A stretch of DNA of 64,000 nt from Macrostomum lignano (Eukaryota), in assembly GCA_002269645.1 (NCBI GenBank), contig NIVC01000264.1:62001-126000 (forward strand). The letters are read 5' to 3'. The notes beneath the pieces are model-generated. The model made no database searches and was not told where the DNA came from. It saw only the letters and a list, made by a program, of their open reading frames with translations. Positions 1-64,000 of the stretch are shown here, one piece after another (the first letter of the stretch is position 1; each line of letters opens with the position of its first letter). Made by a program: the position numbers and the translations under genes.

Positions 1-225
1 CTAACCAGATCCTAAATTAACCAGATCCCAAATTTACCAGATCCCAAATCAACCAGATCCCAAATTAATCAGACCCAAAACTAACCAGATCCCAAATCAA
101 CCAGATCCCAAATTAATCAGACCCAAAACTAACCAGATCCCAAATCAACCAGATCCCAAATCAACCAGATCCCAAACAAACCAGATCCCAAACTAACCAG
201 ATCCCAAATTAACTAGACCCCAATC
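1..225. repeat. 16-bp minisatellite (AACCAGATCCCAAATT)
   Basis: AACCAGAT recurs at 3, 19, 35, 51 and onward. Confidence 0.9.
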
Positions 226-1326
226 TTCTGAATCCTCAAATAAACCTGATGTCAAAGTCTACTCTCTTACGCTGTCGCTGTTTCACATTCTAAGAAAGCA
301 GTTTAACCTTTCCATATCTCTATCTCCTTTAAAACCTCCAAATCTTTGAGCAGTACTTAGATGTTGAGAAATACGTACTCAGACCCCTGGAATCAGCTGC
401 GTGTGCACCGCAATAAAACTACAATGGGATTTGCGCCACGGATACAGGTAAGAAAAGGCCGCCCAGGGGGGGGGGGTTGTCAATCACAGTCACGCAGGGC
501 GGTGCCACATCGCCCCTCCCCCCACAAGTTTCCAAGTGCCTTAAGGGGTTGAGGGCAACAAAAGAGGGCACTGAGGTGAACTTGTCCCCTGCTCTGTTTA
601 CACTCTCAGTCGCGCATCCTCACAGCTTCTCTGGGTGCCTCATCTGGGATTCCACGCTCCAGCGTCTCTTTCATTCACCTTATAGATCTCCTGAGTTCAG
701 CCTCAGCTTAGCCTCCCTACCTTGTCCCCAATTTTAATTAGCACGAGTGTGAGAACACAGTGAGTCAGGCCTTGCCTTTGCTGCTCCTGCCAAAAGCAGA
801 AATTCTTATTCCTTCATTTTCTGTCGGCTCGTTCTTTGTAGCTACCCAATTTTTTCTTCTTTTGCGGGAACACACCTTTCTTCCACGCTTTGCACTGCTT
901 TTACTTAACAATGGAAATCGTCCTAAGGACCTGTTCATCCAGCATGTCAAACTCTCAAGAGTCCACAAGATGCTTCATTTCCATGAAAGCGGCCACTTCA
1001 AAGTCTCACCGACCCTTCTTGACTGACCGCCGCCGAAATTAAATGTAGAAGTGACCATTGTCTGGCAATCAATACAGTTGGTGACTTACAACAGAAGTGA
1101 CCCACTTGACAACTCTAAGGGGCGCAGTCTCTTAGAATCAGAGTTAAACGAGATCAAAGGACGGCTTGGTAAATGAGAAAAAATTTGAAGTGTCACTCGC
1201 AAGCTGTCAATTTCCAAGATTAATAAGACTTGCCAGTTGGTAAATAATTGTACAATAATTCTGCAGTTGCCACGCATGTGTGTTGCTATGCCTGGCGGCC
1301 TATTGTTAAAGCTGTCAAATTTATTA

Positions 1327-2020
<694 letters not shown>

Positions 2021-2026
2021 ACTCAC

Positions 2027-3852
2027 CCAGTCTCCACAGCCTCAGCGCGCCCTCGGCGCCATGCGCTGCGCCAACTGCAATGCCGGCGCCCCCATCTCCG
2101 CCCTCAAAGCTGCTCCTGGCGCGAGCCGCGCTCTCCCATTCGTCAGTCAGTATGTCGTTTCGCAGGCGCGCCAACATCCCGTCCGGCCCGGCCACCGCCG
2201 CCAGCCGGCCGCTCGGCCGCTGGTAGTCGAACCGCCAGACTCGGCCGGCCGGGTCTCGAACCCCCGTGAGGCAGCCGCGGACGGACTTGTCCTGGGGCGA
2301 CTCGGCCGCCTCCACCGGCCACCACCGGTTGTCGTACTCGAACCTCCAGCCGCTCGTCAGAGACACCAGCTGTCCGGAGTTGGCGTAGCCCAGCTCGGCC
2401 AGCTGGGAGCCGCCGGGCCGCAGCAGCCTGGCCGAGCTGTAGGGGTAGCCGCTCGCCAGCTCGAAGCGGCCTTCGCTGGACTCGACCGCCTGCACCGGCG
2501 ACGTCAGCCGGTTGTCGTAGGAGTGCGAGAAGTTGAACAGCGACAGGCCGGTCAGCGGGTCCACGTGCTCAAGTGCTTGCCGTCCTTGCTGAACGTGAAC
2601 AGCTCGGAGCCGTCAGCCGAGAGCACCTGGAAGCTGCCGTCGATTGGAGACGGCCTCGGCAGCTCGTAGAACATCCTGCTGACCAGCCAGGAGGCCGGGT
2701 CGGCCAGGAACACTTCGCCTAGCGGACTGACGGCCAGCGCTGACACTGACTTGAAGCTGCCTGAAGCCGGCTGGTGGCCGGTCAGGCGGTGCAGCCGCCC
2801 ATCTGCTCGGAGCACCCTGACAGAACCGCTGCTGCCGCCGTCTCCGTTGTCGACCGTCTCGGCGATGAGCAGCTCGCCAAGAGCGCTGAAGGCGATCGCG
2901 CGCGGCCGGCGCAGAATGTCGTCGCGGGCCAGCGGCCGCTGCGAGTCCGCCTTCGCCACCGTGGCGGAGCAGTGCGGCGGCCGCCCGGCCACGATGTGGG
3001 CGAAGCCGTCGGCTGTCAGGCGGAGGACGCTGCGGTCCTCGATGAAGTAGACGCAGTCGTCCACTTGGTTGTAGGCCAGGCTGGTCGGCCAGCGAAGGCG
3101 AAGGTCGCGAGCTCGAATCGTGACCCGGCCGCACGGCAGCGGAGGCTCATCGTTGGCGGCGAAGCCACCCCGACGGTGTCCAGCGACGGTCTCGACGATA
3201 GCGCCGTCCTCCACGGCAGAGTTGGAGGTGGTGGGCACGAGTCGGCGAATGGAGGCGCCGTCGGCGAAGTACACAACGCCGCGGCGATCAACGGCGACAC
3301 CTTTCGGCGAGGACAGCCGTGCCGAGGCCGCCGGTCCACCGTCGCCGCAGTCGTCGGCGTCGTCGGCATAGCAGGGCTCGCCGCTGCCGGCCAGGAGGAT
3401 CCGCCTTGGCCTCTCCGGGCGGCGCTGCAGCACCAGCCAGAGCTGGCGAGAGGTTGGGTCGCTGATGTACACCGCGAGGCTGCCGTGGCTTCGGCTGGCG
3501 TCACAGGCCAGATGGTAGGTCGCAGTTTCGAATCCCGTGGGCAGCTCGGCCAGGGTCTTCAGCTGGTCGCTGCGCCGGCCGCCGGCCTCGCTGTCGGAGT
3601 CGCTGCCGGACAGCCACTGCAGGATGCGCAGGTAGCGACCGTCGCCGATGATGAGGCTGCCGTCGGGCGCCGCGGCCAGCGCTACCGGCGACTGGAGGCT
3701 CCGCTGGCAGGCGGGCTGTGGCGAGGAGGACGAGTCAGCGGGGATCGGGCAGGTCAGCGGATCGCGCCTGGCGCCCGTGCCCGCAACTGTGGAGCTGGTC
3801 CAAGGCCGCTGGCTGAGGTACTCGGTGGCCCCGTCGCCGCGGTGGAGCACGC
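2027..3852 (-). CDS. TENM: Teneurin exon 15 (NHL beta-propeller and start of YD region); one 1-nt frameshift near 2565. The gene continues beyond position 1.
   Basis: cacccag|GC GTG CTC CAC (GVLHRGDG...SPVALAAAPDGSLIIGD...LRWPTSLAYNQVDD...FTFSKDGKHLST), then VDPLTGLSLFNFSHSY in another frame, ending G|GTGAGT. Length 1826 nt is 1 nt short of phase consistency. Confidence 0.93.
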
Positions 3853-3889
3853 CTGGGTGCGATTTGGAATAAGGGGCTCAGGTTTTGGC

Positions 3890-4180
3890 TTTTTGGGATT
3901 TTGGGATTCGGGATTTTGGGATTCGGGATTTTGGGATTCGGGATTTTGGGATTCGGGATTTTGGGATTCGGGATTTTGGGATTCGGGATTTTGGGATTCG
4001 GGATTTTGGGATTCGGGATTTTGGGATTCGGGATTTTGGGATTCGGGATTTTGGGATTCGGGATTTTGGGATTCGGGATTTTGGGATTCGGGATTTTGGG
4101 ATTCGGGATTTTCGGATTCGGATTTTTGGGATTCGGGATTTTCGGATTCGGGATTTTCGGATTCGGGATTTTCGGATTAG
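3890..4180. repeat. 15-bp minisatellite (GGGATTTTGGGATTC)
   Basis: Directly visible; gives 5-aa repeat ORFs. Confidence 0.97.
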
Positions 4181-4802
4181 GAATTCAGGGATCAGACCGT
4201 TGTTGGTTTTCGGTCTTTAAAATTTGAGATATTCAATCAGGGACTTAAAAATTGGAATATGTGAGAAGTTTTTGGGATCCGGCTGCAAGTGGCATATGAA
4301 TATAAATTTATAGGTTTTTTATGGATTATAAATATTTTCGATTTTTACCTGGAAATTTAAGACTTAAAACGAACTGCAAAATCTGGTTGGAATCCAACCC
4401 AACTGAAAAAGGTCATTTTTGACTTCCCCAAAATTGATGCAGGCTTAGCTGGGGGCCACTTGGCTCAGTGCAAGAATTCATACCTCTTCATCCCCCCCAA
4501 CAACAGCAGCCATGCAGGCTGATCATTCGAGCCAGCTTCCCTCGATGGAAAAGTCTAGTACCTGCCGGCCCACTGGCAAAGTGCGGCGGTACGTTTCCAG
4601 GTGCGCTCCGGAGTGGCCGTCCCAGACCCGAGCTACAGAAACCTGAGACACTCGCATCCATTATCTCTCCAGACTGGCTGGGAGCTGGGGAGAAACCGCC
4701 GCTGGAGCGAATGGGTAGCCTGTTTGAAGAGGCTCTGCATCACTTCTGACAGTAATGGACCTGCTGCCACTGAAGTAGCGTCTCTTTCCAATCGTAATCA
4801 GC

Positions 4803-5430
4803 TCCTCTGTGTAGGATATCTAACATCCTCTGTGTAGGATATCTAACATCCTGTGTAGGATATCTAACATCCTCTGTGTAGGATATCTAACATCCTCTGA
4901 GTAGGATATCTAACATCCTCTGAGTAGGATATCTATCATCCTCTGTGTAGGATATCTAACATCCTCTGTGTAGGATATCTAACATTCTCTGTGTAGGATA
5001 TCTAACATCTTCTGTGTAGGATATCTGTAACACCCTCTGTGTAGGATATCTAACATCCTCTGTGTAGGATATCTAACATCCTGTGTAGGATATCTAACAT
5101 CCTCTGTGTAGGATATCTAACATCCTCTGTGTAGGATATCTGTAACATCCTCTGTGTAGGATATCTAACATCCTCTGTGTAGGATATCTAACATCCTGTG
5201 TAGGATATCTAACATCCTCTGTGTAGGATATCTAACATCCTGTGTAGGATATCTAACATCCTCTGTGTAGGATATCTGTAACATCCTCTGTGTAGGATAT
5301 CTAACATCCTCTGTGTAGGATATCTAACATCCTGTGCAGGATATCTAACATCCTCTGTGTAGGATATCTAACATCCTGTGCAGGATATCTAACACCCTAT
5401 ACGCAGGATTTACTTAACATCCTCTGCAGA
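4803..5430. repeat. 21-25-bp minisatellite (CCTCTGTGTAGGATATCTAACAT)
   Basis: Directly visible. Confidence 0.97.
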
Positions 5431-5507
5431 CCATATCTAGCAACATATCCAACACACTCTGAAGACCACATCAATCCAGCATCTCTCTCTCATCTCCATC
5501 TCCGTAC

Positions 5508-5648
5508 CTTTGTTATAGTCGTAGGCGTGCACGCGGTCCAGGCTCCACTGTCCGAGTTGTGCTGGCGCCAGCTCCATGCCGGACACCAGAACTGCCCGGT
5601 GCTCCCAAACCACCCGTGAGCAGCCGGTGTATTTGTAGCCAACGGATA
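5508..5648 (-). CDS. TENM: Teneurin exon 14
   Basis: cgccag|TA TCC GTT: ISVGYKYTGCSRVVWEHRAVLVSGMELAPAQLGQWSLDRVHAYDYNK G|GTACGG; 141 nt. Matches VSVGYEY..C...WE.R...LGGWSLD.HH. Confidence 0.96.
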
Positions 5649-5729
5649 CTGGCGATGGGGAGAAACAGTGAAAACAGGCGCAGGTTGATTGCAGCTACAA
5701 AGCAGGTTTTAATATCGATCACAGGATAC

Positions 5730-6170
5730 AGAACAGGTGTGAATCACGATCACAGGCTACAGATGAGGTGTGAATCACGATCACAGGCTACAGATGAGGT
5801 GTGAATCACGATCACAGGCTACAGATGAGGTGTGAATCACGATCACAGGCTACAGAACAGGTGTAAATCACGATCACAGGCTACAGAACAGGTGTAAATC
5901 ACGATCACAGGCTACAGATGAGGTGTGAATCACGATCACAGGCTACAGAACAGGTGTAAATCACGATCACAGGCTGCAGAACAGGTGTGAATCACGATCA
6001 CAGGCTACAGAACAGGTGTGAATCACGATCACAGCCTACAGAACAGGTGTGAATCACGATCACAGGCTGCAGAACAGGTGTGAATCACGATCACAGGCTA
6101 CAGAACAGGTGTGAATCACGATCACAGCCTACAGAACAGGTGTGAATCACGATCATAGGCTACAGAACAG
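5730..6170. repeat. 31-bp minisatellite (AGGCTACAGAACAGGTGTGAATCACGATCAC)
   Basis: Directly visible; fills most of intron 13. Confidence 0.97.
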
Positions 6171-6185
6171 ACTGTCGAGACTCAC

Positions 6186-6940
6186 TCTTCGCCTCCACCA
6201 GTCCGGTGAACGGCCTGCTAAAAGCATCAAGCCGGTCCCACTCGAAGTGGTAGGTGAGATTCGGCCCGGCCTCGAACCTCCGCCGCAGCATGCTTCCGCC
6301 GACGCTGACGTAGCAGACGACCTCGGCCAGGCCTGGTGGCACCTCAGCGCCCGTCAACTGCATCGGCATGCCCGTCTGGTAGCCGATGGCCCGGCTAGAG
6401 ATGTACACCAGGCTCAGTGGCGCGCCCGGCAGAGGCACCCGAACTCGAAGGGTGCCCCGCTCGAGCTGCACAGTGGCCGTGTTGATTCCGCCATTTCCCG
6501 ACAAGGATTCGAGTCCGGGAGCTCCGCCGAACAGCAGGCGAGGCTGCAGCAGCGCATAGTTGTGCCGGCAGCGCGGCTGAGCTGATGCAGAGTCCAGGCT
6601 GGCGCGCAGGCTGGAGGGGGCGGCGGTGGGGTACAGCTGAGGGTAGGCAGAGCCGGCCGGAGCCAGGGAGCCGGCCGTGCTGAGCAGGATGCAGCCCATG
6701 TGCAGGAAGCTGTTGGCAGGCACGTGCAGCCGGATCTCCCTGGTCAGGGTCTGACCGCTGGCCATGACTCTGGCGATGTTCAGGCTGAGGCTGCGGCCGC
6801 CGACTACCACCAGGTAGAAGGAGCCGTCAGGCCGGGACAGCGTGTTGCCGATCAGGGCGTTCTGGCCGTCCCAGACTCTGCAGGCCAGAGCCGGCGTGGA
6901 GTCGCGGAACACCAGCGTGCCAGTGACCACCGAGATGAAG
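6186..6940 (-). CDS. TENM: Teneurin exon 13 (TTR-like and FN-plug domains)
   Basis: ccgcag|C TTC ATC...TLSRPDGSFYLVVVGG...RRFEAGPNLTYHFEWDRLDAFSRPFTGLVEAK A|GTGAGT; 755 nt, phase 2 to 1. Confidence 0.96.
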
Positions 6941-7389
6941 CTGCGGGGGGATCATCGTTAGCCGATGAGGGTGAGGCAGCCAGCACAAGCTAATTAACCC
7001 CTGAGAAAAGGCACACAGGTGTGTAAACCTGGCCCATTGTGACCCAAACCCCGGGCACTTCGAGCGGAGCGAGGGTCGAGCAAGGCGGGTGATGAATGGG
7101 AAAGCAAATAGTAGGTGGAGTTGGAAGAAGTTGGAGCCTGTCCTGAAGCCGCTCTCCTCGCTTAAGTAGGCAGATCTGCTCTCTTTTTGGCAGAGTGCGC
7201 TGCATTTAGTGGGAGTCAGAAGTAGTGGCGGGGGGTTGGATAAAGAGAGGGAGACTTGAGCAATGACTGCTCAAGAGAAGTCTGTGACAGTAATTGATGA
7301 CTGATTGAAGCGGTGCCTGCAGGTGGGAGAGAAAGTTTTCGATGTTGGTGCGGTAGATTGATGCAAGGGAGCAGGGCTGGAAAGGACAC

Positions 7390-7975
7390 TGAGACACCGA
7401 GAAGTAGAGAGTAGACACTGAGAAGTAAAGTAGAATAGACACTGAGAAGTAGATAGTAGACACTGAGAAGTAGAGAGTAGACACTGAGAAGTAGAGAAGA
7501 GACACTGAGAAGTAGAGAAGAGACACTGAGAAGTAGAGAAGAGACACTAAGAAGTAGAGAAGAGTAGACACTGTGGAGTAGAGAGTAGACACTGAGAGGT
7601 AGAGAGTAGACACTGAGAGTAGAGAGTAGACACTGAGAGGTAGAGAGTAGACACTGAGAGGTAGAGAGTAAACACTGAGAGGTAGAGAGTAAACACTGAG
7701 AGGTAGAGAGTAGACACTGAGAGGTAGAGAGTAGACACTGAGAGGTAGAGAGTAGACACTGAGAGGTAGAGAGTAGACACTGAGAGGTAGAGAGTAGACA
7801 CTGAGAGGTAGAGAGTAGACACTGAGAGGTAGAGAGTAGACACTGAGAGGTAGAGAGTAGACACTGAGAGGTAGAGAGTAGACACTGAGAGGTAGAGAGT
7901 AGACACTGAGAGGTAGAGAGTAGACACTGAGAGGTAGAGAGTAGACACTGAGAGGAAGAGAGTAGACACTGAGAA
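7390..7975. repeat. 21-bp minisatellite (AGAGAGTAGACACTGAGAGGT)
   Basis: Directly visible. Confidence 0.97.
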
Positions 7976-8059
7976 CTCCACATTCGCAGACCTCGTACTT
8001 CGCTCATATACGCCCTCAAATGACACTAAGCACTAGAATGCAGTTAAGAGCAGTCTCAC

Positions 8060-8264
8060 CGAGGCTCAAAGTACATGCTGGAGTAGAGCTGCACGCTCTC
8101 CTTGCCAATAAGAAATCGGACACGACGTTCAAAGCTGCTCACGTAGGGCAGAGAGGGCTCGGACAACAGCACCTGCTGTGGGTAGGCGCCGGGGCTGCAG
8201 CTCTCCGCCCGACTGCAGACCGGCTGGTTGCAGCAGTCGGGATCGTTGCAGTCCACCAGCCCGT
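8060..8264 (-). CDS. TENM: Teneurin exon 12 (Cys-rich DGLVDC..PDCC region)
   Basis: ccgcag|AC GGG CTG GTG GAC TGC: DGLVDCNDPDCCNQPVC...SFERRVRFLIGKESVQ...FEP CG|GTGAGA; 205 nt. Confidence 0.96.
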
Positions 8265-8297
8265 CTGCGGGGGGAGTGAGGGATGAACTTGCGGAAC

Positions 8298-8760
8298 AGA
8301 CACATTCAGTACCCTATGGACACATTCAGTACCCTATGGACACATTCAGTACCCTATGGACACATTCAGTACCCTATGGAAACATTCAGTACCCTATGGA
8401 CACATTCAGTACCCTATGGACACATTCAGTACCCCATAGAAACATTCAGTACCCTATGGACACATTCAGTATCCTATGGACACATTCAGTATCCTGGGAG
8501 CATCATCGAGGAGTAACCGACACATCTAGGAGTAGCAGACACATCTAGGAGTAGCAGACACATCAATGAGTAGCAGACACATCTAGGAGTAGCAAACACA
8601 TCAAATCAATGAGTAGCAGACACATCAATGAGTAGCAGACACATCTAGGAGTAGCAGACACATCAATGAGTAGCAGACACATCTAGGAGTAGCAGACACA
8701 TCAATGAGTAGCAGACACATCAATGAGTAGCAGACACATCAATGCGAAGCAGACACATTC
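8298..8760. repeat. Two adjacent minisatellites: 20-bp CACATTCAGTACCCTATGGA and 19-bp CACATCTAGGAGTAGCAGA
   Basis: Directly visible; they fill intron 11. Confidence 0.95.
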
Positions 8761-8808
8761 AGTAGAGACAGAGACGCCACGGACACAAGAGGCGCTCAAG
8801 AATCTCAC

Positions 8809-8967
8809 CGTTGTCATTATCCGCCGAGTCTGAGCACTGCTGCTCAACCGGGTACTGGCAGGCGTCCCCGTGCCAGAGATTCAGGCCGACGCAGACACAG
8901 CGCCAGTCCCCAGTCGATGGATCCAGTTCGCAGTTCCCGTTGTTGCTGCAGGACTGCGGGCAGCCGT
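8809..8967 (-). CDS. TENM: Teneurin exon 11 (EGF repeat 8, start of Cys-rich region)
   Basis: cccaaag|AC GGC TGC: DGCPQSCSNNGNCELDPSTGDWRCVC...CSDSADNDN G|GTGAGA; 159 nt. Confidence 0.95.
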
Positions 8968-9124
8968 CTTTGGGGGAGGGGTTCGGGTAGAAGAAAGCTT
9001 AGCTTTCGGATTTTTATCAACATACTGGCTTGAGCTGATGGGATTAGAACTTTGTCAGGTGGTTAGTTGAGCACTTGCAGTTACGATGGTTATAGTTTTA
9101 GTTCACACGAAGGCAGGTTGCTTG

Positions 9125-9865
9125 ATTTGGAGTCGGGCAGGTGCTTATTAGCTTGGATTTGGAGTCGGGCAGGTGCTAATTAGCTTGGATTTGGAGTCGG
9201 GCAGGTGCTAATTAGCTTGGATTTGGAGTCGGGCAGGTGCTAATTAGCTTGGATTTGGAATCAGGCAGGTGCTAATTAGCTTGGATTTGGAGTCGGGCAG
9301 GTGCTAATTAGCTTGGATTTGGAGTCGGGAAGGTGCTAATTAGCTTGGAATTCGAGTAGGGAAGGTGCTAATTACTTTGGATTTGGAGTCGGGCAGGTGC
9401 TAATTAGCTTGGAATTGGAGTCGGGAAGGTGCTAATTACTTTGGATTTGGAGTCGGGCAGGTGCTAATTAGCTTGGATTTGGAGTCGGGCAGGTGCTAAT
9501 TAGCTTGGATTTGGAATCAGGCAGGTGCTAATTAGCTTGGATTTGGAGTCGGGCAGGTGCTAATTAGCTTGGATTTGGAATCAGGCAGGTGCTAATTAGC
9601 TTGGATTTGGAGTCGGGCAGGTGCTAATTAGCTTGGATTTGGAGTCGGGAAGGTGCTAATTAGCTTGGAATTCGAGTAGGGAAGGTGCTAATTACTTTGG
9701 ATTTGGAGTCGGGCAGGTGCTAATTAGCTTGGAATTGGAGTCGGGAAGGTGCTAATTACTTTGGATTTGGAGTCGGGCAGGTGCTAATTAGCTTGGATTT
9801 GGAGTCGGGCAGGTGCTAATTAGCTTGGATTTGGAGTCGGGCAGGTGCTAATTAGCTTGGATTTA
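9125..9865. repeat. 32-bp minisatellite (TTGGATTTGGAGTCGGGCAGGTGCTAATTAGC)
   Basis: Period 32 (TAGCTTGG at 9181 and 9213). Confidence 0.97.
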
Positions 9866-10386
9866 GAAAATTAGTGAGAGCTTGTTAGTAATTACTGTGA
9901 ATTTACCATCAATAACATTATCATTTGGTGCAGAGGTTGTTACGCAAAAAATATATCCGTGCAATTTCAATTTCGAGCATGCAATACACAAATTCAAAGC
10001 ACAAATAGAACAGAACACGGAGGCAAATATTTTCCTGGATAGGTTTGCTCCGAGACAGTTTCCTAAGCAGGCTGCATTGGTTAGTATGAGTTAGCACTAA
10101 CTGCTCAAAGCAGAAACAGCTCAGATGCTCAGTTATTCCTACCTCCTAAAATAGGCAAAAAAGTAAATAATTAGCATTTATTCGATAAGAAATCACTTTA
10201 GAAGATTGATTATTGCGCTAATTAATTAATTGTTAATCAATGAGTTTGGAATAAAGCTGTTAGTGAACAGTAGGCGTTAGGTAAAAGTTACTAGATGCTA
10301 ATCATGTTCAATGACTCATAATGGCGGTGGTATTCGATTGGTATACAAAGATAATAAGTTGGATAACAATGGAAATTTGTGCTCAC

Positions 10387-10581
10387 CGAGTGAGCAGCGC
10401 GGCCCGTTCCAGCCCTTGTCGCAGGCGCAGGTGCCGTTCACGCACACGCCGTGACCGCTGCAGCTGTCACTGCTGGTTCCGCCGCAGGAGCGGAGCTGGC
10501 ATCGAACCCCTGACCACCCCAGGTGGCATTGGCAGCTGCCGTTGACGCAGTCGCCGTGTTGGCATGTGACCAGGCAGGTCT
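10387..10581 (-). CDS. TENM: Teneurin exon 10 (EGF repeats 6-7)
   Basis: catcag|AG ACC TGC: ETCLVTCQHGDCVNGSCQCHLGWSGVRC...CSGHGVCVNGTCACDKGWNGPRCSL G|GTGAGC; 195 nt. Not in the supplied ORF track in this frame. Confidence 0.95.
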
Positions 10582-10624
10582 CTGATGTTTGGGGTTCAAG
10601 TCAGTTATGCGTTTTAGATTGAGT

Positions 10625-10919
10625 CACGTACCCAAGACAGATACCCGTAGACTCACTGAGGTACCCAAGGCAGATACCCGTAGACTCACTGAGGTACTCA
10701 AGGCAGATACCCGTAGACTCACTGAGGTACTCAAGGCAGATCCCCATAGACTCACTGAGGTACTCAAGGCAGATCCCCATAGACTCACTGAGGTACTCAA
10801 GGCAGATCCCCATAGACTCACTGAGGTACCCAAGGCAGATCCCCATAGACTCACTGAGGTACTTAAGGCAGATCCCCGTAGACTCACTGAGGTACTCAAG
10901 GCAGATCCCATAGACTCAC
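10625..10919. repeat. 33-bp minisatellite containing copies of the 5' splice site GTGAGT (minus strand)
   Basis: GACTCAC recurs every 33 nt and begins at the real donor at 10919. Confidence 0.95.
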
Positions 10920-11159
10920 CAAACTCGCAGCTGTCCCCGGAGAAGCCTCTGTCGCATTCGCACCGGCCGTCAACAATGCGGCCCCGGCCACTGCACAGCC
11001 GGACAGCCGTGTCCGAGTCAGCCGGACACCGTTCGTTTGCTTCGTTGGCTGAGGCGGCCGGCGTCTGGCAGTCGGCACCGCGCCAGCCGGCGAAGCAGCG
11101 GCAGTGGCCGTCGGGACCGCAGACTCCACGGCCGTGGCAGTTCGATGGGCCGCAGCTCA
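10920..11159 (-). CDS. TENM: Teneurin exon 9 (EGF repeats 4-5)
   Basis: catccag|TG AGC TGC...CSGRGRIVDGRCECDRGFSGDSCEF G|GTGAGT; 240 nt. Confidence 0.95.
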
Positions 11160-11194
11160 CTGGATGGGGATGGGATGAATGGATTGGGGAGGGT

Positions 11195-11485
<291 letters not shown>

Positions 11486-12529
11486 ACTCAATAATTCGGG
11501 CCATGCAGGCTGGCACAATCGCCATCAGCATTGTGTGCAAATTGAGAAGCGAAACTCGAGCCGCACCGCAGGAACCCGCGCATCTCCTGCATACTAATTA
11601 TGCTAATTAGGTCGAATCCACTATGCAATCACTTGCCCGCAGGCTGGGGGGGGGGGGAGGCTGGGAAGCTGTGGTCTCTGGTTCGATTATCCGCTAGAAT
11701 TTTGTCATTTGGTTTCGAATTGCAGGCGGTCGGACCGTGAGATAAGAGATTGCCAACACGGCGATGCAAAAATATGCATAAGAGATTCGTTCCCGATGCA
11801 GGGTCCAGTCTCCCATCGAAGCCTCTCTTGATTTTTTTATTATTTTTTGGCTTGAAACAAATGAGACAAGGCAGCTCAAAAGATCGATAGAGAGTCCGCA
11901 TAGGCGGTGTCCGCCAGCCCCTCGATATCCGGCGCTGCAGTATCGATTTTCAGCGCGGCCAGGAATTGCGGACTGCGGACTAAGCAGCAGCCCCCGGCGA
12001 TGGGGAGCGGAGAAACTGGGCTGCCCGGGGACTCGTGTTTCTATTCAGTCAGTCTTGCCCTGGATCAGCCTCCGTCATAATCGCTTCCTCCCCGCCGACT
12101 CCTCTCCGGCGGTGTCGGTTTCTGTTTGCAGTTCAGCGCCACAGTTGTTGCAGGGGAGGTGGGAATTGAATTTCAAATTTGCTCAGCCTGCGGTTTGGGA
12201 ATTGGGGAAGGGGATGGGGATCGGAGGGGGGTTGCTGCTGATGTTGAACTCTTTGGTCTTGGAGAAGACTCCAGTTTTTAAGACAAGATATCCTTTTTAT
12301 GAGCGGATATGCTTTCTTTTATACTCTTTGCTCCCGTTCTCTCCCATCTCTCTGTATGCCTTTGAGCTCAGCTTTGCATCCGGTATCCATTTTCGAACGT
12401 GTTCCGAAAGAAACGCGAAGCAATTAAAATAAACGGGGATAAAACTTTGAACCCGGATATGGAAATTGATGGGTTGAGAACTCAGCCTATCTCTTGTCCG
12501 TCTGCTTTCTTTCCCTCATCTCTCTCAAT

Positions 12530-13306
<777 letters not shown>

Positions 13307-13779
13307 CCCCATCTTCCAACGCTTCCACTCTCGCTGCCGCTCATGCTAGGCTCCGAAAAAGAGCAGCTTAATCCCTTGGGGGGAAGGGGGTCTGAGAGAG
13401 GAAACGGACACCGCAGTGTCCCAAGTGCATCCCCGTCTCTAAACAGTCAATGCCGGACTCGAAATCGATGGAAACTCACTTTCCCCTCCTCATCTCATTC
13501 GCGCCCAGCTGGGAAATGAAAAAATATCTGCCAACTGCGCCGATTTTTTGCGGTTTCGACATTCCGGCTGTCTGTCCGACTGACTGCTTGAAAAAACTGC
13601 GAATTTTAACAGCTGTTGCCTGTGGAGCTGCCTGGGGAGTGAGTTGGCAGCCGGAGCAATAGTGCTCCGCAGCTGTGGTGCCCGTCAGTTTGTTATGGAA
13701 AACTGCAGCTCTGGCCTCTGGTAGTGAGCAGAACGCGTTTGGGAATCGAGAATGAGAGAGTGAGAAAGGGGACATTAGA

Positions 13780-14960
13780 TGGGAGATAAGAGAGAGGGAA
13801 AATAAGAGAGAAGGGAGATAAGAGACAGGGGAGATAAGAGAGAGTGGAGATAAGAGAGGGGAGGAGAGATTAGAGACACGGGATTGAAGAGAGGGGAGAT
13901 AAGAGAGAGGGGAAATAAGAGAAAGGGGAGATAAGAGGGAGAGGGATAATAAGAGACAGAAGATATGAGAGAGGGAGATAGGAGAGAAGGGAGATAAGAG
14001 ACAGGGGAGATAAGAGACAGGGGAGATTAGAGAGGGGAGATAAGAGAGAGGGAGCTTAGAGACAGGAGATAGGATATAAGAGACAGGGGAGATAAGAGAC
14101 AGGGGAGATAAGAGACAGGGGAGATAAGAGACAGGGGAGATAAGAGACAGGGGAGATAAGAGACAGGGGAGATAAGAGACAGGGGAGATAAGAGACAGGG
14201 GAGATAAGAGACAGGGGAGATAAGAGACAGGGGAGATAAGAGACAGGGGAGATAAGAGACAGGGGAGATAAGAGACAGGGGAGATAAGAGACAGGGGAGA
14301 TAAGAGACAGGGGAGATAAGAGACAGGGGAGATAAGAGACAGGGGAGATAAGAGACAGGGGAGATAAGAGACAGGGGAGATAAGAGACAGGGAGGTAAGA
14401 GACAGGGGAGATAAGAGACAGGGGAGATAAGAGACAGGGGAGATAAGAGACAGGGGAGATAAGAGACAGGGAGGTAAGAGACAGGGGAGATAAGAGACAG
14501 GGGAGATAAGAGACAGGGGAGATAAGAGACAGGGGAGATAAGAGACAGGGGAGATAAGAGACAGGGGAGATAAGAGACAGGGGAGATAAGAGAGATGGGA
14601 GGTAAGTGAAAAGGGAGATAAGAGAGATAAGAGAGGGGAGAAAAGAGAGAGGGGAGATAAGAGAGATAAGAGAAGGGAGATGAGACAGGGGAGATAAGAG
14701 AGATGGGAGGTAAGTGAAAGGGGAGATAAGAGAGAAGGGAGATAAGAGAGATAAGAGACAGGGGAGATAAGAGAGATGGGAGGTAAGTGAAAGGGGAGAT
14801 AAGAGAGAAGGGAGATAAGAGAGAGGGGAGCTTAGAGACAGGAGATAGGATATAAGAGACAGGGGATATAAGCGACAGGGGATATAAGAGGGACGGGAGA
14901 TAAGAGAGAGGGGAGATAAGATAGATGTGAGATTAGAGACAGGAGAGAGGAGAGAGGAGC
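13780..14960. repeat. 16-bp minisatellite (AGGGGAGATAAGAGAC) with degenerate flanks
   Basis: Pure core at about 14075-14590. Confidence 0.96.
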
Positions 14961-15989
14961 CGTATAGAAGGCGGAAATATCGAAGGCAAAAAACTTGGAA
15001 AGCCCCTCTTCAATGTACTTTCCAATGAAAAAAGTTACTCCAATAAATATATTAACAGCTTTCGCTTTCACAGCTTTCTCTTAAGCTCTTATTTGACAGG
15101 GGGGTTGTCAAGCAGGCTCTTGTATCATCATAGGGCGGTCGGAAAGCCAGGCAAGGCAACACTGTAATTAAGAGCTGCTTGCGTTGACCCCCGCTGACTC
15201 TGATGGGGGGGGGGAACTGAGCGGCACTTCACAGAGAGTTGCTGGTGATGAAGCTCAGAAAGAGACTGACAGGGCTTGGCAATTCCACCCGTACCCCCCT
15301 CTCTCTCTCTTGTCGGAGAATGATCCGGAGAATTTTCTAATTAACACCCCAGTTTCCCAGTTGCGCAGTGTATGAGTGGGTGTGTGTGCGAGAGTGTGTG
15401 TGTGTGTGAGGTCCAGGTAGCAACCGACGTGTCCGCCTATAATTCCAGTTATTGTGCGCATAGAGATTTTAGCTCAGCTCGGAAGTGTCAGCTGCTTGTC
15501 AGAAGAAAATAGAGAACGAGTAATAGATCGGTGAGCGAGATTTGACGCGTAGATAGATTTGATAATTTATTGTCTTTATCCCGTATATGAATTATTGATT
15601 TGTATTGTTAATGCAGAGACATTTCCAATCAATCGCTTGTCATTTATGGTCTGCGCACGTGTCTCGCGCCAGATCAATGCGCGAGTGATGAAATTAATAA
15701 TTCATTATCGGTCGATATTTTTGGGAAGTGAGATTTTGCTTGACGGGCATCTTGCAATATGGTGAAGGCTCAGAACTTTACAAATCAATCTTCAAAGGTC
15801 GACGGAATTCTTGCAACATGGCTTAGGGAGCCCTGAGAGCCTTAGCCAAGCTAGGTCTTACCAGCGGGATCCCTATAGGAGATCGCATCCAAATAAATCC
15901 CCTTTTCGCCTTGGAGTCACTGTAGGCCATATCCAGGAAAAATCCGTCAAGTTCACAATAAGTGGGGTTCTCTCTAGGTCGCATCCAGG

Positions 15990-16310
15990 GGCATTCCTTT
16001 AGATCGTGTTCAAGGGAATCCATCTAGGTCGCGTCCAGGGATTCCCTCTACGAGTAGGTCGCGTCCAAGGGAATCCCTTTGGGTCGCGTCCAGGGGAATC
16101 CCTTTGGGTCGCGTCCAGAGGAATCCCTCTAGGTCGCGTCCAGGGGAATCCATCTAGGCCGCGTCCAGTGGAATCCCTCTGGGTTGCATCCAGGGAATCC
16201 CTCTAGGTCGCATCCAGGGGCATTCATCTAGATCGGGTTCAGGGTAATCCCTCTGGATCGCGTGTAGGGGAATCTCTCTAGGTCGCATCCAAAGGATTCC
16301 CTTCACGAAT
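15990..16310. repeat. 25-bp minisatellite (AGGTCGCGTCCAGGGGAATCCCTCT)
   Basis: Units at 16081, 16106 and 16131. Confidence 0.9.
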
Positions 16311-16335
16311 TTAAGGAAATCTCTTTCCAACTCAC

Positions 16336-16530
16336 AATTCTGGCATCTGTCACCGCTGAAGCCTTCAAAGCAGCGGCAGCTGCCGGCCTCGCAGCGGCCA
16401 TTGCCTGAGCAGAGCGGGTCCAAGCACTCGGACCAGGCCACCTCACACTCGGCACCCTTCCATTGAGCGTGGCAGTGGCAGCGGCCGCGGTCAAAATAGC
16501 CATTGCCGCTGCAGATTTCCACTTCGTCGG
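16336..16530 (-). CDS. TENM: Teneurin exon 8 (EGF repeats 2-3)
   Basis: ttttcag|CC GAC...ICSGNGYFDRGRCHCHAQWKGAEC...CFEGFSGDRCQN T|GTGAGT; 195 nt. Follows an 86-nt intron. Confidence 0.95.
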
Positions 16531-16616
16531 CTGAAAATTCAAGCGATGAGTCAATTTTTTTAGATTATTCCAGTTTCTGGGATATTCGCAGTGAAAAGTC
16601 GTGGTGAAAAACTCAC

Positions 16617-16727
16617 GGATTGAACAGTCGGGTCCTTTGAAGCCGACAAGGCAGGAGCACCGGCCGTCGGTGCACTGTCCGCGGTTGCTGCACTGGTTGA
16701 GGCAGTTCGGCAGCTGGAAGTCTCGCA
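16617..16727 (-). CDS. TENM: Teneurin exon 7 (EGF repeat 1)
   Basis: ctgcag|TG CGA...CLNQCSNRGQCTDGRCSCLVGFKGPDCSI C|GTGAGT; 111 nt, phase 1 to 1. Confidence 0.95.
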
Positions 16728-16799
16728 CTGCAGGGTTTTGATGGAATTGTGTTGCAGTTGATGGCTAACTGTGCTGGACTATTGAGGGGCCTTGGGGGC

Positions 16800-17750
16800 A
16801 GTGGCAGCTCATTGAGGGACATTGAGGCAGTGGTAGCTCATTGACGGACATTGGGGACAATGATAGCTTATTGAGGGACATTTGGGGGCAGTGGTAGCTC
16901 ATTGAGGGACATTGGGGGCAGTGGTAGCTCATTGAGGGACATTGGAGGGGGTGCTAGCTCATTGAGGGACATTGGGGGCAGTGGTAGCTCATTGAGGGAC
17001 ATTGGGGGCAGTGGTAGCTCATTGAGGGACATTGGGGGCAGTGGTAGCTCATTGAGGGACATTGAGGACAGTGGTAGCTCATTGAGGGACATTGAGGGGG
17101 TGCTAGCTCATTGAGGGACATTGGGGGCAGTGGTAGCTCATTGAGGGACATTGGAGGGGTTGCTAGCTCATTGAGGGACATTGGGGGCAGTGGTAGCTCA
17201 TTGAGGGACATTGAAGGAAGTGGTCGCTCATTGAGGGCAGTGGTAGCTCATTGAGGGACATTGAGGACAGTGGTAGCTCATTGAGGGACATTGGGGGGGG
17301 GGGGGGTGCTAGCTCATTGAGGACATTGGTGGCAATGGTAGCTCATTGAGGGACATTGGGGGGGGTGCTAGCTCATTGAGGGACATTGGGGGCAGTGGTA
17401 GCACATTGAGGGACATTGGAGGGGGGTGCTAGCTCATTGAGGGACATTGGGGGCAGTCGTAGCTCATTGAGAGACATTGGGGACTGTCGTAGCTCATTGA
17501 GGACATTGGTGGCAATGGTAGCTCATTGAGGGACATTGGGGGGGGGGGGGCTAGCTCATTGAGGGACATTGGGGGCAGTGGTAGCACATTGAGGGACATT
17601 GGAGGGGGGTGCTAGCTCATTGAGGGACATTGGGGATAGTCGTAGCTCATTGAGAGACATTGGGGACTGTCGTAGCTCATTGAGGAGTATTGGGGCAGTG
17701 TTAGCTCATTGAGGACCATTAGGGACAGTGTTAGGTCATTGAGGGACAAT
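16800..17750. repeat. 30-bp minisatellite (TGGTAGCTCATTGAGGGACATTGGGGGCAG)
   Basis: Directly visible. Confidence 0.96.
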
Positions 17751-18016
17751 AAGAACAGTGGTAATGGTAGCTCATTAAGGGGATCTTACGTAGCTCCTTA
17801 AAGAACAAATAGGTCAGTGGCAACCACAAAAGGACGCACAGGAAGGCTCAGTAAGCCACCGCTTTCAGATAATTTCCTTACAACCCCCCCCCCCCGCAGT
17901 CATGGTATTCTATCGATCACTGATTGCATGTTTAAATCACTAAAGCAGGCGAGCGTTTTACAAGTTGATAACAGCGGGACAAGGGAGACAGGCCGGGGCC
18001 TTCCATAGCCACTTAC

Positions 18017-18164
18017 AAGTCAGCTCCGCTGAAATATCGGCAACCATGGGCTCCGGCTGGTCGTTGATGAGGGAGACATACCAGATGCCCGGCGTCAGGA
18101 AGCGAATCACCGACTGTTGATTCAATGGCGGCTGCTGCGGCTGCGTTTCCCGCTTGGCGATTTT
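18017..18164 (-). CDS. TENM: Teneurin exon 6 (end of Ig-like region)
   Basis: ccgccgcag|AAA ATC...IRFLTPGIWYVSLINDQ...ELT T|GTAAGT; 148 nt, phase 0 to 1. Matches the YL..GIWH..FYND motif. Confidence 0.9.
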
Positions 18165-18319
18165 CTGCGGCGGAAGAGGCGGGGCGGATGCGGCACAGTG
18201 GCGGTGGAATCCGCGGTAGCAACTGCTGCTGCTGGAGTAAAAGAGCCCCTTGGAAGATGGAGAATTAAGAAAGGCATGGCGGGCGGCGCTGGGGGAGACT
18301 GGGAGGGAGACGGATGGAG

Positions 18320-20212
18320 CGCGGACCCCGGGATTATAAGCAACTGGACTGGAAGGAGAGATAATTTTATTTTCCACCCTATACCACAGGGGGGCACTGC
18401 TTCTCCCTTCTGTCCCCCAGTTGGGGGCTTGGGGTGTTTGTTCCACGAGGGAAGGAAAGCTTTCGTTGTACACTAAAAAGCTCTCTCTACAATGTACATT
18501 CCAATTCGTCCCTGTTCGTATTTCGGCCGGGGTTGTGGCCTATAGTGGACTACAAGAATCGCTGCACTGTACAGCATGTCCTAAAACGATCTCTCCTTGT
18601 TTTTGCTAACTAGCACTCATAATTGTCTGATCGACTCTGAGAGTGAAGACGACTAATGGTGAAGGCTTGCTCAGCGTACGGATGCTCAAATCGAGCAAAT
18701 GGAACTGTCGCAGGAGTCAGCTTCCATAGTTTTCCATGGAAGGACCCGCTTCTGAAAAAGTGGAAGCGAGCCAACCCAAGTCAGGAGTTTGAGCCAACAA
18801 AAAGCTCAAGGATTTGCTCCAAACATTTTCATCCGGACGACTTCCATGGATACAAACGTCGCACGTAAGAAGAGCAAGGAGCAACTACTAAGACGCCTTT
18901 TGAAACAAGGGGCTGTGCCGTCCATCTTTCCCAACGCTCCATCCTACCTGTCCTCTGAAAAAAAGCCGCAGAGATCAACAGCGGCGACTTCTTCTGAACG
19001 TCTGGAGCGGGAACTCAGTGCCCTGCAAAGCAGCATCGACACCTTTCAGGAAGCCGACTCAATTGCTGATTGCAGCCTACACGACGTGCGCTCCAGACTT
19101 GATCAGGAGGAGAGTAAGCCAGCAGGTTTTCAATTCTCTCTGTGTGACGGCAAGCTGTGCATTTACATGCTTGAGATGGAGCCCAATTTTCATGTTGCGT
19201 GCTATATTTGCTTGGCTGAAGACCTCACCGTCACATTTGGATTCCGTGGATTGCCTCTGAAGATGAATAGGTTTGTCGATCTGTTGACTAATGGCAAGGT
19301 CTCGACCCTTAGCCAGCTTGTTAACATCATGTCGAGAATCAAGATTTTGAAGGAGGATACGGCCGAGTCTGACGATAAAGTTTCGCATCTGCTGGATATG
19401 GCTGAAGACCTGTTAGAAGAGGTGGAAGAGCTGGCAGATAACCGAACGGTGAGCTTTGCTTTGGAGCAATTGAAGTTGAGTAGGAAGCCAGCCTCTGCTC
19501 GCAGGTACTCGCAGGAGCTTCTCGTTTTTGCGTATTTAATTTACTCAATCAGTGCCGCTGCATACAAGACCATGCTGGAGCAGGAGGCACTTTGTCTGCC
19601 ATCTGATCGCACTTTGAGGTCCATCACAGCTAGAGTTGGTTCTAAGGTAGGTCTGGATAACGAAGGCTATCTTAAACTTCGGGCATCTAAGCTTGAACAA
19701 GTTGAGAAAGTTGTCGTCCTTGCGATCGATGAGATCTACATTGCCAATCGGGTTGAGTACAACAATGGTCAGTTGAATGGACTGGATGCAGATGGAGCTA
19801 CAGCAAAGACACTCTGCTGCTTCATGATCCGCTCTGTAGCGAGTCAATACAAGGACATGATTGCGATGCATGCCGTTGCAACATTGACTGCGAAGAAACT
19901 TACAGAATGGTTTCACCAGGCGATGAGTGTCTTAAGAAAGTTGAATTTCACCGTTTGTGCAGTGTGCGTTGATAATGCCGCAGTGAACCGCAAGTTTGTC
20001 AGAGGCCTGTGCGGCAACAACTTCAACCCTTGCTTCATGGATGAAGTAACTGGACAGCCTGTTTTTTTGCTGTTCGATCCAGTGCATTTATGTGATTTGT
20101 GTTAGCAATTCATGCCCCTCTGCAGATAAGCTGTGTAGGAAACTAATGCCCCCTTGTGGTATGGGTTATTTTTAGCCTTCCAGTCCAGTTGCTTATAATC
20201 CCGGGGTCCGCG
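18320..20212 (+). mobile_element. P-superfamily (THAP9-like) DNA transposon, internally deleted
   Basis: Perfect 37-bp TIRs CGCGGACCCCGGGATTATAAGCAACTGGACTGGAAGG (18320-18356 and 20176-20212), flanked by a 7-bp direct repeat GATGGAG (18313-18319 and 20213-20219). Encloses a THAP-transposase ORF. Confidence 0.9.
18656..20097 (+). pseudogene. THAP-domain P-element transposase, frameshifted near 18845 and truncated after the DxxH motif
   Basis: THAP C2CH (CSAYGC...FHSFP...W...ICSKHF...AVPSIF), then AIDEIYI, CVDNAAVN and FDPVHL. One extra C (TTC C ATG) splits ORFs 18656 and 18789. The C-terminal catalytic half is absent. Confidence 0.9.
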
Positions 20213-21836
20213 GATGGAGTCAGCTGTTGCTTTGGAGAGAGAGAGGGGCACCTGAAAGCAGCCGTTCTCGCTAAAGCATTGCTCCAATTCCAATTGGAAA
20301 TCTCCTCCCACATTCGAAGGTGAGAATAAGGGCGCGGCATTGAAGGAAAATAGAGAGGGGGAGGCCAAAAAAGACGTTTGGAAAATTTTTGAGGTCAAAA
20401 TTTTTTCTTTTCCCCTATTTTTTTGCAAAGACAGACGGGGACGTCTTTCAATACACAAGTTACGTAACCCTTGCTGTGGGAATTTCTGCCCGCGCATGGC
20501 CCGAGTGTCTGCAGTCTGTGTGTTTATCTGATTGTAAATACGATGGGGGGATTCTCCTACGCCCGAAGTGACAGCTAAAGGAAGGGGGAGGTGGGGAAGG
20601 CACCAGCGAGATCCTATTAATTTTTCTCCCAACTCCCGCTCACACAGACAGAAGCGAACGCAGGGAATTAATGCCCTTCTTTGGCCTGCGGCATTCAACA
20701 GGTGTGTTTGCGCTGCATCGGACAAATCTAAAAAATGTCCTGACGAACAGCTGACTGCCGGACAAGACGCAAGTCTTGCGGAGGAGAAGAAAAGAATGAC
20801 AAAAATATTAAGCGGGGAAATTCTGCTTGAAAAGTACATTTGCTTCTAGCTAGAAGAAACTCGATGGTAGAATGTTCGACATTTGCGGGTAAAATTGGCT
20901 GCGCTGGGAAATAAAGTAGTCAGCATTGATAGCGCTGAGCAATAAATATATTCACTCTTGCACAAACTCGCATGCAGGATTGCCAGAAACGAATTCATGG
21001 ACTGAAGCAGAAAGACGCTGCTGCACTCTTACATCTTGCAAATTTCGCAGGACCACTGAAAAACTGCATTGGCGAGATGTGAAGTCTTCGAGCTTTCAAA
21101 ACTGATTTCGTAAAGATTTGCTTTTTTCGACATACGAGCTTGACAATCTCGGTCAAGAAAAAACTGTCTATAGAATTTCAGGAAAAAATAGCTTGATAAA
21201 CTTGTGAGCCCGGGTGTTTTTCTACCCCAGATGGGCCGCTCCAGCTGCCTGGCCACAGCGCGAATACCCCGGTGTTAAGGCCATAGACTGTAGCTTCTGC
21301 CGCTCTCACGCATCAGCACTCCAAGAAAAGCACTTGAAAAGCATTGGAAAATCTGGCTGCTGACATGGTCACTTTGCATCAGCGGCAGCAGCAGCATCAG
21401 GGATCGGGTACCCCAGTCCATCGGGGGCATGGTCATGGACACTGCCTTGACGTGGCGACCCGGCTTAATCCCGTCGCCGGCTCCCCCCGATTGGCGGCGG
21501 CAGGAGAACCAAAGTGTCCACCCTTCGGCTGTCAGCAGGGACACAGCGTTTGCCAGCTCCGACGCGGCTGGGAGTGCTGGACCGCCCAGGCGCCGAAGCC
21601 AGGGTCGGCCGGTCCAGCACTCGCCCCAGGCGAGGCTGCGTCTGGTCCCCTGGCTGTCTCGTCTTAGATGACGTCAGCGTTGACTGGCTCAGGTGATGGA
21701 ATAACATACCATGCTCTCGCGCTGACAGCAACCACCCCTCCGGGGTCCAGGATGATGCGTGGCCCGTCCCCTCCCTACCCGGCGTTTGGAGGCGCTTTCT
21801 GGCGGGTTAGCCTTATACAACAACAACAACAACAGC

Positions 21837-24800
21837 GCCACACAACACCATCCAAATCAGCAAGGAGGACATCATGAGGATCCCGGGCGGTCCTGATTGG
21901 ATAGTTGCCGGAGACTGGAATGCGCACCACTCGATGTGGGACAATCTAGTGGCGGAGGATAACAGAGGCGTGGCGGTGATGGAGTGGGCGGACCTCCACG
22001 AGATGTCGGTGCTTAACGACGGAAGTTGCACTAGGAGCAGCAAGGACGGCAGGTTCCACTCGAGTCCGGACGTCGCCTTCTGCCATACCCTGGACGAGGC
22101 ATGGGAGTGGCAGGCTACCAGCGCCCTCAGCTCCGACCACAAACCGGTGCTAATCACTAGCAGAGGAGACTGCACCGATAAAGCTAAATCGAGGAAACTC
22201 GTCAGCTGGAATTGGAAGAATGCTGATTGGACGGCATTCCGGGAAGAAATCCGGACAAGCATTGCCGAGGGCGGAGAAGAGCTGCGGGTGATATCGACCA
22301 GCATAGCTGAGAGAAGGTTACGGGACATCATCACGAATGCCGCCAGAAAAGCGATCGGCGTGGTTGTTAGGAGGACCAGGAACCGGGACTGCCTCACCGA
22401 AGACATTAGGGCGGACCTGGTGGAGAGAGACGCCATTAGGACGGAGAAAGGAGAGTCGTCTGAGGAGTGGAAAGAAGCAGAAGCGGCCATCTCCGAGAAG
22501 ATTAAAGAGCACAAAAGGCAGGCCTGGAGGCAGCACCTCGCCACGAATGCGACCAACGCGAAGATGTGGACGGTCCTTAAGCAACTCAAAGGCACCCTAG
22601 CCAAGACGGAAAGCCAAGGGCTGACTCACCAAGGCCGCACATACATATCGGCGAGAGCCAAAGCCAACATCTTCGCGAAGACCTACGCGAAGGTCAGCGA
22701 TGTGAGAATTGAGAAAAGCCACCGCTGGGCCCGCCGCGACGTCAACGCCCGCCTAAGAGAGAGCAACATCTCGCCAGACCCGGAAGATTGCCAACCGCTC
22801 ACGCTGAACGAGCTCCAGGACGCTCTCCATGATATGAATGCCAACAAAGCTGCCGGGATGGACCACATCCACCCCAGGCTCCTCCGGGAACTGCCAACCG
22901 AAGCGCTAGAGGCCGTCCTGCAGCTGTTCAACAGGCTATTCGCTGAAGGATCCGCGCCACAAAATTGGCGCACGGCTAGGATCATCCCCCTGCTCAAGGG
23001 AGGGAAACCAAAGCAGGAAATCGGATCCTACAGGCCCGTGAGCCTAACATCCTGTCTAAGCAAGTGGATGGAGCGCATCATAGTCCGAAGAATCACCCAC
23101 AAGCTGGAAAGTGCCGGGAGACTCAGCGATTGCCAGGCGGGCTTCCGTGCGGGCAGGTCAGCTGAAGACCAGCTCTTGAGGTTGACTCAAGCCATCGAGG
23201 ACGCCTTCAAGAGGGGAGACATTACGCTGCTCACGCTGTTTGATTTCGAACGTGCCTTTGATAAGGTGTGGCGTGACGCCCTCCTAATCAAGATGCTAGA
23301 CAAGGGTGTGGGGCCGCGGATTGTCCGTTGGATCCAAGGATGGCTAACGAACCGCCTGGCCTGTGTCAACGTTGAGGGAACCGATGGTCGGCGAGAGCAA
23401 TTCAAACAGGGGCTTCCCCAAGGCTCGGCCCTGTCGCCCATCCTCTTCGTGATTTTCGTAGACGACCTTCTCAACAGCCTGAGCAAGCTCCCCGGAGTGG
23501 AAGTCAGCGGCTTTGCAGACGACCTGGCCACCTGGTCATGCGCTACACGAGCTGAGGAGGCGACGAACATGCAACAGGCGGCAGCGAACGTCGTGAGCGA
23601 ATGGAGCCGGAAATGGCTGCTCCCAGCCGCTGCGGCTAAGTGCACCACCACCCTCTTTACGCAAGGAAAGCCCAGCGAACCGAGCCGGTCCGTACGATTC
23701 AACAATGACGACCTCCGATGGGACCCGAACCCCAAGTTCCTGGGTCTCACGTACGACCGGAGCCTCCGTTTCACCCAACACGTTGCTAACGTCATCGAGG
23801 CGTGTCGCAGCAGGGTGAACCTCATGCGCAGGCTCGCAGGCAGCGACTGGGGTGGGAAAGCAACCTACTCCGGCAGACGCATACCGCCCTCATCCGCAGC
23901 CGCATCCTCTACGGGGCCTGCGCGTGGACGCCCTGGCTCAGCGAGGAAAGCTGGCGGCGGCTCGAAGTCCTAGATAGAACGGCAGCTCGAATAGTGAGCG
24001 GTCTAGTCCAAACTACACCGCTAGACGCCCTGAAAGCCGAGAGTGATATTGGACCCCTAAGAACGACGTGCGAGATCCGTTGGGCGGCGAAGCTCGACCG
24101 ATGGCTCCGCCTCAATGAGGAATCGGCCAGGTACAAAATGACCAGGAATGAGGAAGCTCGCCGACAGCGAGGTGGCAGCACTAGACGCGACTGGAGATCG
24201 GCGGCTGGGGAGCTACTGGCCAGGTTCAAGTTAGACGAGGTCGCCAGGACTGGAGATGGGCATCCTCTACCCCCCTGGAAGAAGGGCAACGCGAAGGACT
24301 TCCACGCTGATGCCTGCCGGGCGCCGAGCCAGGAGGAAAACCTGTCGCTGGCCCACCAGCTTCTGCGCACCGAAGGACCGCCCCCGGATGTGGTCATCTT
24401 CTCTGACGGATCCGTGTCGGACGGTTGCGGCGGAGGAGGAGCCATCATTGTGAAGCCAGAACCAGGCGACCCAGGATGCAGAGGAGAGATACTTGCTGAA
24501 ATGACACGGCCGGCTGGTCGCCCGTGTTCCTCACTCCAAGCCGAGCTCAGAGCGATGGAAGGCGCTCTGAACCTCCTAGAGCACCTCAGAGTGGAGAAGA
24601 GGAGAGTCTGGGTGATCACGGATAGCAAAAGCAGTCTGCAGGCGCTCCGCGGGCACTCAAGGAACCCGATAGCTGTGGAAATTCAAGCCCTGGCCGCCCG
24701 CCTCCGCGAGGGCGGAGTCACCTTCGAGTGGAGATGGGTGCCCGCGCATTGTGGCCTCTGGGGCAACGAGGAGGCTGACCGTCTGGCAGGAGCAGCCGTT

Positions 24801-25270
24801 CGCTCTCAGCAGGAGGACACCCCGGTCCTCGCCAGCGTGGTTGTGAAGCAGCTAGCTCGGGAGCTGAAGGCCAGTGAGACGCGCTCGCACCAGCGCTCCC
24901 GCGATACTTACGGCACCAGAGGACCGGCCAAACACCCCTGTTACGGCAGCAGAGAAGAGGCGACCAGCTTCATGAGAATGAGAACCGGTCACTCACTCGA
25001 GCTCGGAGCCTATTGCAAGCGTATAAAGAAGGTGGAGAACGGCCACTGCAGGATGTGCCGCGGCGAGGAGGAAACCGTGTCCCACATAGTCCAATGCCCG
25101 GCAACTTTCCGTCAGAGGAGTGAGTGGGACGTGATGGCGCTGAACGACCTAAACCGTTCCAGCGAAGGCGTCCTCAAGTTCTGGCGGTGGTATAGGAGTC
25201 ACCCACCACTGGAGCAGCCCTCACCGTTGGTAGCGTGAGTAGCAACAACAACAACAACAACAACAACAGC
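21837..25270 (+). mobile_element. 5'-truncated non-LTR retrotransposon (I-group, Ingi/Nimb-like): partial APE endonuclease, RT, RNase H, C-terminal CCHC; (CAA)n tail
   Basis: GDWNAHH...SSDH (APE), YRPVSLTS, QAGFR, FDFERAFD, GLPQGSALSP, FADD (RT), FSDGS/AEL/TDS/WVPAHCGLWGNEEADRLA (RNase H), CRMC...ETVSH...C. One 1-nt deletion in a G run near 23850 links ORFs 21874 and 23802. (CAA)8 tail 5 nt after the stop; (CAA)5CAGC duplicated at both ends. Confidence 0.93.
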
Positions 25271-25993
25271 AGCAGCTTGTGTCAGTAGCTCGTTGATCTT
25301 TGACCTAACTCATACTTTAAACTCAATGGCGGTTTGTGGTACATGCAGATCTGGAGTTTTAAACGACAATTCATTTTAGACTTCATATGTGCGTTGATTT
25401 AGCCAGCACTTCCGTCTGTCTGTCAGCCCTCTCCTCTCTCTCTCTCTCAGCTCGCATTCTGCACAAACTTGTCAGTCAAACTGAGGCCGCAGCCTGGCTC
25501 GGTTTGGACTAATTGTCAATCAATCAGTCAGCAACTGAACGAAACGCAGCCCCTCCCAGGCCGAAAGCAAACCCTAAACCGAATTCCAGGAAAACAAGCC
25601 GAAAAAATTGAGGGTAGAGAAGTTGGTTTAACGGGCCACTTGATGAAGCAGCAAAAAAACTGCAGAAGAGAAAAAACTTTGCCCTTTGCGGTTCGACGCA
25701 GTTTGAATTGCTGCGCAAGTAAAAAGACGCCAATTTCGTTACAATTTTCCGGTTTGAAATTAACTCTCTTTCCAGCTAGTTTTCTTAGTTCAAACAGACA
25801 GGAGGCGAAAGAGGAAGAAATGTGTTTACTTTCGGTTGCTGGCCGAGAAATTTGTCTTTTCTGACTTAACAGACTGAGGAAGGATGAATTGACTTGAGGA
25901 TTAGAGAATTGGTGGACCAATTAATCAGCACATGCCGGACTGGTAGATTGGTAAAATCCCCCAGCTTCACTCCAAATTCAATAAGTTTCTCAC

Positions 25994-26298
25994 CCTCGTC
26001 CTGCGCCGCAGATTAACTAGCCGGTGAAAGAAGTCGTACTGCACCACAGTTGGCAGGCTGTTACGTCTCAGGTACAAGCCGGCCACCTGCAGCGGCGGCA
26101 GGCTGACATTCAACACTAGGTAGAAGCTCCTTGAGCAGTCCAGCTGCCCCGACCAGTAAGCCGATGGTCCCAGGACGGCCCTGTAGACCTCGCCATCTCT
26201 TATCGGCACAGGGGGCGAGTTCGGGTTGAACAAGCCGAACAGCGAAGTGTTCTGGGCGAAGTTCTCCGATACTTGGCGCTCGAGTTTTACAGTGCGAA
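25994..26298 (-). CDS. TENM: Teneurin exon 5 (Ig-like extracellular region)
   Basis: tctccag|TT CGC...YWSGQLDCSRSFYLVLNVSLPPLQVAGLYLRRNSLPTVVQYDF...RRRTR|GTGAGA; 305 nt, phase 1 to 0. Matches the teneurin FW..Q / FNVSL / GIYGR..LPP..TQYDF motifs. Confidence 0.92.
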
Positions 26299-29200
26299 CT
26301 GGAGAAGAAACGAGAAGAATTTGTTATAGGCGGTTGATAAATAAAGACGATAAACAGGGCCCCATACTGGAAATTGTGACGTCAGACTTAGAGTACGGAA
26401 AAAACAAAAGGATAAGTGAACCCCGACAATTGGTGCCAAACTGAAGAAGGATTGAGAGGCTGAGGCGTTGAAATGGGATGATTAAGAACAGCTAAACACA
26501 GGAGATGCGTTTTCTATAACGGCAGTTGCGCAATCACAGGTGTCATTTTTGGCGCTAGAAAAGCTCAAGCATCCGCTCCAACTCCACCCGATAATAAAAA
26601 ATTTCCAACGCGAAAGAAAGAGTTCCTTTCAGCTCTAGTCTGCGGACGCAGCATCATGTTTCTCCACCTGTTTAGCTTCAGGTGAATAATAGGTGGGCCG
26701 TGTTTGTCATGCTATTCACAATGCGCGGAAGTGGATACAGGAAAATTGTCTCCCCTTTTCGCTTTCAAGAAGACAGCTGCTTTTGCTAAAACTGCAACGA
26801 GCCGCGGGACTGGTTGGTTTCGGTTTGCTGGGAATGAAAAGCTCTCCTTTCTCCCTTCCAAACGACTGAGTCACGATCAATCTCTTTACTTCTTTTGTTT
26901 GAGCAGCGTCCTTGCCTTGAGCACTCAGTTCCAGTCGCCAGTATGTGCTCAGACTGCTTGAGGCCTCGAGGGAGGCTGCAAAAATCCTTTTTTGGATGGG
27001 ATCAGAGAAGAAAAGAAGAGAGGATGTGGAGGCTGTGGTGAAATGTTTCCGAGGCCCCATAGGGTGTTTTGTCACCTCCCCCAGCTTGACACTTGTCCAC
27101 GCCTGGCGGCTCGGGGGGATTTTATATTGGGAAGAAAATGGGACGAAGTATCTCGATGGGATATTTTTGAGGATGTTGTGTAAGAGCGGGAAGCGAAAGC
27201 GGACTTGATGAGGAAATTACGTCCCCGTAGTGAGGAGATGATGTGTGAGGGGGGGGGGTTACCAGGGGTGCCCATTCGGACTTCAATATGGGTGTCGGCA
27301 GGCGATGAGTCAAAGCTCCCAGCCTGCAAGGCGGTGTTGCCCCGCCAATTGAATTATCTGTCTCATTGAATTGCGAGCATAATTGCTTCGTCCGCGCCGC
27401 CTTGGACTGCGACCAGTAAGAAGTTTTCAACGAAAAATGGTTTGGGTGAGGGGGAGATTTTGGCGACGTGAGTTTGAAATCCTCAGTAGCTTGAGAACGC
27501 CCCGGCTCCCATTCGATTGAAGTTGACTCAATTCTTGTTTGCCCATCGCGGATGAGCATTGTGGCTCGGAGAAAGAAAATTATCTTCTCTATTTTAGATT
27601 CGGCACGCCCTGTGCGGAGAAAATTTAATACGAAACACCTGACCCGCTCATGGCGACGCGAGTGCGCCGTTCGAGTCTCGAGTCTTTGCCAGCCCTTGTG
27701 CAGATATCTAATTCTCATCTTTACAAGCCTTTCATTCAAGGTTTTGTTAATGCCCCGCTTTTTGAAGAAACAACCCTGCTCAAAAACAAGGCTCAGGCCG
27801 CGGGGCCTCCCTAGCATTTATTTCTCAATCTACCTTTGTGACGTAATGCGAGCACGGCGGTGCCCTGGCGGGAGACCTGGATGGAAGACAGATTGACAAA
27901 GACGCGCCGCCGCGTCGCCCGCATGGATGCTAAAAATTCTTGAGCCCAGCTCAGGTTCAACATCTGGGAGACCGACAGGGGGCCGTGCGTTGTCTATTAT
28001 TATTGTGTATGATTATTTGCTTCCGATAGTATGGTGATTTTAGGATATGCCATGCTATTGCTACGCCTTGATAAACGACTCGAAGAACGCCAAGGGAGAC
28101 ACGTGCTATCGATATAGTTTAGCGGCAGTGAATGGCGGATAGCTCACTCACAGATGGTTCCACTGGAAGTATCAGCAGGGGCTTCGCGTTTTAATGTCAC
28201 GAATTGGGTTACTCGTATTCCCAGACATTAATTTGTTATTTTTAGCGTCTTATAGTGTTTAGGATCTCTGTCGGTCCGGTTATTTCTTTTAGGTTTATTG
28301 CTTGTGCCTCTACGTCGACACATCAGCTTGGCCGCAATGTGCATGAATTTACTTAATGTACATCTGCCACAGTCCATGTACATTAAATAATCGATAGCCT
28401 AGTCAGTCTTTTCATGACTAAGTGTACGTATAGGGGTAGAAAAATAACAAGCCAATCACGATGTGTGTACATTTCTCTCTGCCTCTTTTTAGATACTGAC
28501 AACGTACATTGAATCAACTTATTTAGTCCAATTAAATAAAAACAACCCGTTCAGGATTTGTGTACACTGTAAATTACTTGTAATACTTGTCTGCCTCTTT
28601 CACGAGACTGACTAAATGTAGATTTTAATTTTCACCCGATTCAGTCAAATCAGTACATAATCACACACCCACGATGTGCGTACATTTGTCTCTCCTGGAT
28701 CGGATCGATAATTCAGTCAACTAAACAACGTACGCTCGTCATTGATAAGCTAGTGCCGATTGTTCAGTTTAGTTAACGTTAGTAGTGAATTAATTATAAA
28801 GTAGCAAAGCGCTCTACAAAATCAAGAGATTGCGCCCCTGGTTGTATAATGTGTTGTATACGTATGTACACGCAGACTTTTTTATTGCCCCGTTGGTTCG
28901 GCTTGCCTTTCCTATCGCAATAAAACGAACAACAAACATGCCAGCCAAGCCAGCCGGACCCCTTTTAGCGCTGCCCTTGCCCTGCGAGGGCCTGGGCTCA
29001 ATAGGCGATAATTTGTCTAGCAGGTACCAGGTATTGTGCGAATTACAATCCCGCCCCGGGCCCGGGATACCTTGGCTTGGCCTGGGTCAAAGTCAAGCCT
29101 GCCCAATAGTTTTTTTCGCTTGCTAAAAACAGAGAAATAAGTCCAGTGAGTCACACGCGCAGTCGACTTTCCAGGGGGGGGGGCTCCTAAAATCGGCAGC

Positions 29201-30959
29201 GGCAGCAGCTAAACGGGCTTCAACCTCTGGAAGAGTCTGTCTAGACGGACTGTTTCAGGCCTGCAAAGCAGCACCGCCTCCGCCCAGGCCCAGCCAAATC
29301 CTCCATTTATTCATTCAGCAATGGATATATTATATACAGAGCCGCGGCAATGGATTGAATTGTCAAGCTGCTGCACCAAGACGGCTTTAGTTATTTATTT
29401 ATGACCGCACAGCCAACCTTCCTAGTGGCCCTTATAGTGAGGGGCATTTGGCTAATCTTAGCTTCCCAACCAAAGTGAGGGGTGAAGTTTGGGAGAAAGA
29501 CAAATACTGTGCTTGCTGGCAAAGAGACGAACGATAGAATGAGAGAGACGAGGTGAAAATTATTATTTGGGAGAAATATCCCAATCCCAAGTGTAAAATG
29601 CGGGCGCGAAGCGATGTTGGAGACAGACAGGGCAAGCTAACTCTCAGACAAAGATGAAGCGATGCAAGACGCTTGGTGTGTGCAGCTCGTGACTCAGCCA
29701 GGAATTGAAAAAATATATATTGTTGGCAAAAATTCCACTCTTTGACTCAGCTAAGCTGCAATGGGGTCGGATGGGCTTAAGAAGAATCCTTAGGATACAG
29801 TCGCTTTTTGTCGACAGGGCACTGTGGCTACACTTGGGATAACTTCGGGCTTCCTTTTCTTCCCCGCCTCAGCTTCTGCGACTGTCTGGCCGCTGCCGCT
29901 TTGGGGAGTTGCGCGACCCAGACAGAGGGGGTGGAGGGGGTCTGAGAGAGGGAAGAGGTTCGTGCGTGCCGCACTTCGCAGCGGGGATTGGCGACAAAAC
30001 TTCTTGGCCACCACACGAGAGCCACTTCCATTCCGAATCCTCCGGTTTTCGATTCCTGCCTTGCGCTCGAAGCCCCCCCCCCCAACACACAAGGAGACTT
30101 TAAACAGGGAACCTGGAGTCTAATCAGTTTAAAAAACAAGCTTAAACCTACACAGCTTTGAGGAAATCTAGAATTATGTTTCAGGACGCCAAAATGAGTT
30201 ACCTGCAGCGCTAAAATGAATGCTTGCGACGCACCAAAAGATAAGCCAAGACAGGTGAAGGCCTGCTGGAGGTTTTAGCTTTCAGCCCAGTTATATATGG
30301 AGACAGTTTTAATATATAAGACACTCATAGAAACCAAGCATGCAAATTGATGTATTTGAGGTAGCAATTGGCAATCCAAATTTAGGTCTACGATCTCCTT
30401 GTTCTCCCGGTCCATCCCCATCCCGGATCCCGAGCCAGACGGAAGTAAGGGGGCTTTCTTATCTATCCGCTTTATCGAGAGAAGGCAGCCTCTTGGCAGA
30501 GCTGGGAGTGCTGTCCTGCCTCCGATCCCACCGCTGAGCCACCCACTTTTAGGACGATTTTAGACTTGGCGCGGTAGTCAAGGGAGCTAAGCGAGGCCGC
30601 TTATCAATCAGAATTGATGGCTAAGTGACACTGCCGTCTGTACACTATACAGCCAGTACTGGCTGGCCCCTCTATCGAATCTTTTTTTACAAATAAACAC
30701 AACAGAGGTTGGAGAAAATATAAACGCCAAGTGTTGACAGGCAGGGAGCGACAGCGGACCCTGGGGAGGGAAGGCGTGAGTGACTCATCCTCGTCTCGAT
30801 CCCTACGAACCTCTTTCTAAAATAATAATATCTTAAATCGGAAGTGATAAAGTGAGCTTTATAAAGAGAACCATGAGAATGCGATAACGCGATAAGAGAG
30901 ATTTGTTGACATATTCTTGAGCTCTGTGAGGACTTCTAATGAAGACGGGAGGGCTTACT

Positions 30960-32891
30960 CATAGAATTCTAGATAACTAACTGGAAGAGAAGGCTCACTT
31001 TTTCGTGGGTCGAAAGCGGACACAACCGGGCCGAGTCATTTTAGCTTGTTTAAACGGCCTGCCTTTCCCTATCTCAGTCCCACTGACTAATCGGGGTTTG
31101 AGGTGGGCAGGCTCTTCACAAGGCTTGGAAGTTTTTTTGTCCTAGACAGGAGAAAAACCCTTCGGAGGGGAAGGAAGATCCCCGGTAAATCAGTGCTGTT
31201 TCTTTGTCTGTGATGCACACGGGGTAACAGGCCCCCCACTTGAAAGCTGAACGCATGCACATTGGGTGTACATTTGCTCGCATGCTTTTGAGGATGCCTT
31301 CTCCACTTCACCCTAAATGAAAAATTTATAAAGATTCGATATGATGCATGCTATATCAGAGACTATAGTCAGAGAAAAAGAATTGTTTATAAATACGCAG
31401 CTTACAACTACAGGTCTGGATCTGGATATGCAACTACAAATAAAAATTCAGCGGTTCAATCTTCAGGAGCAGAAAGCAGAATATTTTCTCATGTGCTTCC
31501 TTTGCATGATTTTCAACTATTTGAAGAGTGGTCGCAACGAATTCGAAGGGTAAACTACCAACCCAGGACAGAATCTCAACTGTTGCACTTTATTGCCACC
31601 GATTTTCACACAACGTCACAAGATTCTTAGTGAGCGCAGGAGAAACAGCGACACTCTGAATAAGGAATGATGGTGTGCCGGTGTGCCTCCATACGCTCGT
31701 ACAACAACAAAATGCGCTGTCAGCCATTCCAGCGAGTCATGGTCACGAGAGACAAGGACAACGTCACACGTTTCAGGGCCTGGGCGCGAACCGCCGGCCG
31801 CACCGCCGGCAGAGTCCGGGGCGCCGGCATTAGCCGGCAAGAAGTCGACGAAACACAGACTGCGCGCCTGTCCCCGCCGGTAGGGTGCCTGCAGCGACAG
31901 CAGCAGCACTTCCTGCACCGGCTGTGGACTTTAGGACTCGGCTCGGATGATGTGGTCTGCCAGCTGGAGTCGTGGACGGCGCAAAAGTTTGCTGGGAAGG
32001 GACAGGCCAGTGCGGCGATAGAGCCCGAATTGGTGACGTGCTCGCAGCCGATCTTAAAGACAGGCCAGCGTGCGCCGCATTGACCTGCTGTTCGAGCGAA
32101 TCCGTCAGTGTCCAGGTCTCGGTGTTGTACAACAGGACGGTCTCGATCACCGCCTTGAACAACGCCGCCCTCTGGCGGTCAGGCAGGGCCTCGGACTGCA
32201 GAACAGCGCTCACGAAACGGAAGGCAACCCAAGCAAGTCCACGGCGACGTACTAGGTCCTCTGGAACATCAAGCACCATGGTCTGCAGACCGCCGAGGCA
32301 GACGAACTGCTGACAGTGCGGAAGCTTCGACACCTGCCTGTCAGCGTCTCGGTGTTCGAAGCACGACGGTCTTCTGCGTGTTGACCCCCAGGCCGACGCT
32401 CGCAGCAACGCTCACAAGCTGGTCCAGCTGGCGCTGGGCGCGTTCGACGGTCGGCAGGAAGAGACTCGACGAAATCGTCGAGTTTGACCGCGATGCATCA
32501 GGTGAAATCGATCGCCGGAAAGTACCGCGATGCAGTGGCGATGGTACCGCGATGCATCTTCTTCATAGATTAGATTAAGTTAAGCAGCTAATTTATGTTC
32601 ATACTATGATTTTTTACTGATCCTATGTGTTTACTTTGCGGCTTTGCAAAAATATTAGTTTTGTTAAGATATGTCACAAATACCTTTAGAGACTCTTAAT
32701 AAGCACTGACTTGTTAATTAAAAAAATAAACTTAAAGAATTAAACATTACTCTTAATAACAGCAGCCAATTATTAGTGAAAACATTAGTGTTGAATAAGG
32801 CAGCCAGAAAACATGCAGGCTCCCACTCGGCCCGGTTGTGTCCGCCCCCCAAAAAAGCCTTCGCTTCCAGTTAGTTATCTAGAATTCTATG
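30960..32891. mobile_element. Non-autonomous TIR element with CATAG...CTATG ends (P-superfamily-like)
   Basis: 28-bp perfect TIR CATAGAATTCTAGATAACTAACTGGAAG plus a second 21-bp inverted block GCGGACACAACCGGGCCGAGT. 7-bp direct repeat GCTTACT at 30953-30959 and 32892-32898. No transposase inside. Confidence 0.85.
31600..32500 (-). mobile_element. Degenerate 5'-truncated RTE-like LINE fragment nested in the TIR element
   Basis: AQRQLDQLVSVAASVGLGVNTQKT and LFKAVIETVLLYNTETWTLT are post-YADD RT and thumb motifs. Several frameshifts; boundaries approximate. Confidence 0.8.
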
Positions 32892-34070
32892 GCTTACTTT
32901 ATTGGCAACTTCATTTGGGATTAGTCATATATCAGAGATTTCATAAATGATAAATTATCCTGCAAGCTGCGCATAGACAGGCAGAGTTAATTGGTTACAT
33001 TCGGCGGTCAATTTCAATGCCAAGCGGATTTGACAACGCTTAGTCAGGTAGTAGTCAGATAATTAGTCAGATTGTTAGACGGAGATACAACTGTTGGTAC
33101 CAGTGTAGCTTCCTGCAGCCTTATGTTCGGCTAAGCACGCGTCATGGACCCTTGGAACAACTTGGATTGGAATGCGACAATTTTATGAATTGAGTTGGTG
33201 ACGGCGTAGAGATTATATTCCATTGTGATGGTCGTCTGGTCTCCAGACTGGAGCTTGAAGCTCCACACCCCCTTGCATATTGCTGAAATATCTGATCACC
33301 TCGTTCGGAGGCTCCAGTCCAGAGTTGTTCATGACACGGGGTCCTTGACATGAACACGAAACGGGATTCCGAAAGCGCCCCTTCCCTCCACCCCTCCCCT
33401 TGTGCAGCCGGCATCGGATGATACGCAGAGTTGCTATGGCATAAATTTGGTCATCCGCCTATCTACGCAATAAGAGGGTATCCCTGCGCCACAGCATTGG
33501 GATGATGCAGCGGGAGGCTGGCGCGGCCAAAACCAGCCAACCCGCCCCCCCCCTTAACTCCGCTTGGCTACTGGAGACGGCGGCCAGAGACGGAAAACCC
33601 TTAGCTGTTTACACAGTTGTCGATTTCTGAGCGAAAGAAGCGTGGCCAGGATGGGTGGCCCCGGAAGAGAGAGAGAGGGGAGAGGATGGGATAAACATGA
33701 CTTCTAGGCTTGAAATCCCACACCGAAGAGGAGCAATGAATAACAGAAAAGCAGGTTTCTGTAATAGTTTTGATGGGTAGCTTAGCGATTTTCCTAACAC
33801 ATGTTGCATGCCCGTATCTCTACCTGAGCCTTGAATTATAGCTGGCCCTGTGTCCATTAGAGGTTATTCATGTTTTGCCTCAATGCCTCAGGGCTCAGGA
33901 TTGGCCTAGGCCTCATAACCTTCTCTATATATATTCTATTATCTGGATTCCTCTCTCATCTGTCTGTATCTCAATCTCAACCTCGCTCTCTCCATCTATT
34001 TCAAATAATCCATTTATCATATTCTCTCCCAATCTTCAAACTAAGATCTCGAGCCTTCTCGAGCACTCAC

Positions 34071-34330
34071 AGATGAAGTAGATCACGGCCGGCAGTAGGA
34101 TGAGCACAAACAGGCAGAGCACGGCTATTGAGCACCGGCTTGAGCAGTGCAAACGCTTCCGGTGGCACTTCTTAGTTGAAGAGCCGCTGCCGTACTGCGG
34201 ATGGTACATCAGCATCTTGCTGGCCGCGCTGGAGTCTCCGCCATCAGGGCCAGATGAGTGCTGCTGGTGGCCGCTGCTGGACGGACCGGGCACAGTGGGA
34301 GACAGCGGCTTGCTGCGGAGGTGGAGGGAG
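34071..34330 (-). CDS. TENM: Teneurin exon 4 (basic juxtamembrane region and transmembrane helix)
   Basis: cccccag|C TCC...KKCHRKRLHCSSRCSIAVLCLFVLILLPAVIYFI T|GTGAGT; 260 nt. Resembles the teneurin C-x-W-K-C plus TM ...AYF pattern. Confidence 0.88.
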
Positions 34331-34399
34331 CTGGGGGATTTAGATGGAGACTGAGAGAGTGGAACCGCTGCTGTGGGACTGGACAGCTATTTGAGATCT

Positions 34400-34640
34400 T
34401 TGATGGTCTGGATTAGGGATCTTTGATGCACTGGATTAGGGATCTTTGATGCACTGGATTAGGGATCCTTGATGCACTGGATTAGGGATCCTTGATGCAC
34501 TGGATTAGGGATCTTTGATGCACTGGATTAGGGATCTTTGATGCACTGGATTAGGGATCCTTGATGCACTGGATTAGGGATCCTTGATGGATTAGGGATC
34601 CTTGATGCACTGGATTAGGGATCTTTGATGCACTGGTCTG
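34400..34640. repeat. 23-bp minisatellite (GGATCTTTGATGCACTGGATTAG)
   Basis: Directly visible. Confidence 0.95.
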
Positions 34641-35198
34641 CTATTAAGGCAGAATCAAAGGTGGCTGAGCTCATTAAAAGAATAATTTCTGTCTACCACC
34701 TACACTATGCATGAAACTGCTAATGCTTGGCTTACTGCTGCTGCCATAGCAATGAATCAATAATTGCCAGAGCTGCATCGCAAGCCCATTAGTCAACTGG
34801 CTATGGAGTGAAGCCCCAGCAGCCTCTCTCACTGCCTGTCTTTCACACGAATTTGAAAGGCGATATCCCAGCCACTCTCACGAATCCTCACTAAGTCATC
34901 AATTTCATAGGCCCCTTTAGGCTCCCCTTCAGCCCGGGTCCTGACTGACCAACCGGGCCGGACCCATTGCCACCTCTGCTACTAGAACCTGCAGGCCATT
35001 CTTCACACCGGACACTTTGATGCGCTCTGGCCATTACGCTCTCGCTTGATTACGCAATCAACACTGAACTGAAACTCCGCACCTGGACTCTGCGTGCTGG
35101 ATATATGCTGATTAATTGACTGTGGTTGGCCTTGAGGATTATGCTCATGTGTTATGCATACAGAGGGAGAATTTCAGAGGCTTCTTTCAGACGCTCAC

Positions 35199-35415
35199 CC
35201 TCGGTTCTCCAGCGACCCGGCCGTGTCGTAGACGCCCTGCCGGCTGTCGGGCCCGCCGCAGGACAGCAGCATGCCGTCCAGCAGCTGCGGGTGGTGCCGC
35301 ATCAGGCTGGTGGTGTTGTTGTTGACGACTCCGCCAGTTCCATGGTAGGGCGGCAGCTGGCCTGCAATGTTTTTAGTGGCACGGGTTTGACAAGTTGGGA
35401 TCTCTACAGAGCCTG
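35199..35415 (-). CDS. TENM: Teneurin exon 3 (intracellular)
   Basis: ttcactcgccag|CA GGC TCT...ENR GG|GTGAGC; 217 nt, phase 1 to 2, matching both neighbours. Confidence 0.7.
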
Positions 35416-36464
35416 CTGGCGAGTGAACCCCCAATCCGCTGGCTTATATACGGACGGACAGAGAGACGAGGAGCAGGAGGTCGCCGAGATCGTGGCATTA
35501 AAAAATCGTCAAGAAGAAATAGGGCGACCGAGCGGGTGAGACAGAAGAGGGACCAATGACGCCTTCAAGATTACTCAAAGCAGTTTTCTCTCCGTTCTGC
35601 TTCTCAACTCTCAGAGGGAATCAGGGAGTGGAAGGGCGAGAGTAGAGCAAAAAAAGCAAGGGAAGAAAAGGAGGGAAATCGATTTGCCGCAGATGCGACT
35701 GGACCTCGATAAAATTGGGGCAGACCTTTGAAAGAGTAAAATGGAGGGGGAGGGCCGCGACTCCCACGGGGGGGGGTCCGCAGAGAGATAAAGCGAATTA
35801 GGAAATCCCCTATTTATTTTATTTCTTAATCCGCCCAGTTCGCAAGCCATTCTCGGCCATCAGTGCATCGGAAATGATGTACGCTTAGTTGAGTACTTTA
35901 GTAACGGCTTACTTATGATATAATGTATGGAAATCTTCACTGATCCTGCTCATAAGTTCAGCATCTTCAGCTCTACATCATCAGTCACTATGGCGGTCTG
36001 CGTCAATCGCTTCAGGTCCTCTGCACTTCCCCCTGGCCTCTGAGCCCAGGCCCTGACTCTGAGATGTTTGGATGCTGTGTGAGCTCCCCAATAAGGATGG
36101 GGTCAGTTCCAGCTTCCTTCTCCGGCTTTCCCATTCATCTTGAGACCATCTCTCCCAGGGAGCCTGTATCCGCTCCGGGCCTGATGAAGCTGTGTCGGAA
36201 CCTCGATATAATTTCCTGAGCTTGATGCGCCCCATCATTTATCCACGTCATTTCATTCGCATTGTTCAAATCCTGCGGTATAAAGTAGCCGGGCCTCTGG
36301 CCTCCGCTGCTGCGGCTCATTCACCGGGAGTTTTGCGGCTACGCTCGGTCAGAAACACGTGCTTTGCCGTCTCTCTTCTCTTCTGTCTCTCTAGCATACT
36401 GCCGTCCCCTCTCCCTCATAATTCTTCTCTTAACTACTCTTTCCCTACTCTCCCTCTCCCTAAT

Positions 36465-36860
36465 CCCCTCTCCCTAACCCCTTTTCCCTAACCCTTCTCC
36501 CTAACCCTTCTCCCTAACCCTTCTCCCTAACCCTTCTCCCTAACCCTTCTCCCTAACCCTTCTCCCTAACCCTTCTCCCTAACCCTTCTCCCTAACCCTT
36601 CTCCCTAACCCTTCTCCCTAACCCTTCTCCCTAACCCTTCTCCCTAACCCTTCTCCCTAACCCTTCTCCCTAACCCTTCTCCCTAACCCTTCTCCCTAAC
36701 CCCTTCTCCCTAACCCCTTCTCCCTAACCCTTCTCCCTAACCCCTTCTCCCTAACCCCTTCTACCTAACCCCTCTCCCTAACCCCTTCTCCCTAACCCCT
36801 TCTATCTAACCCCTCACCCTAACCCCTTCTACCTAACCCCTCACCCTAACCCACTCTCCC
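36465..36860. repeat. 13-bp minisatellite CCCTAACCCTTCT containing the telomeric hexamer
   Basis: Directly visible; the minus strand reads AGAAGGGTTAGGG. Confidence 0.95.
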
Positions 36861-37394
36861 TATCGCTTCCTTCCTATACTTCGTTCGCTCTCTCCTCCGC
36901 TATCAACCTTTTCTCAGTCTCTCATCCTGTCAAGATCATCGTTGCTAGTTTTTCTCTCTTATCTCAAACAAGTCTCTTTTTTCCGTTTCACTGGGAAAGC
37001 GGCACTAATCCACCAAGTTTTTACCTATAGGCGCGCAATTCAAAGCCCCGCCATTCGCTAAGCAAGCAAAACGCAGGCTAAAATCGAGTTCAGACTAATC
37101 CACGGTAGCGAAGATGTCCCGCGGGAATCTGGAACGGCCTGGAAATTTGAATTTATCACCTTTGCTTCCCACCCTCACTTCGCGTGTCGCTTACCGCGAA
37201 ACAAAGCGCAAACGCGGTCATAAAACTTTTACCACTTTGTGTGGCAATCAAATTATATATATTATTATCTCAGCAAAGTGCGTTGAACTGCCTATGATTC
37301 TGATCCCATGATCTGATTTGGGATTCCATCAGCACCTGAGAGACAAAGAAGTAGCGACATTTTGCACCTGAAGCCTGCGTATCACGACCGTCAT

Positions 37395-37401
37395 GTCTGT
37401 G

Positions 37402-37437
<36 letters not shown>

Positions 37438-37616
37438 AGGTCTGCCTGTCTTAGTGTCTGTCTGTCTGTCTGTCTGTCTGTCAGGTCTGCCTGTCTTAGT
37501 GTCTGTCTATCTGTCTGTCTGCTTGCCTGTCTGTCTGTCTGTCTGTCAGGTCTGCCTGTCTTAGTGTCTGTCTGTCTTAGTGTCTGCCTGTCTGCCTGTC
37601 TGCCTGCCTGCCTGCC

Positions 37617-37676
<60 letters not shown>

Positions 37677-37680
37677 AGTC
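37395..37680. repeat. (TCTG)n-based microsatellite
   Basis: Directly visible. Confidence 0.97.
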
Positions 37681-38254
37681 AGTCCGCCAGCGTATATATG
37701 CCTCTCAGTTGATAATTTTAATATAACAATATCCCCACCTTGCCAATCAGTTGGAGTTCCAGATTTCGTGACTCGACGATTCCAGTTTGGCGTGACCAAT
37801 CCCTTTTAGCAATCAATTTTTGCACCCAAAAATAAATTAAAATGCAGGTGTTACTGTCTACAGCGGACTTTTGCAGTCTGACACACTCAGTAAGTAAATT
37901 GGTCCCATTCGCTCAATCCTTGCTCCCGATGGTGCTTTGCGCTGAACTAAATTCTGTGTGAAGTGCTTGCTCTCCCAGCTAGTTCCCTGGTCCAACTAGA
38001 AGTTTTAGTCTCAGAGAAATCGATGCAACCCAGATGTGCAGCAGCTTCCGTGTGTGGCAACCCCCACCACTGCTGGGGCACTTTGACTTGGCAAATATTT
38101 GACAAGTGCGAAGAGGCCCTTTTCCTCCTCTTCTCTGCCCTGTCTGCAGATCCCAAAAATTTGGACCCTTCTGAATATTTTGTACAAAGTGCACCGCTTT
38201 AGGCTGGGACTTTAGTTTTAATCTATACAGCCCCCAGCGCCAGCTGTGTAGCCT

Positions 38255-38662
38255 GATGTGGGGTCATATAGTCTGATGTGGGTCATGCAGTCTGATGTGG
38301 GGTCATATAGTTTGATTTGGGGTCATGTAGTCTGATGTGGGGTCATATAGTTTGATTTGGGGTCATGTAGTCTGATGTGGGCTCATGTAGTCTGATGTGG
38401 GGTCATGTAGTCTGATGTGGGGTCATGTAGTCTGATGTGGGGTCATGTAGTCTGATGAGGGGTCATATAGTTTGATGTGGGGTCATGTAGTCTGATGTGG
38501 GGTCATGTAGTCTGATTTGGAGTCATGTAGTCTGATGTGGGGTCATTTAGTCTGATGTGGGGTCATGTAGTCTGATGTGGGGTCATGTAGTCTGATGTGG
38601 GCTTATGTAGTCTGATGTGGGGTCATGTAATCTAAAGTGGGGTCATGTAGTCTGAGGTGGGG
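38255..38662. repeat. 20-bp minisatellite (GGTCATGTAGTCTGATGTGG)
   Basis: Directly visible. Confidence 0.96.
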
Positions 38663-39252
38663 TCAAACGGGTTCACGAGTACTTTTTAAACCGGCTTCAC
38701 AATGATGTCTGTTCGGGACAATTTGTGATTTTTTCGAATAGCTAGTAAACAGAGTTAAGAGGCCTGCATCCTTCACTTCAGCATATGATGCAGTGCTTTG
38801 GCAGCCAATCTGTTCCAGAGTAACCAGGCAATCAGCTCTGGTCAGGGACACCCCGATTCGCTCTTGTCCTCACCCCTAATGAGCATCGAGATTATCGACA
38901 GGCTCAGTAATGACTGCTTCACATCCGACAGCCTCAATGCCTGCTTGGCAGGGAACAAACTCGAAGCACAAGCTCGAATGCCGGTTCTTCGCTAGCGTGA
39001 ATCAGGTTCAAGTTTAAGAACAAAAGTTTTGTTAATAAACTTTCTTACAACTGTTTCCAGTGCAACGGAACTGAAGCTGCTACCTGGGTTCAAATCTTCA
39101 AAATAACAAATTTTAGTAACTGGCTTATCAGGCAGATCTGCTGGAATCTGATGATTCATTGTAGTGGAAAATTAACTGCTCTGATTCTGATTCTGAAATA
39201 GCGGCTTGGAATAAAAATAGACATACTGACTTCGGGTTTGGCAAGTGGGTTA

Positions 39253-39880
<628 letters not shown>

Positions 39881-40892
39881 ACAGACAGGAACTGCCATGG
39901 GAGAACTCAGTGGGATGCCAGGGAGGAGGATCTGTTCCCACGGCCGCAGAGCTGCAGTCTGGGGGCGCAGACAAAAAGCAGGGGGAAGCCCGGATTGACA
40001 CAGGTGTCTTTTCTCTCAAGAAATTCCTCAAACCTGCGTTTCCCTCGTCTCCAACTCCCCACATCCTCCGCATACTTTTTATGCTCCGCATCCCAACAGG
40101 TTCCCAATCCATTCTCCCAATTCTTGCCAGGGGATTCTCATGACTGCCTACAGCAGCTGGGATAACCCGGCAGCTGGGAGGGGCCTCCTCACTTTCTCAG
40201 ATGAGGCGGAAAACCGATGGAGAAGAAGTCCTGAGACTGCAGACTGGCTATCGGCGCAGATCTGCCATCGGACCTGACAAAATCCCAGTCATGTGTTGTT
40301 CCTCGGGACACTCGGGATAAAACACTTTTTCTGGGATCAGCCCCGACCCCCTCCATCCCCACTGGGAGCGGGGATCAGGTCGCAAAACTAACTGGAAAAA
40401 TCCCACACCAAAGCAATCTGGAAGTGGAAATCCTCGGAAAAAGACAGTTGCTCAGACTTGCGCAGATCAGAAAATGAAATGTGTGACAGCCAGATCCCAC
40501 TCCGGTGGCTGAGTTCTCTGAGCTGAGCAGCGGGCTCAACTGAGCAATATGCCGGCAATATATTTCTCTTTTGCCGGGGCTTTGAGAGTCAGCCTTTATT
40601 TTTTTCTCCCCTTCGCGCCAAGAGGTCGAGTGGCCTTTCAAGGAGGTCAGCGACCCCCGGCCGCCACACCAGCGGGAGCCGCCGCTGATTCAGTCAGTTG
40701 AGCAGTTTGAGCAGCTCAGCAGCTGGGCAGCCAGCGGCCTTGAGTGAGAGGAACCTCTTGGGCGGAGTTGCAAATTCAATAATCCCGGGATTAGCGGGCA
40801 GGAGGGGAGAGCGGGAAGCCGCCTGTTGATTCAACTTTGAGCTGCCAGCTGCTGCATTCCCCATTTCACTGCCCGCATCCGCCTGGCTTGGG

Positions 40893-41690
<798 letters not shown>

Positions 41691-42942
41691 AAACACGAAC
41701 ACGAACAGTTTTTCCTACTCTTGCCGCTTCTGCCAGCTAAAAGAAAACTAGAAAGCAGGCTAGATGGAAGCGAACTGGGATTAGGGAACTCTGAGCCGGG
41801 AGAATTCGGACAGCAGGATAGCACACTGCTCGGGGGGGATAGACTTCCCAAGTTTCCAGGCACGGTTTGGCAGTCGCGGCGGATGTCTCAATCGAATCAG
41901 AAGACCTCGCTGCTCATAGGTTCGAAGTGAGTTTTGAGAGTCAATCAAATCTGTGGGTGTTATGCAACCTCGGGAGTTTTCTCCGGCTATATAGATGAGC
42001 CCCACGCCTGAGCGAGGATCCGCCACACAGATGGAGGCCGCTGACAAAGAGAAGAAGCTGTCTGATTTCAATCATCACTTTCTCTTCCTTGCCTGGCTGT
42101 TAATTTCCTTTTCATGGCCTGCAAAGTCCAGGTTTGCCTGGCAGGTGATTTACAATGGCATTGGCAGCCTCCCTCCTCTTAGCAACCGAGCGCTAATGTT
42201 AGGAACGGGATGCGGGATGAGTAGAATATAGGTATAAAAAATGGGAGATTCAGGCTCAATTCCGCTGCATCTGCCGGGAGCTGGGCGAAGAACTCAATGC
42301 TAGAAGTGGGAAAGGAAGTTTTTTTAAGCCTAGCGATGCCAGCATGAGAGAGTGGACTTGCAGTTTAAGAGAATTCTGTCGGGGGGAAGGGGAGAAGGGA
42401 AAATTATGCAGGTTTTCGGCACCCCATTGTTCTGTTGCTTTGAAGAGAAAAGTCAAATATTTTCCAAACGAGTAGCTTGGCTGAGAAATTTCGGACAGTG
42501 AAATTCAGCCGGGACTGAGTGCTGGGAGGGGGGGCTCTCGCTATGTGTGTTTTGCAATTTTTGTTTTTCTATAGCGCTGCTACACGTTGCATGATGCATG
42601 TTTGAGGATTTGCAACTAGGAGATGGAGAGAGGGAGAAAGACAGGGAGACTTAGCTAGGTGGGCTCTAGGTGGGGACGAATACGTACGCAGGCATTCTCT
42701 CAACCATGTAGGGGGTGTACAGCAGCCCTGACTTTCTCTATGTCTGACATGGTATACGCTCAGCATGGGCCGTTGGTTCTGTGCCTCCTTCAGCGCGTAT
42801 CGCACGAAAAAGAGGGGGAAGAGGGGAGGAGATGCGAGTAGAAGAGAGTATAGAAGAGAAGAGGAGAGGAGAGAAGAGGAGAGGAGAGGAGAAGAGATGA
42901 GAAAAGAAGAGAGAAGAGGAGATGAGAGGAGAGTGATTGAAT

Positions 42943-43600
42943 GTGAGATCTCACTACAAGCCAGAGATCTCACTACAAGCCAGAGATCTCACTACAAGCC
43001 AGAGATCTCACTACAAGCCAGAGATCTCACTACAAGCCAGAGATCTCACTACAAGCCAGAGATCTCACTACAACCCAGAGATCTCACTACAACCCAGAGA
43101 TCTCACTACAAGCCAGAGATCTCCCTACAACCCAGAGATCTCACTACAACCCAGAGATCTCACTACAACCCAGAGATCTCACTACAACCCAGGGATCTCA
43201 CTACAACCCAGAGATCTCACTATACAACCCAGAGATCTCACTACAACCCAGAGATCTCACTACAACCCAGAGATCTCACTACAACCCAGGGATCTCACTA
43301 CAACCCAGGGATCTCACTACAACCCAGAGATCTCACTACAACCAGAGATCTCACTACAACCCAGAGATCTCACTACAACCCAGAGATCTCACTACAACCC
43401 AGAGATCTCACTACAACCCAGAGATCTCACTACAACCCAGGGATCTCACTACAACCCAGAGATCTCACTACAACCCAGAGATCTCACTACAACCCAGAGA
43501 TCTCACTACAACCCAGGGATCTCACTACAACCCAGAGATCTCACTACAACCCAGAGATCTCACTACAACCCAGGGATCTCACTACAACCCGGAGATCTCA
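42943..43600. repeat. 19-bp minisatellite (ATCTCACTACAACCCAGAG)
   Basis: Directly visible. Confidence 0.96.
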
Positions 43601-43635
43601 GAGCACCTTCGCAAAGCGGCAGCATGCAGTCTCAC

Positions 43636-43968
43636 CTGGCGGCAGGTAGAAAGTGTCCCCCACAGTCTGACCATAGAACCCCTGGCCGAACAGCGAGCCG
43701 GACTCCGCATAGTGCGAGTTGCCGTTGCCGCTGCCGACCAGGGCGGAGTTCCGCGGGGTGCAGGGCGGCGGCTCCGACGGCGGCGGAGGGATCGGGAAGG
43801 CGACGCCCGAGTGCTGCGGGTGGGGCGGCGGCGGCAGCGGGTGCTTGGCGCCACGTTGGCCGGTTGAAGTGAACTGGAGGAGCTGCTGTTGCTGCTGCTG
43901 TTGCTGTGGGCTGTTGCTGTCGGCGCTGCCGCTGCCTGAAGCAGCGAGCTCTCTGTAGCCCAGGCCGC
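43636..43968 (-). CDS. TENM: Teneurin exon 2 (polyQ and polyproline intracellular segment)
   Basis: ttccag|GC GGC CTG...FYLPP G|GTGAGA; 333 nt, phase 1 to 1. Encodes PLPPPPHP and PIPPPPSEPPP, proline-rich stretches as in teneurin intracellular domains. Confidence 0.75.
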
Positions 43969-43995
43969 CTGGAATGGACGGGAGAGTTACATATA

Positions 43996-44270
43996 CAGTC
44001 AGTCAGTCAGTCAGTCAGTCAGTCAGTCAGTCAGTCAGTCAGTCAGTCAGTCAGTCAGTCAGTCAGTCAGTCAGTCAGTCAGTCAGTCAGTCAGTCAGTC
44101 AGTCAGTCAGTCAGTCAGTCAGTCAGTCAGTCAGTCAGTCAGTCAGTCAGTCAGTCAGTCAGTCAGTCAGTCAGTCAGTCAGTCAGTCAGTCAGTCAGTC
44201 AGTCAGTCAGTCAGTCAGTCAGTCAGTCAGTCAGTCAGTCAGTCAGTCAGTCAGTCAGCCAGCCAGCCAG
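43996..44270. repeat. (AGTC)n microsatellite
   Basis: Directly visible. Confidence 0.99.
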
Positions 44271-45939
44271 TCAGACTATTCGAGAGACTGTCGCAGATTT
44301 TAGCAATAGGAAAATAGGAAACCCGGCGCCCAAATCCTGTTGCACAGGGGTTGTAAATTGTCGGTTTGCGTGACAGCATGTGACGCGGATGGGAGGGTGG
44401 CCAGTGAAGGATCTGGAAGCCCGGACGGAGCTGATTATAAAAATCGAAATTTCTAACAGGCCTCGCTAATAACCCCCCCCCAGCCTGTCACAGTCACGCA
44501 AGCGAGCTGGTGGGTGTTGAGTAATTATCTCAACTTTGCGCAGCGGGGTGCCCGTTTTTCAACAGCTTATCACTTCTCAGAGGGGCTTAAACTGCTGCGA
44601 GAACACTATTCTGTAAACTATCGGTGCAATTATCAGTCATTAATCATTGTGCATGTTTTTAGTCTCAAATCTGTTCCGATGACTAATCATCTGTTTGTGA
44701 ATTTGCAGTGGCTACCGCATCGGCTGCTCTGATAGAGTCTACTCAATTCTCACTTTCACTCTCACTGTCCCAATAGTACAGTCGATGCCAAGGGGGGTTC
44801 ATCTTCTATGCAATCAATGCGGAGAGGGGCAGTCGGCAGTTCTGTTTGATATCCGGCATCGTAGGTTTGAGGGCAGATCAAAGGATGCGCTCCCAATACG
44901 TGGAGTATTGATGAAGCTGTACCTGTACTGCACAGTGAAGAGTCAGCCAAGTGTGAAACGGGTTCCGCTGGCTAGCGAGCATAATATATATTCACAGGTA
45001 ACATCACTGGCTAAGTGAGACGACAAACCCTTCTGTTCGCCTTGAGGCTAACGTACAAAAAAGTTAAGGCACTTTAGAACCCAGCACCTCTGTATTTCTG
45101 CTGTCTTTCATATTTTTTACTGCGGTACAAGAAGTTGATGTTCTTGGGCGGGCTCGTCCCATCCGACACCAGGTATTAATAGAAAAATAACAACCCAGGT
45201 GTCACGCGCATAGCCATATCGAGGCGGTCGTTTCTGTTCTGCTTTATTTCAAAAAAAAATTTTCTTCTCCTAGAAGAAGAAGTTTGCCAGATGCTTTTTT
45301 GGCACATGCTTTCGGAGAGATAAGTAAATGACCAGAAGACTCTCGGTGTTTTTTTCCTAAATCTACCTTTCTGTAATTTACTTTGAAGCTTCTTCTTATC
45401 TTTAATAGCTTCTCCTAAGCCCCAGCCTTATCAGCGGCTCAGAATCTCTTTGCCTTCGATTCCAAGTGTCACGTTTCTCCATCATCTTTTAGAACCGTTA
45501 GTCGTGAAGAACTCAACCAAAAAAGACAACTGTGATCATCTCCTTCTGATATACGAGTTCATTGACAAATAAAACTTCAAGTTTATCCCAATTTCTGGGA
45601 AATTGGGAAAGAATAAAAAATATATTTCAGTCAAAATGGGAAGCAGGGAGATTTTAATCTAGGCCCATTAGGTAATTTCGTGGTTCCGTAGTTAAGGCCC
45701 ACATCATTGCTAACCTGCCCGGCTTTATTCCATATGACTGCCGTCCATCATCAGCCTTCGGGCATGGCTGGGCTCTGTATTTATCTGACACTAAAATCTC
45801 TTTGATCTATCTTTTTAACTAACTGACTGATTTTAAAGTCAGTTTTAAATGGCTGCGCACTTCCATAGATGATTCACGCGATGGGTTTCTGTTAATGGGT
45901 CTCTTCTAATGCTCAGGTCAGGTTGCTTGTGCTGCAGGC

Positions 45940-47410
45940 GGTCCTTCTGAGTTCCGGTTGAACAATCTACCTGAGTTCCGGTAAAACAATCTACCTGAGG
46001 TTCCGGGTAAAACAATCTACCTGAGGTTCCGGTAAAACAATCTACCTGAGTTCCGGTAAAACAATCTACCTGAGGTTCCGGGTAAAACAATCTACCTGAG
46101 GTTCCGGGTAAAACAATCTACCTGAGGTTCCGGGTAAAACAATCTACCTGAGGTTCCGGTAAAACAATCTACCTGAGTTCCGGTAAAACAATCTACCTGA
46201 GGTTCCGGTAAAACAATCTACCTGATTTCCCGGTACAACAACCAACCTGGGGTTCCGGTAAAACAATCTACCTGAGTTCCGGTAAAACAATCTACCTGAG
46301 TTCCGGTAAAACAATCTACCCGAGTTCCCTGTGAAACAATCTACCCGAGGTTCCGGTAAAACAATCTACCTGAGTTCCCTGTGAAACAATCTACCCGAGG
46401 TTCCGGTAAAACAATCTACCTGAGTTCCGGTAAAACAATCTACCTGAGTTTCCTGTAAAACAATCTACCTGAGGTTCCGGTAAAACAATCTACCTGAGTT
46501 TCCTGTAAAACAATCTACCTGAGGTTCCGGTAAAACAATATACCTGAGTTTCCTGTAAAACAATCTACCTGATTTCCCGGTACAACAACCAACCTGGGGT
46601 TCCGGTAAAACAATCTACCTGAATTCCGGTAAAACAATCTACCTGAATTCCGGTAAAACAATCTACCTGAGTTCCGGTAAAACAATCTACCTGATTTCCC
46701 GGTACAACAACCAACCTGGGGTTCCGGTAAAACAATCTACCTGATTTCCCGGTACAACAACCAACCTGGGGTTCCGGTAAAACAATCTACCTGAGTTCCG
46801 GAAAAACAATCTACCTGACTTCCGGTAAAACAATCTACCTGAGTTCCGGTAAAACAATCTACCTGAGGTTCCGGTAAAACAATCTACCTGAGTTTCCTGT
46901 AAAACAATCTACCTGAGGTTCCGGTAAAACAATCTACCTGAGTTTCCTGTAAAACAATCTACCTGATTTCCCGGTACAACAACCAACCTGGGGTTCCGGT
47001 AAAACAATCTACCTGAATTCCGGTAAAACAATCTACCTGATTTCCCGGTACAACAACCAACCTGGGGTTCCGGTAAAACAATCTACCTGACTTCCGGTAA
47101 AACAATCTACCTGAGTTCCGGTAAAACAATCTACCTGAGGTTCCGGTAAAACAATCTACCTGAGGTTCCGGTAAAACAATCTACCTGAGTTTCCTGTAAA
47201 ACAATCTACCTGATTTCCAGGTACAACAACCAACCTGGGGTTCCGGTAAAACAATCTACCTGAGTTCCCTGTGAAACAATCTACCTGAGTTCCCTGTGAA
47301 ACAATCTACCTGAGTTCCCTGTGAAACAATCTACCTGAGTTCCCTGTGAAACAATCTACCTGAGTTCCCTGTGAAACAATCTACCTGAGTTCCCTGTGAA
47401 ACAATCTACT
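45940..47410. repeat. 24-26-bp minisatellite (AAAACAATCTACCTGAGTTCCGGT) with variant units
   Basis: Directly visible. Confidence 0.96.
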
Positions 47411-48734
47411 TGAGCTGCAGTGGAATATTTTACCGGAGAAAAACCTTCGGAGGAAAATCCGCGAAACTCAGAAATCGAAGTTCTGCCTCTGATTCTGAGA
47501 ACAGAACAGCAAAGTATCTGAGACAGTTACTGCTCCAGACACTCTCTGAGTCACCGCACAGCTCAATAGCCTACAGGCGACATGCAGTTGCAAAATTTAA
47601 AAATAGGATTTTCGCCTCCAGGTCTCAAGTCTCCCCAAATCAAACTTCCCTTCCCGATCTCTTCCCGAGGTTTTGCTGCTCCCGGGCGTCAGTCTGCCTT
47701 CCTCCTCTTCCGCCTCTGAGGCCTTATAAGCCGGTTCAGAAGCTGTTGGTCCTTTGGATAAATTATAACACCATGAACAGACCGGACAGGCTGGGCTGGG
47801 GTTGGGGTTGGGGGGGGGGCTCTGCAAGACACCCACAATTTCCTCTTAGAACTTGCATAACAGCAGTCTTTGCTCTCTTTGTCCTCACTGTTCCTCCCCA
47901 TAAAAGCAGCGTGTTGATTCCTCCAATAAGGGGCCTTCACTCGGGCATTTGAGCCTGCAGCCAGACCATGCATGCGTACATAAGCAATTGCTGGTGTCAT
48001 ATATTATAGACCTATAGATATAATATATAGTTGTATAGTTGAAGCGCGTCACATTTTGTGGAAGGTTGGGGGTGCATTGGGAATTCTGTCTTCAATAGGG
48101 GACCGGCACACGTCAACCCAACCCCTCATGGGGAGTTTTATGGCTCATAGATATATAGTCGGTCTCTGTAGCAGCTGACTGTACACGGGTGTCTGCGTAC
48201 ACATCGGCAGCCTTATGCAGAGAGAGAGAAGTAGAGAAGGGAAGGGGAGAAATGACAAAGACTGGCTTGGGCTGTTTGACCCTGATAAATCCCATTGAAT
48301 TGCGCTCAGGCTTACCAGCGGGGGACTCAAACTCGCAGTTCACGAGGTTCATGCATTATAAATGCAGGGCAGAGGCAAGTGGCAAAAAAGTATAGCTGGA
48401 ACTCATGAGACTTAAAAAACTCCATTTCTCACAATGCATGACAAAAGCAGCGAAGTAGCTGTTATATAGAGCTATTTTTTATAGCAAAGCTGAGCCTCCA
48501 TTCAGAGAGAAGTCTTTGTTCTCAAATTCCACAAAGACGGGCAGGCAGACGTAAGCAGTCAGCCTATTGTCTGACTTACTCAAATAAACCAACTCATTTT
48601 TGCTACTGTTTTCAAAGGCCACCACGTTCTATTCACCGTTGCTATTAATTTTTTTCGAGTCTGGAAAGTTGGTCGTAGTCGTATGGGATTTGGGGATTTC
48701 GCTAATTGTCTTCATCAAATGATCAGCAGATTTA

Positions 48735-49650
48735 AGCCAGGTGACAGACATAGACAGCATGACAGGCAGACTTGAGCCAGGTGACAGACATAGACAGCAT
48801 GACAGGCAGACTTGAGCAAGGCGACAGACATAGACAGCATGACAGGCAGACTTGAGCAAGGCGACAGACATAGACAGCATGACAGGCAGACTTGAGCAAG
48901 GCGACAGACATAGACAGCATGACAGGCAGACTTGAGCAAGGCGACAGACATAGACAGCATGACAGGCAGACTTGAGCAAGGCGACAGACATAGACAGCAT
49001 GACAGGCAGACTTGAGTCAGGTGACAGACATAGACAGCATGACAGGCAGACTTGAGCAAGGCGACAGACATAGACAGCATGACAGGCAGACTTGAGTCAG
49101 GTGACAGACATAGACAGCATGACAGGCAGACTTGAGCAAGGCGACAGACATAGACAGCATGACAGGCAGACTTGAGTCAGGTGACAGACATAGACAGCAT
49201 GACAGGCAGACTTGAGTCAGGTGACAGACATAGACAGCATGACAGGCAGACTTGAGTCAGGTGACAGACATAGACAGCATGACAGGCAGACTTGAGTCAG
49301 GTGACAGACATAGACAGCACGACAGGCAGACTTGAGTCAGGTGACAGACATAGACAGCATGACAGGCAGACTTGAGTCAGGTGACAGACATAGACAGCAT
49401 GACAGGCAGACTTGAGTCAGGTGACAGACATAGACAGCATGACAGGCAGACTTGAGTCAGGTGACAGACATAGACAGCATGACAGGCAGACTTGAGTCAG
49501 GTGACAGACATAGACAGCACGACAGGCAGACTTGAGTCAGGTGACAGACATAGACAGCATGACAGGCAGACTTGAGTCAGGTGACAGACATAGACAGCAT
49601 GACAGGCAGACTTGAGCCAGGTGACAGACATAGACAGCACGACAGGCAGA
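48735..49650. repeat. 40-bp minisatellite (GACAGGCAGACTTGAGTCAGGTGACAGACATAGACAGCAT)
   Basis: Period 40; starts about 35 nt into teneurin intron 1. Confidence 0.98.
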
Positions 49651-49684
49651 TTAGCTCACACTCAGACTCAGTGTGCGCACTCAC

Positions 49685-50177
49685 CTGCTGGGCTGCCTCG
49701 CTGCTTCATGGACAAGTTACCGCTCTCAACTCCGCTGTCAAGCGTCAGCTGTTGCTGCACGCCGATGCCCCCGCCAGCTGCCGCTGTCACCGGCGGCGGT
49801 GCCGCATACAGCCGGCCGACGCTCATGGGGACGCCGCGATCGCGGACTGCGGCACCGACAGCGGCGGTGGAGCTGTTGGACTCGGGCAGCATGAACGGAC
49901 GCCGCTCCGGGCAGTCTCCTTCTTCTTCGGAGTCCTCATCGTCGTCAGCTTCGGCAATGTTGCCTGCACCATCGGCAATCAGCGAGGAGGGACGTCTACG
50001 ACGCTCAACGTCCGAGTCGGGGTGTTGGAACTGCCGGAACTGCGGCTGCTGCTGTTGCTGCTGTTGCTGCTGGTGATAATGCTGGATTGGTAGCGTCCCA
50101 AAGCCTCCTGGATGACGGTATTGCAGCTGCTGCTGCTGCTGCTGCAATTGCTTCAGTCGCACCTTGTCTGTAGTCAT
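49685..50177 (-). CDS. TENM: Teneurin coding exon 1 (Gln-rich intracellular N-terminus)
   Basis: ATG at 50177, open frame MTTDKVRLKQ...GSPA, ends G|GTGAGT (phase 1; 493 nt). Phase fits the next exon. Assigned to teneurin by phase-consistent chaining to the TM exon, not by homology. Confidence 0.7.
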
Positions 50178-50896
50178 TTCCGAGTCTCTCTGTTGAAGTT
50201 GCTTCGCCTAGATTGCATAGGCTATCGCATTTTCCTCCTTGCAAGATGGTACAATTTTTATGTTTCTCTTCACTATAAAATTGGAATTTGCCTTCCCCAG
50301 CAAAGCTCAGTTCTGCTCCTGATAGTCAGTGGCGGGGGGGAGGGTAGAAATACAATGTTCAGTTGAGTTGAGCAGCTCGCGGGGGAGTCGCGGCACGCAG
50401 GCAGGCGCTTATCTGTTGCAACTTCCAATTCGGATTGCAGTTTTTCCTGTCCGGAGAGCAGCTGCAGACCCGTTATGTGTTATTGTAGCCTCGGGACCGA
50501 GGGGCAGTGCGTTCGGTTTGTGCGGCTTCACTGGAAGCGGTCTCTGCGGCCTCCTTCCCTTCCTTATCGGGCGCGTGGAGGGGAAGTCTCCGACCATTTT
50601 TATAACCTCGCGCCAGCCCCAATAATAAAAGCGGGGGCCTGTGTGTGGACCGAAGGCACCGTCTGCCTCATCTCATTGGCTGTGTTCGTCTCAGTCAGGA
50701 GTGTGGAAGCCAAAGGGAAACGAAGCGTTTATTGGACAGGAGAGAATTGCAGCCTAACCCTGGGGGACCAACTGGGTATTGTTTCCAGTTAATTTGGCTG
50801 CACGTGGGCTTTTTCGTGAAGCGCTACTTTAAGTAGCGTTTATATAAACTTTTTATATCATCGCTGTTAAAACTTTCTTCAGAGAATGCTTTACAC

Positions 50897-51189
50897 CAGG
50901 GGTAGGCAAATTTTTTACCTCAAGGGCGAGATGGAGAGTCTAGCGCATGACCATGGACTACAGGCCAGAGGAGGGGAGAGCGGAGATGGAATAGGGAAGA
51001 GAGGAGAGGAGAGGAGAGGGAGAAAAGGGAGAGGAGAGAGAAGGGAGAGGAGAGAATGGAGAGGAGATTAGAGAGAAGAGGGCGAGAAGAGACGCAAACC
51101 TTCGTTGTGAGTGTCAAAAAACCTGAGGGCCGGATAGAGCGGCTTGGCAGGCCGCATGTGGGCCGCGGGACTGAGTTTGCCGACCCCTG
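50897..51189. mobile_element. hAT (Charlie-type) MITE
   Basis: TIRs CAGGGGTAGGCAAA and TTTGCCGACCCCTG (13/14 match), with GGGCCGGAT/GGCCGC subterminal motifs. The TSD is only degenerate (CTTTACAC vs CTCTCACA). Confidence 0.75.
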
Positions 51190-51955
51190 CTCTCACACAT
51201 ACTGCACGATCCTGCATAAAATTGCCTGTGCTCTAATCTGTCCCCATCTGTCCCCTTTTTTTCTGTCAGTGTACACTAAAAGCGCAAGAAACTGATATTT
51301 AAAAATAAATTTTCGTAATTCTTCGACGTGCCAATTATTTTTAATATACAAATTCATATACCAGTCTGAAAGCACAAGAAAATAAGCAGTTAGAATAAGT
51401 TGGATTTTCTTGCAAACCACCGAATGCAAATAAATCTTAGTCGATTAGCAGTTTATATCAATTAAAAAGGTTTCAATACTTCATGTAGATTATTGGATTC
51501 GTCGAATCAAAACAAAAATACAGCATGTCAGTATTGAGCTATTAACTCAAGTTTAGAAAATATCAATTTGCAAATTTGCAAACATGCAGAACAGGCGGAG
51601 TCGGGCTTCTTACAATCCGAATCATTCGATCAGATTTGCAAAGTAAAAAAATAAATTATCGTGAAGAGGTTAAGTGTTCTTTTTTATTGACTGATAAAAC
51701 CTATTTAAAACCTGATAAATCTATCGAATGATAAGTCTGAATATTGCTCCATTTGCCTCCTAAATACCCATAAAGTTTCCGACTTTTGTTAAAAAGAAGG
51801 GCCAAATTTCAAACTACAGGAAATACGAAATGTGAACCGTTTAGTGCGCGCGGTTTCCAGGGTAAATAGTAGTAGTCCATTTTTTCACTTTTTTCGGACA
51901 AATTTTCTGCAAATAGTATTCTGTAACTCCTATTTCCCCTCAAAAGTATCGAGAA

Positions 51956-54166
51956 ATGGGTTGGAAGTTAAAGAAACGGGATGATGTAGAGCCACTTCTT
52001 CCTTTAAAGCGCTGTTTCTGCTTCGACAATCGAATGGGAACTTTCGTAGGCAGCGTCATCATAATAGTGAGTTGGCTTAAAATTTTCAGTTTAATTACAG
52101 CGTATTTAAATATATTATTAAATATAGCGAAAATATGCTTAAAATAAAATTTTACAAAGAATCAATAGCAATAAACTTCATAAAAATATTTAAACAAAAT
52201 AAACAAATATAAATTAGACTCAAAGGTTTATTACAAGTTATTACAAGTATATCAATATTATATCTATATGATTTTCATAAAAAATATTTGCTTTTTTGTA
52301 AAAGTCATTTTCAAAAGCAAGTGTGACATGGCATTTTTATATATTTGGTAGTTTAACTTCAATGTAAATCCCAACTATTTATACGAGTAATGTATATATT
52401 TAAGCATTACTAAAATATTTCTAACTATTAAAAATCATATAAATGAAATACATACTTTTATTTTCAAAAAAACTATTTATACTGCAAATTACATAGTTTT
52501 TTATCCACAAAAATATGAAACAACAAAGTAAAAATTGCATAAATACTTCTTCATACAGATCTTCACATTTGTGGAGCTGATCACAGTAATCCTAGACTGG
52601 TTCACATATGATGAGTCGCGCGACTTTAACATCATGGGCGCATTTCGTTCATTCTGGAAGAGAATATTCTGGAAAGGCTTTGTCATTTGTGATGGTGTAA
52701 TGACCCTGGCCCACATTGTGCTGCTAGCAATTGCCATCTTCACTGTGGTGGCCATCCTTAGACCAGCCAAGTTTGTAAGTCAGGATTGTAGCATTGATTT
52801 ATGTTTTACTCTTGAACATGGATAACACATCACAATGGCTGCCATTGCAGAAAATCTATACTCTGAGGCCGATTTTGAAAGCCTACTACATATTGCTGAC
52901 CCTTCATATCCTCATTGAGCTGGGGGTCAGCTGCTACATCTACTCATGGTATGGTCTGGCTGGCTGGGTGAGTGCTAGCTTAGCTAACTTGGCTTGCATC
53001 ATGTGCCTGCGGAGTTGATACCTTCTCATCCCCTTCCCATCTCCCCTTTCCCATCTCCCCTTTCCCATCTCCCCTTTCCATCTCCCCTTCCCCATCTCCC
53101 CTCATCTCCCCTTCCCCATCTCCCCTTTCCCATCTCCCCTTCCCCATCTCCCCTCATCTCCCCTTCCCCATCTCCCCTTTCCCATCTTCCCTTCCCCATA
53201 GCTTTCCCATCTCCCCTTCCCCATCTCCCCTTCCCCATCTCCCCTTCCCCATCTCCCCTTCCCCATCTCCCCTTTCCCATCTCCCCTTCCCCATCTCCCC
53301 TTCCCCATCTCCCTTTCCCTATCTCCCCTTTCCCATCTCCCCCATCTCCCCTTCCCCATCTCCCCTTCCCCATCTCCCCTTTCCCATCTCCTCTTCCCCA
53401 TCTCCCCTTTCCCATCTCCCCTTCCCCATCTTCCCTTCCTCGTCTCTCCTTCCCCATCTCCCCTTTCTCGTCTTCCCTTCCCCATCTCCCCTTCCCCATC
53501 TCCCCTTCCCCATCTCCCCTTCCCCAATCTCCCCTTCCCCATCTTCCCTTCCCCGTTTCCCTTTCCCATCTTCCCTTCCCCATCTCTCCTTTCCCGTCTC
53601 CCTTCCCCATCTTCCCTTCCTCATCTCCCTTTCCCCGTCTCCCCTTCCCTGTCTTCTCTTTCCCATCTCCCCTCCAAATCTTCCCTTCCCCATCTCCCCT
53701 TCCCCATCTTTCTTTCCCCGTCTTCTCTTTCCCATCTTCCTTCCAAATCTCCCCTTCCCCATTCTCCTTCCAAACCCCCCTTCGCATATCCCGGTCCCAG
53801 CTTCCCCATCACCCCTTCCCCATCTCCCCAACTGCCTCTGCTCCACAATCCCCAGCCACAATTTATTCTATCCCACCGCAGCGCCTGCCATTCCTGGTGT
53901 GGAAGAACATGTTCTACTTGATCCGCTTTCTCACAAACGTGGGGTTCTGCATAGTGATCTACTCCTACTGCCGTGAGATCTCGGACGAGCTCAGCCAGGG
54001 CCCAATTGACGACACAGATTTTGGCACCTCAACCGACAAGCTGCAGGAGAACCCGTCGGATCTGCCTATGCCAGACAATCCCTACTATACCAACGGCTTC
54101 AATAGCGGCTTCCACGATGCTCGAAACCCCCACGATGAGGGTGCCGGGGTCTATGCCAATGCCTGA
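51956..54166 (+). CDS. Four-transmembrane protein, 242 aa (LAPTM/DUF4728-like topology). Exons 51956-52066, 52559-52774, 52851-52967, 53882-54166.
   Basis: All three introns are GT-AG and phase 0 (GTGAGT, GTAAGT, GTGAGT donors); exon lengths 111/216/117/285. N-terminal C-F-C before TM1, four hydrophobic segments, acidic tail, AATAAA at 54191. Family assignment is tentative. Confidence 0.82.
53030..53830. repeat. 14-bp polypyrimidine minisatellite (CCATCTCCCCTTCC)
   Basis: Fills intron 3 of the four-TM gene. Confidence 0.93.
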
Positions 54167-56529
54167 CTCTGAGCTGCTCAGGGGAACCAGAATAAAAAAA
54201 TCTAGGAAGACGACTGCCTACGGTATAAACATTTTCCTTACCAAGTTTATCAATATTTTTCTTGGTGCTTATTTTTGTGTTACCTCCTGTTAGGTTTTGT
54301 AAAAGAACTCTTCCAGAGGTAAACTTGAATTTTTTATTGGGCATTGCTGATATTATAACAAATTGCTATTTTCATATTTTCCTTTTTAGAGCCACAGTGT
54401 GGCACGTTTATTTGCGTGTATTTTTACTTGCAGTAGCTAAAAAGGCTGTTTATATTATCTTACCATTTTTTAGAAACAAAGAAAAAATCAGCTCAAAGGA
54501 ATATGTAATCTTTTATTCCATCAGTTTTTTTTTCATTTTCAGGCTTTTTATGCGTCTGAGCGTTTTTTTATTTTTTTGCTACATGTACATAAGCGGGAAA
54601 AAAGACTTTACACCCCTTCCACATTTAACTTTTCTTTTATTCAAAATCATGCAACGGACAATTTCTAACGCAACTGCATGTTCATTTTTTAAATTCATCA
54701 GATCATGTTCTCCGTTTTAGGCAGTGTGGAATCTTATGAATGCTTTCTGTAGTATTTGTGTACATATAACAATAAAACTGACAATGAAGAATTATGAACA
54801 ATACATACCATCCTGTGACAAAAAATTAATGTAGCTGTTTCTCATGTTTTGTTTCTAAATTGGAATGCATATGCTTCAATTTATCCGTTAACATTCTAAT
54901 CGCTTGTTTTTCAAACAGTTTTTTACTCTATAATTTTATATTTATTTTTTTTAGAAAACACTTATCATCTTATCTTTGTTGTACCGTAGTTTTACATGTA
55001 CATTCACATGTGAATTCACAAGCGTCCTCCCCTCTAAGGACGACTGAAGTAGGCTCTACAATTAGCGACATCATGCCTGTCTTCATTGGCTCTGATCTGA
55101 TAAAGTGATTTACTAGCCAAATTTTTTACAGAGCAGAAAAATTATTGCAGTCTTAATAAGAATAACGTCTGAATAAGTAGATATATTTAAATGAAACAAT
55201 ATAAAGCGTTCTTTTACCGGTTGTATTAATGCTAACTAAAACAAAATACATGAATGCAGACAGTAAGCTTGCATTAAAATTGCAATTTTTGTTTTTAATA
55301 TATAAACTTTCAATAAACTTTGTTTTATATAGATGAAATTGGATAAGAAACTTTAAATAAATTTTTATTACCACCTTTAAAGGTGAAAGTTTCGTAGAAC
55401 TAACTGATCTCTACCTATAAGTGGACGTGGTACAACTTACGAGGTTAAGTTGAGTTGAGTTGAGTTAAGGTAAAAATGAAGGTTGACTTTAAGATGTTGA
55501 ATTTTATTTTACATGCTTTTTGTTTTTACGAATGTATTGGCCCCAAAGTTCACTTACAGTAAGCGAACAAAAATTATAGGTAATCAAATCAAATTCTATA
55601 AAATTAATAAACATTTTAAATCTCAGACTTACATTCAAAGCTAAAAGATTAATATTACAAACGTTAATTTTTTCCAAATCTTTGTTCATAAGCGCATTAA
55701 TTTTGTTCTAGCCGTCTCATCTACAATATTGCGATTGAAATTTAATTTTTAATGCTTTAAATAAAATGCAAATCGTGTTTTGTATTTCTTTTAAAATAAT
55801 AAAGTTTTTAGATAAAGCAAAATATGTACCTTTAGAATTTATTTCTAATTCTATGTATTTTTAAATACAGATAAGTCAGACAGTTTGCTCTAACTAAACA
55901 AAGTAGCATTTTTGGTCTATTAATTTACAACTAGAATTCTATTTAATGGCATCTCTAGAGAGTTATTTTGAATATTTATAGCTAAATGTTTTGATGCTTG
56001 ATTTAATTTTTTCTTAAAATATAGAAATGCTGCCTTTGATTTTAGGAACAAAGTTTGTTAGTAACAGACATTTCAGACTTAGGAAAATAAGTTCTATAAA
56101 CAAAATACTGTTTTATTAGGCAGTGGGATAGCCAGGAGTTTGCCTTGCTGGGCAAGAGTGTAAAAGGCAAGATTTTAGCTTTCAAACTTGTCTACCTACT
56201 ATCACTTTTTTGTTGAAAATTGCAAAAATTAACATTCAAAGTTTATGGCTGGTTGTCTGAGGGGGGTCTGAAACTGAAAACTTAAACATTAATGTAAAGG
56301 ACATATTATTTCCCTAAGAAAAAATATAGGAATTCATACAATAAGCTTTTATGTTAAGTTTTAGTCAACCTTTTTCTAGAACTTTCTACTCCTGTACTCG
56401 TATGATAATTTCATGCACAGACTGGTCGCAAACCAGATGGTCATGGCAACATGACAGAGAGATGCAGTGGCTGCAATAGAATTTTAAAAGTAAAAAATTC
56501 AGTTCTCAACTATACTACTAAGCCAAAGT

Positions 56530-58081
56530 ATGGACAATGTTGACCTCGAACTGACACCAGACCTACTTGAGCAGCAGCAAATTCCTCTAAGCGCCATCAG
56601 CCAAACCCTGCTTTTGTTGCTGAAGCCATTGGAAGATGCAACAACGCGAATTGTCACAGTTGATGGGGTGGAGCTGCTGGACAATTTACAGGGACTGGCC
56701 GAACTGCTAATTTTCAAAGGTGAGATGTGTTGTATTGAGTTGAACTTTTGCCATTAGTATGCTATTGCAGTGCAAGTCTGTCTCCAAATTGTACTTTATG
56801 TGCATGGGCCACCACAATAGTTATCCTTTGACAGGATCCTAAAGACAACGCAATTGAGCTTGAATCTAGTAAACTACCCGAAGAAGCAACCATGCCCTAA
56901 GAATCTAAGAAGACCCCAAGCTACCCTAAGAATCGACCCCAAGCTACCCTAAGAATTGACCCCAAGCTACCCTAAGAATCGACCCCAAGCTACCCTAAGA
57001 ATTGACCCCAAGCTACCCTAAGAATCGACCTAAAACTACCCTAAGAATCGACCCCAAGCTACCCAAAGAATCGACCCCAAGCTACTCTAAGAATCGACAC
57101 CAAGCTACCCTAAGAATCGACCCCCAAGCTACCCTAAGAATTGACCCCAAGCTACCCTAAGAATCGACCCCAAACTACCCTAAGAATCGACCCCAAGCTA
57201 CCCTAAGAATCGACCCCAAGCTACCCTAAGAATCGACCCCAAGCTACCCTAAGAATCGACACCAAGCTACCCTAAGAATCGACACCAAGCTACCCTAAGA
57301 ATCGACCCAAGCTACCCTAACTAACATTAACCTAACCCTATAAAACCAGGCTGCGTCACCGACTGGGGTCTGGCTGGTACGGCCTCGGTTAGCGCGGTGC
57401 TTGACACCTGGGGCCGGCAGGATCAGCGCGCTAGCTGTGCCGTCCTGTGGCGCCTGCTGGTGTCCCTCGGCCGGTTCGATTTGCTGCGCAGCATCCGCGG
57501 CCGCCTGCTGAGAGACGCGGAGCTGTACATGCAGAGCGAGCAGCGGGAGCGGCGGCGGCTGCGGGAGGCCACACAACAGCCGTCAGCCGCTCCCGAGCGG
57601 CGCTTTGACGTCTATGTGAGCTACTCCGAGACCTCGCAGGAGGACTCAGCGAGGGCGGCCGAGATTGTGGCCCGGCTGCGGGACAGCGGCTTCGATGTCA
57701 TCAGCGCCGAGGACCGGCTGGCCGGTGGCTTCTCGCTGGACGAATTTCACGATATTGTGCGCCGGTGAGAGAGAGAAGCGTGTTTTGGCGGCCTGAGGTT
57801 ATAAATGCAATTGAGTCACTGAGTCACTCCAACGCAGGTGCAGCCGGGTGCTGGTGCTGTGGTCCCGGGCCTACGAGGCGGAGCCAGAGCTGCGCTACGA
57901 GCTTAGCCTCTCCCGCTCCATGGACCCGGCCGCCGATCGGCGTCGAGTGATCCCCGTCCTGCTGGACGACACGCAGCGGCCCGGCCACCTGATCGGCATC
58001 CGGGCTGTTCGATTCGGCAGCCGCAACTGCATTCAGCAGCTTGTCAACTCTTTGAGAGATGGAAATGGACGGCGTAGCTGA
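56530..58081 (+). CDS. MYD88: MyD88-like death-domain + TIR adaptor, 282 aa. Exons 56530-56719, 57350-57764, 57838-58081.
   Basis: Death domain (IPLSAI...GLAELL...VLDTW...LLVSLGRFDLL...Y), TIR box 1 RFDVYVSY, box 2 region EDRLAG, IVRR|CSRVLVLWS..Y, RRVIPV. Phases 1 and 2 are consistent; 190+415+244 = 849 nt. Confidence 0.88.
56870..57320. repeat. 23-bp minisatellite (TAAGAATCGACCCCAAGCTACCC)
   Basis: Fills MyD88 intron 1. Confidence 0.95.
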
Positions 58082-58126
58082 GTGAGACAGATTGGCGTTC
58101 AGTGTTGACAGTATTATCAGTGAGTT

Positions 58127-58550
58127 GGCTGTGCGGAGTGAAGTGGCTGTGCGGAGTGAGGTGGCTGTGCGGAGTGAGGTTGCTGTGCGGAGTGAGGTGG
58201 CTGTGCGGAGTGAGGTGGCTGTGCGGAGTGAGGTGGCTGTGCGGAGTGAGGTGGCTGCACGGAGTGAGGTGGCTGTGCGGAGTGAGGTGGCTGAACGGAG
58301 TGTGGTGGTTGTGCGGAGTGAGGTGGCTGCACGGAGTGAGGTGGCTGAACGGAGTGTGGTGGTTGTGCGGAGTGAGGTGGCTGCACGGAGTGAGGTGGCT
58401 GCACGGAGTGAGGTGGCTGTGCGGAGTGAGGTGGCTGCACGGAGTGAGGTGGCTGTGTGGAGTGAGGTGGCTGAACGGAGTGTGGTGGCTGTGCGGAGTG
58501 AGGTGGCTGTGCGGAGTGAGGTGGCTGCACGGAGTGAGGTGGCTGTGCGG
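58127..58550 (+). repeat. 18-bp minisatellite (GGAGTGAGGTGGCTGTGC), left arm of an inverted pair
   Basis: Directly visible, about 45 nt after the MyD88 stop. Confidence 0.97.
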
Positions 58551-59364
58551 AACGTCTCGAGATCGAACTTGCTCGCATGTATTTGCAGATTAATTTCTTC
58601 TCTTTGTAATTCATTCGTGATAAAAAGCTGCCTGTTCTTGCTTCCAATCCGATTAAATGCTTGCATGTATTTTATTTGCTATTTACAATATTTTGGTTCT
58701 TTTTACATCGCTACTATTTGATGAACAGTAGTATAACCAAATTTGGTGCCTTATTTTTTTGTGGGTATTTTGATGCACTTACTGTCCTTTTGCGATAATA
58801 GAGTTAAGGTAGTCGTAAATAAATTTATGTATCATATAATCGTATGATATATGAACTCCAATCATTTCATTTGGTATTTCACCCTTTTAAATAGCTGTTT
58901 TCAAACAAGAGTTGAATAAATTTTAACTGCGACCTCTTCTAAAGTTATTTTGTTTTTACAAAATATAGTGCTACTGTGTGCAATAGAAAGTATTGATAGA
59001 AAAATATGTTGATCGATTTTGACGCGATAACTTTGTGCTTTTTGTAGAGTCAAAAATGAATTTTTTTATTTGTTCTACTCTTTATGATCTTAAGCAATTA
59101 GGTGCGCTGGGAGAGTGGACTGTGTCAGGGAATTGTTATACTCGTAGTAGTACAGTAATGTTTGCAAAGTGTTTGCGAATCGTGTATTTAAAAAAAATGT
59201 GGGGAAGTCGCGAAATTCAACAGCGATAGACTGAAAATTAAAGTCTTTATCGTCTGACAAATTCGTAAGAAAGCTGATGAACTGGACTGCCGTTGGCTTG
59301 AATCTTTACTACTGCGATGTGCAAGGAAATTTCTGAATTCTTTGTACTCGTATCAGCATTAAGC

Positions 59365-59848
59365 CACCCGCGCAGCCACCTCGTTCTGCATAGCCACCTC
59401 ACTCCGCACAGCCACCTCACTCCGCTTAGACACCTCACTCCGCACAGCCACCTCACTCCGTGCAGCCACCTCACTCCGCTTAGACACCTCACTCCGCACA
59501 GCCACCTCACTCCGCACAGCCACCTCACTCCGCTTAGACACCTCACTCCGCACAGCCACCTCACTCCGCTTAGACACCTCACTCCGCACAGCCACCTCAC
59601 TCCGCTTAGACACCTCACTCCGCACAGCCACCTCACTCCGCACAGCCACCTCACTCCGCACAGCCACCTCACTCCGCACAGCAACCTCACTCCGCACAGC
59701 CACTTCACTCCGCACAGCCATCTCACTCCGCACAGCCACCTCACTCCGCACAGCCACCTCACTCCGCACAGCCACCTCACTCCGCACAGCAACCTCACTC
59801 CGCACAGCCACTTCACTCCGCACAGCCATCTCACTCCGCACAGCCACC
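59365..59848 (-). repeat. Same 18-bp minisatellite in inverted orientation (GCACAGCCACCTCACTCC), right arm
   Basis: Reverse complement of the 58127-58550 unit. Confidence 0.97.
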
Positions 59849-60118
59849 GCATATGGCTTGGAATGCATGCTCTTCTGATTGAACCATGTCCAGAATATCG
59901 CAACTCTCCCATTGATAATCGTGGTTAATTCCCACAATTTGATGAGAATTAATAGAAAGTTCAACAGTAAAAAGCAGAATAATTTTCACTCTGGAAAAAT
60001 GTGCTCTAAATTGCTGTTTAAGTGAGGAAAAGCATCGCCCGGATAGAGTTACAGGGGAGATAGAATTAGTCTCGGGGTGCAAACCGGATTCCAATGCACC
60101 CAGCAAGAACGCCAGCAG

Positions 60119-61469
60119 CTAACTGCTTGATGCAGTCTGGTTCATCAGCCGCTTCTCGCAGAGCACTCGCTTCTCGAATATGTAGCCGCCTGTGACCTCG
60201 TCTCTCACCTGGCGCCAATCGGTGTTCAGGTCCGTCTGCTCCCAGGATGCGCCGCCACCGCCTGCGCCACTGACACCGCCTCCTCCGCTGCCGCCGTCTC
60301 CGCCACCAACGTCTTCACCAGCGCTGCCGCTTTCGCCGCCTGCGTCGCCGCTCGCCTGCTGCTGCTTGGCGACATTGTCCTGATCGGACACGTAGCAATG
60401 GTAGCCGGCCGGGCAGGCGCAAGCGAATTTCACGTCAACTGGCCCGTCCTCCGTTCGCTTTCGCTTCCTGGCGCAGGTGCCGCCGATCAGCTTGTTGTCA
60501 CTTTGCGTCTGAGTTCCCGGACTTTCCGCGCTGCTGCACTGGCCGAGCTTGCAGCCGAATTCGTAAACCCACTGCTCTGCCTCCAGGTGCCAGCCGAGTA
60601 GATAGAACAGTGGGGCCTGGATTGGTAATGGTTCAGTGTCTGGGGCCTGGATTGGCAATGGTTTAGTGTCTGGTGCCTGGATTGGTAATGGTTCAGTGTC
60701 TGGGGCCTGGATTGGTAATGGTTCAGTGTCTAGGGCCTGGATTGGTAATGGTTCTGTGTCTCGTGGGGCCTGGATTGGTAATGGTTCTGTGTCTCGTGGG
60801 GCCTGGATTGGTAATGGTCCTGTGTCTCGTGGGGCCTGGATTGGTAATGGTTCAGTGTCTAGGGCCTGGATTGGTAATGGTTCTGTGTCTCGTGGGGCCT
60901 GGATTGGTAATGGTTCTGTGTCTCGTGGGGCCTGGATTGGTAATGGTTCAGTGTCTGGTGCCTAGGTTGGCAATTTTTTCCAACTGTAGTATCTCCTCCG
61001 CACACTTTTAGTGTCTTAAGAGTCCGCCCAGCCTCACCCCGTTGGCTCCATCGGTGGGGGCAGGTGGGCAGCGGCAGTAGATCTGCTCCAACGCTGGCTC
61101 CCAACTGTTCCTCGGGCTCACAAAGACCGCCGCCTTGACGTCGCTGGGCCGGCAGGAGTGCACCTGACGGAAGTCGCTGCACTTGAGAAACTGCACCCGC
61201 ATCCGGGCGTACTCAAAGTGCTGCCACAGGAAGCTGTTGCCAGCCCGCAGGTCTACTGGGGCGCTGCAGTTGATGCAGCCGTTGCAGTAGCGGCCCTGGT
61301 CAATTACTTTGTCGGGGAATTGGATCACAGCGTTGCACACTCGCTCGCTGCCAAGGCATTCTGGCTCGGATTTTTTGCCTTTCTGACCGGCCGACACAGC
61401 TGGATAGAGGATGAGCATCAGGGCCGGTAGCAGCAGCAGCAGGATGTTGTACCGATAATTTGCTGTCAT
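60119..61469 (-). CDS. aos: Argos/giant-lens-like secreted three-finger protein, 309 aa in the short model. Exons 61469-61038 and 60616-60119.
   Basis: Signal-peptide-like N-terminus (ILLLLLPALMLILYPAVSA). 16 Cys grouped 6/4/6, with QFLKC, EQIYCRCP, YEFGC, RKRK and CACPAGYHC paralleling Drosophila Argos HYKMC, EQIVHCRCP, YLFAC, RKRQ and CQCPKGHRC. GGG|GTGAGG donor, phase 0. Confidence 0.82.
60611..60962. repeat. 30/33-bp minisatellite made of duplicated 3' splice-site units (minus strand CCAATCCAG|GCC)
   Basis: Units start at 60611, 60641, 60671, 60701 and 60731, followed by a mix of 33-bp and 30-bp variants. Confidence 0.95.
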
Positions 61470-62169
61470 GTCTGTTGGTCTGTCTAAGTCTAAGTTGGAT
61501 GTGTCTGTCTCTATGCATCCGCATATATACATATTTTGCGGGAGCATTTGCCCCCCCCCCACCCCCTGCTCCTCTCAGCGGCTGTGAGTGGCGCCGACCC
61601 GGTGCTGCCCGGGACCAGTGCGAGGCGAAGGGGGAAGCGGAGGTCATTAATTGATTGGCGAGGCAACTGGATGAGGGGCCGGGGCGATGGAGAGAGAGAG
61701 AGAGAGACCAGAAAGTAATGCAATCAAGTGCAGCTGGGTCGGGACCGAGCAGCGGTGTGTCTTTTTTCTGATGAAACTCCCCCCACCAGTTCGAGTCGGA
61801 AATGCAAAGTGGCGAATTTCTGGGGCTCATTGCAGTCTGGACCGCTCCCTCACGTCCCGAACTCGCCATTGGCAGGAGGCGAATGCGGCTCAGGTTCCCG
61901 AGGGAGCCGCCAGCGAGTCTGCGGGGAGTTCTGGGTGGCCTCTCAGCTGCTGGAAAAGTTTCTGCGGGGAAATGCGCGGAATAGCGGAGTGGAAGAGGGC
62001 AAATGGATGTCGGCAATGCGGGATAAGAGGTCTGCCTCCTCCCCGCAGACTTCGCTGAGGCTGACGCAAGTCCAGTTCTGCATCTCAGCAAGTTTCTGCT
62101 TGCATTATTGCTGCTTCACCCTGTTTTGCAAAATTTATGAGTAGCTGCGAAAGAGAAAGGTTGAGAAGT

Positions 62170-62635
62170 TTGGAAGATAAAATGAGACAGGAAAGGGAGA
62201 GCCGAGAGGGGAAATAATGGGGGAGAGTAGAGAGGGGGGTGGGTAGGGAATGGGGATAGAAGAGAGGGAAGAGAATGGGTAGAGAATGGGGAGAGCAGAG
62301 AGGGGAGAGAATGGGGGAGAGTAGAGAGGGGGGATTGGTTGGGAATGGGGATAGCAGAGAGGGTAGAGAATGGGTAGAGAATGGGGAGAGCAGAGAGGGA
62401 GAGAATGGGGAGAGCAGAAAGGGGAGATAATAGGGGAGAGCAGAGAGGGGAGAGCAGAGAGGGGAGAGCAGAGAGGGGAGAGCAGAGAGGGGAGAGCAGA
62501 GAGGGGAGAGCAGAGAGGGGAGAGCAGAGAGGGGAGAGCAGAGAGAGGGAGAATGGGGAGAGAATGGGGAGAGCAGAGAAGGGAGATAATAGGGGAGAGA
62601 ATGGGGAGAGCAGAGAGGGGAGAGCAGCGAGGGAG
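62170..62635. repeat. 14-bp purine-rich minisatellite (GAGAGCAGAGAGGG)
   Basis: Directly visible. Confidence 0.9.
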
Positions 62636-64000
62636 ATCGGTCAACAATGACCTCATTACACCAGCTCAATCCCGCCTGAGCAGCAATTGAAGAGAGGATA
62701 ACGAATCACATGGGGCTGAGGGCTATGGCGTATTTAATCAGGATACCGGGCAAGCCCGCTACGGAAGTCATATTTTGCCGCACTTCAGAATCCTCGCAAA
62801 GCTCACGGGGCGGTCAGGCCCACAGAGGGCCTCTCTCACTGCCTTCCGGAGCTCTGTATGAGAGCGCACAAGCAGAAATGAGCGAGGTCTCTCCCATATT
62901 GCCTCTTGCGAGAGTGCGAGAACGGGCGCCATTAGCCCCGCAGGAATTCCGCCAATAAACTTCCACCTATCCTCCAGCATCTCTCGCACGCCATCCGCGG
63001 CAGAAACCGGAGACTGAGACGCATACGAATAGAGAGAGGGGACGGAACTATGCTGACAGCTGATCAATAATTAATAAGGAACTGTTTTCCGAATGCTGTT
63101 GGGTCTTCACCTCTTTGAGCTGTGCGTGTGTGAGCGTTTCGTATGGTTGAAAATGAAATATAATTCCACAAATTTTGTAGAAATTCAGCTCAAGAAAGTG
63201 CATATCGTAGTCTCGAAGCTCTACTACTAATCACAGATCAGTTAGTAGGATAATAAGGACATCCATCGCATCCACAGATACTAGAATAACTAGATGGGCC
63301 ATTCAGCACATTTGCATGCAAGCTACTTTCAGTTCAGTTGTAAGTTAAACTGAAGCATTTAATGTATTTTAAAGCCAAGGCTCATTTGTTGACTCTTACA
63401 ACACTACCTTCCAACCGCGCCTTTCCCACACTACCCCCCCGCCCCAATTTTATTGCCTTTCTCGGTATTCCAGCCTAAAGCTGCTATGTACATTTCAGTG
63501 GACTGGCTAATGTACATTACTGCTGAACCAATTAGCAAGCTGTTTACGCCTGCAAGCTTTGGCTTCTAAACTTATCAAAGTCATTTCAGCTGCCTTTATT
63601 TTTATAAAATAAGCTTATGTATTCTTCTTTGCTACTGAACTGAAAGTAGAAAGCTGTTTCACTAAGTATAAGTATAAATTTAAAATTGTCTGAATTATAT
63701 CATAGAATAATTAATAGTTTTGCAGTACCTTACAGCTTACAAGCAGCAGTTAAACATATATTTGAGCACCAGGAGGAGAGGCAGAGACCGAGGAGACGCC
63801 ACCAGTCAGGCCCGCTATGTTTGTCTTTCTACTACGCAGTTCTACCTGCCAAAATTCTTGGCCCTCAACTTTACCGTCTCGAGACCGGAATTTCTTGGCG
63901 CGAGAGCGGCGACAACCTCAGACCCTGTTCAATGTGCAGCGAGCACGCGCGCTGAGATCTACTCGCGAAAGGAAAAGTGTACACAGCCGCTCACCCACTA

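What the first reader, a model, noticed from the sequence alone, without database searches (positions are those of the whole stretch)
58082..60118. Convergent MyD88-like and Argos-like genes carry the same 18-bp array in their presumptive 3' UTRs, forming long inverted arms
Seen: an 18-mer array (GGAGTGAGGTGGCTGTGC) starts about 45 nt after the MyD88 stop. Its reverse complement (59365-59848) starts about 270 nt after the Argos-like stop, so both mRNAs would read the array in the same sense. The arms share rare variant units (GAAGTGG and GAGGTTG near the outer ends, GCTGCACGG internally) and a similar inner end (GTGGCT.TGC.GAACG), which points to inverted duplication or conversion rather than chance. 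This is the only minisatellite I saw twice in the window. The AT-rich spacer of about 810 nt has AATAAA on + (58818, 58915) and on - (59070-59065, 58676-58671). Inference: (a) a shared 3'-UTR element could co-regulate an immune adaptor and an EGF-ligand sink; (b) read-through by either gene would fold into a dsRNA stem of over 400 bp whose siRNAs could hit both mRNAs; or (c) this is a foldback-type transposon with tandem-repeat arms. No TSD was found at the outer ends.
Basis: partly seen in the sequence, partly recalled or inferred. Interest (0 to 1): 0.7.

Follow-up and report, generated by a model that had tools for sequence, protein, structure and literature searches.

The report
Inverted minisatellite pair between convergent genes
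Two copies of one 18-base tandem repeat face each other between the ends of two flatworm genes; this is a real inverted duplication of a fast-changing repeat, most likely with no function of its own.

Summary
An 18-bp array (GGAGTGAGGTGGCTGTGC) lies on the + strand at 58119-58551 (24 units). Its reverse complement lies at 59368-59851 (about 27 units). An 816-nt AT-rich spacer separates them. The best register is 433 nt at 91% complementarity.

The window is Macrostomum lignano, assembly GCA_002269645.1. Both gene calls hold:
- The upstream gene is a TIR adaptor whose best structural matches are MyD88.
- The downstream gene belongs to the Argos (giant-lens) family by profile search, E=2e-8.

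The arms share ordered rare variants at the outer ends and an AACG variant at the inner ends. Homology stops at the array edges, and there is no target-site duplication.

A second genomic copy of the locus has an identical arm A, but its arm B has only 12 units and a different interior. The arms therefore change by slippage or unequal exchange, with no visible constraint on length.

No poly(A) hexamer lies between either stop codon and its array, so both arrays are probably in 3' UTRs. That both mRNAs read the array in the same sense follows from the geometry.

Best reading: a local inverted duplication of a minisatellite that behaves as a neutral variable-copy-number repeat. A foldback-type transposon is the main rival. 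The regulatory and dsRNA ideas remain untested. Interest is low to moderate.

The parts
56530..58081 (+). MyD88-like gene coding region (282 aa; exons 56530-56719, 57350-57764, 57838-58081; stop TGA at 58079-58081). Its first intron holds an unrelated 23-bp minisatellite.
   Evidence: The exact protein is PAA86779.1/PAA92402.1 of Macrostomum lignano. The splice model reproduces the protein. Pfam TIR_2 E=8e-14, Death domain weak at E=0.047. The best PDB matches to the TIR part are MyD88, E=4e-3.
58082..58118 (+). 37-nt unique stretch between the MyD88-like stop codon and arm A, with no poly(A) hexamer
58119..58551 (+). Arm A: 24 units of GGAGTGAGGTGGCTGTGC. G-rich on the sense strand of the MyD88-like gene (53% G, GC skew +0.63).
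   Evidence: It is identical in the second genomic copy, L002.
58552..59367 (.). 816-nt AT-rich spacer (33% GC) holding every candidate poly(A) signal of both genes. It has no internal inverted symmetry and no coding capacity.
59368..59851 (-). Arm B: about 27 units of the same 18-mer read on the - strand, G-rich on the sense strand of the Argos-like gene. It holds a duplicated 6-unit outer block and GTGTCTAAGC variant units that arm A lacks.
   Evidence: In L002 it has only 12 units with a different interior.
59852..60118 (-). 267-nt unique stretch between the Argos-like stop codon and arm B, with no poly(A) hexamer
   Evidence: It diverges 2.6% between the two genomic copies.
60119..61550 (-). 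Argos-family gene coding region (annotated range; exon 2 at 60616-60119, exon 1 at 61547-61038; stop TAG at 60121-60119). Its intron holds an unrelated 30-33-bp minisatellite.
   Evidence: Gene range and splice model. A profile of 18 homologues hits PDB 3c9a 'Protein giant-lens' at E=2.2e-8. Two family members hit Pfam Argos PF11581.

Best explanation
The window is Macrostomum lignano. Two convergent genes, a MyD88-like TIR adaptor and an Argos-family secreted protein, have stop codons 2 kb apart. In that gap a single minisatellite that already had internal structure was duplicated once in inverted orientation. The ancestral array had rare variant units at one end, consensus units inside, and an AACG variant at the other end.

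Shown:
- The two arms have the same consensus unit.
- They carry the same rare variants in the same order at their outer ends, and the same variant at their inner ends.
- Homology stops at the array edges.
- The spacer is unique AT-rich DNA.
- After the duplication each arm changed on its own by gain and loss of units. This includes a 6-unit block duplication, 36-bp-period expansions and AACG-unit expansions. As a result arm B has 27 units in one genomic copy and 12 in the other.

Inferred:
- The duplication arose locally, by template switching or fold-back repair at a repeat that stalls replication, rather than by transposition.
- Each array is transcribed inside its own gene's 3' UTR, because every poly(A) signal lies in the spacer beyond it.
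- The common sense orientation in the two mRNAs follows from the geometry.
- The structure is a neutral, unstable variable-copy-number repeat with no regulatory role of its own.
For: - The arrays and the inverted register are real and far beyond chance.
- This is the only minisatellite duplicated among about 25 distinct arrays in the window.
- Unit maps show shared ordered variants at the outer ends and GGAACG/AGAACG at the inner ends. Permutation of unit order gives a joint P of about 4e-4. Three non-consensus unit types are shared, one of them a double substitution.
- There is no homology between the flanks and no target-site duplication.
- The spacer has no second copy in the window and no protein-family match.
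- All poly(A) hexamers of both genes lie in the spacer and none lies in the 37-nt or 267-nt outer flanks. This fits the spacer being the original intergenic DNA.
- Arm B has 27 units in one genomic copy and 12 in the other, with different interiors, while unique flanks differ by only 2-3%.
- The genome is known to be 15% simple and tandem repeats and to carry large recent duplications (PMC5730564). The window itself is 27% tandem repeat.
Against: - Genome-wide copy number of the 18-mer could not be checked, so a mobile origin is not excluded.
- A purely local template switch would usually copy some flanking unique sequence as well. None is seen.
- Arm A is identical in the two genomic copies, which could be read as constraint. 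However, it lies inside a 2.66-kb tract with no substitutions at all, which looks like recent gene conversion.
- No transcript, small-RNA or population data were available, so neutrality is inferred from length variation alone.
Confidence: 0.55

Rival explanations
1. The whole 1.73-kb unit (58119-59851) is a non-autonomous foldback-type DNA transposon. The two arrays would be long terminal inverted repeats made of tandem subrepeats, and the AT-rich spacer would be the middle domain. It would have inserted between the two genes before the locus was duplicated.
For: - The anatomy fits foldback elements: long inverted arms of tandem repeats, arms of unequal copy number, a non-coding middle domain, and variant units conserved at the outermost ends.
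- The Tetris description lists the same layout (PMC4079207).
- A P-element/THAP9-like transposase fragment lies elsewhere in the window at 18789-20105.
Against: - There is no target-site duplication and no unique terminal flanking domain. Inverted homology ends inside the array.
- No further copy of the array or spacer occurs in 64 kb plus 8 kb of other M. lignano sequence.
- There are no hits in metagenome or viral contigs, or among predicted proteins.
- The outer flanks (304 nt together) hold no poly(A) hexamer for either gene. An insertion would therefore have had to replace both genes' termination signals.
- Both genomic copies are filled, so no empty site is known.
Confidence: 0.2
2. The array is a shared cis-regulatory 3'-UTR element. 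It would be a multivalent G-rich binding platform for an RNA-binding protein or small RNA, co-regulating the immune adaptor and the EGF-ligand antagonist.
For: - Both arrays probably lie in 3' UTRs and would be read in the same G-rich sense, with 24 and 27 copies.
- Sense arms fold more stably than mononucleotide shuffles: -160 against -122 kcal/mol.
Against: - The same sense follows automatically from the geometry.
- Copy number and interior variants of arm B differ more than two-fold between the two genomic copies.
- No Rfam family matches.
- The window holds about 25 other minisatellites in introns and intergenic DNA, so arrays near genes are the norm here.
- No expression data link the two genes.
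Confidence: 0.08
3. Read-through transcription from either gene yields a long hairpin RNA with a stem of about 400 bp. Dicer would process it into siRNAs that target the arrays in both mRNAs, as at an hpRNA-type endo-siRNA locus.
For: - A + strand RNA covering 58082-59900 folds with 404 arm A-arm B pairs at -1116 kcal/mol. The - strand gives -1078 kcal/mol.
- RNAi by long dsRNA works in this species (my knowledge, not checked here).
Against: - Each gene meets 2-4 canonical or near-canonical poly(A) hexamers in the spacer before it reaches the opposite arm.
- The arms are only 89-91% complementary.
- Arm B is unstable in length.
- No small-RNA data were available.
Confidence: 0.07
4. The two arrays arose independently, by separate amplification of a similar short seed, or the structure is an artefact of long-read assembly such as a palindromic chimeric read.
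For: - Minisatellites arise very often in this genome.
- The assembly is based on PacBio reads (PMC5730564).
Against: - The consensus units are identical, three rare unit types are shared, and their order at the outer ends is the same.
- The structure lies inside contigs of 376 kb and 883 kb, has an 816-nt unique spacer, and is present in both contigs with different arm B sequences.
Confidence: 0.02

Closest known systems
Foldback (FB-type) transposons: Drosophila FB, Galileo, Tetris
   Same: Long inverted arms built of short tandem repeats. The two arms of one element differ in unit number. The middle domain is non-coding. The layout is described in PMC4079207.
   Different: There is no 7-10-bp target-site duplication, no unique outermost flanking domain, and no second copy or empty site in the sequence available. 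The spacer carries the poly(A) signals of both neighbouring genes.
Variable-number tandem repeats (minisatellites) in 3' UTRs, e.g. the 40-bp repeat in the human SLC6A3 3' UTR (from my knowledge)
   Same: A tandem array of a 10-100-bp unit just downstream of a stop codon. Copy number differs between copies of the locus, and variant units are interspersed in a pattern that records slippage or unequal exchange.
   Different: Here the same array is present twice in inverted orientation, one copy per convergent gene.
Hairpin-RNA (hpRNA) endo-siRNA loci of Drosophila (e.g. PMC10317233, listed)
   Same: A long inverted repeat able to fold into a stem of several hundred bp whose arms match mRNA sequences.
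   Different: hpRNA loci are dedicated transcription units whose arms derive from a target gene's coding sequence. Here the arms are minisatellites split between two convergent genes by several poly(A) signals, and no small RNAs are known.
Inverted Alu pairs in human 3' UTRs (from my knowledge)
   Same: Inverted repeats associated with 3' UTRs that can form dsRNA.
   Different: Both Alu arms lie in one 3' UTR. Here each presumptive UTR holds only one arm.

Membership tests
Foldback-type transposon | Long terminal inverted repeats containing tandem subrepeats | tested here: met
   Arms of 433 and 484 nt made of 18-bp units, 89-91% complementary
Foldback-type transposon | Target-site duplication (7-10 bp) flanking the element | tested here: not met
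   The longest direct match between the outer flanks is 5 nt and it is not at the junctions
Foldback-type transposon | Unique terminal (flanking) domain shared by both ends | tested here: not met
   Local alignment of the outer flanks scores no better than shuffles: 16 against a mean of 16.3
Foldback-type transposon | Multiple dispersed copies, or empty sites showing mobility | not testable with these tools
   No other copy in the window or in L002. Both genomic copies are filled. The M. lignano genome could not be searched. Metagenome, viral and protein searches gave 0 hits.
3'-UTR minisatellite (variable-copy-number repeat) | Tandem array of a 10-100-bp unit whose copy number varies between copies of the locus | tested here: met
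   Arm B has about 27 units in L001 and 12 in L002, with different interiors
3'-UTR minisatellite (variable-copy-number repeat) | Lies within the transcribed 3' UTR | tested here: inconclusive
   No AATAAA or common variant lies between either stop codon and its array or inside the arrays. All candidates lie in the spacer. No RNA 3'-end data were available.
hpRNA / endo-siRNA hairpin locus | Both arms in one transcript, and 21-22-nt small RNAs from the stem | not testable with these tools
   Only the folding potential was computed: 404 pairs, -1116 kcal/mol
MyD88 | C-terminal TIR domain | tested here: met
   Pfam TIR_2 E=8e-14 at residues 151-262. The best PDB matches are MyD88 TIR domains, E=4e-3.
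MyD88 | N-terminal death domain | tested here: inconclusive
   Pfam Death E=0.047, 14.3 bits, below the 22.6-bit cut-off. MyD88 death-domain chain 6i3n matches at E=0.27.
Argos (giant-lens) family | Sequence homology to the Argos cysteine-rich domains | tested here: met
   The single sequence gave no hit. A profile of 18 homologues hits 3c9a_A 'Protein giant-lens' at E=2.2e-8 over 142 profile positions, with CxCP motifs aligned. Two members hit Pfam PF11581.
Argos (giant-lens) family | Sequesters EGF-type ligands | not testable with these tools
   This is a biochemical property and was not addressed

The most novel reading that the evidence does not exclude
The inverted arms could act as a read-through sensor between two closely spaced convergent signalling genes. 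When either gene fails to terminate in the spacer, its transcript would fold into a stem of about 400 bp. The resulting siRNAs would match the 24-27 repeat units in both 3' UTRs. Termination failure would then be coupled to joint down-regulation of an innate-immune adaptor and an EGFR-ligand antagonist.
Probability: 0.05. Interest if true: 0.7.

Novelty: new member of a known kind. Interest (0 to 1): 0.3.

Why it matters
The case shows how minisatellites in a very repeat-rich flatworm genome can be duplicated in inverted orientation and then diverge within the time needed for 2-3% sequence divergence. It also shows that such structures can sit in the presumptive 3' UTRs of signalling genes.

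- If the 18-mer proves to be a dispersed foldback family, it would be a first description of such elements in this model flatworm.
- If the arms yield small RNAs, the locus would be a natural hairpin linked to two genes.
- Otherwise it is an ordinary, neutral structural feature. Its main use would be as a polymorphic marker, and as a caution for assembly and 3'-UTR annotation.

Tried and rejected
- Exact 30-nt unit-dimer scans of metagenome and viral contigs gave 0 hits. These collections do not hold this genome.
- A protein search with the five open translation frames of the unit, concatenated, gave no hit.
- Look-ups of the long ORFs that run through each arm found nothing on record.
- Look-ups of P0001 and P0003 gave nothing new: P0001 is not on record, and P0003 returned only the second locus again.
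- Single-sequence searches of the Argos-like exons against Pfam, PDB and the word-indexed protein database gave nothing. Only the exhaustive representative search followed by a profile worked.
- The Rfam scan of 56000-62000 gave no match.
- Pfam scans of the three spacer ORFs gave no match.
- Flank-to-flank alignments and the target-site-duplication search found nothing above shuffles.
- Literature searches for Macrostomum minisatellites or inverted repeats, and for Argos in flatworms, found nothing relevant.
- I considered an R-loop or G-quadruplex terminator role for the G-rich sense arms. I set it aside because the unit has only GG runs and no G3+ motifs. The arrays also lie upstream of the poly(A) signals, not downstream.
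- A coding read-through of the arrays was rejected. The MyD88-like reading frame meets TGA at 58106 and again in every unit.

Full report
**What is there**

Tandem Repeats Finder reports two 18-bp arrays with reverse-complementary consensus units:
- 58119-58551, 24.1 copies, unit AGTGAGGTGGCTGTGCGG
- 59368-59848, 26.7 copies, unit CCGCACAGCCACCTCACT

With up to three mismatches the 18-mer occurs 49 times, all inside these two blocks. Shuffles give 0.15. The best inverted register is 433 nt at 91% complementarity. The spacer (58552-59367) is 816 nt at 33% GC, against 63-64% GC in the arms.

The window carries about 25 different minisatellites. Tandem repeats cover 27% of it. Self-BLAST shows that only this minisatellite occurs twice; the other recurrences are tetranucleotide or low-complexity arrays. 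These are the variant units, the inner-end motif, the AATAAA positions and the absence of a target-site duplication. Only small corrections of distance were needed.

**Where it comes from**

A partial protein, P0001, identical to the first exons of the upstream gene, belongs to a cluster that also holds the 282-aa P0002 (PAA86779.1/PAA92402.1), annotated as a TIR-domain protein of Macrostomum lignano. That 282-aa protein is encoded on two contigs of assembly GCA_002269645.1:
- L001 (NIVC01000264.1) is identical to the window; window coordinate = L001 coordinate + 46529.
- L002 (NIVC01000052.1) is a second copy of the locus.

The genome paper reports 15% simple and tandem repeats. It also reports 180 Mb of duplicated blocks at 95% identity or more, caused by extra large chromosomes in the sequenced line (PMC5730564). 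This explains the second copy.

**The genes**

The upstream gene has three exons that reproduce the 282-aa protein. It has a clear TIR domain (TIR_2, E=8e-14) and a weak death-domain signal (E=0.047). Its best solved-structure matches are MyD88. "MyD88-like" is therefore reasonable, though the death domain is not established.

The downstream gene gave nothing as a single sequence. An exhaustive search found 19 relatives. The named ones come from M. lignano, molluscs and nemerteans. A profile of 18 of them hits PDB 3c9a "Protein giant-lens", which is Argos, at E=2.2e-8. Two members touch Pfam Argos. "Argos-like" is therefore supported at the level of homology. Its function was not tested.

**Anatomy of the arms**

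Each arm was read in the G-rich sense from its outer end:
- Arm A runs GAGtTGG, GAAGTGG, consensus, GAGGTTG, then three consensus units. Its interior is rich in GCTGCAC, GCTGAAC and GTGTGGTGGTTG variants. It ends in GGAACG.
- Arm B runs GAGaTGG, GAAGTGG, GAGGTTG, then three consensus units. This 6-unit block occurs twice. It is followed by alternating consensus and GTGTCTAAGC units and one GCTGCAC unit. It ends in AGAACG plus a partial unit.

Three non-consensus unit types are shared, one of them a double substitution. Random unit order would place GAAGTGG before GAGGTTG within the first four units of both arms with P of about 4e-4. The arms therefore descend from one array that already had this polarity.

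Homology does not extend beyond the arrays. The outer flanks and the two spacer halves align no better than shuffles, and there is no direct repeat at the junctions.

**The second copy**

In L002 arm A is identical. Arm B has only 12 units: one copy of the outer block, four consensus units, three AGAACG units and one more consensus unit. It has no GTGTCTAAGC units. At least three separate expansion or contraction events therefore distinguish the two arm B versions, while nearby unique DNA differs by 2.6-2.9%.

Arm A's identity says nothing about constraint. It lies inside a 2,659-bp tract (56530-59188) without a single substitution, flanked by about 2-3% divergence on both sides. That pattern looks like recent gene conversion between the copies.

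**Transcripts (inferred only)**

No AATAAA, ATTAAA or common single-base variant lies in the 37 nt before arm A, in the 267 nt before arm B, or inside either arm. All candidates are in the spacer:
- + strand: 58619, 58652, 58818, 58915
- - strand: 59310, 59251, 59188, 59070

Each array is therefore probably part of its gene's 3' UTR, and each gene can terminate before reaching the other arm. Both mRNAs would carry the G-rich sense (GC skew +0.62 to +0.63). Any inverted duplication between convergent genes produces this arrangement.

An uncleaved read-through RNA would form 404 inter-arm pairs at -1116 kcal/mol. No Rfam family matches the region.

**Interpretation**

The best-supported account is a single, array-limited inverted duplication of a minisatellite, followed by independent slippage or unequal exchange in each arm. 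The result behaves as a neutral variable-copy-number repeat.

A foldback-type transposon is the main rival. Its layout fits (PMC4079207). However, two defining features were tested and not met: the target-site duplication and the unique terminal domain. The outer flanks also lack any poly(A) signal for either gene, which is awkward for a single insertion. Copy number across the genome is the decisive missing datum and could not be obtained.

The co-regulation and hairpin-siRNA ideas are possible but have no positive evidence. The more than two-fold length difference of arm B between the copies argues against a dosage-sensitive role.

**Verdict**

The feature is real and was correctly described. 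It is a new example of known kinds of structure: an inverted, foldback-like minisatellite pair and a variable-copy-number repeat in a 3' UTR. Interest is low to moderate unless RNA or genome-wide data change the picture.

Noticed in passing
window 56530-59188 (L001 10001-12659 against L002 10001-12658): This 2,659-bp tract covers the whole MyD88-like gene, arm A and 78% of the spacer. It has no substitution between the two genomic copies (one indel in the intronic 23-mer array). The DNA on both sides differs by 2.0-2.9%. It looks like a recent gene-conversion or recombination tract that ends about 180 nt before arm B.
   Followed up: partly
window about 54794 (L002 position 8249): Homology between the two genomic copies stops here. 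The first 8.2 kb of L002 has no match anywhere in the window. The duplicated block therefore has a breakpoint, or L002 a large insertion, 1.7 kb upstream of the MyD88-like gene.
   Followed up: partly
whole window: Tandem repeats cover 27% of the window (17.2 kb, of which 13.5 kb has period 10 or more). There are about 25 distinct minisatellites, each with its own unit, mostly inside introns of a teneurin gene. The published genome average is 15%.
   Followed up: partly
window 1327-2019, 11195-11487, 37394-37684, 39251-39876, 40893-41688: Long (ATCT)n and (GTCT)n tetranucleotide arrays recur in both orientations across 40 kb. One array changes from GTCT to ATCT units within itself.
   Followed up: no
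window 1-50177 (- strand): A teneurin gene (NHL, TTR, FN-plug and EGF domains) spans most of the window. Its introns hold a non-LTR retrotransposon (endonuclease, reverse transcriptase and RNase H, 21874-25238 +). They also hold a P-element/THAP9-like transposase fragment (18789-20105 +).
   Followed up: partly
window 60119-61550 (-) and proteins P0003-P0020: The Argos (giant-lens) family has uncharacterised homologues in a flatworm, in molluscs (Haliotis, Octopus, Bulinus) and in nemerteans (Lineus, Tubulanus). NCBI names one Haliotis member 'U-scoloptoxin(11)-Ssd2a-like'. No paper linking Argos to flatworms was found.
   Followed up: partly
window 60611-60974 against L002 13803-14378: The 30-33-bp minisatellite in the Argos-like intron also differs in length between the two copies (364 against 576 nt). 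Arm B is therefore not the only array that varies.
   Followed up: no
window 61547-61550: The annotated range of the Argos-like gene in L001 gives 336 codons only if it starts one codon upstream of the ATG, at CAG. The copy in L002 is annotated as 335 aa starting at the ATG. This is probably an annotation quirk.
   Followed up: no
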